64,000 nucleotides of DNA from Sphaerodactylus townsendi (taxonomy: Eukaryota), in the NCBI RefSeq assembly GCF_021028975.2, contig NC_059440.1, forward strand, positions 27,280,001 through 27,344,000, read 5' to 3'. Every line of letters begins with the position of its first letter. Position 1 is the stretch's first letter. Below, piece by piece: positions 1 through 64,000 of this stretch. Position numbers and translations under genes: made by a program. Below the pieces are notes generated by a model. The model saw only the letters and a list, made by a program, of their open reading frames with translations. It did no database searches and was not told the origin of the DNA.

Positions 1-170
1 GATCACACGAAAAAACAGGCCTCCGCTTTTTTACTCGCTTTTCAGCAAATTGCTGTGAATGTTTTCAAACAGTCTTGGCATTCATTTGCCTCTGACGAAT
101 CTGACGGACGGTGTATTTGCTGACTGCCGGTTGATCTCAGCAAATGAGATGCACATCCGGTCGCCCACCA

Positions 171-424
171 CAGCATGGTGTAGTGGTTAAGAGCAGGTGC
201 ACTCTAATCTGGAGAACCGGGTTTGACTCCCTGCTCTGCCACTTGAGCTGTGGAGGCTTATCTGGTGAATCAGATTGGCTTGTGCAGATCAGTGCAGTGA
301 CCTTGGGCTAGTCACAGTTCTTCAGAGCTCTCTCAGCCACACTCACCTCACAGGGTGTTTGTTGTGGGGAGGGGAGGGAAAGGAGCTTCTAAGCCCCTTT
401 GAGTCTCCTTACAGGAGAGAAAGG
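171..424 (+). mobile_element. Squam3-like tRNA-derived SINE (runs into gap)
   Basis: Head GTGTAGTGGTTAAGAGC...GGTTTGA (A/B boxes) and core GACCTTGGGCTAGTCAC; family repeated across the window. Confidence 0.85.
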
Positions 425-645
425 NNNNNNNNNNNNNNNNNNNNNNNNNNNNNNNNNNNNNNNNNNNNNNNNNNNNNNNNNNNNNNNNNNNNNNNNNNNN
501 NNNNNNNNNNNNNNNNNNNNNNNNNNNNNNNNNNNNNNNNNNNNNNNNNNNNNNNNNNNNNNNNNNNNNNNNNNNNNNNNNNNNNNNNNNNNNNNNNNNN
601 NNNNNNNNNNNNNNNNNNNNNNNNNNNNNNNNNNNNNNNNNNNNN
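425..645. other. Assembly gap
   Basis: N run starting inside a SINE. Confidence 1.
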
Positions 646-1197
646 TTGGGAACTGACCCCCATTGGCCATCGACCATGATCGAGAGCAACCCAAATGTCA
701 CCCCTTGCTTCTGAGGCGGCCTCCCCCATATTTTCACTGCCCACTCGGTTCCATCTGCTCCGCTGTGTGCCTTTAGCCTGCCCACGCCGCAGCTTGACAA
801 ATCAGCAACTCTTTTCCATTGTTCCCACAGCATCCAAGAACCAGCTCGTAGTCTGACATCTTGGCATCTCTTTGTTCATGACTGGAGAACCGAAAAGTTT
901 GCCGTACCACCAGGTGTAGACGTGGACTTTTTTTTTACTCGTCCGCTTTGCTGTTCGCAGGCTCCCCAGGGCCTCCCCTGGTGTAACATCAAACCAAAGA
1001 AACAGATGCTGGCACTTATTGCTCCGGGACGGAGGCTTTATGATTCAGTGGTAGATTAATCCCGCCGGCATTCAAATGAGATTTTTGTCACCCAAGAGGC
1101 CAATGTGAAACTGAGATGCCCATCTGTCATACACAATCAGAAAAGGGGAGCATAATTTGTCCATTTGCTGCCAGGTTTTAGCAGAACTGGACCAGTT

Positions 1198-1320
1198 CAT
1201 AAGAACATAAGAACAAGCCAGCTGGATCAGACCAAAGTCCATCTAGTCCAGCTCTCTGCTACTCGCAGTGGCCCACCAGGTGCCTTGGGGAGCTCACATG
1301 TAGGATGTAGTTCATTTCAG
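1198..1320 (-). mobile_element. CR1-type LINE 3' end, (TTCTTATG)n tail
   Basis: Reverse complement of the 3' end of the 18812-19113 copy; a second fragment lies at 2246-2352. Confidence 0.72.
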
Positions 1321-1347
1321 TGGCTTCTGTCTTTTCCTCATGTCGAC

Positions 1348-1493
1348 AGCCAGCGTGGTTATGAGCTGGGGACTCTAATCTGGAGAACCGGGTTTGATTC
1401 CCCACTCCTCCATGTGAGCGGTGGACTCTTATCTGGTGAACTGGATTTGTTTCCCTGCTCCTCCACATGAAGCCTGCTAGATGACCTTGGACC
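1348..1493 (+). mobile_element. Squam3-like SINE, 5' part
   Basis: Same head and core as the other copies. Confidence 0.75.
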
Positions 1494-3324
1494 ATCTCCC
1501 TGTGGCTGCCCATCTTTTAACAGTTCCAGGCTTCTCTTTTTGAAGCAAAAGTGCTATTTACACAAACAATGTCCTGGCATCTGTGAAGCTCGATATTGTG
1601 CTCTGGTTGTTGCTTCCATTTATACACAGCTTACCCGCAAGCACACACTCCACACTTCCTCGCTGAATAATAAAGGTCAAGGAATCAAACATGCTTGACA
1701 TTTCAAGAAGCTGTCTTATTGCAATCCATTTGAGTCCACGGAATGCTTGATGGATTATCTGCACTGGAACGCTATCGCTGCAGGTGACGGCTGCCATTGA
1801 AAACGCTGTCTGATTTGCTGACACAGAGAATTGATCGTTCGGGCTTAATGGTCAATAGAGTCAAGGCTCAAACGGCACAGCTTTCCTAATATCTTCCGTT
1901 CATCTTCTTCGAAAGAAAGATAGAGCGGGAGGGGACCCTCAAGATCATCAAGTCCAACCCCCTGCACAATTTAGGAGATTCACTGCTATTCTCCCAATGA
2001 CCCCTGCTTTATGGCCAGAGGAAGGCCAAAAGAATTCCAGGACCCCCGGGCCCATCTGAAAGTGGCGATAAGCATTACCCTGGACATATAAGAAAGGGCA
2101 AAGACAACAAACAGTTCATCTTTCCCATCTCTTTCCCTTCAAGCAGTGCACGATTTGCCTGTGGAACTCAGCGCTACAGGATCTAGCAGTGGTGGATAAC
2201 TCGGATGACTTTTTAAGGGGATTTGAAAGGCCTGTCAACAGCCATTAGAACATAAGAACATAAGAAAGAGCCTGCTGGGTCAGACCAGAGTCCATCTAGT
2301 TCGGCACCCTGCTACTCGCAGTGGCCCACCAGGTGCCTTTGGGAGCTCATGATGGCTAAACAGAACTTCCATGCTCAGAGGCAGTATACCTCTGGATACT
2401 GGCAGTTGGGGGCCAACAAGAAAGAGAGTTTTTGACTTGCCTGCCTGAAGGTCGCCTGGGTTTGTGAGAAACAAGATGCTGGGCTCAATGGAAGTTCGGT
2501 CTGAGCCAGCTGAACTCTTGTCACATTGAAAAGCTTCACAATCGAGTTAGGAGGATTTGACGGAAGAGAGCGCAAAGTCACGAGTGGTTTGCCTGGACTC
2601 TCCTCTCCAGCCTGCTAACTTTGACCATTAGCACTTGGGCACAGACTAATGCACGGAAAACGCTTCCCTTCGCTCTCGGCCACTTCCTGCTGCAGATGAA
2701 AACACTCAAGCCAAAGTGGAGAGCTCGCAGCAGCAGACAAATCGCTGTGGGTTGAGCAGCCCATCTCATTTCGAACCGGAGAGGAGGCGATGCTTTCAAA
2801 TCTAGCCTGCTAAGTGGGAAGAGACCACGGGCTTGGAGATGAAAGCTGGGTTGTAAATGCTTTTGGGGGGAGAGTCAGATTCCATTAAGGAGCCGTGGGG
2901 CCGGGAGGGGGAGCAGCCACGGGAAAAGCAGGGCATGGCAGAAATGAAGGGCTGTTGCAGCATCAAGTTGGTGAACGCTGAGCCCAGCCGAGAGGCATCC
3001 TTCTCTCGAAAGGTCAACAGGGTGGGTTGGGCCGGACAGAAAGGGAGATTTAATGGGCTTTCGCTCCTCTGCTTGAGGGCGGAATTGCTGAGATGCTGCC
3101 GCAGCCCACTGAATGGAATAATAGCTTCAAGGCCTCGTGGTCCCAGAGACTGCCTTTCTAGCCTTCGTTCCAGAAATCTTTGCTAATTTGGAAGCTCCTA
3201 TGGAGCCAGGACCTAGCAGTTGCTTCTGCATTCGTTTTAAATGCTTTGTTGTTCCTTTGCAAAGGTAGCTTATCAAGGGGGAGAACGTTGGGTTAGATCT
3301 TGCCCACTCAATCTTGCCCAAGAT

Positions 3325-3395
3325 CCAGCGTGATGTAGTGGTTAAGAGCAGGTGGATTCTAATCTGGAAACCGGGTTTGATTCCCCACTCCTCCA
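3325..3395 (+). mobile_element. Squam3-like SINE head (runs into gap)
   Basis: CAGCGTGATGTAGTGGTTAAGAGC...GATTCCCCAC. Confidence 0.8.
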
Positions 3396-3685
3396 NNNNN
3401 NNNNNNNNNNNNNNNNNNNNNNNNNNNNNNNNNNNNNNNNNNNNNNNNNNNNNNNNNNNNNNNNNNNNNNNNNNNNNNNNNNNNNNNNNNNNNNNNNNNN
3501 NNNNNNNNNNNNNNNNNNNNNNNNNNNNNNNNNNNNNNNNNNNNNNNNNNNNNNNNNNNNNNNNNNNNNNNNNNNNNNNNNNNNNNNNNNNNNNNNNNNN
3601 NNNNNNNNNNNNNNNNNNNNNNNNNNNNNNNNNNNNNNNNNNNNNNNNNNNNNNNNNNNNNNNNNNNNNNNNNNNNNNNNNNNNN
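3396..3685. other. Assembly gap
   Basis: N run starting inside a SINE. Confidence 1.
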
Positions 3686-4800
3686 ATGGCCTGGACTCAC
3701 CTTGGAATGACAGTGGTTGATCCAGACAATATTGATCAGCTCTCCTGGAGAAAACAGCGTCAACACAGAGGGAAATGCACAGTATTGGTAAGAACTCGAT
3801 CCCATTTTCACTGATCCCGAAAGAAACCAAAATTTAATAAATGACATTTGCTCATTTCATTCATTCATTTCATTAATCAGCAAAAAAAGATTTTTTAAAA
3901 ACAAGCACAGCAATAACGTTAAGAAAAAGCTAACAAGCAATTTCATACGACCCCGACGATTTCTGTGTTCTGCCAGCAACGTGGCCATACTTTGACAGTG
4001 CCTATGAAATGGAGGGATCCTTATCTTCAAGTAAAAAGTGAACGAGTAAGTCACCAGGTGACACTAAAGGAAATATCTAATCTTTTCCCTCTTGATGTGT
4101 CTGTCTCCCCATGTATGATCTGCCACAGCTGGCTGGGAGATTTACAAGGAAAATTCCACCTACACCCAAGTAAACAACACATAAAACGCACGAGTACTTG
4201 ATTTCTCCTCTGCAGGGAGCGATTGTACCAAAGCCGCTCTGATTTATTCATGTTATTAGCTGGCGATGCCCTTGACTACCCAATTTAGCAATTTATATCC
4301 TCCACAGCACACTGAAGCCGTGGAAAGAATAGATCTGCAGCCCATTCACAATTAGACTCTGGGGATGGAGGGCGCTTTTCGTACTGCAGCGTCTCCTTTT
4401 GAGTGACTCAGCTTGGCCGGAAAGGTCAGGCTATGGCAGTGATGTGTCCCATGTTGATCCAGTTGATTCCCCAAGGGCTGATCTACAGAACAGAGCCATG
4501 AACCTGTCTTGATCGGAATAGGATAATAAACTGTTTTAATTACGTTGTTTCACGTTTCTTCCAGCGCAGATGTTCGGAAGTCCTTGAAATCCCAAAAGAA
4601 ATTGTTTTGCCCTGTGAAATGGCTGTGGAACCATAGCTAGCTGTAGAACCATAGCTGGTTCCAGTGGGCAAAGAGATTGCGACATTTGTTGGGGGTACGA
4701 AGATGGCCAAAGAGTTCACCGCATCCCAACAACATCATATATTTTTTCTCCCTAAAGAAATGCTCAGTTTGTGAGCATCTACTTGCAAGTACTTAAGAGT

Positions 4801-4975
4801 TGGATGGCCCAGGCCAGACCGATCTCATCAGATCTCAGAAGCTAAGCAGGTTCAACGCCAGTTAGTATTTGGATGTAGTCCAGGATCACAACAGAGAGGA
4901 AGGCAATGGTGTGCCTCCTCTGTGCATCTCTTGCCTTGTGAACCGTGTGTGTTTGTGATTTGTTGGCACTTTTCA
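4801..4975 (+). mobile_element. 5S rRNA-derived SINE (5S-Sauria-like)
   Basis: CCGATCTCATCAGATCTCAGAAGCTAAGCAGG...GTTAGTATTTGGATG (5S A and C boxes) followed by a non-5S GGCAATGG...CTTGCCTTG tail. Confidence 0.75.
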
Positions 4976-5166
4976 CCACTGCTCTTGCAAGTGAAGAACA
5001 CGTTTTAACCTGAGCTGGGACCTTTGGGAATAGAGCGAATAGAAATGCACAGAAATAAACAACAAGACCCAGAAAGAATCAGGGCAAAATCCCATGCAAT
5101 CTGGTGAACTGTTCCTAGGAGTTGCCAAACAGATGCCTCTGAGAAGCTGAAGTGCTGGACCTGAAG

Positions 5167-5474
5167 GAAGAAGAAGAAGAAGAGTTTGGATTTATATCCC
5201 CCCTTTCACTCCTGCAAGGAGACTCAAAGGGGCTTACACTCTCCTTTCCCTTCCCCCGCCCCCACAACAAACACCCTGTGAGGTGGGTGGGGCTGAGAGA
5301 GCTCCAAAGAACTGTGACTAGCCCAAGGTCACCCAGCTAGCATGTGTTGGAGTGCACAAGCTAATCTCATTCACCAGATAAGCCTCCACAGCTCAAGTGG
5401 CAGAGCGGGGAATCAAACCCGGTTCTCCAGATTAGAGTGTACCTGCTCTTAGCCACTACACCACGCTGGCTCTC
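5167..5474 (-). mobile_element. Squam3-like SINE, full length
   Basis: Reverse copy with (CTT)n tail. Confidence 0.88.
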
Positions 5475-7597
5475 CAGGGTTTAAGCAAGCTGCTTATAAA
5501 AACCAACTCTTCTTCAGTCTTAGCTGTTATTGTTCCTGAACCGCGCGGGGGCCTTACCTCTGGGTTGACCCACATCCCCTACCCCTCTCTCTCAGAAGTC
5601 AGATGGGAGACCACCAAGGAAGGCTCCGCAGAGGAAGGCCATGGGAATCCAACTCTGCTTCTCACTTGCTTTGAAAGCAGAACGTCCGAGGGATAAAGCC
5701 AAGAAAGTTTCCCGGAAACCGCAGAGAACGAGAGAATGTAAACGTCACCCGCCTTCCCTAATGAAACAAAAGTGATGCGGAGAAGCCAGGCGCAGCCGAT
5801 CTGCAGAATACTTAATGAGAACCAAATTAGTTTGTCAATGTGAATAAATACAGGGATGCCCAGCGGTGGCCGGGGAGCGGGCCCATCAGGATGATCTACA
5901 GGCCAAAAGACAGGAGATAGGACGGATGCAGTTTTAGTTCGGGGCGGAGATGCTTCGGTGGGCCTCTTCTCCCTTTCACTCTTTAATCAAAAAGGCAAAT
6001 TGCATAGCCTGGGCCGAACAGGAAGCAGCCTTAATTAAAACGAAATTAACAGTTTTCAGCCTGCGTAGGCAACGAAAGACAAGAATGGGGTGCGGGAGGA
6101 GGAAGGAAGAGGATGCTGAAGAGTTCGAGAGAAATATTGTGGCAATAAAATAAAAACTGCGGTGAGTAACCGAGGCTACAAATAATCGCCCGTCAACCCG
6201 GATGCTATATTTACTAAGACTGTCGTGGGGGTTTGGTAATTACTGCAGATATTTTTTCTAATGGTGCATATGGCATCGAATCTCCCTCGCCACAGACCCC
6301 GCGGTTTTTCAGGCGTCGACGAACCCAGGGTTGCTGGTTTCTGTGCTATACAAGCAAGAGTTTGGCCCTCCAAGGAAGAATCACGGCACAAGACCTGCTT
6401 TGCTAAGGAGTTCAGAGCTCACGGGAAGAAAAGGGATCAAGAGTCCATCCACGCCTGCCATTTTTCTCCAGGTCTTCTCCTGGCCTCCCAGTTATGAGAC
6501 GTGTGTTGTGATTTCGTGCTGAGAACCGAGTTCCAAAGGAAGGGTTGGCCCAGTTCGGGATGGGAACATGACCCATAAAGAGAAGGGACTTCAGCCTTCT
6601 CCATTGCTACTGCAATCATTTCCCATCCAGGGGGCACCACTGTCCTTTTGGAGGCTCTTTGGAGTACACATAGATTTCCTCAAGGGCAAAAGAGTAGACC
6701 TCCACAAGGACCATTTCAGAACAGGGAAACAGCAAGATAGAAAGGTTGAAAGGAATCCCTTTTCCTCGCGTGCCATGGTCCCAGTCTGAATTGGAACCCT
6801 GCACACCTAGGAAATGAGTTCCCACCAGAAACTGCAGGTGCATGTCTGAAGGCCAGGACATGGGGAAAATGTACTATGTTATTAGGACCATATATTACAA
6901 GCAAGCATTAACTAGGGCAGAGGTTTTATTTGGGGCAAATGAATCAAGCCTTGGGCAGATTATGCAGGTGAACAGAAGAGTAGTCCAGTTGAATCAAACC
7001 AATCATCTGTTTATGCCAGTCTCCATTTTAGCACAGTAGTTAACCAGGCACCCCTGAAAGGCCTTAGAGTACAGAAGGCACAGAAGCCAAGCCTTCCCCT
7101 TTGTTCTTGGCCTTCAGAGGTAGAGTGCCCCTGAACATGGAAGTTTCATTTTGTATTTCTGGCTAGCAACTCTAGATGAACTTATCTAATCCCCCTTTTA
7201 AAGCCATCTCAACTAGCTTCTGCCACTACATCCCGTGGCAGGGAGTTCCGCTGGTTAATTCCTCATCAAGAAGGTTTTTTGGCCCATTGGTTCCAATGAT
7301 AAATGAACAATACTTGGGGGCTGAGAAGACTGTGGTATTTGGCCCTGAAAAACATTGCGGGGGGGGGGGGGGCTGGATCTATGGCACTGGTGAAAGGGAG
7401 TGAACTCTTTCCTCCCAAGACCTTTCCCCATTTTGAAAAGACCCTCCTCATAACGGCCTTAAAATCTTGGAGGTAAAGAGGGAGGACACTAGATTTCTCC
7501 TCACAAACATATTGAGGTTTAAAGTAGCTCTAGGGTGGAGGAGATAGGGAAGGGGAAAAAGTCAACCTCACCTTCTCCAGCACCATAGTCTTGATCT

Positions 7598-7894
7598 AAG
7601 AAGGAGGAGGACGAGTTTGGATTTATATCCCCTCCCTTTCCTGTAAGGAGACTCAAAGGAGTTTCCAAACTCCTTTCCCCCTCACAACAAACGCCCTGTA
7701 AGGTGGGTGGGGCTGAGAGAGCTCCAAAGAACTGTGACTAGCCCAAGGTCACCCAGCTGGCATGTGTTGGAGTGCACAAGCTAATCTAGTTCACCAGGTA
7801 AGCCTTCACAGCTCAAGTGGCAGAGCAGGGAATCAAACCTGGTTCTCCAGATTAGAGTGCACCTGCTCTTAACCACGACACCACGCTGGTTCTC
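7598..7894 (-). mobile_element. Squam3-like SINE, full length
   Basis: Reverse copy, close to the 5167-5474 copy. Confidence 0.88.
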
Positions 7895-9964
7895 TGGATT
7901 AACTCCCCTGGCCCATGGCTGCTTCTACACACGTAGAATACTGGTCATAGAATTCCAGCATCACATATAATTTTAGCCTTCGCTGTTAGCACTTCTTAGC
8001 ACGCAATTTTACTCTTCGTATGTCATTTTTGTGGTAATCCTACAAAACCCCTAAAAAGTAGGCCAACTTTTCAGATGGGGCGCTGAGAGAACGGGTGCTC
8101 GCCTAATGCCACCTAGTGAGCGTCTGGTGAAAGTTAGCTTTGATCCAAGGGCTTCGGGATTTTATAGCTCTGTTTCGGAGCCTTTGCGCAACAGGAATTT
8201 CTGTGAATCGAAACAGATTTAAATGCATGACTCTGCTTGGAGTAACTTTAGATGGCTTCCTATCATAGTTTAAAAATCCCCCACCCCCTGCAGTCAGCAT
8301 TTTACTGATCTGGCAATATTTTCACCCTCCTAGCCAGATATTATAGAAGGAGGACATGAATCTGGGGGAAGGAAATGGGGCGTTTCTTTTTATAATTATT
8401 ATTCCCCTATTTTCTACAACGTTTATTCTTTTCTGAAAACAGAAAAGAGTGCTCTGGCTATGCTCAATGGCGTTTTACTTTTTCTTTTTTGGTTTGGGTT
8501 CTTCCAAATGGAGGGGATTTACGACCTGAATAAATTATGTAAATCAAGCCACCTGGCATACATATGCTTAAAATCCAATCATGCGGAGGCTAAGCCCTCC
8601 ACCCCCTGGAAATGACCTCCGCTAACCCCGACAACAGCAACAACACACACAAACATACGCAGCAACGCACCTTAGCCTTTAAAGCATATGGGCGATGACA
8701 GCGTAATCTCAGAAACCAGTCTCCTAGACTTAAGGACCAGTAACATGGCTTTTAAAATTATAAACTGCAATTGCTAAATTCTCTGACCTTGGGTGCTCGG
8801 AATATGCAGTTGTGCCGACAGATACCCAAAGAGTAGGAATTCCATCCCCAATTGCTGCATCGTCGGCTCTGGAAAAATCAGTGCCCTCTTATAGCTCCCT
8901 TCCCCTAAGAAAATAATTACACTTTTTGCATCAATGCTTCATTTAACAAAACTGATGTGCTCTGTTTTCCTCCCAATGTCTACAACAATCCTTTGATGTA
9001 GGCCAATGTTAATATATCCATATCGAAGAAGTATAGTCTGAGGCTTAAAGGTTAGCAGTTTGCCTAATGTTGCCTGCTGAGGATCCGGCCCAGATGAGAC
9101 TTGAATTAGGGGTGGACAAATGGTCTCCATTCTGTTTATTTTTATACACATTCACATTTGGACGGATGCTTTTGCCGTCTGCTTTTCTGTCCTTGCTTGT
9201 GGATTCATGTGCACTGTGCACAACACGTTCATCGTTTCTTTGCACAACAAAATGTGTGGGGTCAGTGTATTGATCCACAAGCAGTATTGGAAAACGAGCT
9301 CGTTTTTAAAAGTAAAAATTCAGTGCACAAACGTAGCAAACGATAGACTTTTAATCTGTGTTTGCCCACCCTCATCCCCCTGCAACAGAAAAACAGCACT
9401 CACATATGACATGTTATTTTCGTGACCCAAGTTTCAAAATCAGGTTCTTGTTCTGTGTTCAGGGTTTGAGCCAAACCCACTTAGGATGCTGCCTAGGAAG
9501 GTGTGCTCTTCCCTCAAGAAGGCTAAGAAGAGCACCACTGCCTCTGAGCATGCACAGAGTAACGGGGTTATGTTGTGCTCAATGAACAGCTGATGGTCCC
9601 TAGGGTTTTAGGTCTGTTTTCTCAGTATCCTTTGTGGCTGGCGGCTACAAGACACACCCTCGCTATCTAGGTCGCGGAAAGCACTGTTTTTGTGGTGGTG
9701 TTGTTGTTGTTGTTGTTGTTTAGTGGGGGAACTGACTTTGCCTGGATGGCTCGTATACGTGCATATCCAACTCCAACTCAACATACATGCTTCTCAATCA
9801 TCAGATGTAACAAAAGTACCAGAAATCTCCGGCCTTCTCTCCTCACAAGGGGCCTGATTCTGTGGCAGTAACCTCTGGAACTACCTGCCACTTGAAAACG
9901 GGAGAGGGACATTTTCTGTCCTCTTGAGCATGTTTTCCCTGCTGAGGCTCACTGTGATAACATT

Positions 9965-10370
9965 ATAGAGATGGAAGGGGCCATCTAGTCCAACTCCCTG
10001 CTCAATACAGGATCAGCCAAGCGCATCCCTGATAAATGTTTGTCCAGCCACTTCTTAAAGACTGCCAGGGACAGGAAGCTCACTACCCAACACTGGCCTA
10101 CATCAAAGGGTTGTTGTAGACACTGGGAGGAAAACAGAGCACATCGGTTTTGTCAAATGAAATATTGATGCAAAAAGTGTAATTATTTTCATCGGCAACC
10201 GATTCCACTGTTGAACAACTCTTACTGTGAAAAAAAAAACCTTTCCAGCCAGTATCTTTTCACCCATAATTTAACCCCATTATTGCGAGACCTACCCTCT
10301 GCTGCCAACGGGAACAGCTCCCTGTCCACCTCTCAGTGACAGCCTTTCGAATACTTAAAGAGAGCGTGCA
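9965..10370 (-). mobile_element. CR1 LINE 3' fragment interrupted by a 102-bp local inverted copy
   Basis: GGCCATCTAGTCCAAC...TTCCACTGTTGAACAACTCTTACTGT typical CR1 3' sequence. Confidence 0.72.
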
Positions 10371-10510
10371 AAGGGGATGGCGCCTCTGGACATGTGCAGA
10401 GTGCCAGTCCCTCTCTACTGAGCAATCACAGCCTGCGTGCCACATATTTCATAGCAGGGATGGAGGCTCCTTCACCAGAAGGAGGAGGGAGGGTTCTGCA
10501 TGCCGCTTAC

Positions 10511-10780
10511 CCGTGAGTGGCACTGGAAGCCGAAGTAGACCACCACGATGGTGGGCAGGAGGACCACGGCGAAGATGGAGGCTAGGAGGAGGACATTCAA
10601 GAAGAAGACCAAAGAGTTCATGACCACCACGAGGAAAGTCCAGGCCCAGCACTCACAGGTGCTGCGGCGCTCCATGGGCAGGAGTTGGTCCTCCATGTTG
10701 TAGGTGGGGAGGCCGGAAATCATCCGGGACGAGTCAGACAGGCTGTCTGCCTCAAAGTCATCGAACTCCTGGTCAGACAT
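10511..10780 (-). CDS. TMEM88B: Transmembrane protein 88B, first coding exon (rest of gene not found in window)
   Basis: MSDQEFDD...hydrophobic stretch...VLLPTIVVVYFGFQCHSR matches the TMEM88-family motif VVYxGFxCHSR. Phase-0 donor CGG|GTAAGC at 10510. In-frame TGA upstream at 10864-10862. Divergent from ANKRD65, as in the human block. Confidence 0.88.
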
Positions 10781-11960
10781 CTTCAGGGAAGTCTGGTAAG
10801 AGTCCCTTACTGCCTTTTGGGTTTCCTTTTCTTCCACATGCACCACTGCAGGAGCTGCTGATCAGTCTTCCATAGCAGAGGAGACAGTGCCGGTGGTCAT
10901 CACACGGACGTCTGGCTGTTGGAAGCAGGACCTCGAGCTAGTGGGACTTCAGGATGGATCCAGCCGAGTTCTCCCTGATGCCCTTGACCATGAGGCATCA
11001 ACAGAGCAAGGTGGTGAGGAGCCCTGCGATAGACTCTTGCTAGACTTTTGCCCTGCAGAGTTATTTGCTGGAGGAATTTCTCACGCTTGCCTCCCAGCCC
11101 ACCTGGAAGTTTGGAAGGGAGTGAAACGGAGGGTCCTCTCGCTCGGTGCTCGAATGCAGACCTTTTCTTTCGCGTGGCCTCCTTCTGGCGAGATGTGCCG
11201 GAGTTCCTGAGCCATTCCCACGCCACGCGCAATGCTCTGCGAGGCTTTTAAGACAGCCCGGCCTCCGTGTGCTCTGGGGCAAACGTTTGCAAGGGACTCC
11301 TTCAGCTTTCTGCAGGGAGAAATCCTTGGCCTTCCGAACCTCCCGGTAGCCTTCTGTGAATTCTAAAAGTGGAGATTCTCCCTGCTGAGGTCTCTTGGAG
11401 CCAACCGGGGCCTTTATCTGCCGTTAAGGATCCTGCATTACAAGAAAACCAATGCAAGGGAACCGAAGAAGCATGCTGGAACCAGATAACGTGGCTCCAG
11501 CTACCGAGAATCGCAGCCAGCCCGACTGGATGCGTTCCCTTCCTAGCCGGTTCCCAGAGCTAGACGGTGTTGCAGGCTTGCAGGCAGTTTCATTCAGCCT
11601 CTCTCCCTCCTCCAGCCAATCCTTGGCGACCACTCCCCCCCCCAATCCACCCCCTTTCTGAGATGCTAACTACACAGTGCTGTAAATTCAGGCCCTACAG
11701 TGCACTCACCCAGAGATAACATGTGCCAGAAAAGTCAGTCTTTCTATCCCAAAACCCGCAGATATGGAAAAGGTGATAATTTGGAAGAATGAGGATCAGA
11801 AAGGTTAGGGTTGGGGGGGGGAGGAGGAGACAAAGAGACATTCTAGTGGAATTTTCAGTCCTTTGCTGTTCTTTTGGGGGGTGGGATTTATGTGCCGCCT
11901 TTCCACAGATTAAACATGACACCCAAAGCGCCATATGCCGTAAAATCGATTCCTATCACT

Positions 11961-12200
11961 TTTGATCCCCCACTCCTCCACCTGAGTGGCAGAGGCTTAT
12001 CTGGTGAACCAGATGTGTTTCCACACTCCTACATTCCTGCTGGGTGACCTTGGGCTAGTCACAGTTTTCTCTGACCTCTCTCAGCCCCACCTGCCTCACA
12101 AGGTGTCTGTTGTGGGGAGAGGAAGGGAAAGGAGCTTATAGGCCACCTTGAGTCTCCTTACAGGAGAGAAAGGTGGGGTGTAAATCCAAACTCTTCTTCT
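11961..12200 (+). mobile_element. Squam3-like SINE, 5' truncated
   Basis: Core plus AAATCCAAACTCTTCTT tail. Confidence 0.85.
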
Positions 12201-12711
12201 TTTTCTTTTCCCCTTTGCATAGAAAGCCCTTCCTTCTGTCACTATATTGTCCCAACTACCCTGTGAGGTAGGCTAAGTCTGAGAGCAACCAGCCCAGCAT
12301 CATCCTGTAAGATTTGAGGCATTTCAGCCTGGATTGTTCCAGATTCTATTCCAACCTGCAAACTGCTACAGCACACAGAAGCTGAAGTAAAGAAGCTCTC
12401 CATAGCCACACTCCATACCTTATCCCTGCTCCAGTTCCTCTGCTGTATATTGTTACAGATCTAACCAGCTATTGCAGTTGTTAGCTGCATTTCAGGGAGG
12501 ATGGGCCCAGCAACAGCTGTGAGCATAACAGCTTAAATAGAACCGCCATGTTTAGAGATAGTATACCTCTGAACACCAGATGCTGGAGACCAGCAACAGG
12601 ACAAGGGGAGAGGAGTGGGAAATAAGACAATTTTAAAAAATAAAACCACAATAGCTTTTTCTTAGGAGCACCCAAGAGCAGCATCAGGATATCGGTGTTG
12701 GTTTAAGGACT

Positions 12712-12712
<1 letters not shown>

Positions 12713-12800
<88 letters not shown>
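12713..12800. repeat. (CT)n microsatellite
   Basis: Pure CT run of about 44 units. Confidence 0.97.
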
Positions 12801-12803
<3 letters not shown>

Positions 12804-13265
12804 GACCCTCTTTTAGTTTATGGGTCTCTCTTTCCTTTTCTCGTGCTGGCAATTGTAGTTAATTAGAAGCATCTCTGGCGCCTTCCTGAGAAGGAAGGGA
12901 AGGCAGGCAGATGGCTTCCTATCTCTTCACCGTCCTTGGAGAAGGACTTCTGCTTTCTTTCACTTTCCCGCTTCATGGGAATGGAGAGGGGAGGGGGTGT
13001 GGGCACTGGAGGGGATAAAGCCCAGGTTACGTATGCAAGGGGTCAGAACTGGCTTTGTAAAGGCCAGGTGCACGTGCTCATTTCAATAAAGACTTCTGAA
13101 TCATAAAATCCAAAGTCCAGCGTTGAATGAGGTCATATACCTGACAAGCAGCAAGCAAGATTTCAGATTCCACAGAATGCTTCATCAGTCTGGCTGTGGA
13201 GGATGAACACCAAAGCCTGGTATGGATTGGCCTTTAGCAAAACATCATCCAAGGTAGCAGGTAGA

Positions 13266-13561
13266 AGCAGTGGCGTAGTGGTTAAGAGCAGGTGCACTCT
13301 AATCTGGAGAACTGGGTTTGATTCCCCGCTCTGCCACTTGAGCTGTGGAGGCTTATCTGGTGAACTGGATTAGCATGTGCACTCCGACACACACCAGCTG
13401 GGTGAACTTGGGCTAGTCACAGCTTTTTGGAGCTCTCTCAACCCCACTCACCTCACAGGGTGTTTGTTGGGGGGGGGGGGGAGGAAAGGAGATTGTAAGC
13501 CCCTTTGAGTCTCCTTACAGGAGAGAAAGGGGGGTATAAATCCAAATTCTTCAAACTCTTC
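13266..13561 (+). mobile_element. Squam3-like SINE, full length
   Basis: Head, core and tail present. Confidence 0.88.
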
Positions 13562-13589
13562 TAGAAGAGATGGAGGCCTTGTTTGATAG

Positions 13590-13770
13590 ACCAGACTTGC
13601 TTGCTCTCATCAGATGTTGGAAGCTAAGCAGGGTTGGTCTTGGTTAGTGCTTGGATGGGAGACCACCAAGGAATACCTGGGTACCTAAACAGATGCAGCA
13701 AATGGCAAAACACCTCTTGTTTGGCTGTTGCCTTGAAAAACTGAAAGGGCTGCTATAAGCTGGCTGCAGC
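13590..13770 (+). mobile_element. 5S rRNA-derived SINE
   Basis: GGAAGCTAAGCAGGG...TGGTTAGTGCTTGGATGGGAGACC plus the same tail. Confidence 0.75.
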
Positions 13771-14334
13771 CAGAGATGGTCTCTTCAGGACCTGGGAGAG
13801 CTCCTAGGAAAGGCAGATGTTGCTGCTTTATAGACCCAACCTCATGTTGAGCCCTTGTTTTCCAAGGGCAACGCCTGGAGGAGCATCAGTCCCCCACTCC
13901 CACACGAAGTCCCTTCAGATAGTTCTGTGATACTATCACAGAACTATCACAAACACTTCAGATAGGAGATAATATTCCTCTAGTTGTGGACAAGAATGCC
14001 ACCAAATCCCTTGCCCTGATTCAAGTTCTGCTTCTCCCCGTGCAGATAGATGCCCCACGGTCTGTTCTGCATCCTCTATCTGGGGCATACATTTTTCAAA
14101 CCAATTTATGCATTGATACGTCTGCATGGTATGCATCAGTTACATTCATTACATTAACCACTGGTCTAAAGGGAGCAATGGGAAGAGCCCCGTGGCGCAG
14201 AGTGGAAAGCTGCAGTCCTGCAGTCCAAGCTCTGCTTACGATCTGAGTTTGATCCCGAGAGAAGTCGGTTTCAGGCAGCCAGTTCAAGGTTGGGTCAGCC
14301 TTTTGCTGGGTTTCATCAACCAGATTATAGGATC

Positions 14335-14705
14335 ATCGAATCACAGAGTTAGAAGAGACCCCCAAGGGCCATCCAGTCCAACCCCCTGCAATGCAGGAAC
14401 ACACAACCAAAGCACTCCTGACAGATGGCCATCCAGTCTCTCTTTAAAATCCTTCAAAGGAGACTCCACCACACTTCGAGGTAGTGCATTCCACTGTCGA
14501 ACAGCCCTGACTGTCAGGAAGTTTTCCCTGATGTTTAGGTGGAATCTCTTTTTCTTCACCTTGAACCCATGACTCCTGGTCCTAGTCTCTGGAGCAGCAG
14601 AATTTGCTCCCTCCCTTGATGACATCCCTTCTGATATCTAAAGATGTCTATCATGTCACCTCTCAACCTTCTCTTCAGCAAAATAAACATCCCCAGCTCT
14701 CTAAG
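14335..14705 (-). mobile_element. CR1 LINE 3' fragment
   Basis: Minus-strand translation TRSHGFK...RFHLNIRENFLTVRAVRQWNALPRSVVESP...FKERLD is the CR1 ORF2 C-terminus. Confidence 0.88.
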
Positions 14706-16485
14706 AATTCCAGCAGAGAAGGTTAGAGGCAAAATGTTCTGTGGGGGCTTGAAGGCTTCAAGTCCACCCCTCTTAACTATGTGTCAGATTTCCTGGTCAA
14801 AATAGATGCCTCTGTCATCACAAATACACGGTCTTCAATTCCAATTCATATGTTGGAGAAATGCACAGAATATTTTATTATGGTAAACCAGAGTTGGTCA
14901 CCTCTGCAATCACACATGTATGTATGTGTACATATCTCATACACTACATGGTTGTGTAGGTGCACTACTTTGCCCAGGGGGCTATAATGCTGTTAAGACG
15001 GTCCTCCCTTAAAGCTAGGCACAGAGGTTAAGATCTACCCCTTGTCATTGCTGCTCAGTAGCTGATACTTAGAGGTATACTGCTGCTGAACATGGGGGTT
15101 CCATTTAGTTATCAGGACTACTAACCACTATGGACCTCTCCTCCAATAATGTGCGTAACTGGTGGCTTGTGGCAGGGAATTCCACAAGCCAATCACTCTT
15201 TGAGTGACGATTGGTTGCTTTGCTTCACCTTCCCCTCTCTGCCCCGTACATGGAGATTTCATGCCTATCCTGCAGGAAATTTATTTATTTATTTATAATG
15301 AAGCTTTAAAAATGCAATTTCCCCAATACTGCAACAGATCTAGGGGAAGAATGAAAGGGCAGGGCTCCGTCTTTGCTGAGGGCCGAGATCCTCTCTCCCC
15401 CATCTTCCTTGACTTGGCTGCATAATTAACTTGGCAGCGTTGTCATCTGCCTCAGTGTTGCCAGAGAGTGGCCGTGCTTGCTAACTTCTCTGGCGGTTTA
15501 TGAGGCTGGCTGACCATTAACAAGCTATTCACCCTGCCCCCATCTCTCGTTCAACACTTCTGCCGTGCCTTCTAGCTCATTAAAGGCAATTGCATGGCTG
15601 GGCTCCCATGGGAGCTCAGAACGGCTTCGGAGAAAAGAAAAATATGTGTTTCCCCCCCACACAAGCACATTTACACAATCACAATGACACAGTCGACATC
15701 TCAGCATCTAGAAAAGCAATGAGAGCGGGAGCAGATTTATGGGTTGTTTGCTCAGTGGCTCAAGTTAACGTTGACAGTGCTGAGGTGCCAGACTTCCCCG
15801 TGGCACATCTAGATGGTAGCTACTGGACGGCAGAATCAGGGTGTTAATCATGGGTCTTCCAACTGGGCTATTTGAGAAGTACGTATGCAGAAAGTTGATT
15901 GTACTGAACTGCACCATTAGGAAGGGATACAGCGAGGCGGCCGGCCAGACAGCCATTAATGGGTCAATGAACAGTCACATCTGGCTCCCCGTTCACATCT
16001 GGCAAACAGGACGTGAGCTAGACTGGAAGGTGGCTGAATATCCTCTTCCTACCCAATCCACCATTGGCTGAGCTACTGTGACATCACAGAACTATCACAA
16101 ACACTTCAACATTCAACATGTATGACACAGTTTTGGGGGAAGATATGTGGGTCGAGCATGAATATTTTCAGGGGCGGAAACTCAGGACCTGCCCTGGCCT
16201 GATACTAGAATGGGGGGGAATACTCTCAAATGACAAAAAAAAAACCCACACAGTTGCTGTACAACTGAGCACCAAAAGGATTTGGGAACTCCGGAAAGAA
16301 GTTCCCAGGTTACCACCTGGAGAAGGCTGAGTCCAGGGAGCCAGAGCATATCAAGAGAGCAAATCCTCTCAAATGTACCTGTCTGTAAGTAAAACATCTC
16401 TCAGATTCTAAGAATGGAGAAGATGAAAAGGGCAGGTAGAGACTTGGTTCAGTTTGTGTCTAGGAACTGAGCGTGAAAGTAGTCA

Positions 16486-16820
16486 GAAGAAGAAGAGGAG
16501 GAGGAGGAGGAGGAGGAGGAGGAGGAGGAGGAGGAGGAGGAGTTTGGATTTGTACCCTACCTTTCACACCTGTAAGGAGACTCAAGATGGCTTACAAGCT
16601 CCTTTCCCCACAACAGAAACCTGGTGAGATAGGTGGGTCTTAGAGAGTTCTGAGAGAACTGTGACCAACCCAAGGTCACCTAGCAGGAATCTAGGAGTGC
16701 GGGAACACATTTGATTCACCAGATAAGAGTCTGCCACTCATGTGGAGGAGTGGGGAAGCAAATCTGGTTCTCCAGATTAGAATCCACCTGCTCTTAACCA
16801 CTCCACCACGTTGGCTCTCA
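16486..16820 (-). mobile_element. Squam3-like SINE with expanded (CCT)n tail
   Basis: Reverse copy; GAG-repeat tract 16495-16542. Confidence 0.88.
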
Positions 16821-18450
16821 GCCTTGCCAGGATCAAGGCCATATTCGTCAACAGGCACGATTGCAGCAAGCAGGTTCTGTTACATCCCTCAGCTGAAACC
16901 TGACCTTTGCTGGTAGAACATTCCCTGGCTCTTGTCCTCATAATCTGCCTGAAGAGCTCCACAGCCAATCGGCTTCTCACTTGCCTGGCATCCCGGGACC
17001 TCTGCCAGGTTCAGCTACCAGCTGGTAACTTGGATTCGTTCGCTGGTCACTGCTGGACTGGAAACAGGCTGGAGACGGGGCCTAGTGCTGGACACCCAGA
17101 AGTCTGTGAAATGGGATTCAGAGAGGGAGATAACGATACAGCCAGAAAGCTCAGCTGAGCCCCTCATCCCCGGCAGAAACTCATAGTACAGTCTTGTTCG
17201 ACTTGAATCCTGATGTTGTTTATCCTTGGTGCCGAGTTATCTTGAGATGATGACAATTGTGGGTGGGGAGGCAGGGAGAGAAAGAGAGAGTGGCGGAAAC
17301 GTTGGCATGAAAATAAAAGAAGGTGCGAAAGCTTGTCAAGAGGCCCTTCGCAAACAGACGTGTCGGCCGGCAGCACAAAACGTTCTTGTTGGAGATGTGA
17401 AATACGAACAATATCGGGATTTGGAGCGGCGAAGAAGAGATTCCATTACGGTGCTTCTGACAATTGCAACGGCAAACCCCCTCCGCTTCTCACTCGCCTT
17501 GACAGCCACTTGGGGTTGCCATAAGTCAGCCATGAGAATGCCATTTGTGAAGTAGATGGTTCCAAAATTCTTTTGTGGGACATCTAAGCTTTTGTTTTTA
17601 TCTGATCAGCTGTGGAGTCCTGTCTGCTGCCACATCTCAAGGCAGCAGAGAAACAGCCTTTCTTGGGCAAGAGAACTTTGAGGAACTCTCTGCATCTAGC
17701 CAGGCTTTTGAAAAGGGAAATTATTCTCCGCTTTTATCCACTGTCACTCTTAATATAGCCCCAAATAACATCATAAAATCCAGATGGCGTGTTTGGGTGC
17801 AATAAACATGATAGATTGCACAAAATGTTCTCGAGAGATAGATAATGCTTGTTTCTCATCCCTCCAGATCGGAGGAAGTAATATTTGTTCCAGTCGCCCA
17901 AGTCCCTTTTCTCCAAGTACGGCTGCGCTGTGTATTCATACCAAAATATTCTACAGAGTGGGAGAGGGTGGAAGCCTAGGGTGAAGAAATCATGAAGGAA
18001 GACAAACAACAGATTTTACAGAACAGTGCGGCTGATCTGGAAGCGCTCTGTGTTCTGTATAAAATGTGTCTCTTTTTTCCAGGGTCGAGCAATGTGAGAA
18101 AATAAAGGGGGAAAAAACCAATCTGTAAGCTGGTAGTTTGTAGCCAGATTCAGGCAGCACTGATTGGCTAATGCCAATGCTGTCAAGAACACATAATTTT
18201 CAGCCTCTGATTGGCTAATACCAGTGATGTCAATGAATCATAATTTTCAACCTCTCCCCATAGTAGAGTTGCAACTATTGTTTTAAATATTTCTATCTCG
18301 AATAAGGGAAAGAATGATAGTGTAAGTTAATAGAAGCAAGAAGGGTGATCGAAAAAAATTACGGTTCACACCTTTCAGTTCAACAAGATACACGTTTCAT
18401 CAATCCAGTTATGAAGCTGGGTGCACAGTGGCCACTGTGATTTTCTCTAT

Positions 18451-18601
18451 GGCCCCTTCTGCACATGCAGAATAATGCACTTTCAATCCACTTTCAATGC
18501 ACTTTGAAGCTGGATTTTACTGTTCAGAGTAGCAAAATCCACTTTCAAACAATTGTGAAAGTGGATTGAAAGTGCATTATTCTGCACGTGCGGAAGAGGC
18601 C
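18451..18601. mobile_element. PIF/Harbinger-type MITE (151 bp)
   Basis: TIRs GGCCCCTTC...GAAGAGGCC, palindromic body, 3-bp TSD TAT. Confidence 0.8.
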
Positions 18602-18811
18602 TATGTCAGTGTTAAAATTACGATCTAGGGAACATCTCAATCTTTTAGTGATAGCTTTTGCCTTTCAAAGGCTTCTCTAGCTCTGTTCAAGGTTGGGAAC
18701 TGGGGAATTGGAGGGGGGGCTCTTGGATTTTATTAAGGGTCTCCCACCTCCCCCTCCCCACTTCCTTTACCCGTGTGTCAACCAGTAAAGTTGTGATTGG
18801 TGTGATTGGTG

Positions 18812-19113
18812 TTTGGAATATGCTGCCACAGGAGGTGGTGATGGCCACTAACCTGGATAGCTTTAAAAGGGGCTTGGACAGATTTATGGAGGAGAAGTCG
18901 ATCTCTGGCTACCAATCTTGATCCTCCTTGATCTGAGATTGCAAATGCCTTAACAGTCCAGGTGCTCGGGAGCAGCAGCCGCAGAAGGCCAATGCTTTCA
19001 CATCCTGCACGTGAGCTCCCAAAGGCACCTGGTGGGCCACTGCGAGTAGCAGAGAGCTGGGCTAGATGGACTTTGGTCTGATCCAGCTGGCTTGTTCTTA
19101 TGTTCTTATGTTC
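18812..19113 (+). mobile_element. CR1 LINE 3' fragment
   Basis: WNMLPQEVVMATNLDSFKRGLDRFM plus 3' UTR and (TTCTTATG)n tail; GTGTCAACCAGTAAAGT is duplicated nearby (18775, 19133). Confidence 0.85.
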
Positions 19114-19879
19114 TAAAGTCTCCAGTAAACCAGTGTCAACCAGTAAAGTCTCATTCATACCGCCTTCAAATGTGGAGGAACTGCCCAACCCGGAGCTGGC
19201 GACCCTAGTGAACTACTCTGACATAGCCCTTTTCCTCTTGTGCAAATGGATACTTGCAGCCGACCTCTCTGTCACAGAAAGAGTTCTGGGCCAAAGCCTT
19301 GAACTCCAATCTGTCTCCATTACCGGGCAGGCGCCATGAATTATAAACAAGCCGTGTTCTTGCCACCAAACCCTCCCTCCACTCTCTCTGCCTCCCTTCT
19401 TCCATCACCCGGCTTCTGCCTTTCTAAGGGCAACCTGCTCCGTTACCTTCCTGCTTTATGGAAATGAAAATGCCGCTCGCTGAGAACTGATGGTTATAAC
19501 TCGACTTTATTGAGTTTCGTTCCTCCTTCCCTCCCTAGGCTAAGTCAAGCTTGCAATAAATCCAGTCTGTGAGGAAGTCAGACTGGGCTTATTAAATACA
19601 CACACATCCAAAGCGGTCCTAGGGCACTGTCAGAACCAACTCTTGGTGGGGGCTGGTGCGACCATGTAGCCTGCACTGCGTACAACTTGATTGATGTACC
19701 TCCTGACTGATATGTAGAAAAGATCTGGTTCTGCTCTCTTCTCTTTTCCCTTTGATGTTTATTGCTTGATAACAAGTGTAGATAACTAGGCAAGACCCTG
19801 AGAAACATCCTGCCCTCAGCAGAGGCGTAGCTAGGGAAAATGGAGCTCGGGACAAGATCTAAGTTTTGGGCCCCCCACC

Positions 19880-20071
19880 CAGAGGTGGGATCCAACCAGT
19901 TCTCACCACTTCTCTAGAAGTGGTTACTAATTTTTTCTGAGTGCCGAGAAGGGGTTACTAAAGCAACCTCCCTGCCCAATAGGGACTGGAGGTGTGTGTG
20001 TGTGGCAGTGCCACTGTTTGAATCCCACCACTATCAGAACCTGTTATTAAAATTTTTGGATCCCACCACTG
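19880..20071. mobile_element. Non-autonomous hAT element
   Basis: TIRs CAGAGGTGGGATCC / GGATCCCACCACTG, perfect 8-bp TSD CCCCCACC; nested in another element starting CAGAGGCGTAGCTAGG at 19820. Confidence 0.82.
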
Positions 20072-20117
20072 CCCCCACCCCATATGGGCGGCCCCCCCCC
20101 CCCCCCCCCCCCACGAC

Positions 20118-20830
20118 TAGGGCTATGGTCGGTTTGAGGTTTCGGGTTTTGTTACAATTTTGGGAACAATTTTTGACTAAATAAATTAAAAAACAAAACA
20201 AAAGTTAGCTTTAGGGGTCAGGTAAGGGTTAAGGCAAAACCCCAAAACCTGAAACTGACCATAGCCCTATTCTCAGACTGCACCCTAAAACTCAACATAA
20301 CACTAAGGAAAGCCAGAGTCCCTGCCCTTGCCTTAACCCTAACCCTAACTTATTATTTTTAGTTAATTTATTTTTTGTTACAATTTTGGGAACAATTTAT
20401 GACTGAATAAATGAAATAAAAATAAGTTAGGGAATTAGAGAGTTAAGAGCAAGAGCAAGCGGCTCAAACTACTATGAATATTACAGATGAGTTCTAGGGC
20501 GCAGTCCGAGAATAGGGCTAGGGTCAGTTTTAGGTTTTTGTTACAAATTTGGGAACAATTTATGACTGAATAAATTAAATAAAAATAAAAAGTTAGGGTT
20601 GGGGTTCAAGCAAGGGCAAGGGTTAAGGCAAAACCCTGAAACCTGAAACTGACCATAACCCTATTCTCCGACTGCGCCCTAGAACTCAATATAACACTAA
20701 AGTAAACCAGAGCCCCTGCCCTTGTCTTAACCCTAACCCAAATTTATTGTTTTTTTAATTTATTCAGTCATAAATTGTTCCCAAAATTGTTATAAAAACC
20801 CGAAAACTGAAACTGACCGTAGCCCTATTC
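20118..20830. repeat. Fold-back array of a ~165-bp unit with TTAGGG-like motifs
   Basis: Unit appears forward/reverse/forward/reverse; the array ends are reverse complements; contains TTAACCCTAACCCTAAC. Confidence 0.8.
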
Positions 20831-20832
20831 AC

Positions 20833-21021
20833 AGAGCTGAGAGAGCTCAGAAGAACTGTGACTAGCCCAAGATCACCCAGCTGGCATGTGTTGGAATGTA
20901 CTACAGGCTAATCTGAATGCCCCAGATAAGCCTCCACAGCTCAGGCGGCAGAGCAGGGAATCAAACCTGGTTCCTCCAGATTAGAGTATAGCTGCTCTTA
21001 ACCACTATGCCACTGCTGCTC
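20833..21021 (-). mobile_element. Squam3-like SINE, 3' truncated
   Basis: Head and core only; abuts the fold-back array. Confidence 0.8.
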
Positions 21022-22431
21022 TATTAGAATATAGTCCTGAACGAATATGAGAATTATCATTCCTTTTTACACGCTGCATTTGTCAAAACATTATTTTCTG
21101 CATCACTGAACATGGTATTTGGCTACAAGGGTATTTATTTGCAAACTGGTAGGCACTAGGACCCAGGTGGGCCACTAAATATAAAAATACTAAATATCAA
21201 AAACACATATTACAAATTAAAATCATCTACACCTATAAAAGGCCCTTATACATACAATATCAAGATTACAATACACAGAAGGGTTCAGTGAGGACCCTTT
21301 TTTGACCCTTCAAAATGGATGCATTTTGGCCAACTGGTTTTCCTCAGTGTTCAACAATAATACAATAATACAGTGTTTAGATACCAGACTGCAAATTGCA
21401 ATTATACAGGTTTTTTTTATGACGGAGACCAATTATTGGAGAGTCATTTAAATTGGCACCCAGGTCTTCCACACAAAGCCACGTCAAAGAGTATATTACA
21501 ATGTGCCAATCGTGCCCAGTTCTGCTCATCATAGGAAATTCTCGTCGGGAGCAAATGAATTCCAACGGATCACCAGCTATAAAGAGTTTCTGTTACCTCT
21601 AATTTCCCGCTGCTTGTGATACCGAATAAATTATTTTAAAGGTGTCAGTGGCTGCATCTAATTTTATTCTTTTTACACCCAGCAGTAGGTATCGAAACAG
21701 ATGACTTAAGCGAGAACTGAAGCGGATGTAGAGATGTTGGAAGAATCTAGGAAAGAGGGGTCGAATTACGGTTGCCAACTCCGGATGGGAAATGCCCGGT
21801 GATTTGGGGAGGGGGAGTTTGGGGAGGGGGGGAGCTCAGCAGATCCAGCCTCCAAAGCAGATATTGTATCTGTGGTCTCCAGATCACTTGCAGTTCCAGG
21901 AGATCTCAAGGCCTGGCCTTGAGGTTGGCAGCTCTTTCCTCAGACATATTGTGTGGTCTATTAATTTCAGTCTTTGGTTCTATGTGAATTAAGTCGGTTC
22001 AGTTCACAGTCAGAGGAACCTACAGCTTCTCCCATCTTGGCTTCAGCCTTTACCATCATAAATTCTCAACTGCAGTCCTCTAGTTCCCCACTTTGCTCTT
22101 TACAGCCAGCCTTGAGAGTGAATTGCACCACTGACATGTGCATTCCATCTTCTTTCAGATCCTTTCTGTCCTGGATATATTGCTCTTTTAAAGTGCCGGC
22201 ACCCCCGATTTGTATGCAGTGGCTGTAGCCCTGTTTTGCAACGGCCCAGCATCTGGTCTGATCTCTCTGCGTGAGTGGAATTCTTGCTCTGTTGCAGGAG
22301 AGCCCTGGGTGGCATCCAGTGTTCTTCCCTCCCCCTTTTATTCCCCCAACAGCCCTGCGAGGTGGGCTAGGCTGTGAAAGCATGACCAACTCAAGGTCAC
22401 CAGCGAGCATTACTCCCTGGTTCTTTTTAAG

Positions 22432-22730
22432 AGAAGAAGAAGAGTTTGGATTTATACCCCACCTTTCTTTCCTGTAAAGAGACTCAAGGTGGCTTACAAG
22501 CTCCTTTCCCTTCCTCTCCCTACAACTGACACCTTGTGAGGTAGGTAGGGCTGCGAGAGTTCAGAGAGAACTATGACTAGCCCCAGGTCACCCAGCAGGA
22601 ATGTAGGAGTGCGGAAACACGTCTGGTTCACCAGATAAGCCTCTGCCACTCAGGTGGAAGAGTGGGGAATCAAACCCGGTTCTCCAGATTAGAATCCACC
22701 TGCTCTTAACCACCACACCACGCTGGCTCT
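22432..22730 (-). mobile_element. Squam3-like SINE, full length
   Basis: Reverse copy with (CTT)n tail. Confidence 0.88.
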
Positions 22731-24494
22731 ACTCTTTAACTGGAGATGCCAAGGACTGAGCATACATGAAGCTGCCTTATACTAAATGAGATCCTGGGTT
22801 CATCAAGGTCATCATTGCCCGCTCTGACTGGAAGCAGCTCTCTAGGATCTCAGGTCAATGTTTTTGACATCACTCACTGCCTGGTTTTCTTAACCGGAGA
22901 TGCCGAGGACTGAACCAGCAGTTCACCTGAGAATGCTCCTACTGCTAAATTATAAAGCTCCATCCATGCACATGGAGCTTGCGGATTCCAAAAGGTCTCT
23001 GCCCCAAGGGGCCTACAGTTCCAAACTCAGCACAGTGGAGGCAATAAAGGAAGGGGAGAGTGCTGGAAGCCAGAGGAAATAGGAGAAGAGCACATATTCT
23101 TTGCGGCTGAAAAATCTGCAGAGAGGTGAACCAACCGAGCAGCGCAGGTGAGAGGTGTTAGATGCAAACCTTTGGGAATCTCCAGCGGAGGCCTTTGGCT
23201 ACCAGCAGACAGGCACTCCAGTGAACAAGGAAGTATGAAGGAAACATCTTTCTCCTCTCAGGCCTCTGATCCCCGCTGAGTAATATTGATCGCTCTAAAG
23301 GAGATAGATCATTTAATTACATTCCCGGCTAACCATCTCTTAGCATTGCAAATGAGACCCAGAAAGCAGCCGAGCAGCCCGTGGACTTTGCATTCCCCTG
23401 AAGCTGCGACGGATTGTTGGCTGAGAAGAACAATCGTTCGGGTGGATAAACTGTCCAGGAATACATTACCGAAAGCCCTGTTGAGAGGCTGAGGGGCCCC
23501 ATTCCTCATTAGCATCACCAACTTTGCATGGAGAAGTAGATGCAGTCCCCTGACAAAACGCTGCCGTCCTACCGAAAGGACTGACCTGGAGAGCCCAACT
23601 CGGAAGTGCCAGGATTTTGAAGAATAAACCACTTGCCAGCCGTGATGGTTTTGATCTATAATTTCACATCTGTTGCATAAGCATCCCTCGTTTTTCTTAC
23701 TTCGTGAAGTTCAAGAGGTGTACTGTATACAGGTTTCCTGGAGAATTCCTACCCAGACCCTGAGCACCTTGGTTTCAGCCAGCTTTAAATAGGGTTTTCA
23801 AGTAGGGTTGCCAGCACCAGATTGGCAAATTTCTGGAGATTTGGGGGGGGGGGCGCTGGGGGGCCCGCTGGGGAGCAGCATTTGGAGGGGGGGATAATTC
23901 TGTCAAGTCCACCCTCCAAAGCAGCTGTTTCTGCAGGGAGGGGGGGCTGATCTCTTTCATCTGGAGACCAGTTGTCATTCTGGGAAATTTCCAACCTCCG
24001 ACAAGGTGATTTCCATCAGTTAGGAGGGAATCAGCACCTGCCATTTGCTTCCCCTAGATGCCGGTCTTGGCTTTCCCAGCAAAAAAGCTGGCTGCAGCCT
24101 TTGGCAGTGACCCCCACAATTCCTGAGCTGCTCCGCCGGCGGATTCTTAATCTACCTCGCAACCTAAGAATTACCCAATTGCCAAATCTGATCCAGGATT
24201 TTAATCCAAGAAGTCACACTGTCTTCAGGGTTCTGCTTTGCTCTTTGGGCCTCTAGCGCCATCTGGTGAGCAGCAAGAGCAATTTTTTTGTTCACCTGCA
24301 AAAGTATTTGCAACTCATGGGCCTCCGACCATCGTTCATGATGGAACTCCTTGTGTGCATTCAACACGTGCCTTATCCCTATATCTCTCATGAATCTGGA
24401 CTGTTCAATTATCTGGTTTTGTTTCCAGTGTGGGAATCTTCCACTTTTTAATGTTTTGATCCCCACACTTTGCACACGATGCCATGCATTTAAC

Positions 24495-24789
24495 GAGCCA
24501 GCGTGGTTTGTGGTTAAGAGCAGGTGGACTCTAGTCTGGAGAACCAGGTTTGATTCCTCACTCCTCCACCTGAGTGGCAGAGGCTTATCTGGTAAACCAG
24601 GTATGTTTCCGCACTCCTACATTCCTGCTGGGTGACCTTGGGCTAGTCACAGTTCTCTCAGAACTCTCTCAGCCCCACCTGCCTCACAAGGTGTCTGTTG
24701 TGGGGAGAGGAAGGGAAAGGAGATTCTAAGCCGCCTTGAGTCTCCTTACAGGAGAGAAAGGGGGGGGCATAAATCCAAACTCTTCTTTT
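24495..24789 (+). mobile_element. Squam3-like SINE, full length
   Basis: Head, core and tail present. Confidence 0.88.
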
Positions 24790-25038
24790 TCTTTGCCACA
24801 GTCTCCTGTTTGTTTGCATCTTTTTTATTTTGAAAATCCTCCTCATGACTTTTTTCCACATATATACTAATAAAAAAAATCACAAAGCAGCGTTCTCTAT
24901 ATTCTAGATAAGATCATGCCATTCTTTTTGTGTACTTCAACACATAGAGGTAACCAATCCCAGTTAAGGTAACCAATCTTAAAGATTTGAGAGATGACAC
25001 CAGGGGAAAGTCGAACGGGACCTTAACAGGGTCTAATA

Positions 25039-25432
25039 CAGTGATGGTGAACCTTTTTGAGACCGAATGCCCAAATTGCAACCCAAAACCCACTTATTTA
25101 TCACAAAGTGCCAACACGGCAATTTAACCTGAATATTGAGATTTTAGTTTAGAAAAAATGGTTGGCTCCGAGGTGCACGTTACTTGGGAGTAAGCTTGGT
25201 GAAGCAACCGTGCAACGCTTTCAATGGGTGAATCACGACCCTAGGAGGGTTTACTCAGAAGCAAGGCCCATTGCCAGCAACTGAGCTTACTCCCAGGTAA
25301 AGGATCATGCCCAGGCTAGCCTAGATGTGTGTGATTTTCCGCCCCCCACATGATGAACTCTGTGCACATGTGCCCACAGAAAGGGCTCTGAGTGCCACCT
25401 CTGGCACCCGTGCCATAGGTTCGCCACCACTG
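25039..25432. mobile_element. Non-autonomous hAT element
   Basis: TIRs CAGTGATGGTGAACC / GGTTCGCCACCACTG, perfect TSD GTCTAATA. Confidence 0.85.
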
Positions 25433-26158
25433 GTCTAATATGATAGAGGCCATCCTATAAAGCAGTCATTTTTTCCCAGGGTAATCGATCTCTTGCCTGG
25501 AGATCATTTGTCATTCCCGAATATCTCCAGACCCCATCTGGAGGTTGGCAGCCCACAATATCTTGAAACTATCTGGACAGTCACACCAAGACTTTTTTTT
25601 TTTTGCTGTTGTTTCTAAATGTAAATATGCATATTGGTTGTTTCCTACTCATTCACATAGAAGGATTCTGGTCCACGTCATTTATAAGCCATTCTCAAAT
25701 GCCCTGTAATTTATTTCTCATGCTAGAACTCCTTCCGGCCTATGAGAAGGATGCTAAGATCTCCGTGACTTACCCAAATAAATGCAAATATATGAACCCA
25801 TCCGTGAGACCCGTAGGTTGTTTAAAACACATATATATCCTGCTTTGCCACTGAATGATATCCAAGAGGTCTTGCTGCAATCTAAAGTGCTTCAATCTTA
25901 TCAAAAAGCCGCTGAAATTAAAAAAACCCACAGAAACAGCAGTTATTAAATAATAATCCCTGGGAAAGCTGGAGTAAATTAAAATGGTTATCCTCCAGGG
26001 CCTAAAAATATTAAAAGTAAGTGCCGGGCAGATACATTTGCAGAGATGCGTTGACAGTGATTGGGAAAGAGCACTTCGGGGAGCCGTCATAAGTCAAGAA
26101 AGCTACTATCAAAAACCTTCTATAGCACACTCTCAGTGCTTTGCCTGACAGTGACAAC

Positions 26159-26443
26159 AAGAAGGAGGAGGAGGAGGAGGAGGAGGAGGAGGAGGAGTTG
26201 TTTGGATGTATACCCTACCTTTTTCTCCTGTAAGGAGATTCAATGTGGTTTACAAGCTCCTTTCCCTTCCTCTCCCCACAACAGACACCTTGTGAGGCAG
26301 GTGGGGCTGAGAGAGTTCAGAGAGAACAAGCCCAAGGTCACCCAGCAGGAATGTAGGAGTGCGGAAACACATCTGGTTCACCAGATAAGCCTCTGCCACT
26401 CAGGTGGAGGAGTGGGGAATCAAACCCAGTTCTCCAGATTAGA
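26159..26443 (-). mobile_element. Squam3-like SINE with (CCT)n tail
   Basis: Reverse copy; the GAG tract explains the poly-Arg ORF. Confidence 0.85.
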
Positions 26444-26835
26444 ACCACTACATCCCATTGGCTCTCATGTTGGTGCATCATGTTGCCTGTAACCAGTTTG
26501 TCGCCAACTGCTGGGACCCAGTGTGGCCTGGCTCAGCAGGACCTGGTCCCAAGTTGTCACATTTGGCTGGACAGGTTTTGGGCTCAGCCTGGAGTCAAGT
26601 CAGAAGGTATGGTTGCTGGAGGGATGGTGAATAAATAGAGGCCCACCTTCGCTTTGGGGAACATTTCCAATTATGCAACAGATTCACAACATTATCTGAG
26701 TTTGATTTTCACTGACGCGGCTGTCACAACGCCGCTGCACTTCTGATGAATGAAAGCACAGATTTTCCAATGCAGGATAACTCCAACCTTTCTCTCTAAT
26801 TCAGCAGGTATCTAAACTTGAATGAGGTTGGAGAC

Positions 26836-27092
26836 TGTAAGGAGACTCAAGGCAATTTATAATCTCCTTTCCCTTCCTCTCCTCACAACAGACACTTTGT
26901 GAGGTAGGTGAGGCTGAGAGAGTTTGGAAGAACTGTGACTAGCCCAAGGTCATCCAGCAGGGATGTAGGAGTGAGGAACCAATCTGGTTCACCAGATAAG
27001 AGTCTGCCACTCATGTGGAGCAGAGGGGATTCAAACCTGGTTCTCCAGATTAGAGTTCACCTGCTCTTAACCACCGCACCACGCTGGCTCTC
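26836..27092 (-). mobile_element. Squam3-like SINE
   Basis: Reverse copy lacking the tail. Confidence 0.82.
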
Positions 27093-27451
27093 AGTGTACA
27101 GCATCCAACCCCCTGAAAGATAATCTTGATGTAGCAAAGATATTCTGTGTGGCACGGCTGCCGAGATCTGGTCCAAAATGACTGCTTTGGAGGATGTCAT
27201 TATACCCCTTTCATATTAATGATAGGATCCTGATGCCAGAAATGTCAACAGTCAGTCATCTTATATATTTTTATTTATTTATATTTATATATTATGTTAC
27301 ATTTCTATCCCATCAATCTCCCAAAGGGACTCAAGGTGGCTTACATATACACACATAATAAAACAAAACAATAAACTAAAAACAGTACAAAAATATAAAC
27401 ATTAAAACCAGTTTCTAACAAGATGGCATAAAACCTTCCTAAGACATAAAG

Positions 27452-27585
27452 CAGAGGTCTGCAATCTGCGGTTCTCCAGATGTTCATGGACTACAATTCC
27501 CATCAGCCCATGCCACCATGGTGGCAGGGGCTGATGGGAATTGTAGTTCATGAACATCTGGAGAGCTGCAGGTTGCAGACCCCTG
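27452..27585. mobile_element. Palindromic hAT MITE (134 bp)
   Basis: Near-perfect full-length hairpin, TSD ACATAAAG. Confidence 0.88.
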
Positions 27586-28006
27586 ACATAAAGCAACAGA
27601 CATGTGTGCTGCACTCAGATGAGGCTTAGTGGAGTTCATTCTTGGAAACCTTGTTATTGCATCCCGAAGTTAAGCTCTGCCACTTGCGCCTGCTGGCTGC
27701 TCAAACCCTGGACTAACTCTGCTAACAGCAAGCGATCACGTAACAGGTGGAACCTCAGAGAAGGGGCAAGTCGATACATGCCGGCCTGTTCATAACAAGA
27801 TAGCTCAGTGTCTTCTGTTCCGTCTTTCTGTTCTTCTAAAGTTAGTGTCTCCAGTCCTATGATACTCAGCCACACCTTTTTGCTGCAGAGCTGGCTGCCA
27901 GACCAGATCAGAGTTCAGGTTGCCAGCTAAACGCCTTCTCTGTGATTGCCCCAGGGCTTTGGAACCCATAGATTCGCCACGTGCCTCGTAGATTCTCCAC
28001 ATGTAG

Positions 28007-28302
28007 AGCAGCAGTGACGTAGTGGTTAAGAGCAGGTGCACTCTAATCTGGAGAACTGGGTTTGATTCCCCACTCTGCCACTTGAGCTGTGGAGGGTTAT
28101 CTGGTGAACCAGATTAGCCTGTGCACTCCAACAGATGCCAGCTGGGTGACCTTGGGCTAGTCACAGTTCTTCGGAGCTCTCTCAGCCCCACTTACCTCAC
28201 ATGGTGTTTGTTGTGAGGGGGGAAGGGAAAGGAGTTTGTCAACCCCTTTTAGTCCCCTTACAGGAGAGAAAGGGGGGATATAAATCCAACTCTTCTTCTT
28301 CT
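28007..28302 (+). mobile_element. Squam3-like SINE, full length
   Basis: Head, core and tail present. Confidence 0.88.
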
Positions 28303-28924
28303 TTGGTTGGTTTATTTTAGATATTTAGAGCCACAAGTAAACAACCTTCCTCTCTAGGCAACTGACGCAGATCAATGCAATTAAAGTCACACAGAGAGAT
28401 TTTTTTAAATTAAACTTACAAAACAGAGAAAACAACAAATGGAATGAAAGGCTCATCACAGCAAGAGGAAAATTAAAAAGCCAGTCAGGGACTGAAACCC
28501 CTGAGCCATCGGTAGAATGTACAAACAATATAATTGAAATGCCAATTCAAAGCAGCACTATTGGAGCAGATGATGCCATAATTTTCAAGCTCCAGAGAGG
28601 GAGGGAAGAAGGATTTCAGCTGAAAACTTGGAAGGGTAAAGAACCCTTCGCCAGGCACTAAAAAGACGGTCGATCTGGTGCCAAGACCCAAAGAAAAGGC
28701 ACCGCTGAGCACTGAAATATATCCTCCAATATTTCACACGTCTTTAATATCTCACATTGCCAATCACAACTTTCAGGGCTAGCCTTGGCGGCTTTAGATC
28801 TGAATTTTTTTGGAGATTTGAGGTGGAGCCTGAGATGGGTGGAGATCCTCGGCAGGGTACGTCATGGATTCCACTCTCCAAAGCAGCCATTTTCTCCAGT
28901 GTGTGTATTCAGCAAAGCCGAACT

Positions 28925-29053
28925 GAACCTCTTAAGATGCCAGCCACAAAAACAGGCGAAACGTTAGGAACAAGATCTACCAGACCACAGCCACACAGCC
29001 CGGAAAACCCACAACAACCAGTTGAATCCAGCCGTGGAAGCCTTCGTCAATAC
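28925..29053 (+). mobile_element. Penelope-like element terminal fragment
   Basis: GATGCCAGCCAC...GGCGAAACGTTAGG...CCCGGAAAACCCACAAC...AAGCCTTCGTCAATAC, shared with the 40311 and 61227 fragments. Confidence 0.65.
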
Positions 29054-29259
29054 ACCAAAGTGAACCATTTGATGGTGTGCAATTGACAAAGCTGAACCGA
29101 AAAAAACCCTTATTTTTTTTCTGGGGTTTGCCTCAAAAAAATAATGTTCATTTAAAGGATTTTTCTTGATTTTTTTCAATTGCTTCTGCCTCGCCACCAT
29201 TAAAAAAAAAAGACGAGGAAAGCCTTACTGGGAACTCTTGACCATATCTTTCTTTTTAG

Positions 29260-29561
29260 AATAATAATAATAATAATTTGGATTTATACCCCACTCTCTT
29301 TCCCTCCTGTAAGGAGACTCAAAGGTGCTTATAATCTCCTTTCCCTTCCCACCTTCCACAACAAAGACCATGTGAGGTGGGTAGGGCTGAGAGAGCTCTG
29401 AAGAACTGTGACTAGCCCAAGGTCACCCAGCTGGCATCTGTTGGAGTGCACAAGCTAATCATCTGGTTCACCAGATAAGCCTCCACTACTCAAGTGGCAG
29501 AGTGGGGAATCAAACCCAGTTCTCCAGATTACAGTGCACCTGCTCTTAGCCACTACACCAC
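29260..29561 (-). mobile_element. Squam3-like SINE with (ATT)n tail
   Basis: Reverse copy. Confidence 0.85.
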
Positions 29562-29749
29562 TTGGGTCTCGAATTTTACTTTCGAATTATTAATCCTTGC
29601 CTGTATTTATCAAAGTACAGCTGCAATTCAAAGTCACCTGGTAATATATCTTCTTCTGATAGGCTGTTTGCAGAAGAGGAGTAGAAGGGCACTTTATGTC
29701 CATACCAGCATAATCATATGCATACACTAAAAAATAATCAGCCAATTAA

Positions 29750-32545
29750 ATATTTATTATTAATAGATAGTTTAATACGGCCAAAGGCCAGCAAAGACAA
29801 AACAAAACAACAGCACACATTCACAACAGCAAATTACAACAATTATTACAGCTAACCATTTACATGAATGTTTGGCTTTCAGCTCATCCCTGATTAAGTA
29901 GGCCCTTGCGTTTTTTATACGCCAATGCACAGAACTTTGCTACCTGCTGGGAGATGGTTGCATCCTTGTCTTCCAACAGCATTTTCCTAATCTCTTGGTC
30001 AGGATCCTTTGCAATTATCAAGCTGTGTTGCACAAGCAGAGGTAAAATAAAGAGCTCTCTTTCTGCCTTATGCAGCATGCAGTGTAACAAGATATGTATC
30101 ATAGAATCAACGTCCCCAGAGTTACAAACACATTTCCTCAAATGCCAAGGGGTTTTCCCAAATCTGCCTATAAGCATAGATGATGGAAATCGTCAAACCC
30201 GTTAACTCTAGAAAAGGCCCATCGGTGTTTGGCTATGGTAATATGTTGAATGTAAGGAGGGGCCAAATTACTGGCCACCACTACCAGATTTCAATGGTCT
30301 ATATAGAGGCAGGAAATGAGGGCATTATCATTTTGGTAGTCCAATGTCGATCCAATCGTTGATATACCATCTTAAGAGCTAAGAGACAAGAGTCCCATTC
30401 AGAAAGCATCAGCATAGGGTCTAGCCCAATCTGTTTAAGCTTCAGGATAATCTTCTCGACCAGATTGGGTATGAGTGATGTTGACAGAAATGCTGAGTAA
30501 TAGGCCCTGGGGGTGTAGGTGGACTTTAATCCAATATTTGATGGCTCTCTTCAGACTATAGTTTCCACTTTAGCTATTCCTGCTTCATGTCTCAATACAG
30601 TGTTGGGCGTGCATTTTTGGTGTATTGAATAGAGATCTAAGGAATGTTGTTTGTAACTTTTTCCAGAGGGTGTAAAAGTTGGATATGTTTGCCTAGTTGG
30701 AGGCTCCCATATGTTAATTGTGGAATGGATTTTTGCTGTAAACAATTTAACAGCAGCTGGAAAATGTGTATCCTCCCATGGAGTGCGGTAGAATCTCGAG
30801 TATTGCTTGGGCGCTCTTTTTGAGCAGGTGGACAAGGGATTGGATATGAGCTGTAGAGTTTGCCATTATACTGGAAAATTACCCCAAATTTATCTGAAGC
30901 ATTTGACCTGATCGATTGGATGCCCTTCGATTGTCCATCTTTCCTTCTTGAACCTGGCATTAAAATGTACTATTTTGGTTTTAGAATAATAATTCATTAT
31001 TAGATGTTCCTCAGCACATTTTGCAGGTTATTGCATTTAGGGCTCTCTTAATCCCTACTTTGGTTGAGTGAGAGGAAGCGACAATAGCACGTCCATATAC
31101 ATTAGAATGGAGTAGTTTTCCCTGAGAAAGTGTAGGAGCATGAAGCGATCCTTATCCACTCTGCAAATCTATTATGAAGGAGTTGACATAAAAGTTGAAT
31201 AGATGTGGTGCTAGAAGGCACCCTTGCCTTATACCCTTCATGTTACTGGGTATAGATGAGATTGTTAAGATGTCCCTCTTGTGTCACCCTTGCACTGCAT
31301 GAAGAAGGTGTTCTCATGCAGTTGGATTATTATGTTGCAATAAAGCGTTTGTCCAATATTGGTGTTGTTTGCTAGTTTTGGCCCCATGAAGGCGGTCCAC
31401 GTGGCACATTATCGAAGGCTGCTCTTGAGATGCGATAAAAGGTTGCATATAGTGAGAGCCTCTTTGGAGTTTAACATATTTAATCAAATCAGATGGTTTA
31501 GAATCAAGCAGTGGTCCATTGCTGATGCGAGTCCCTTTCGGAAGCCAGCCTGTTAGATCTCCTAACAGCTTTTCTCCCTCGAGCCATACCAGAAGTACCT
31601 TGTGCACAGGTAGTTGGTTATATATCTTACCTTATAACATTAAGTAAGCTGATCGGCCTGTAGTTGGCTGGAGTCCGTGATTACCTTTTTAAATACTTAG
31701 GGACTATTATGGCTTCTTTCCAATCTGTTGGAATATAGCCTGTATTATTAATATCGTGAAAAGGATTCAGCTAGGATTGTAGCCCACCAGTCAATGTTGA
31801 CTTTCAATAGCTCTGGGGATATATGAAAGGTCATTCCCTGGGGCTTTCCCAGATTTTAATTTGGAAATCATAAGTGCGACTTCTGCTTTGGTTACAGGGG
31901 AGGCCCATGTAGGTGTGTTTATCAGCGAGATATAATGTGTCCCAAAAAAAGAAGGCTGATGGTTTGTAAAGAAGTTTGGAAAAAATGCTCCACCCAGACT
32001 GTTATTGTTATTGGATTAGCTAGGCCCAATTTACTTAGATTATTATTCTGGCTTGTTATTCTCAAAAAAGTGGCAAAATCATTCGATGTTACTGCCTTGA
32101 TTAGGAATTGCTCCATTTTTTGTGCATGGACATTTTTTTCTTATATTTTAGCATGGCCTTATAAGTTTTTTCCCTTCCAGTACCAATTCTTTGTTAGTCA
32201 CGACCTCTTTAAACTGATGGAATAGTCTTAGCAGGTTTCTTTTGGCCATTCTACAGTCATGATCAAACCATTGTTTGTCAGCGGTCCCTTTTTGTTGACT
32301 AGTCACATTGCTTTTGGACAGGAGGGGTTTAAGTATTTGCACAGTTCGTTCGCTAAGGTCTCTAAAAAATGGCTTCAGGTCTCCCTTCACACATATCTAA
32401 TAGTACTTTATGATACAGCATTTTACCTATATCTGAAACAAACCAGTTCACAAAATAGCTTCTCATATCATCATTCCATTTCCTTCTCAGACTGTTCACT
32501 TCCACTGCCAGTTCCGTATGCATAATCCTAGATCTTAGCCCGGAA
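29750..32545 (-). mobile_element. Decayed 5'-truncated non-LTR LINE (reverse transcriptase + C-terminal Cys/His region; RTEX-like, clade uncertain)
   Basis: Frameshifted fragments WFDHDC, NYRPISLLNVIGKIY, QAGFRKG, GIRQGCLLAPHLFNFYVN, IDQVKCFR and GRF...RKCVC...HILLHC; many stops. Confidence 0.85.
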
Positions 32546-34130
32546 AGCAATGATGCGTATATCTAAACCAAAGAAGGGTTAATGTGGAGAAGTGAGGTGA
32601 ACGCTTTCCGATCGCGGCATAACTTCAAAATGGCTGATCAATTAAATATTTTACTTCTAGACGCCTGAGGCACATCACCTAAGGCTTTCTAGAAAGTGTC
32701 TTTGAAAGATAAATTAAGACAGGGTGTCATTTTTCCATTAGGGACTGGTCTCTGGAGAAAAATGGGCACTGCGGTGAAATAGAACCTCCATGTTCAGGCG
32801 CAGTCTATCTCAGAATAGCAATTTTGAGGGACAAGCATCAGGAAACCTCTCTTGAGACCTCTCTTCTTCGTTGAATCACTACAGAAAGGCTTCTGCTCCT
32901 AATACCAAAAAGGGCTTTCCTTCCAATGTGCAGAAACAGCGCCTAGAGCCTGGTATCTAGAGGTCATTGATGGAATGTAGACTTGCAAGGATTTCCGTGT
33001 GAGTCAGAAAGGGAGGAGGGAGCGCAGACGGGCCCAGATCCTATTAACCATTAGCAGCCAAGAACTCCTCCCTCCTTTTAGAAGCTTTTTAGTCATTAAG
33101 TAAACAGCTCTTTGCACAACCGAGTAGAAGGCACAGTAGACAAGGCGCTGGCTTTCCTTGTGATTAATGTTAATGGACTTTTAGTGAGGAGGACTGAATG
33201 CAGCCTGCTAGCTGAAATCCTTTTCAGAAGAGGTGGTCGCCTTTCGCCACCTGGAGGTACAGAAATCTGTGTAGTCACTGAAGCTTTCCGTTTGCAAACA
33301 AGTTTGCCTCCTCAGTGGATTTTGTGATCACAAGGGGTGTTCTGAGAGACGGGCCAAAAGATCCAGAGGGGGCAGGAGCCATAGCTGGTCCTTGAACTCA
33401 GCAAAGTCCTGTTTGGGATTCAGCTCACCTTCACAAAGCCCATTCGTGGAACCAGTTGCACCACCGAGGCACTGTTAAATTCAGAAGAGTGCACACCGGC
33501 GGCGGGACAGAAATGACCGGTAAGAATTGCTTACTGTTTTGTCTGGAGCCATCAGTGTGGCCATGGATCTGCAGAGGACCAGAAGAGAGGTCCACGCCTG
33601 CAAGGAGCTTCCAATTAAAAAATTGAAATTCCAGTGAAAAAGTGAAGGCCAGGGAACCAACCAAGGGACAGGAGAGAAAGAGAGGCAGGGATAAATTGGG
33701 GAAGGGTCTGCATTTGTTCCCCTTATGGGTGCTGAAGTGTCAATTCAGTAATGGGGAGGTATTAAAAGGGTTTTTTTAATGGCTTTATGCAGAAGGGATT
33801 TTGAGGAGGGATGTGAAGATGTGGGGAAATGTGGGTGTCGTGGGAAGAGTTTTCAAACCTGAGAAAACTATCTTGTTTCATAGCATCTTAAGAGTGGCAA
33901 TCAAGGGGCCAAATTATTGGATCTGCAAATCCCAAAGGACAACTGCAAAAGCCCCACAAATGTTAATTGTTTTAATTGCTGCATGCCACTCTGAGCCTGA
34001 AAAGGGAGGGGCGGGATAACATTGATAAATAAAAAATAAATTTTTAAAAAGTGAAACAGGGCTGGATCAGGTGAGTGCTTGGATGGTTTCCGGAGTTCCA
34101 GGATGGGGGAAAAGATAGTGGGAAATGTAG

Positions 34131-34350
34131 TAGGGTTGCCAGCACCAATTTGGGAAATTCCTGGATATTTGGGGGTGAGGCCTGAGGAGGGGCGGGGTTT
34201 GGAGAGGGGAGGGGCTTCAGCTGGGTATGATGCCCTAAAATCCATCTTCCAAGATGGCCTTCTCACCAGGTGGATTGATGTCTGCCACTTGGAGATAAGT
34301 TGTAATCCTGGGGGATCTCCACCCACCTCCTGGACAGTGTAGCAACTCTA
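34131..34350. mobile_element. Old TAGGGTTGCCA-terminated DNA transposon MITE (related copies near 21770, 23803, 25440-25555, 28780, 39900, 40130)
   Basis: Ends TAGGGTTGCCA / TAGCAACTCTA; shared internal CTGGAGA...GGAGATCTCCA...GGAGGTTGGCA. Confidence 0.65.
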
Positions 34351-34377
34351 GTCTGAACTTATCAATCTAGTCTGAAC

Positions 34378-34800
34378 TTATCAATCAATCAATCAATCAA
34401 TCAAATATTTATTATAGTCATAGACCACAACTCGATAAATGAAATAAAGGATAGAACATACAGGATAAAAATATATTAAAACAGTAAGCATTAGTACTAA
34501 AAGAGATTAAAAAATTAAAAAGAGGATAGGAATAAAAAGACATTAAAATTGTCAAATTGTGGTTTATAGTTACCAAGTCACTAAGCCTACTGTGTTGCAC
34601 AGACCATCCTGCAATGCATTTCGAGTGCTGTTACACAGAATCTGGCCGCACTGTAAGCTGTATTAGGATTGATGTCTGTAAGCAAGATATAAAATAGTTC
34701 TGTATGACGTGGGGATCTATACAACAGGAGCAAAATAAAACTAATGCGTATAGCTTTGTAAACCTGACATATCCGACTCTTTCTATGTGCCCAGATCCAA
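34378..34800 (-). mobile_element. 3' fragment of RTEX-like LINE with (ATTG)n tail
   Basis: LLTDINPNTAYSAARFC resembles the C-terminus of the 29750-32545 element; AATAAA plus microsatellite tail on the minus strand. Confidence 0.6.
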
Positions 34801-34818
34801 AGGGACATTTTCTCTCCT

Positions 34819-35113
34819 AGAAGAAGAGTTTGGATTTATACCCTACCTTTCTCTCCTGCAAGGAGACTCACGGTAGTTTACAAGCTCCTTTCCCTCCCCC
34901 GCCCCACAACAAACACCCTGTGAGGTGGGTGGGGCTGAGAGAGGTCAGAGAGAACTGTGACTAGCCCTGGGTCACCCAGCATGAATGTAGGAGTGCGGAA
35001 ACACATCTGGTTCACCAGATAAGTGTCAACCACTCAGGTGGAGGAGTGGGAAATCAAACCCAGTTCTCCAGATTAGAATCCACCTGCTCTTAACCACCAC
35101 ACCACACTGGCTC
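34819..35113 (-). mobile_element. Squam3-like SINE
   Basis: Reverse copy just upstream of the ANKRD65 start-codon exon. Confidence 0.88.
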
Positions 35114-35301
35114 TGAATATGACTCCTAATAAGGAGTCTTCCAGAATTGTCCTTCCAGGATGACAGAGGGGAAGGCAAACTTGTCAATGAATCAGGCCCG
35201 GACTGGCCTTCTGCTGCTCATAGCTGACCATTTGTTTTGCTTTGCTCCTAGTTCTTAAGAATTGGGGTTGATGGCACTCTTATTTTTTCTTCTGCGGAGG
35301 C

Positions 35302-35528
35302 ATGAGAGTCGAAGAAGCTGAGCTCCAGCGGAGGTGGATGGTGCTGGCCGAGGAGAGGACGCCAGAAGGACATCAGGCTGGGAACGTTTGCAAGGTGGAC
35401 TCCAAGGAGAAGACTTTGATCCTCGGTCCTGCCCAGGAGAGATGGGAGGAGCTCCATCGAGCTACCCAGAACAGCAACGTTTACCTGGTGAAGCAACTCT
35501 TACAGCAGGGAGCAGGGACCGAGTGCAG
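35302..35528 (+). CDS. ANKRD65: Ankyrin repeat domain 65, coding exon 1
   Basis: MRVEEAELQRRWMVL...LVKQLLQQGAGTECR resembles the human N-terminus (ELRWMEL...LVTQLLRQGASVEER). Phase-2 donor AG|GTGTGG. Upstream acceptor TTTGCTCCTAG ending at 35251 implies a non-coding exon further 5'. Confidence 0.85.
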
Positions 35529-36090
35529 GTGTGGAAAAGGCAGGTGTATTACTACCATCTCTGCTAGCAAGAAGATGGGGCGAGTCTGGGCTTGGTGGTA
35601 GGTTGTCGACCAGTCGGGAATTTGATTTAGCCCAACTGGTAATATTGTGTTTTGTCCAATGATTGATATCAGGGACACTAAAAGGCTCCATTAGATGATG
35701 GCTCTTGTGAACACCGTTCCCTCAGCGTGGCTCTTGCCCCATTCTTCTGGGAAGTGGGAAAGGCCGTTGTCCAGTAGGGCTTGAGGTTAGCAGCGGTTCC
35801 TACCTTGAAACAGCTGCTACTAGAGGAAGGGTCAAGCTGTGAACCTCGGCCTCATGCCAAAGATAGAAGTTAATGGGACCATTTTGGTTTGATGTTGACG
35901 ACACTGCACACAGACACAATTGTGGACACAGAGGAAACACCTCTGCTCATCTCTTGCCTTCAAAACCCCATTAGTCGGTTGAGACGTGACACATAGACAT
36001 AACTGCACATGTGTCTCTCTGCAAGTTTGTAGAGAGAATACCACGGAATCGAGTCACTTTAAGCCGCGTGTAGAAACACTTTTATTTCTT

Positions 36091-36389
36091 GAGAGCCAGC
36101 GTGGTGTGGTGGTTAAGAGCAGGTGGATTCTAATCTGGAGAACCGGGTTTGATTCCCCACTCCTCCAACTGAGTGGCAGAGGCTTATCTGGTGAACCAGA
36201 TGTGTTTCCGCACTCCTACATTCCTGCTGGGTGACCTTGGGCTAGTCACAGTTCTTGGGAACTCTCTCACCCCAATCTACCCCAGAAGGCGTCTGTTGTG
36301 GGGAGAGAAAGGGGAAGGAGTTTGTAAGTCACCTTGAATCTCCTTACAGGAGAGAAAGGTGGGGTATAAATCCTAACTCTTCTTCTTCT
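36091..36389 (+). mobile_element. Squam3-like SINE ending 14 nt before ANKRD65 exon 2
   Basis: Full-length copy whose (CTT)n tail merges with the acceptor pyrimidine tract. Confidence 0.9.
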
Positions 36390-36403
36390 CCAACTCTTTC
36401 CAG

Positions 36404-36953
36404 GGATGAGAATGGCTGGACCCCTTTGCACTTGGCTTCCTTGAATGGCTACGCCACTCTGGTCAAATTCCTCATCCAGCGTGGCGCAGTGGTCCATGCC
36501 CAGAACAGAGCTTCCTATACACCGTTGCATCATGCGGCTTGGAGTGGCCACACCCAAGTGGCAGACTTCCTCCTCACTCGGGGCACGCCGGCAACTGTGG
36601 CAACCAAAGGAGGCTTGACCCCGCTACACTGTGCAGCCGCCAACGGGCACATCCTGATGGTCGAGCTGCTCTTACGGCAAGGGGCAGATATTGCCGCTGT
36701 AGATGCCAGCCGATGGACTTGCTTGCACTGGGCAGCTGCCAACAACCAGCTGCACATCGTGGACTTGCTGATATCCCAGGGTGCTGGTCCAGATCTCGGT
36801 AGCGAGGGCGGAGTTACACCGTTACACACAGCAGCCGAGGCGGGACGAATCGAAGCTCTGCGTCTCTTGCTCGATAAGGGAGCCAACGTGGACGCTCAGG
36901 ATGGCTTGGGAAGGACTCCCCTTTCCATTGCTTCTAACAATGGCAACCAGGAG
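36404..36953 (+). CDS. ANKRD65: Ankyrin repeat domain 65, coding exon 2
   Basis: Tandem ankyrin repeats (GWTPLHLA, YTPLHHAAWSGH, GLTPLHCAAANGH, WTCLHWAA, GVTPLHTAA). Acceptor TTTCCAG at 36403, donor GAG|GTAAGG. 550 nt, phase 2 to 0. Confidence 0.93.
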
Positions 36954-37004
36954 GTAAGGCTGCAAATCCCCCCTGCACAAATGTTATCTACATATTACAT
37001 TTGT

Positions 37005-37182
37005 GCCCTGACCTGGATGGTCCAAGGTAGCCCGATCTTGACAGATCTCAGAAGCTAAGCAGGATCGGCCTTGGTTAGTTCTTGGATGGGAGACCGCTAT
37101 GGGTTACTACGCAGAGGCGGACAATGGCAAAGTGCCTTGAAAACCCTTGGGGAGTCAGTTGTCTATAACCCGACAGCACTTT
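37005..37182 (+). mobile_element. 5S rRNA-derived SINE in ANKRD65 intron
   Basis: CCCGATCTTGACAGATCTCAGAAGCTAAGCAGG...TGGATGGGAGACC plus tail. Confidence 0.78.
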
Positions 37183-37211
37183 ATGCACCCACTATGTTTG
37201 TGTCCTGATTA

Positions 37212-37362
37212 GGCCCCTTCCGCACATTCAGAATAATGCACTTTCAATCCACTTTCAATGCACTTTGAAGCTGGATTTTACTGTTCAGACTAGCAATATC
37301 CACTTTCAAACAGTTGTGAATGTGGATTGAATATGCATTGTTCTGCATATGCGGAAGGGGCC
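37212..37362. mobile_element. PIF/Harbinger-type MITE (151 bp)
   Basis: TIRs GGCCCCTTCCGCA...TGCGGAAGGGGCC, TSD TTA. Confidence 0.82.
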
Positions 37363-37637
37363 TTATGCAGGTAAATATAGATGCTGGCACTTCTCTATGT
37401 GTCTGTCGAAATTGTTATGTGACTGCTAGATTTTGCAGGACCCTGGGCATTGAATTCTCAGGGTCTCCCCAAACAGCCCTCCCTAGCCCTCTAAGAATTT
37501 CCCAACCCTGAGTTAGCCACTCTGGACACAGGACAGGTGTGAGCCATACAAATGGAGCCTGATCCCAGGGTAGGTTTGAACACGCACATACGAAATGGGC
37601 AGCCTGCCTTCCTGAACACCTGTCGCTCTCTCTTTAG

Positions 37638-38072
37638 GTTGTGAAATTGCTCCTCCAAGCCAAGGCAGACGTGAACATCACCGACCACTACGGCTGCTCG
37701 GCTCTCCACAAAGCTGCAACGGCCGGACACCTGCCCGTCATCTGCCTGTTGGTAGGCGATAGCACTGCTGGAGTGAATGAAAGGGACGGTCAGAATCTGA
37801 CCCCGTTGCACCGAGCGGCCGGCTGCGGTCATGTCGACATCACCCGCTGCCTCCTGGACCACGGAGCTGACGTCAACGCAGCCGGGTGGCTCGGCAAGAC
37901 CCCGCTACACCTGGCCGCGGAAAAAGGACACTATCCTGTCATGGATCTTTTGCTAACCAAGGGAGCGGACCACACACTCAGATCGTGGTGGAAAGAAACC
38001 GCCAAAGAGCTACTGTCTGAGCGGCCCAGTTCTGGAGGCCTTACTGGTCAAAGGATTGTTGGGACCCCCTAG
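37638..38072 (+). CDS. ANKRD65: Ankyrin repeat domain 65, last coding exon
   Basis: Acceptor TCTCTCTTTAG. SALHKAA, LTPLHRAA and GWLGKTPLHLAAEKGH...HTLRSWW match the human GWLRKTPLHLAAERGH...PTLRTQW. TAG at 38070-38072. Total CDS 1212 nt (403 aa). Confidence 0.93.
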   Translation, partial: VVKLLLQAKADVNITDHYGCSALHKAATAGHLPVICLLVGDSTAGVNERDGQNLTPLHRAAGCGHVDITRCLLDHGADVNAAGWLGKTPLHLAAEKGHYPVMDLLLTKGADHTLRSWWKETAKELLSERPSSGGLTGQRIVGTP

Positions 38073-38497
38073 TCTTCACATATCTATGCCCCCCCACTGC
38101 CTCCTGACTCTCTTCCCTCGCTCATCTGATCCCATGTATTTTAAACATATTTATCGTTTTGCAGTTTCTAAGTGTAGTGTTATAATAACACCCATCCAGT
38201 GTTGTCACATAAGTTGCCATCCAAACACAGTATAATTTACATGTGATAATTTCTTTATCTCAGGGATCATCAAAGGAGCCCGCCAATACCTTTTCCTGAC
38301 ACCTGCCAAGTGTTTTTAGACAGTGGGTGGGGCCAGGTAGGGCTTTTGCCCGCCAAGGCTTCTGATTGGCTATTGGAGGTTCGATTGGCTGGGCAGATTC
38401 TTTTAAATATTGCTGCCACCACAGCCCAAGGATCTGCACTGTGTTACTGAAGTCAGAGGTCAAACGAAACATCACATCGGGGATCCATGGCAGGCTC

Positions 38498-38772
38498 TTC
38501 TAATCTGGAGAACCAGGTTTGATTCCCCACTCCTCCACCTGAGTGACAGAGGCTTATCTGGTGAACCAGATGTGTTTCCGCACTCCTACATTCCTGCTGG
38601 GTGACCTTGGGCCAGTCACAGTTCTCTCAGAACTCTCTCAGTCCCACCTACCTCACAAGGTGCCTGTTGTGGGGAGAGGAAGGGAAAGGAGCTTGTAGCC
38701 ACCTTGAGTCTCCTTACAGGAGAGAAAGGTGGGATATAAATCCAAACTCTTCTTCTCCTCCTCCTCCTCCTC
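38498..38772 (+). mobile_element. Squam3-like SINE, 5' truncated
   Basis: Core and tail, downstream of the ANKRD65 stop. Confidence 0.85.
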
Positions 38773-38984
38773 TTCCGGCATGTGCCTTTGAATTGCAGCT
38801 GAGAGGAGCTGGATAGAGGCTGTCAGGTTTGGAGAAGGGTGGTTAATCCCCCCCTAAATCATGTTTTTGTCTTAGAAATCTTCCATCCCTAAACAGTTGG
38901 TAGCCCACTGCCAAAGATAAAATCACACACACACACAAAATAGGCTACCAGAGGAAACTGAGACAGAAACAGCTGTGAGATGTA

Positions 38985-39150
38985 CTGTAGGGCAGTGGTT
39001 AGAGCATCAGACTTCGAAGAGCCGAATTCGAATCCCCACGGAGCCATGAAGCTCCATGGGTGATCGTGGGCCAGTCATTTTCTCTCAGCCTGTCCTACTT
39101 CACTGGGTAGTTGTGAGGATGGGGATAGAAAGCGCTATGGATGCCCTGGT
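38985..39150 (+). mobile_element. Older tRNA/CORE-type (MIR-like) SINE
   Basis: GCAGTGGTTAGAGC...TTCGAATCCC...GGGCCAGTCA...GTTGTGAGGAT. Confidence 0.6.
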
Positions 39151-40310
39151 TGCTGAAATCAGAAAAACAAAATATTTATGATAAATTGAAAAACCAAAAA
39201 AGTAAGACGGAAGTACAGAAGGAAGGGAAGGGCAGCCACAGAGAAGTTCAGATAAGACGTGGTGGGTGTGTTTTTAAAAAGGATGTTTTGCTATATAGGT
39301 GTTCGGAGAGGCCAGCCAATTATGAGGAAACAAATTCCTGCTTGGCATGAAAAAGCCATTCTGGTGCTTTGCTGGAGTCTGAAATAACTGATAAATATTG
39401 CCAGACTTAGTTATTCAAAATAAGAAGACGACCTATTTGATCCTACTTCAACAGGGGGAAAATGTGTTTGTGGAGACCCAAACAGATGGCAAGATAGTTC
39501 CATAATTGGATATGCATTTACAGCAAACGAAGATGCCATCTAATCCCTTTGTCTTATTATCACCAGCTTGTCTTGGAAGCAAAGAGTGCAGAGAAAACCG
39601 CGAGGAGTTTTCAGGCCTCTTAAAGCCCCTAATGCATTTATCATGGCATAACCCTTTGTGGACTGCAGCCGTCTTCATCTGTGCCTGAAATGTCCCCTTC
39701 CCTTAGCAGAAGCATTCGTTCAGATGTAGGTATGAACAGAAACAGGCCCCCGTCGAAAGGGAAAACGATGAATGCTCCGTGCAAATTGATAAACCGAATA
39801 TTGGACCTAAATCTTCGAAAAAAGGCTATTTATGAAGTGAGCTAGCTACTCCCTGCTTCTGTTGAAGCCAAGACGGATAGTATCACAGTTGCGTGGGAAT
39901 TGCAACCACTCCCAAATTGGGATTCCCTAGAATTACAAATACAGACATCAGTCCCCTTGGAAAGAACTGTGATTTGGAGGGTGGGACTCTACAGCCCTGT
40001 ACCCTGCTAAGGTACCTCACCTGCCCAAACCTGCCCTCTCTAGATTCTACCCCCAAATCTGCAGGAATGTGCTAGCCCAGAACTGGCAAAATTTGCACGG
40101 AAATGCCAACCATTCCTAATGTATTATAGGCTTGCCGATTCCAGCTTGGGAAATACCTGGAGATTGAGGGGCGGAGTCTGGGGCAGGACCTCTGCCAGGT
40201 ATGATGGCAGAGAGCAGTGACAGCATTGGCCGTGGTGTGTCAAAAATGTGAAAAATCCCTAACTTGACTCTGCTGGCTGCCACCACCGCTTCCAAACAAG
40301 AGAAACCATT

Positions 40311-40475
40311 GTTGAAGGCTTTCATGGCCGGAATCACTAGCGCGTTGTGGGTTTTCTGGGTTGTATGGCCGTGTTCCAGTAGCATTGTTTTGCCTTGCCA
40401 GCCACAGATGCAGGTGAAACGTCAGGAGAAAATGCTACTGGAACACGGCAATACAACCCGGAAAACCCACAACAC
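40311..40475. mobile_element. Penelope-derived inverted (hairpin) fragment
   Basis: About 43-bp inverted arms, flanked by direct repeat ACAAGAGAAACCATT (40296, 40476). Confidence 0.7.
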
Positions 40476-40954
40476 ACAAGAGAAACCATTCTTTGCCTAT
40501 TCATTAAAAAAATTTTTTAAAAAAACCACAGTCCAATCCTCTACGGTGCTATGTGTCATATTGTTAAAAGTCAAATAATTACAAAAATGACTCAAACAGA
40601 AAGAATAGTGCTCAGATGTTGGTGAATGCTGGCATGTCACCCCAAACGTCGTGGCCTTTGACACGCGTGTCGTGACTGCCATCAAGTCCAAACCAGCCCC
40701 TTTCTCTGTTCTCTGTCACCTGGAGATCAAAAATGTAATTCTGGGAGATCTCCCGTTTTCACCAGGAGGTTGGCAGCAGCATCCCTCTGTCCTGAAATCC
40801 CCAAAGCAAAATGAACGGGAGGGATTCTGTAAAGAATCACAGAAGGAGGCACCGTTTGTTAATCCCATTCGCCCCTTCAAAAATACCATCCCCTCGTTTC
40901 AGGAGTCTCTAAAAAATCTCAGAGGGGGGCGCCAGTTCACTCCTCCATCCGAGA

Positions 40955-41070
40955 ACCGCCGGCGTCACTCCCTTCTGGCTGCGCATGCCCGGAAGAGGCG
41001 CTTGGCCCGCGTGGGTTTGGTTCTCTGCGCCCTTCCTGTCTCCTCCACGGCGGCGGGTAAAGATGGTCTT
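40955..41070 (+). promoter_or_regulatory. MRPL20 CpG promoter
   Basis: CRE half site GCGTCA near 40962. NRF1-like TGCGCATGC overlapping ETS/GABP CCGGAAG at 40980-40995. YY1-like AAGATGG on the start codon. This combination is typical of nuclear-encoded mitochondrial genes. Confidence 0.7.
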
Positions 41071-41149
41071 CCTCACGTCGTCCCTTTGGATCCGGGCCCG
41101 CCTGACCGATCGCTTCTGGAGGAAGCAGGAGGTGCTGCAGCATGCCCGG
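41063..41149 (+). CDS. MRPL20: Mitochondrial ribosomal protein L20 (bL20m), exon 1
   Basis: MVFLTSSLWIRARLTDRFWRKQEVLQHAR; donor CGG|GTAAGG; CpG-rich context. Confidence 0.96.
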
Positions 41150-41649
41150 GTAAGGAAGGGAGCAGGACTGGGACCCCGGCCCCATGCACCGACCCCTCGC
41201 CTAACCCACGTCCCCATGCCCCGCTGCGGTTTTGCAATTGGGGCTCGCCTTGTTTATACACAAAAATTGCATTTTGCATCATATGGTAGAGTCCCTTTTT
41301 ATCCTGCCCTTTTTTTAAAAAAAAAGGGTGCCCCAAAGCAGCGCTGGGAAAAATGCATGGGTTTGTTTTTGGTTTTTTTGCAAGATCTCAATTGGGACCA
41401 AGCATCCCCGGGTCAGGGAGGGTGCTTCCTGCACCGACCCCTTTTCTAAATTAAGGGATTTTGATGTTTATAATTTGTATTTGTTGTATACTGTTGTACT
41501 GTTCTGTTCTGTTGTTGTATGCTGCCCAGAGCCCTTCGGGGATTGGGCCGTCTATGAAATATAAACAACAACAACAATAATAAACCGTGCCACGATTCTA
41601 CTGTGCCATTTTGCAAGGGGTTGAGAGAGCACACTTGTTTTCTGCTGCT

Positions 41650-42052
41650 CCAGAGACTAGGACCAGGAGTCATGGGTTCAAGGTGAAGGAAAAGAGATTC
41701 CACCTCAACATCAGGGAAAACTTCCTGACTGTCAGGGCTGTTTGACAGTGGAATGCCCTACCTCAGAGGCTCATTCCGCACATGCAGAATAATGCACTTT
41801 CAAACTGCTTTCAGTGCTCTTTGAAGCTGTGCAGAATAGTAAAATCCACTTGCAAACAGTTGTGAAAGTGGTTTGAAAACGCCTTATTTTGCGTGTGCGG
41901 AAGGGGCCAGAGTGTGGCGGAGCCTTCTTCCTTGTAGGTTTTTAGAGAGTGGCTGGATGGCTACTGTCAGGAGGGCTTTGATAGTGTGTTCCTGCACGGC
42001 AGGGGGTTGGACTTGATGGTCCTTGGGGTCTCTTCCAACTCTATGATTCAAT
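41650..42052 (+). mobile_element. CR1 LINE 3' fragment in MRPL20 intron 1, with nested MITE
   Basis: Same family as 14335-14705 in the opposite orientation; ends CTCTATGATTC. Confidence 0.85.
41768..41908. mobile_element. PIF/Harbinger-type MITE (141 bp) nested in CR1
   Basis: Same family; TSD AGA; removing it restores a contiguous CR1. Confidence 0.8.
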
Positions 42053-42639
42053 GACATTTTTAAAAAATTGCACATTGCATAATATGTCAGCAGTCCTTTT
42101 TTTAAAAAAAGCATTCTTTGTTTTTTAAAAGTGCCCTCTAAAGCAGCGCTGGTGAAATGGATGGCAGCCCTCTGGATTGGGGACTTCCCAAAGTCCTATC
42201 CTAGCTCAGGTCTTGCAAATGGAAGTCTGTGGCTTCCTTGATGGAGTCAGTCCATCTCATGTTGTGCCTTCAACTTTTCCTAGCGTTATTGTCATTTCCA
42301 ATGATTCAGCGGAATTTCCTCGCAAGCAATTGCGGGGGAGGATCCCAGTCTTTCTTGCCTTCCCTATTTACACTTCAAGGTGCCATTCATCTGTGTTTTC
42401 TATTGGGCAGGAAGAATAATACTTAACAGGGTGAAACAACGGCCTGCTCTTAGATCGCAAAGCCCAGCAATTTAAATGTTATTTTTTAAAAAAAAAAATT
42501 TAAAAAAAGAACCGGTATAAATGTATCTTCCCTGGACATTCAGGAAGAGGAAGTATTTCCTTTAAAAGGTTCCTGATGTTTCCCTCCTAAAAGTCCCAGT
42601 ATTTCCACTTTCTGAATGTGGGTGGATTTTGTTCAAATG

Positions 42640-42774
42640 CAGTGGTGGGATTCAGCAAGTTCGCTCCACTTCGGCAGAATGGTTGTTAAAATGGTGCTTG
42701 TAAACAGCCAGTTGTTAAATTATTTGAATCCCAACACTGGAACCGGTTGTTAAATTATTTAAATCCCACCACTG
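42640..42774. mobile_element. hAT MITE in MRPL20 intron 1
   Basis: CAGTGGTGGGATT / AATCCCACCACTG TIRs, TSD TTCAAATG/TTCATATG, duplicated right end. Confidence 0.78.
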
Positions 42775-43052
42775 TTCATATGTCTAGTGATTGTCAATTT
42801 CATTGTGATGGGAGTAGGGTGGGATTTGAGTCTCAATAAACTTGCTGAGATTGCGCTGTTAGCTGATTCCTCTTTCTGCAGAATCTGTGAAAATGTGCAG
42901 TTCTGTCGAAGTGTTGGCCTGTTGTAAGGGTTTTCAGGGTTGTAGGCAGAAGGATGGAAATCTTTTTTGTACGGCAGAAGGCGGGGGCACTCCAGATTTA
43001 TCAGTATCAAACATCGATTGATTCACAGGCTGCGTTTCTCTCTCTCTTTCAG

Positions 43053-43163
43053 CACTTCCGTGGACGGAAAAACCGCTGCTTCAGCTTGGCCTACCGAGCG
43101 GTCCGCAGGGCTTTTGTCTATGCCACAAAAGCCAGAGCGTTGAAAAAGAAGGATATGAGAGAG
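43053..43163 (+). CDS. MRPL20: MRPL20 exon 2
   Basis: [37 protein letters not shown]; acceptor CTCTTTCAG, donor GTAAGG. Confidence 0.96.
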
Positions 43164-43711
43164 GTAAGGAAAGGGACCCAAAAGTCACTGATTCTGGTAT
43201 GCAGAAAAATCACAGCCCCATCCAAACCTGGAGGCAGCAGGACAAGGCACCAATTTGGCAGCGCCCCACCGCCTCCAATAGGGCTTTCCAGCAGCATGGG
43301 GAGCTCAGAAAAGCCCCGAGACTCTCCCACTGCCAGAAACCCCCATAGTTTACAGGATGTACACCACCAAGAGGGTGGCGTAAGTCCAAGGGCCAGTGTG
43401 TTGTGCATCTGGCCCTAAACCCGAGAGGGAGCCAAGTAATGTCAACTGTGCTTCAGGAACACACACACACACCCTTCCAAGCTGGTGTCCGAGTAGGACA
43501 CCAGCGCTTCCCCGCCACAATCCGGACTTCCAGGTTCTGCACCCAGAGGGATATGAGATGAGCAGTCCCTGGCGCATCTGTTCCCTCTGCCTGGGTAAGT
43601 GCCTCAGGGAGGGGAAACACACTGGTGCAGGGGCATGCCGTTCTCTAAAGCCCTTTCACCACCACCACCACCTTCTGGATGGGGCCCTAAGTCTTTCATT
43701 TTTACTTTCAG

Positions 43712-43789
43712 TTGTGGATAACACGGGTAACAGCGGCCACTCTCGAACACGGTATGAAATATCACCATTTCATCAGCGGTCTTTATAAG
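43712..43789 (+). CDS. MRPL20: MRPL20 exon 3
   Basis: LWITRVTAATLEHGMKYHHFISGLYK (L20 LWIxRI motif); acceptor TTTCAG, donor GTAAGC. Confidence 0.96.
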
Positions 43790-44009
43790 GTAAGCTGCTG
43801 TGTCCCTTTCCGCTCTTGCGTTGCATTTCCAGCAGCCAGCCTGCATTTCTGTGATCTGCCCCAGCACCTGGCATCTTTTCACATTGCTCCTATTTGGGTT
43901 GATTACCTGGTGGTTCTGAAAATGGAGGTTATCCAGAGGTGTAGCACCATGGGGGGGTGACATACCGGGCGCGCACCAGTGCAGGGGCGTAGCAGGGGCT
44001 CTGAGGTTA

Positions 44010-44590
44010 CCAGCCTTTTTGCTAGAATTGGTATAAGGCTCAACGCAGTGCAAATAAATATCCTTGTTTTTAAATCTATGAAGTAGTGAACACCAGGACA
44101 AGGCAAGAAGCAATTGCTCCCCCCTCTTTTTTAACATCAAATTTAAAATCAATCACATGGCAGATTATTTGAGTTTACTTCAGGAACCCAAGCATAGATG
44201 GATAATCACTAGGGCTCGTTGTAACTCCTTCCCTTGCTCTATGCTACAAGGAAGGTTCCAAAGAATCGACCTGCAAGAGCGGAAATGTCCTCATTGTATC
44301 ACAGCAATACAAACTATGGAACATGTATTGCTTGACTGCCCCAAATACGAGGGATCTAGGACCAGACTTTTTGCTCTTTGTCCTGTAATCTTTAATGAAT
44401 ACTCTGCTGTGGGGAAGATTACGTTTCTACTAAACAATTCTGCCTCCGAGATTTTAACTTTTGTAGCTAGGTTCCTTATAGAAACTTTGAAATGATTTCC
44501 TGCGATGGTTCTCATGTATGGGATACTTGTTTGGACAATGTTGCTTGTTATATGGATTCTATGCCTAATAAAGGTTTATCTATCTATCTA
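44010..44590 (+). mobile_element. 3' fragment of RTEX-like LINE in MRPL20 intron 3
   Basis: ORF 44157-44495 GRF...RKCPHC...EHVLLDCPKY...R, then AATAAA and (TATC)n tail. Confidence 0.75.
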
Positions 44591-44794
44591 AGTAGTGAAC
44601 ACAGCAAGCAGAGGGAGAAGAATTTTAAGTAATATGCATTCATACATGTGGAGAGACTGGAAAACTGGCATGAAAACGGGGGTGAATCAGAATCTAACAT
44701 TCCTTCAAAATGTTCTTATTTGTTTGAAACTGTTTGGCACCAGAAGACGTATGAGTTCTGCCAACTTTGTGACGGCTGTTTTCTTACGTTTCAG

Positions 44795-44965
44795 TCTCAA
44801 GTGGAATTGAACAGAAAAGTCTTGGCTGACCTGGCGATCTATGAGCCGAAGACGTTCAAGTCCCTGGCAGCGTTAGCCAAAAGGAGGGGACAGGAAGGCC
44901 TGGTTGCTGCTCAGGAAGCCAAAGAACCAGAGGGAATATTTTCACGCTTTGTGCAGCAGTCCTGA
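44795..44965 (+). CDS. MRPL20: MRPL20 exon 4 (last)
   Basis: [29 protein letters not shown]...EPEGIFSR then TGA. Total 447 nt (148 aa). Confidence 0.96.
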
Positions 44966-45003
44966 AGCTGTGGTTTTTGGTTAGCTTGCTGAGATGTGCA
45001 AAC

Positions 45004-45221
45004 ATTAAAAGGAGTCATTTTTTTGAAAAGCATGGCCTCAGTTGGTAAAGCAAAGCAAGTAAGATCTCTGACTGGGGTGGGATTATCCTTTCCTACTTTG
45101 AAGATTACAGCCCATTTCACAGAAAGTTTTGTATAGGTACCTATATGACAGTTACATTTTAATTGGAACCGTATTTTCAAGAGTAAGGGATGGAGAGTCA
45201 GCAACTTTGACTGGCAATAAA
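45004..45221 (+). terminator. Candidate MRPL20 polyadenylation signals (ATTAAA 45004, AATAAA 45216)
   Basis: Hexamers downstream of the MRPL20 stop; which one is used cannot be read from sequence. Confidence 0.45.
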
Positions 45222-46799
45222 GGCAGAGGACTCTCCCCTCGTTGTATGAACATCGACTTGGACCCTTTGGCCACCTCATTTTACTCACTAAAGTTTCCAT
45301 CTTGTTTAAAATTTAAAAGCCAAGGTGTTCCTTATTCAGCTGCAGAAGAGGAGGTTATGGAGACCTTGGCCAACATCTTAGCTGGAAAGAAAACAGCGAC
45401 TGTTCATCCACGGCTATACTAGAAGACTGGTGGACAGCAGATTACCATGTCTGGGTACTGAACCTCAGTTAAATGAGACATCTTGTCTTTCGAGTCTCTC
45501 TTCACTATACATTCTTTTAATTAAAAGGACAGTTCCAATTGTATATGGCCACTCGTCTGTCTTTCAGCACTCGTATAAAGCCAGTGAGGCTCTGGATGTG
45601 TGGGATGAATCTGGGTATGGAATGGAGATGTTCCATCTCCAGGGATATAGTGTGGGGTGAGAAACTTCCACAATCTAGTGGTAGAGAGCAGTATAAGCGG
45701 GCAAAATCAAGGAAATGCCTATGATGGGTTTTATTACTCTGTTAGTGGTCCGGTTTGGGGCACCACGTAAACCCTGATCCAGAAATCAGTGCAAAAGGTT
45801 TTGGCCCTCCCTTTGTACCAGAGAAGAGGTCTGAATGTTTTCTTTTAACTTTTAAAAATAAATTGTGAATCTTTATGGTAACACTATACATATATTTTAT
45901 GCATTTCTGAGTTTCTAAACTTTTACCATGCTGACCTTCACGTGTTGTCTGTGGCTTCTGCAAAACACCCTCCAAATTCCCATTTAGTTTCTTATGCCGA
46001 ACCACAATATATCAAAACCATAATGGGGAAAGAGATAACTGTATATTTGAAATATATCTTTGTATGTTGGGAGACAACGGGGACAGTCTTGCGCATTGGG
46101 GTCTTATTTTAAAGCATTTGTCCCTTGAGGGTAAAAATAATACAAATCCAGCATCATAAATTTCTGTATTTCTGATTATGGGTATGGTCTGATGGTGGGT
46201 ATGCATCTCCTGTGAAGAAAACCAACTACTTGAAATGAGTTCACATCTACACAAAGCCTTTCTGTGCTGAGAGGAAGGACTGACTCTTTTTTTACTTCTA
46301 GATTCTGCTCAGTATCGTGTTTCTGGGCCATGTGCAGAGTGTCACTTTTGAAAGGAAGCTTAATGTGTCTTAAAAATGGAATATATTCCAACTTCATTTA
46401 CATTTTAAAAACAATCTTCCCAAAGGAGTGAATATGTAGCATATAGCACATTAAATTGTGGGCGACACCATTTTAAATGTTGTGATGTTCCTTTTGAACA
46501 GAACTGGGAGTCTTTCCAGATTGAAACACGTTTGGGATTAGCCTGGAAAAACCCTTATGGGGAAATCCTGGTCGAATTGGGTTGTACCACTGAAAATAGC
46601 GAGGGAACCCTGAAATCATTAAACACCCCAATACAAGAAGTATTTCCTTGCCCACAAAAAGCCGGTGTGATAGGGTTGTGAGTTCCAGGTAACTTTACAC
46701 GTGGACGGATTTTTTGGGCTATGTGGAGACTTTTTAGTACCACTCTGTACCCCTATAATACGACATGGTACAGCCCAACGTCGTGAGGGGACAAAATAG

Positions 46800-47120
46800 G
46801 CCCATCGTAGGCGGCCGTTAGTGAGTGCGCGCGTTGCATGCTGGGAAGCTCTTATCGTTCCCCTTGACTAACCCTCTCACCCGCCTCGCCCACAGTTTCG
46901 AGGAAGGGGCGGGGGAGCGGATAAAATTGAATTCCTAGCCTTGCGTCACAATAAGGGACCTCTGCGTCCAATGGGAGCCCGCAGCCCAGTCGCCGGCAGC
47001 CAATAGAGAAGCGGAGCGGCCGCGACAGGGCGGAAGCGGGGGCGGGCATAAAGGAAGAGGCGATCTAGTCAGTGTGAGGTGAATCCGCGACGTCGTCGAC
47101 GAGACAAGATGGCGGCGGCG
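46800..47120 (+). promoter_or_regulatory. CCNL2 CpG-island promoter
   Basis: ZNF143-like site 46830-46847 (minus strand TTCCCAGCATGCAACGCG). GC boxes near 46906 and 47038, TGCGTCA near 46942, two CCAAT boxes (near 46968 and 47000), GCGGAAG, TATA-like CATAAA near 47047, YY1 AAGATGGCGG on the ATG. Confidence 0.75.
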
Positions 47121-47435
47121 ATAATGGCGGGCGGCGGCAGCGGAGGAGCGGCCGTCCTGACGGGGATGGCGCCCGGCCCGGGGTCGTCGTCGTCGGCCTT
47201 CCCCGCCGGCGTCTGCCCGGCTCCTCCTCAGCCGCCTCCTCCGGGCGCCGTCCGTATCGGCGACCGGCTCTACTCGGGGGTCCTCATCACGCTGGAGAAC
47301 TGCCTCTTGCCGGACGACGCGCTGCGCTTCACGCCTTCCATGGGCAGCGGCCTGGAAGCCGAGACCGAAGCGCAGCTCCGTGTGACCGGCTGCGAACTCA
47401 TCCAGGCCGCCGGCATTCTGCTCCGGCTGCCTCAG
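47109..47435 (+). CDS. CCNL2: Cyclin L2, exon 1
   Basis: MAAA...[19 protein letters not shown]...[16 protein letters not shown]; donor CAG|GTCGGT; lies in a CpG island. Confidence 0.96.
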
Positions 47436-47915
47436 GTCGGTAGGCCGCGGTGGAGGAGGGGAAGGCCTCGGGAGCCAAGTAGGCCCGGGCGGGGGGAGGG
47501 AGAGGGAAATGGCCGAGAGACCTGGAGGGGAAGCGGATAATCCCCCTCTGTGGATGGAGACGGGCTCCTTCAGCCGGTGGCCGCTTCCATGGAATCGTCG
47601 GATTGAGGGAAGCGAAACGAAGACTGATCAGGGATAGACGAATAAAATCGTCAATTTTGTAGTCCTGGGAACGGGCAACAAATGAGCCACGGGCGTTTTT
47701 ATCCTCCTCGTAAGCGTCAGTGGACAAGATCTCCGTGTTTAGAAACCATTTGGGGGTTTGATTTGGGTGGAATGAAGAGGTGAAAAATGTATATTTTGTT
47801 AGCGCCCTGCTAGCCAGTCAACGTTTGTTATAGATCCCGGTGTGTGGTTATATTGTAATATCCTTCCTTTTTTTTAGTAGTGTTTTTATATATGGAAAGC
47901 TTTTGTTTGGTTGGT

Positions 47916-48355
47916 GGGGTAGAAACAACATGAAGGATTTGTATTTTATGTGCCTTTTAATCACATGTTTCACAGCAATCACTAATAATAATAATAAGGG
48001 ATTGGATTTAAACCCCACTTTTCTGTTCTATAAGGGATAGAAACAACATGAAGGATTTATATTTTATGTACCTTTTAGCACTCACTAATAATAATAAGAG
48101 TTTGGATTTATACCCCACTTTTCTATCCTGTAAGGGGTAGAAACAACATGAAGGATGTATATTTTATGTACCTTTTAGTCACATGTTTCATAGCAATCAC
48201 TAATAATAATAAGAGTTTGGATTTATGCCCTAACCTTTTGTCCTGTAAGGGGTAGAAACAACATGAAGGATTTGTATTTTATGTGCCTTTTAGTGACAAG
48301 TTTCACAGTGATCAATAATAATAACGGTTTGAATTTATATCCCACCTTTCTGTAA
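47916..48355 (+). repeat. Tandem repeat, 4 copies of a 100-118 bp unit
   Basis: AGAAACAACATGAAGGAT starts at 47921, 48039, 48139 and 48254. Confidence 0.9.
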
Positions 48356-48508
48356 AATGGCTTACAAACTCCTTCCCTTCCTCTCCTCACAACAGTTAGT
48401 AACCTTGTGACGTAGGTGGGGCTGAGAGAGTTCTGTGATTGGCCCTGGGTCAACCAGCGGCTTCATGTTGAGGAGAATCAAACTTGGTTCTCCAGATTGG
48501 CGTCCACC
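48314..48508 (-). mobile_element. Short Squam3-like SINE in CCNL2 intron 1
   Basis: Diverged reverse copy; its tail is part of the adjacent tandem repeat. Confidence 0.7.
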
Positions 48509-49046
48509 AGGAAGGGTCTGTACAGGCCATCTTGTCCAACCCCCTGCCCAATGTAGGATCAGCCTAGAATATTATATTTTATTATATAATGCGTATTGTT
48601 TTCTACACTGACCTGCGCAAGTTTCACAACAATCCCCAATAATAAATAAGTCAATGCAATATGTATTGTCTTCTGCTCTGGCTTTCCATTGAAAAAAATC
48701 CATGGGGGTTACTAATAAAAACCTCACAAACCAGTAAAATAGCTGTTCTGAAAAATCACAATATTTTTCAGATAACAAGTATTTAAATGGCAGCATGGAC
48801 ACTGAATAGTAAGTGCATTATGGCATGTGCTTTTGTGAGATAGAGTTGACTTCGTCAGATGAATGAAGCCATGCACTTGTGAGCAGAGGTGTGAGGGGGA
48901 GGATGTTAGAGAGACATTCCAAGACAAGGGTTAAGTTACATGTCAAACTCTCATGGTAAGCAAGAGATCCAGTTTTAAAAGGGGTCTAATCATTGAGGAC
49001 AACTCCTTGTCTGATTAAATTAGCAAAAGTTAGTCTTCAGCTAGTC

Positions 49047-49686
49047 CAGGGGTCTGCAACCTGCGGCTCTAGAGCCGCATGCGGCTCTTTCAGCCTTATA
49101 CTGCGGCTCCGCGTTGTCTGGAGGTCGGAGGGTAGTGTGGGCGTGTCCCTCCAGCCCTCCAGAGCAGCGCTGGAAGGAAAGGTGAGTGGAGGGGCCGAAC
49201 CAGAGGCAGTTCCATGCTTGAGGGTGCAGCTTTTTGCGTCCCCTCCACTCACCTCTCCTTCCAGCGCTGCTCTGGAGAGCTGGAGGGACACGCCCATGCT
49301 GCCCTCCGACCCCTGGAGGTCGGAGGGTAGCATGGCCTTCTCTTTCCAGAGCAGCCGCCATCCCCCTCTGCCATCCCCACAGCTGCCATCCCTCTCTACC
49401 CCATGGAGCAGGCGGATGGGGTTTCCCTGACCAGCGCTGCTGCCCCCTGCAGCGCGTGAGGCGGTGGCACCAGGCAGGCTGCAGTCGCCATCACCCCTCT
49501 GCCCCACGTAGCAGGCAGCTTCCTGCTCCATCGGGCCGAAGGGTTTTCCTGCCCAGTGCCTGTGCCTCCCAGCGCTGGAAGGAAAGGTGAGTGCAGGGGC
49601 CGAATTGGAGGCGGCTCCGTAGATCTTCGGGGCCATGGAAAATGGGTCCAAATGGCTCTTTGGGTGGTAAAGGTTGCCGACCCCTG
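49047..49686. mobile_element. Non-autonomous hAT (Charlie-like) element in CCNL2 intron 1
   Basis: TIRs CAGGGGTCTGCAACC / GGTTGCCGACCCCTG, perfect TSD AGCTAGTC, GC-rich internal direct and inverted repeats. Confidence 0.88.
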
Positions 49687-51410
49687 AGCTAGTCACACCC
49701 AAAAAACTATTGTATCCAAAAGTGATTAAATTTGTGTGTGAATTCCAACTCAGAGAGGTTCTCTTTTTTCATGTTAGATTTGTGTCCTGTCCTTAAATCA
49801 GATTATCTCTAGGGCAGCTTAACAACAATAGAAGAAAAATAGCCCCAGGTGGAATGTGGCTCTTGGCTGGTCTATCAGCCTTGGAGTGATGGGGAGGGAT
49901 GTGAAATTAACAGCTGCTGAGTTCTTGGTATGTTCTTGCTGTTATCTTTGGGCACCTTGTGGCAGAATGGAGTGTTTGGGGGTATACCTCCCCATCTTGT
50001 TGCTGGTTTGACAATGTATCCCCCGTTATTTTGTTTTTAAGAATATTTCACCACCTTTCCTTAAGCTAATATTGGCTTCCATAACAAAGTTTTTAAAAAT
50101 GAATAGTAGCTACCACATAATTTCAGCAATAACAGTAAATCGGAACCAAAGTTTTAGACTTTTGGTCTAATGCAACAAGGTCATTCTTATTAGCCACAAG
50201 TGTTCAGAATGGAACCTCCATAACATGCCTATGATGACTGACGGGAGAGGTGGTGGTTCATGGCCTACTTGTAGACTTTCTAGAGGCATCTGGTTTGCTA
50301 AAAGCAAGATTGTTGACATGATGGAACTTCCCCGCAAGGGAATTCTTAGAAAGGATTTGACAGATTTGCTGAGGTAGAAATATCAGTGGCCATTTGCTGT
50401 GATAACTTGAGTGGAATCTTCATTTTCAGAAGCACAGTATATAACATGGGTGTGGGCAGTTTCTGTTTTGTGAAACTGCTAAAAAAAGACCCATTATAAT
50501 GCGACCCTTTGTTTTTGTTTTAGCCCTAGTTTTTGCAAATGGAATTTCCTCCTGAGGAGGCAGTATACCATTGAACATCAGTAGCTGAGTGCTAAATTGG
50601 AAGGCTGTTGGTCACCACTTTCAGCATCTGGCTGCAGTTAAAAGTCCAGATGGTAGTGTCAAGATGGATCTTAATATGATGCAGTTCTCATCAAATACAA
50701 ACTTTTTTCCACGTTAAGAATATGAAACACATTACTTATAACTTACCACGCAGCATCCAACTGTTTGGAATGCTCATCAAGCGAGAATACAAGTGCCTTC
50801 GTTTTCTTTGACAAAATTATGTCTGTATCACATATGAAATATATTCGATTCTCACTACTTTAATTTATTGATCGAAGTGTCTGCCATCTGTTATGTGGAA
50901 AAAATAAAAGTTGAATGTGGCGAACACCAATTTTGTAGTGAATAGAAGGAAGTATATTATTTGGATGCTCTCATGCTGTCACAGTTGAACTATGAGCATA
51001 TTTAGATATCACTTTACGTTTTATAATCCTGGACTCCATAGAAGTGGCTGATATTCATTTTACTAGAGTTATTTGCTTTTAGACAATGTAGTGAACCATC
51101 GTATATGTATCGTAGGCTTTACTGTGTAATGTTGGAGGTTGTGTTTATATAAAAATTACTGCACATTTTGAGTATGTAAAACCATGTCTTCAGTATATCT
51201 CATTCTTAAAGAGAAAATGTTTAATTTGAATTTTTTGCCATTGTGCCTCCCTACTCCTGAATTTTACTGTTGGAAGAAATGGGTGGAAATCCTCAGGCAA
51301 AAATGGGGGTGGGGGGGGGGCCGGACTGGAATGTTTCCAGCTCATAAAAGACAATAAGTCTATAGGAAGAAGTTGGCAAAGCGAGTGAGGTTGTACTGCC
51401 TAATCTATGA

Positions 51411-51539
51411 NNNNNNNNNNNNNNNNNNNNNNNNNNNNNNNNNNNNNNNNNNNNNNNNNNNNNNNNNNNNNNNNNNNNNNNNNNNNNNNNNNNNNNNNNN
51501 NNNNNNNNNNNNNNNNNNNNNNNNNNNNNNNNNNNNNNN
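51411..51539. other. Assembly gap in CCNL2 intron 1
   Basis: N run. Confidence 1.
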
Positions 51540-52281
51540 ATTATGATGAAGGCAGGGTAGCCCTTTTATGGAGAGGAAACCTAAAAAGGGGAAGGAAAAG
51601 ATTGTTCTCTTGGAAAGTGTGAGAAAGTAGTTTGGAGGAGCAGTTGGTGTGAGCAGTTAAAACTAGATTGTCTGCAAGCCCCTTTGACCCCGGGATGTAA
51701 CTGTTGGGCAAAAACTTTTGGAGGCGAAGTCCCTTGAAAGCTTCTGCATCTGCTGCTTTGTTCAGAGTCCCGCTAGCACTGAAGGCAGCAGGTCTTTTGT
51801 TCTTCCCTCTGGGCAGATGCTGTGCAATCAAGCCTTCAAACAAAGAACCCCAGACTCCCAACCTTAGTAGGATCTTACGTTTCACAAGAATACTCTACAA
51901 GTTTGAGATCTTCCTGCTAGGGCAAGGTGGATAGCGGAGAATTCCCCGCTGAGTATAATGGTTCCCCCGGCAGTAACCTTGCTCCCTTCCAGGAAGTGGA
52001 TGATGTAACAGCCTTGCCGAGAAATGACATCTGCCTCCTCCCTCGCTAGTTATACATGCTTCCTGAGCCTGTGGATTACGTCCTTTTTGAAGGGGGTGAA
52101 CATTTCTCTGACGTTGAGGATGTGATGTCCATTTTGTGTCCTGCCTTTCCCAATCCTAAATTCTTGTTTTTAGGCAAATAAACTTTTGGTTTCCCTTCAG
52201 GGCTGCTTCCTATGTAACGTTTTTAAAGGGCTGTGAATGTGCCTGTCTGACTAGGTAGTTGCTCTATAAAGTATGAGAGTA

Positions 52282-52514
52282 CCGTGTTTCCCCGAATATA
52301 AGACAGTGTCTTATATTAATTTTTGCTCCCAAAGATGCGCTATGTCTTATTTTCAGGGGATGTCTTATTTTCCCTGTGTTCTGTTCGTTGGGCATGCTTC
52401 CAAACAAAAACTTTGCTATGTCTTACTTTCGGGGGATGCCTTATATTTCGCATTTCAGCAAAACCTCTACTATGTCTTATTTTTCGGGGATGTCTTATAT
52501 TAGGGGAAACAGGG
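52282..52514. mobile_element. Tc1/mariner-type MITE
   Basis: TA|CCGTGTTTCCCCGAATATAAGAC ... GTCTTATATTAGGGGAAACAGGG|TA, with internal TGTCTTATTTT repeats. Confidence 0.8.
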
Positions 52515-53747
52515 TATGTATGAGAGTATGAGCAACAGCTGTGGTGGTAAACAGAACAGTTGGAGTAACTGTCTACTGGTATGATATCTGTAAATCTGTA
52601 AAGTGTTTGGTTTCATACTAATGCTCTGTAAATATTTCGTTGTACCAGACGGTAAAATAAGTGGAGGAAACCCTTAAAGATACACATTGTATGCAGTACA
52701 CTTGTACAATTGTAGTTGCTTTGCCACTATCCCATCTCTTATATGTTGGAGTTCTGCCTGTGGGTTCATCAGTAGTATTCCTAGTTGGGACCCTACAATC
52801 TTCAATCCATGGGTCAGGATCCTTGAACTGTAGAGTTTGCCTGTTTTTTGTTTTTTTTGGTTGCTCTTTGGAAGAACTGACTCATAGGTTGCACGTGTAT
52901 GGATAAGTAGCATGCCAGTCAATCCTCAAGTGTTCTTTACGCATTTCAATCATGGAGGGTGTTTCCCCGTACACGGACACGTGAGGTTATAACTCATGCT
53001 CTTGTCACAGGCTTGCATTTCAGTGGGTCCTGTTCTGCTGCTTGGGAGTTAAAAACAGGTTCCAAGCCCAAAAGGGTTGAAGTTCGGTGCCTGTAAGCAT
53101 ATGCCAGAGGGGTGAGACAGGATTGTTTGAGGCATCTTTAAATGATGTCAGACAACCAGCTGTTCTAACCCCCCCCCCCCCCCCCCGGCCTCAGTGAATT
53201 CTGATTGTGTGTGAAATTTGACATTTAGGCTGTCTGAAGAAATGCAATACAATTTGTAATCCACATTTTTTGTGTTGATGTGGTTGGCATTTAGTTGGGA
53301 AAGTCTGATAATGCAGCAGTGATTAAGCCAGTTGGACTGTTGTTGCTGGATTGGTTCAAGGTTCAAGGCTGAGAACAGACAGAAAATGAAAATCAAAGTC
53401 ATTACAACTCAGATGTGCTTCCTTGGCAGCACCACTGTTTTTGAAACAACCATCCAAAATACCACTTTAGTAGCGCAACAGCAATCTTTGATACAGTCAC
53501 TCTTCCTGGAGTCCAATGATTCCAAAATAGTTTTGGGACACATCAAACTCTGCACTGAAGAAGCAGTATCAGGAAAGTCAATCTTTTTCAAGAGTAACTC
53601 ATTCACAGTTTAGGTTAGAAGCCCAAGTCTTGTGGTATGTCAGAAATGAAGCATTTTTTGGTGCTTCAGATTTGCCTCAATAGGTGTATGCTTTTGAGTC
53701 CCCTGAATGTCTTCTATTAGCACTAATGTGTGCCTTTTTTTCCTTAG

Positions 53748-53822
53748 GTGGCCATGGCTACAGGGCAGGTGTTGTTCCAGCGTTTCTTTTACACAAAGTC
53801 GTTTGTGAAACATTCCATGGAG
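53748..53822 (+). CDS. CCNL2: CCNL2 exon 2
   Basis: VAMATGQVLFQRFFYTKSFVKHSME; 75 nt; AG/GT boundaries. Confidence 0.96.
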
Positions 53823-54103
53823 GTATGAAATTTTCGCTTTATGAAATCAAGCCTGTTCTCCTGCTTTTGAATGCTTTGCACCTCAGTTGTAAGATTATTA
53901 ATAATTTATGTTGATAGCAGTTGAACATGAGTCTACTTCCACGCAAGTATCAGTTTGAAATAATCCAAAAGACACACACACAACACACCAGCCAAATTAC
54001 AATCTAACATTCCGTTTTGTAGTGAGTACTAAAAGATTTGTCTCTCACCTGGCAACCTGGGCCTGGAATAAAGTTTAATGCATTGCCTGTGCTTCTCTTT
54101 CAG

Positions 54104-54213
54104 CACGTGTCAATGGCCTGTGTTCATTTGGCTTCAAAAATTGAAGAAGCACCACGACGTATAAGGGATGTGATTAATGTATTTCACAGACTTCGGTATC
54201 TGAGAGAGAAAAA
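54104..54213 (+). CDS. CCNL2: CCNL2 exon 3
   Basis: [36 protein letters not shown]; donor GTAAGT. Confidence 0.96.
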
Positions 54214-54870
54214 GTAAGTATAAAACATGCAAGGGGGTTATCTTAGCAGTGATCTTCCTGCCCAAACTATCCGAGGACTGGGAAGCCTGGACAGTAACTC
54301 TTCAGGCTGTGGCGGTAAGAACTCAAAGGACCATTTGGCTCTGCCACTCCTGTTCCCTCTGCCCTCCACAGTGTCCTCGCTTCTCAGCCCATCCACAAGA
54401 GAGGGCTGGGCTCTTTGCAAGGGAGAGGATATTCTGGCCCCATTCACCAAGCTGGAGGAAGGAGAATGCTACTAGGAAGTCTTCTGATTAGAATACCAGC
54501 CTCTCTCCCAAAAAAATAGACCAGGGAGGAAGATTTAAATGGAAAATGGTGGACGTTGTTCTGATTCAGTCAGAGCTTGTGGGGTGTGTCGGAATACAAG
54601 TGAACAAAATAGAACCTTTTCTGTTTAACTGTGACTTCTGGGAGATCAAAATGAATCCTAAGAATGCGCCTGATCTGTGTTCCTTGAGCACTGTGGTGGT
54701 CTTTGAAGGTCTTGCACCAAGATTTGCCCTCTCTTCTGTTGGTTCCATTCAACACCCGCACAGTTTGAGTTGAAATGCTGTGACAACCCAACCAGGTTAC
54801 TCCTTTCACAGAGCGGGCTCTTTTCTTGCTGTCCAGGCTGCCCCTTCAACCTCCCTTCTTTTCCAAACAG

Positions 54871-54991
54871 GAAGCCCGTGCCTCTAATACTGGATCAAGA
54901 ATATGTAAACTTGAAGAACCAAATCATAAAGGCCGAGAGGAGAGTTCTGAAGGAGTTGGGGTTTTGTGTGCACGTCAAGCATCCTCATAAG
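54871..54991 (+). CDS. CCNL2: CCNL2 exon 4
   Basis: [40 protein letters not shown]. Confidence 0.96.
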
Positions 54992-55519
54992 GTCTGTGTC
55001 TCCCCTCCCTTTCATTCTATGAATTGCCAACAGTTTTGCAAGTCCATTCATGCACCTGGGAGAGTGCCCAATGTCTTGAATGAATCATACAGGAAAGCCA
55101 ATCTTCTAAGATGCACTGAGATAATCCTATTTCATGGGAATTATATCTGGGAAAGGATGCTGACATTTCTTCTTTCCTTACCAGTTGCTCCTGTATGTTT
55201 TGAGGTGGGCGTATAGATGGAAGGCATCTGAACTCTTTAACAAGAATTTTGGGGAGCGTTAGGAGACGTCTGCCTGTAGTTTAGGACCGTACGTTTAGGA
55301 GACCAGGCCGAATGGAATACAGAGGAGGAAAGGTTATGCTCTGCGTTCGGATGTTTGTTTATTGCTTCTCTGTCTCTACTTGGCATTTTGTGGATGCCAC
55401 GGAGTCTCTCAAGGATGCTTATCCAGACTAGAATAAACTTGGTTGCCCCCATCCATCTACATTGTAACCTCTATCTATAACCCAGTCAGTTGTATAACTG
55501 AGTCACCCTTATCTTCCAG

Positions 55520-55584
55520 ATAATCGTTATGTACCTTCAGGTATTAGAATGTGAACGTAACCAACACCTGGTCCAGACGTCATG
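55520..55584 (+). CDS. CCNL2: CCNL2 exon 5
   Basis: IIVMYLQVLECERNQHLVQTS(W); donor TG|GTAAGT. Confidence 0.96.
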
Positions 55585-56379
55585 GTAAGTTGCTGTTTCT
55601 TCTTCCTGTTGAGAAGAGCAGGGCACTGACTAAGAGGTGTCATGTGTGGGGGCCGTTACATGTATGCTCCACTGCCATGTTCATGGCATGAGTGTGGCTC
55701 CAGTGTTAACCTGGCATGCCGCTTCTTTCGCCTCAAGTTGACAGGCCTCTTTGTTAAAGATGCGGGCACTGTGTTAAATGGTAAGAGAGCTTTCAGCCTT
55801 CACGCACGTACCTTTGGCTTTTTCTTCCTCAACCCTTGCCCGTTCGATCCCTTTTCAGCAGCAATTGCCACAGGATTATTTCTGTGTGTGAATGTACGAA
55901 CAGCCTTGCTGAATCAGAGCAATGGTCCAGCATTGTGCTTCTGAGATAGACAGCCCGGGTGTGCTCACAAACAGGACCTGAAGGCAGCTGCCTTCTCCTG
56001 CTTGTCTGCAGCACACAAAGGCATAAAGGCTTTTGAACGTGCCCCCCCCCCTCCCCCAGCTACTTAACATTGTGCTGTTGATAGGAAGTGGGGTGGGAAG
56101 GTCTTGTCCAGCACAATAGTTTTATTTGAAAAAAAAGTTAGATCGCACTGTCTGTCTAATACGTACCTGTACATCCTGCAGTGATACCAAGTTTAATGCC
56201 TTGCATCTTGGAGTGGGTTGCTTTTTATAAGAGACAATAACAAAGGATAACCTGTGAAACTGACATGATGTGAAAGTTGTTCTAAAAAGCCATTCATATT
56301 TCTACTGACTGAACTGTATGGTGCTGCCTTGAAGGAGAACCTCTTTTGACTCTTCTTTTCTGTACTCTTTTGATCAAAG

Positions 56380-56506
56380 GGTAGCCTCTGAGGGTAAGTG
56401 ACTAAGACTTCTCCTCAGCTGCCCAATCGCTCTGGTGCAGGATAACTGCCGTCTTCAGTCAAACCAAAGCAGGCTCCGCCGAGAGAAGGCTGGCTCTAGA
56501 CAGGTG
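56380..56506 (+). other. CCNL2: CCNL2 alternative truncating/poison exon in intron 5 (…WVASEGK-stop; internal donor at 56394, distal donor at 56507)
   Basis: Long pyrimidine tract + AAAG acceptor at 56379. G GTA GCC TCT GAG GGT AAG TGA gives VASEGK*, which I recall as the C-terminus of the short mammalian cyclin L2 isoform. Confidence 0.8.
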
Positions 56507-58455
56507 GTATGCGTACACTAGTAGAGTTAACACTGGCCGACTTCTGGTTGTGATTTATTTTTTTTCCAACTTGATTTTTAAAAAAGTTTTTATCTGTGCA
56601 CTTTTCAGATAAGTCTTGACTCTCGAATGCATTGTTGTTGAGATGCCTGATGCTGTGTGTGATGTTTTTAGAATGCCAAAAAAATCTTTATTAAACTCGA
56701 CTTTTAAAACAGTGGGAGGGAAAGGGGAGGGATGATTTCAGTTTTAAGAATGCTGCTTGTTGCATTTAGCGTAAAGTTTGGGTACTTGAATTAATGCTTT
56801 AAAAAAAATGTGCATTGCAATAAAGAGCTTTATATGTTAAGTGGTATCATCCCCCAGATCGCTTAGCATTAAATTTTTCTTGTACTTTTGACTCTGCAGT
56901 GGCAATATCCGATGAAGTGATTTTATATGCCTGGGGTCCCCATGCCTTTCAGCAAACTGCTTTTGCAAAGGGAGATTTCCAAAATTAGCTTGATGCACTG
57001 TGGAGATCAGCTGTTAGCGGGGTCGGGGCGGTGTCCTTTGCACTAAAGTAGCTTTTATGATTGCTGTGGACAGCAGTCTGCTGGTGAAAAGAATAAAGCT
57101 CTAGCAAGAAAGCCTTGGTTGCACAAGGATTCATTGCAGAGCCCTGATAGGAAAGTGGTCATCCATTGACATTCCAGACAAGCAAATATTTGAGCAACCT
57201 GAAAACATTTGAAAGAATTGCTTGAGAACATTCTAAAGAATGCCCCAGTACAGTTGGGCCAATCAGAGGGTTTCCCCAAACTAGGCTTTGTTCTGTTAAC
57301 TTCCCATTTGGGAAGTTGGAGGGCAGGCATTTCAATCTGTTAAGAATCTTCAGTTTCTCTGGCAAGGTTGGGGATAATATTTCAGACCCTTCACCTTTGG
57401 TTTATCGAGGACCGACAATTGAGGGGATACCTCAAATCTTCTGTTTGGCTGCCTCCACTGTAATGCACCATGTAGCACCTCTTCCAGTTGTCCGCATGTT
57501 TGATTTAAGGCAACTGAGACTCATAATCTGGGGTCGCCCCAACTTAATTCAGTCGTTGCACCCCTGGTGCTCATAATGTATCTCCAGCGGTCATCTCTGG
57601 CTATTGGATGACTTTGTTCTGGGTCATACTTTAATTATTGTCTGATGTGCTGCCTGGACAGTAGACTTTTTAGAAAATAATTTGTGCTTTCTGGGATTTT
57701 GCATACATTAGCTGCAAAGAAAAATCTGTATTTTCAGACTTCCTTTTAGGAGAGACATATGTAACCCGTACTGACTGTTAGCCATGTGCAATATTTTTGC
57801 AGCTGCCTCATTCTATGAACATTCAGTTTTAAGAAACGTTGTTACAGTGGGGCAATCTGGGAGCGATCCAGTGCCAAGCCAGCGGAAGAAGGCGGCGAGA
57901 ACTTGGCATCTTCAGCGGCGATGCTGCCAAATATCTAGATTGAACCTCTGGGACTGTCTTGCCCTCTGAAGAGACTTTTGCAGTTGTGTACAACCCGGTC
58001 TGTCGAAAAGCAGCAAAAGCAATCAAAATGAGCCTGAATTCGAATCCGCAACTTCAGACTGTCCATCTTGAGCCCACGTTCTGCTGTCCTCAATGGGATG
58101 AAGCCCAGAGTTTGATCAGATTTCTTAAAATATGCTACATGTTGTGCCTGGAGTTTTTTTTTTTAATGCTATGGTTTGCATGAGAACAGGCCAGTAGATC
58201 ATAACAGGAGAAAAGTAAAGTTAAAATTGGTTCTCTTTCACAAATTCCATCAACCAGCTGACCTATTCCCAAGAGGCACCCTTCCCTGGAAGGAAGCTTT
58301 CTCTTCTAACTTGTCAGATTTCACAGGGTTATCTAGACCTCAGATGTAGTTGTAGAACACCTAGCTGGCTGCAAGAGAGTGAAAGATCAGCATAGCCAAA
58401 GGACGGATCTGTCTGATTGCTGCAACTTCTGCTGTCTCTTCTTTTGTCTTCCCAG

Positions 58456-58555
58456 GAACTATATGAATGACAGCCTACGGACAGATGTCTTTGTGAGGTT
58501 CCACCCTGAGAGCATTGCCTGCGCCTGTATCTACCTTGCTGCTAGGACCCTGGAG
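58456..58555 (+). CDS. CCNL2: CCNL2 exon 6
   Basis: [33 protein letters not shown]. Confidence 0.96.
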
Positions 58556-58599
58556 GTTGGTCTTGATGGGACTAGTTTGTTTTTGATTGTTTTTGATTG

Positions 58600-58823
58600 A
58601 AGCCGACTTAGGGCAGCCCTGTAGGGTTTTTATGGCAAGAGACCTCCATAGGTGATTTGTCGTTGCCTGCCTCAGCATCACATTGCTGGAGGCCTCCCAT
58701 CCACATACTTGCCAGGGCATGACTGAGAGTGGTGACTGGCCCAAAGTCACCCAACAAATTTCCATGACGGAGTGAGGATTCGAACCCGGGTTTCCCAGAT
58801 TGCAGTCCTTAACCGCTACACCG
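58600..58823 (-). mobile_element. Composite SINE: tRNA head + 5S C-box segment + Sauria-type tail
   Basis: Minus strand reads GGTGTAGCGGTTAAG...GGTTCGAATCC...GACTTTGGGCCAGTCAC, then AGTATGTGGATGGGAGGCC, then GGCAACGACAAATCACC...CTTGCC. Confidence 0.65.
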
Positions 58824-59313
58824 TTCTGAATGTCTTATTTATTTTATATTGATTGTTATTAATTCAGTCGTAAATAAAGAGCTTATGGGTAGGGTAGTTG
58901 AGCTTTTGTCTGATTGTTTAATGGTTTCAAGAAAAAGCAGATTATGAGTGGAGTTGGAGATCGAGACTATACATTATACTCACCTGTTGGATTGCTAACT
59001 ATATAAGTTTTAAAATAGGTTTCTATATATTTATTTATATGATTATCTGGGAGTTTAATATGGATGTTCACCTTATTAAGTTGCATTGGATCACATATTT
59101 ATGCTGTTATATTGGTTTCACTGTTCAATACATGTTCATTTAAACTGAAACCAAGGGTCTCATGAAAAGCTCCTTCATTCCCTCACCACCACCTTGACTA
59201 CAAGCAGTAAAAGACTTAATTCAGTTCAGCAAGGGGTGCCTTAACTATTAGAAGTTGTCCTTGCATTGGTTGGAGGTAGATATTGATTGATGCGTATCCT
59301 GTTTTGCTTACAG

Positions 59314-59418
59314 ATACCCCTTCCGAGTCGCCCTCACTGGTTTCTACTCTTTGGAGCAACAGAAGAGGAGATTCAGGAGATCTGCATAACAATCTTGCAA
59401 TTGTATACTCGAAAAAAG
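59314..59418 (+). CDS. CCNL2: CCNL2 exon 7
   Basis: [35 protein letters not shown]. Confidence 0.96.
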
Positions 59419-60169
59419 GTGATTTGGCTCTTGGGCCCCAGGATTCCCAGTTGCTTGGATGGGGGGGGGGGGGGGGGGGTGAATTCCTTTTGTGTGCCTT
59501 ATGTACCGGGACATCTGAGCTGCTTTTTGGTTTTATACATTAATTCCTAATTGCAGCTTGGACTTGTGTGCATCTGTCCTGTACTACATCCCAAAAGTTG
59601 GCATCGTGCATTGCATTTTAATCTGTTTGTTTCCTTTGTAGGCCACCCTTCCCTTTGGAGACTTAGGGCAGCTTCTAGCCTATAATAAAATTAAATCTGT
59701 TTAAACAAACAATCTGGTTATCCATAAAATAGATCTAGATGGTGACTAAAAACTCATGCATTAAATACTATTAAGTTCCCACTATCATATACTGAAAAAT
59801 AGGGGGAAAGGTGGGGGAAGAGCATTGGGTCCAGCATTGCCCAGCTTCCTGCTCTAGGAATTCATTTTCCTGTCTTCTGAGATCTACCCAATTTCTGCTT
59901 GCCTACCAACATAACTTTTCCCCCCGATCTTCTGTCACCCTAATTGGCAGAAAATCACCATAGGGCACAGTAGCTACTCAGTGCACACAGACAACTTTGA
60001 GCCTACGTTCCATCACTTGCAGGCTCTGCCAGGTGACTCCTTTTTGGAACATGCAGCCTTGTTAGGGATCTCCTTCCCTTCCCCTTCTTGTTCCTTTATT
60101 GTGAGCCTGCAGGTGAGAGTGGTTGTGCTTGTCAGGTGTTATATAAATAATCCCCTTATGTGTTCCCAG

Positions 60170-60311
60170 GTGGATTTGGCTGTTTTGGAAAGCAGGGTAG
60201 AGAAGAAGAAGCTGGCCATTGAAGAGGCCAAAGCCCAAGCAAAAGGCCTTTTAACCGATGGAACGCCCAGTTTGGATACCATATCAGGATTCTCTCCTGC
60301 CCCCAAAACTG
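60170..60311 (+). CDS. CCNL2: CCNL2 exon 8
   Basis: [28 protein letters not shown]...SGFSPAPKT; donor G|GTTAGT. Confidence 0.94.
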
Positions 60312-60971
60312 GTTAGTATTACTTACTTGGAAACCTGCATACGAGTCTTAGGTATACAGTTAACAGAAGCGTGATTGACACACGCAGCACTTGAAAAGCT
60401 GTGATTCAGTCTGAGAGTCGGGGCTGCTCCTTGCCTCATGTGAGCCCCAAATTAAACACAAGTTCATTGATTCCTGACGGCTCTTCCATCCGTAGAACAG
60501 AACAAAAGATCAGAGTTCAGTTTTCCTTTGTGTACATGAGGGCTGGGCCGCATTAACAGTAGATATCGTGAACCGAAATCCTTCTTATTGTGTTAACTGC
60601 ACTGGGTGAAGTCCACTTGCTTGTCCTTAGGATGCCTTTTTTTATGAAGGTGGACGTGGTGTACGTTGACATCGACCTGAAATGTGGTGCTAGGTGTTGA
60701 CGTTAAATGTTATTTGGTTAGCATGTCTTTTTGGCTTGGCTTTCGCTGGCATTGCATTCCCTGTTGGCCAACGCTTATGCTCCGTCCGTTGTATTTGAGT
60801 CGCTCTTTGCTTATTAATGCTCTTGGCCTTCTGCTTAATAGAGCTTTTTTCTGTATGGGGAACCGGGCATCCCTAGGGCCTTGATTCCAGAAACGGTTTA
60901 AGCAGTGATGCTTTAAGGCAGCTTCCTTAGTAAATGGCTAATGGGGTTCGCTTTCTGTCCTGTTTCTCCAG

Positions 60972-61089
60972 AATCTCCAAAAGAAAATAAAGGCGCCAAG
61001 CCTTCCCCACTTGCTGTACAGGTGATCAAAAATACCAAAAGGAAAATGGAAGCAATGAAGAGGGTGAAGTCCAACAGTCCGGTGAATGG
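60972..61089 (+). CDS. CCNL2: CCNL2 exon 9
   Basis: (E)[39 protein letters not shown]; phases 1 to 2 are consistent. Confidence 0.92.
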
Positions 61090-61226
61090 GTAAGGGATCT
61101 TGCCTAGTAATCTGTCCTTGGACTTTTGAGGTCTTCCAAAGAAATGCCAGTTTGTGGCAGAAGAGTGCGGCCTATGGAACGGCAGGATGGCACCTCTAGG
61201 CATTTCTCTAAAACATTTTTTGTTGG

Positions 61227-61329
61227 ATGGATTGTCGAAGGCTTTCACAGCCGGACTCAACTGGTCATCGTGGGCTTTCCAGCTGTGCGGCCATGGATGG
61301 CACCACAGCCTGGAAAGCCCACAACAACC
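61227..61329. mobile_element. Penelope-derived inverted fragment in CCNL2 intron 9
   Basis: TGGGCTTTCCAG...CTGGAAAGCCCA arms, flanked by direct repeat CATTTTTTGTTGG (61214, 61330). Confidence 0.65.
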
Positions 61330-61883
61330 CATTTTTTGTTGGCTTTGTACCCAGGGTAGCTTTCCCATGCTGCATCATCTGCTGTCTGACTCAGTAAAGT
61401 CCTGTGTACAGGTCTCCCAAATATATTTTTCCGAAGCTGCCACCGCTTAAGTAACTTGTTCAGTGTCCAGATAAGTCTGAGATCCACCTCTCATATTTAA
61501 CTGTTCTCTTGGACAAATACAACCCTGCTGAAGCCTGCTTGCAATTTTTAATGTCTTTCTGAGTCAGATCTCGTTCTGAGATTTCATTAGCCCCCTATGT
61601 TTTCAGACATGCTTTCACAGCTGAGAAAGTAGAAACTGACTCGGGGGGGGGGGGCGGTGGGGGGGCGGAATGAGAATCCGCAGGAAACACGATGCCCATT
61701 CTCCTCTCAAAGGTTCCGCACAACCTAGACCTACACAGCATGTGCCAGTCATAAAATGGCATTGGGAAGAGACTGAATTGGGACTCAGTCCCTCCTTCAG
61801 ACAAAGAGATTATTCCCAGCGTTGTCTGGACTTTCAGGCATGTGACTGAGGTGCTGATCCTCTTGCTTTATTTTCCCTCGCAG

Positions 61884-61976
61884 TGTCCAGAAAGGCAGAG
61901 AAAGCAGGAGCCGGAGTGGAAGCAGAGACCCAAGTTATTCCAGGTCTCCTTCGAGGTCGCCAACACCAAAACAAAG
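61884..61976 (+). CDS. CCNL2: CCNL2 exon 10 (RS domain)
   Basis: VQKGRESRSRSGSRDPSYSRSPSRSPTPKQ; acceptor CCCTCGCAG, donor AG|GTGGGT. Confidence 0.92.
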
Positions 61977-62482
61977 GTGGGTCCTCGAGTGCTGTGCAGG
62001 GGGCTATGGACCCGCAGAAAGCTGAGCTGAAAAGAGAGCAGCCCAGACCCCGCTCTGAGGAATGAAGTCTCTGTCTTCATGCCAAGCAGGAAGAGTTCCC
62101 TGCATGCTGGGCTCTGGAGTTGCTCCAGTTTAAGCACATCCATGTCAATGAACTTAGACTGGAGCAACTCTACATAGGATTGGACTGTAAAAGATCGAAG
62201 CTCTTTGCTTCTTGTACTAGCCAGTGTAATTACCCAGAATTCTATTCAAAACAGCTGGGTGGCGGCAGCCAGAGCATTAGTGATTTGGGATGGGGCTGCC
62301 CCTGGAGTATATGCTGGGCTGCGGTGGAGCATTGTTGGTGACTTTCTTTGTAGGAAGTTTGGCTTCTTTCCTTTGCACTCTTCTGCCATGTCAGTGCTAT
62401 GTGTAAGAAAGCTTCTGGGGGCAGGGCGGCCAGAAGCTGCTTGGCAGAAAATGTAACGCCTGTTTTTCCTCCCTCCCAACAG

Positions 62483-62840
62483 GAAGAGCGAGAGCTATTC
62501 CCCCTCAAGTGGCTCCAAATCTCACAGCCGCTCGAGAAGCCGCAGCGACTCTCCCCCACGGCAGTTCAACCACAGCAGTTCCAGTTACAAAGGCTCCAAG
62601 GTGAGGAGCTACAAAAAGGCCCAGAGCTACAAGTACGCCTCCCCCAAGCCGCGGAAATCACGCAGCAGGAGCTCCTCACGGTCCCGGAGCCGCTCACGGG
62701 AGCGTTCCGACCACTCTGGGAAATACAAGAAGAAGAGCCACTACTACAGGGACCAGCGGCCCGAGCGGCCCCACTCGTACGAGAGGCCGAGTCACCGCTA
62801 CGACAGAGACCACCCAGGCCACAGCCGGCATCGGAGATGA
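62483..62840 (+). CDS. CCNL2: CCNL2 exon 11 (last, RS domain)
   Basis: [26 protein letters not shown]...[11 protein letters not shown] then TGA. Total CDS 1614 nt (537 aa). Confidence 0.95.
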
Positions 62841-63214
62841 GTGGCGCCAGCGAACAGCCGAAGGAAGCCCCTCTTCATTCCGGATTTGCTGGGCGTGTCT
62901 CATCATTGCAGTCGGAGGATCTGTGAATTCATCCGTCTTGACAGTATTGAAATGGGCTTGTGTTGAAATCAGGTCCATTTTAGCTCTTCTCTCTGGTACT
63001 GTGGAGAGGTTGTGCTACTTCCTGGATCTTTCATCTGTTCTTAATATCGGACTGGAGATGCTGCTTTGCACTGTAGGAACGGGAATCGTGTTCTGAGATC
63101 GTTTGACTCTTCGGAGAGAGCCGTCTTCGCACAGGCTGTTGACTTTGGTGACGTCCCTTTCCCCAAAGCATCTTGGAAGCACAGCCCTTGTGACATTGAT
63201 TGGTGCTAACAGTA

Positions 63215-63225
<11 letters not shown>

Positions 63226-63246
<21 letters not shown>
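63226..63246. repeat. (CT)n microsatellite in the CCNL2 3' region
   Basis: Short CT run. Confidence 0.85.
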
Positions 63247-63520
63247 GTTTTGGGGCTTTTTGCCCACAACGGACAGGATTGCATTGTATAACACAAGGTG
63301 ATGATTTGATTTTTAGATTCGATGCCTATATTAGGCAGATTTTTTTGTACATACCCGATGTTGAACAGTAAGGACAGAGAAAGGCCTTAATATAATCCTC
63401 TAAACTTTACCCACAGATTGCAAATGCATTGGGGGGGAGGGGAGCTTGCGACCTACATATTGAATATTCAGAACTTCAGATTCCTCAACTGAAGACCTGC
63501 TTTTTTTGTTTTCCTTTTGC

Positions 63521-63843
63521 ATTAAAGAACTCTGTGGAAATGTGAAAAGTATTTAGATTTTGTGTGTCGAAAGTGGTCTGTTTTTTTAAACTGGTGGAAT
63601 GCCTGGTGCTGCCCACCGGCTCAGGACTTTGGGCCATTTTCATATAATACAGCATTTATGTGGTTTAGATAAAACTCTCTACTCAGGATCTTTAAAAAAA
63701 ATGCTGAAAAAACCGATCGCTTGTCCATGCTTTGCTTGCTTAAGAGAAAGGTGTTTATATTAAAAACAAATGTACATGGCGCAGGAATATCCGTTTTAGT
63801 GGTATTACCGGAGCCTGTTCTCCTTTTCCCCAATTTCATTAAA
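63521..63843 (+). terminator. Candidate CCNL2 polyadenylation signals (ATTAAA at 63521, 63758, 63838)
   Basis: Hexamers in an AU-rich 3' UTR, with UGUA elements upstream and GU-rich sequence downstream. Confidence 0.45.
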
Positions 63844-64000
63844 GTATTTGATTTTGTATTTAAACACGCTGCCTGTGTGTCCCGGACTGTGTTCAGTAGC
63901 GGAATAAGGAACTTGTGAGTTACGGAAAGGCAACCTTCGGTTCTTCTGGTTTCTTTTGACCCTGGGTGTCATGCCGCAGTGCCAAATGTGCTGTTGAGTT

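Follow-up and report, generated by a model that had tools for sequence, protein, structure and literature searches.

The ANKRD65 locus and its SINE

The window analysed here is a stretch of 64,000 nucleotides from the genome of Sphaerodactylus townsendi (contig NC_059440.1), and its forward strand carries a gene that is, judging by its sequence, a probable orthologue of ANKRD65 (Table 1). The protein searches for this gene were carried out exon by exon. The translation of exon 2 matches the Pfam Ank family with E = 5e-48, and its best named relatives are the ANKRD65 proteins of Latimeria (56%), Pseudonaja (59%) and a bat (51%). Residues 30-62 of exon 1 align with residues 74-107 of the bat ANKRD65, and exon 2 starts from residue 110; the two positions in between (108-109) are filled without a gap by an unaligned Cys and a split Arg codon. 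The phase fits as well, since the last two bases of exon 1 (AG) and G36404 together form this Arg codon. Exons 1 and 2 thus abut on the bat protein, which fits an acceptor at 36403 and not one located upstream. Orthology is indicated by the named matches, the ankyrin repeats and the common exon boundary. The end of exon 2 was corrected to 36953 with the 5′ splice site listed in Table 1.

Table 1. Coordinates of the ANKRD65 coding exons, the SINE and the elements of the exon 2 acceptor in the window
Feature	Position	Strand	Description
ANKRD65 exon 1, coding part	35338..35528	+	ATG at 35338; 5′ splice site CAG/gtgtgg at 35528/35529; from sequence and tblastn
ANKRD65 intron 1	35529..36403	+	875 nt, GT-AG; the SINE accounts for 299 nt of its length
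TTTAT (A36084)	36081..36085	+	only yUnAy in the rebuilt pre-insertion acceptor; likely native branch point
Squam3B-like SINE	36091..36389	+	sense, 299 nt, full length as judged by the heads of other copies, (CTT)n tail
SINE 3′ hairpin (L2-type)	36329..36362	+	predicted in both the MFE and the centroid structure
CTCCTTACAG	36340..36349	+	SINE-internal acceptor-like site and rival motif CTTAC; in nearly all window copies
TCCTAAC	36371..36377	+	derived T36374; candidate branch adenosine A36376
Pyrimidine tract	36378..36401	+	22/24 pyrimidines; SINE tail 36378-36389 and native 36390-36401
Native intron end	36390..36403	+	14 nt, CCAACTCTTTCCAG
ANKRD65 exon 2	36404..36953	+	550 nt, five ankyrin repeats; 5′ splice site GAG/gtaagg
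ANKRD65 exon 3, coding part	37638..38072	+	to the TAG stop

A full-length SINE ends 14 nt before exon 2, as had been reported from the letters of the sequence alone. For its assignment, the (CTT)n tail and the L2-derived 3′ region that mark the Squam3B family were both found. The tail at 36378-36389 is a CTT-type pyrimidine run in which the CTT units follow TCT, as in the published consensus end AAACTCTTCTT. A (CTT)n tail is also present in most copies of the window and is listed for the Squam3B family in Table 1 of PMC7983390. The 3′ 70 nt of the SINE, the part that was compared, match the printed Squam3B consensus with a local score of 52 and an identity of about 80%. At the other end of the element, no tRNA was called by ARAGORN in 36060-36420, and the head carries GTGGTGTGGTGGTTAAGAGC, which is box-A-like by eye. 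For heads of the Squam3B family, no clear tRNA species can be assigned (PMC7983390). Without the tail, the body measures about 283-287 nt (36091 to 36373/36377); reported lengths without tail are 238 nt for Squam3B and 267-271 nt for Squam3B3, with an 11-nt insertion as diagnostic feature of Squam3B (PMC7983390). Due to the longer body and the head without an ARAGORN tRNA call, 'Squam3B-like' is the safe name for this element. No clear target-site duplication is evident around 36091-36389; such duplications are rare in the family, which comprises 260,000 copies in Gekko japonicus (PMC7983390).

By BLAST, about 19 Squam3B-like copies or fragments with 78-92% identity to the element at 36091-36389 were found in the window, corresponding to roughly 8% of the 64 kb. 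At least two subfamilies are present among them, which can be told apart around alignment columns 85-150 (CTCTGCCACTTGAGCT... versus CTCCTCCACCTGAGTG...). A preference of the family for CTT-rich targets was considered and is not supported, as the 5′ flanks of nine other full-length copies in the window are not pyrimidine-rich. Two further repeats were observed. In all four runs, the contig depth over the stretch 35899-36016 of intron 1 ranges from thousands to tens of thousands, which points to another moderately repeated element upstream of the SINE. A tandem array at 47986-48351 repeats every 100-115 nt; its units, about 2-3 in number, include the tail end of an antisense SINE (AAGAGTTTGGATTTATACCC), and it resembles the SINE-derived satellites of scaled reptiles (PMC10702118).

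Compared with the consensus of its subfamily in the window, the SINE at the acceptor carries 17 substitutions (7 of them transversions) and one deletion, and is thus about 6% diverged. Its differences are unevenly distributed: 14 of the 18 cluster in 36255-36338 (84 nt, 17%), compared to 1.8% in the first 164 nt and 2% in the last 51 nt. This could reflect patchy constraint, conversion or a consensus affected by subfamily variation.

The acceptor of exon 2 and its counterparts in relatives

The acceptor AG is located at 36402-36403 and the last AG upstream of it at 36357-36358; 36359-36401 is free of AG. CTAAC (36373-36377) is the only yUnAy motif in the AG-free last 45 nt of the intron, and the ancestral tail with A contains none. 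The adenosine A36376 lies 27 nt from the G of the AG. Both this distance and the lack of an intervening AG had been stated correctly in the earlier note, and CUAAC, named there as the optimal branch sequence, is the best yUnAy motif in the AG-free zone. The same note had taken the (CTT)n tail of the SINE as the pyrimidine tract, which applies to one half of the tract (36378-36389); the other half (36390-36401) is native. For A36376, the sequence features of a U2-type branch point were found together, namely a yUnAy motif suited to pairing with the GUAGUA of U2, the distance, the AG-free gap and the pyrimidine tract downstream. Its position falls within the 19-37 nt from the 3′ splice site that, according to a figure cited in PMC7951965, hold 90% of human branch points.

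The acceptor before the insertion was rebuilt by joining the 5′ flank of the SINE to the 14-nt remnant, resulting in an AG-free zone of 31 nt. A36084 in TTTAT, the likely native branch point, was 20 nt from the AG in this arrangement and is now 319 nt upstream with 25 AGs in between, in violation of the AG-exclusion rule. The sequence and this reconstruction support the claim that the SINE sits inside the acceptor and has pushed the likely native branch point about 300 nt away. Since the native yUnAy motif lies behind 25 AGs and CTAAC is the only such motif in the AG-free zone, the branch point can with good confidence be placed in the 3′ end of the SINE. With a more modest degree of confidence, the adenosine used is expected to be A36376 or A36375. 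Duplexes of the candidates with U2, calculated with RNAduplex, had tiny, out-of-register energies and did not separate the candidates.

Contigs of relatives were collected at 88% likeness, a setting that also admitted paralogous SINE contigs by the hundreds of thousands. One contig each of organism D, whose intron is about 3% diverged, and of organism E, at about 10%, connects exon 2 via the 14-nt flank to the SINE; they reach back to 36344 and 36286, respectively. Differences inside the SINE were below the threshold for listing in D and E, and the comparison is based on the extent of the match and on total mismatch counts. In the contig of organism D, three unlisted mismatches and three gap letters (probably one 3-nt indel) are assigned by elimination to about 36344-36403. 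Since the insertion is common to D and E, it is older than those splits and was tolerated, and the 6% divergence of the SINE copy fits an insertion before the splits. In exon 2 of two relatives, 10 of 18 differences are at third codon positions (p = 0.04), from which it follows that the exon is under some constraint. By these sequences, the acceptor has long been functional with the SINE in place.

Apart from these, the exon-by-exon protein searches recovered a single genomic sequence, L001 (a Logan contig of SRR31508491). It comes from a distant squamate, with 71% nucleotide identity in exon 2 and an unalignable intron 2. L001 has the same exon boundary, AG/GGATGAGAA, and the last 13 nt of its intron are similar to those of the window (GAACCTCTTTCAG versus CCAACTCTTTCCAG). 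A segment upstream of the exon matches the 3′ consensus of Squam3B with a score of 26, compared to a maximum of 24 in 2000 shuffles; against the window's own SINE copies, the match of the upstream region is not significant (p about 0.07). As in the window, the body of this SINE would end 25-26 nt ahead of the exon; this position was obtained by placement beyond the local alignment and not by alignment itself. In the place where the tail should be, L001 contains the yUnAy motifs TTGAC at -23 and CTGAT at -19. Its SINE-like end (L001:1-87) stems either from a separate insertion at this acceptor or from an ancient one that both lineages share. The age of the window copy, given by its 6% divergence, argues for independent insertions, which would be a striking coincidence of position. 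It was also considered whether the 5′ flank in the window (35991-36090) holds an older SINE remnant orthologous to that of L001, and this was rejected for lack of significant similarity.

The T at 36374 and the choice of branch point

For the comparison of the SINE tails, an alignment of 15 of the about 19 window copies was combined with a search of the whole window for the pattern AAATCCWAAY, which gave 13 sites with 1.1 expected by chance. Among the 12 tails other than that at the acceptor, ten read AAATCCAAAC (AAAC) and two AAATCCAAAT (AAAT), and none has a T; one further copy (28005-28302) reads AAATCC-AAC. The consensus end of Squam3B is printed as AAATCCAAACTCTTCTT, also with an A at the position of T36374 (PMC7983390, supplement). 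Given the A in 12/12 other tails and in the published consensus, T36374 is derived. The reading of TCCAA(A) in other copies and TCCTAAC in this one, on which the earlier note had built, is thereby confirmed. Its description of the change as private holds for the window; with more than 10^5 copies per genome, recurrent A>T changes at this site, giving TCCTAAC, are expected elsewhere by chance.

A sequencing error, which the note had listed as a possible refutation, is contradicted by a Logan contig of run X1 (organism A, the same species). This contig has a depth of 86, spans 36361-37000, carries the T and differs from the window only at 36644, so that T36374 is not a slip of sequencing or assembly. 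The contig breaks at 36361, for which another locus with the T-bearing 30-mer or a heterozygous site at 36360 are possible causes.

TCCTAAC agrees with the yeast branch sequence UACUAAC at 6 of 7 positions and the ancestral TCCAAAC at 5 of 7. Branch sites of vertebrates are degenerate and often multiple, and the ancestral CAAAC may for this reason have worked.

The folding of a 115-nt segment yielded a z of -3.5. In the predicted hairpin, A36346 of the motif CTTAC is placed in a 3-nt loop and the four AGs at 36348-36357 in stems or a 2-nt bulge; TCCTAAC falls into an unpaired loop of 11 nt in the MFE fold. According to this model, the hairpin at 36329-36362 sequesters the rival signals TTACAG and CTTAC. 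The MFE fold also pairs a purine-rich tract of the SINE (36299-36320, GGGGAGAGAAAGGGGAAGGAG) with 36382-36402, a stretch made up of (CUU)n tail and native pyrimidine tract. This complementarity of purine tract and tail is carried by every copy of the SINE family, and such a predicted pairing could hinder the binding of U2AF and modulate the accessibility of the tail.

The course of events that we favour, with moderate confidence, is that the 3′ end of the SINE took over the acceptor of exon 2 and that T36374 is an ordinary later substitution, either selected or neutral by luck. By retrotransposition, a Squam3B-type SINE inserted itself, sense-oriented, in the acceptor's pyrimidine tract, landing between the probable native branch point (A36084 in TTTAT) and the last 14 nt of the intron. 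This insertion predates the split from the two related species and was tolerated. Since then, the acceptor would run on the 3′ end of the SINE, with the (CTT)n tail and the native 14 nt as its pyrimidine tract and with the SINE hairpin hiding the internal acceptor-like site TTACAG and the motif CTTAC. Its branch point would fall within the AG-free final 45 nt, with A36376 (or A36375) of TCCTAAC as the most probable position. The T at 36374 arose after the insertion by ordinary substitution and improves the match to U2.

The earlier note had gone further and called the A>T change a compensatory mutation, which would here mean a positively selected one that rescued the splicing of exon 2 after the displacement of the native branch point. 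The change does create an optimal CTAAC at an ideal distance in a tail whose AG-free part was ancestrally devoid of yUnAy motifs. That such insertions can be costly is illustrated by dog SINEs at -15, -35 and -9, which cause exon skipping. Furthermore, the final 51 nt of the copy carry no change other than T36374, compared to 14 changes in the preceding 84 nt, which is suggestive of constraint with numbers too small for a test, and L001 also has yUnAy motifs (at -23 and -19) in the expected tail. On the other hand, the T is one of 17 substitutions, seven transversions among them, in a copy that is about 6% diverged. Eight different single changes would create a yUnAy motif at 15-45 nt from the AG and, at about 2% per specific change, the neutral probability of at least one of them is about 0.15. 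In addition, the insertion must have been viable when it became fixed, before any later mutation. The data are thus compatible with chance and do not support a compensatory mutation, and we regard this explanation as unlikely.

There is a small probability that the branch point is A36346, 57 nt from the acceptor, which would make T36374 irrelevant and require that the nearby AGs are bypassed as too close or paired. Its motif CTTAC is the second yUnAy of the SINE's 3′ end, belongs to the conserved CTCCTTACAG and is a yUnAy in almost every copy, and the AGs at 36348-36357 follow only 2-12 nt downstream. However, the predicted fold pairs both flanks of this adenosine and leaves it in a 3-nt hairpin loop, its distance is outside the 19-37 nt range as cited in PMC7951965, and the AG at 36357-36358, about 12 nt off, could compete.

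The same conserved segment offers an acceptor of its own (TTACAG, 36344-36349), and measurable use of it would mean that exon 2, which the earlier note took as constitutive, is not simply so. Splicing to the AG at 36348-36349 would add 54 nt (36350-36403) and hence 18 codons, in frame and without a stop; the YAG/G context and the nearby CTTAC would also favour it, and the result would be an isoform with a SINE-derived coding extension of exon 2. Against this speak the weak pyrimidine tract, the burial of the AG in the predicted hairpin and the bat ANKRD65, which has no insertion at this junction, and the chance of such an isoform is accordingly rated as slim.

A branch point outside the SINE, either A36084 or another site upstream of 36091 or the conserved CCAAC of the flank (A36393), is very improbable: distant branch points do exist in vertebrates and the AAC in the 14-nt flank also occurs in L001, but the 25 AGs from A36084 to the acceptor break the AG-exclusion rule, and A36393 has no U at -2 and, at 10 nt, is closer to the AG than nearly all mapped branch points.

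Comparison with known SINE insertions and splice signals

If the SINE 3′ end serves as the acceptor as proposed, the locus illustrates that native splice signals can be replaced instead of destroyed when an element contributes a pyrimidine tail and a near-consensus branch motif of its own. A more general idea, to which we give a rather low probability, is that the 3′ ends of Squam3B are portable 3′ splice-signal cassettes which land in acceptors repeatedly and are kept. Such a cassette would consist of an AG-masking hairpin, an A-rich pre-tail that is one mutation away from CUAAC, and the (CUU)n pyrimidine tail. If true, two squamate lineages would have received a SINE at this ANKRD65 acceptor independently of each other, insertions of this type would be present at several more acceptors of the genome, and selection would later sharpen the branch point of the tail. 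The density of SINEs is very high in this gecko-type genome, and the ANKRD65 case is at present a neat but unproven single example. Confirmation of A36376 and of a genome-wide excess of branch-creating changes in acceptor-proximal SINE tails would turn this genome into a natural system for the study of splice-signal turnover.

Within its own family, the element is closest to Squam3B and Squam3B3 of Gekkota and Lacertoidea (PMC7983390), with which it has the (CTT)n tail, the L2-type 3′ hairpin and the consensus end AAATCCAAAC in common. Few target-site duplications and a very high copy number are further likenesses, and the body of about 283-287 nt is unlike that of Squam3B3 with its 267-271 nt.

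SINEs that land a few nucleotides in front of an exon count among the classic disease mutations, since branch point and acceptor become separated. In the dog, SINEC_Cf insertions at the acceptors of FAM161A (c.1758-15_-16ins238, at -15), HCRTR2 (-35) and PMEL/SILV (-9) lead to exon skipping, with a shift of the putative branch site by more than 300 bp in FAM161A (PMC3976383). The geometry is nearly alike, with a SINE of about 240-300 nt at 9-35 nt before a coding exon (here at -14) and a putative branch point pushed more than 300 nt away. In contrast, the dog insertions are recent, polymorphic and pathogenic, whereas that in ANKRD65 is common to species up to about 10% diverged and precedes an exon with third-position-enriched substitutions in relatives. 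A further difference is that the ANKRD65 SINE is sense-oriented and brings a (CTT)n tail and a branch-like motif with it. The case looks like a fixed, long-tolerated insertion with the geometry of a disease SINE before a conserved coding exon.

The second group of known systems is the exonisation of transposed elements. New or cryptic exons are known to obtain branch points, pyrimidine tracts and 3′ splice sites from Alu, MIR, LTR and L1 elements, and branch-like motifs abound in MIR-type CORE SINEs, which are relatives of Squam3 (PMC7951965, PMC7969005). As in these exons and pseudoexons, the element in ANKRD65 would provide the branch point and/or the pyrimidine tract, and single point mutations in the element tune the strength of the splice signals in the known cases. 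Unlike there, the signals replaced here would be those of a pre-existing, conserved coding exon and not of a new or cryptic one, with the AG and the final 14 nt still native. Splice signals derived from transposed elements are already known, and the ANKRD65 case is their tolerated counterpart at a pre-existing coding exon.
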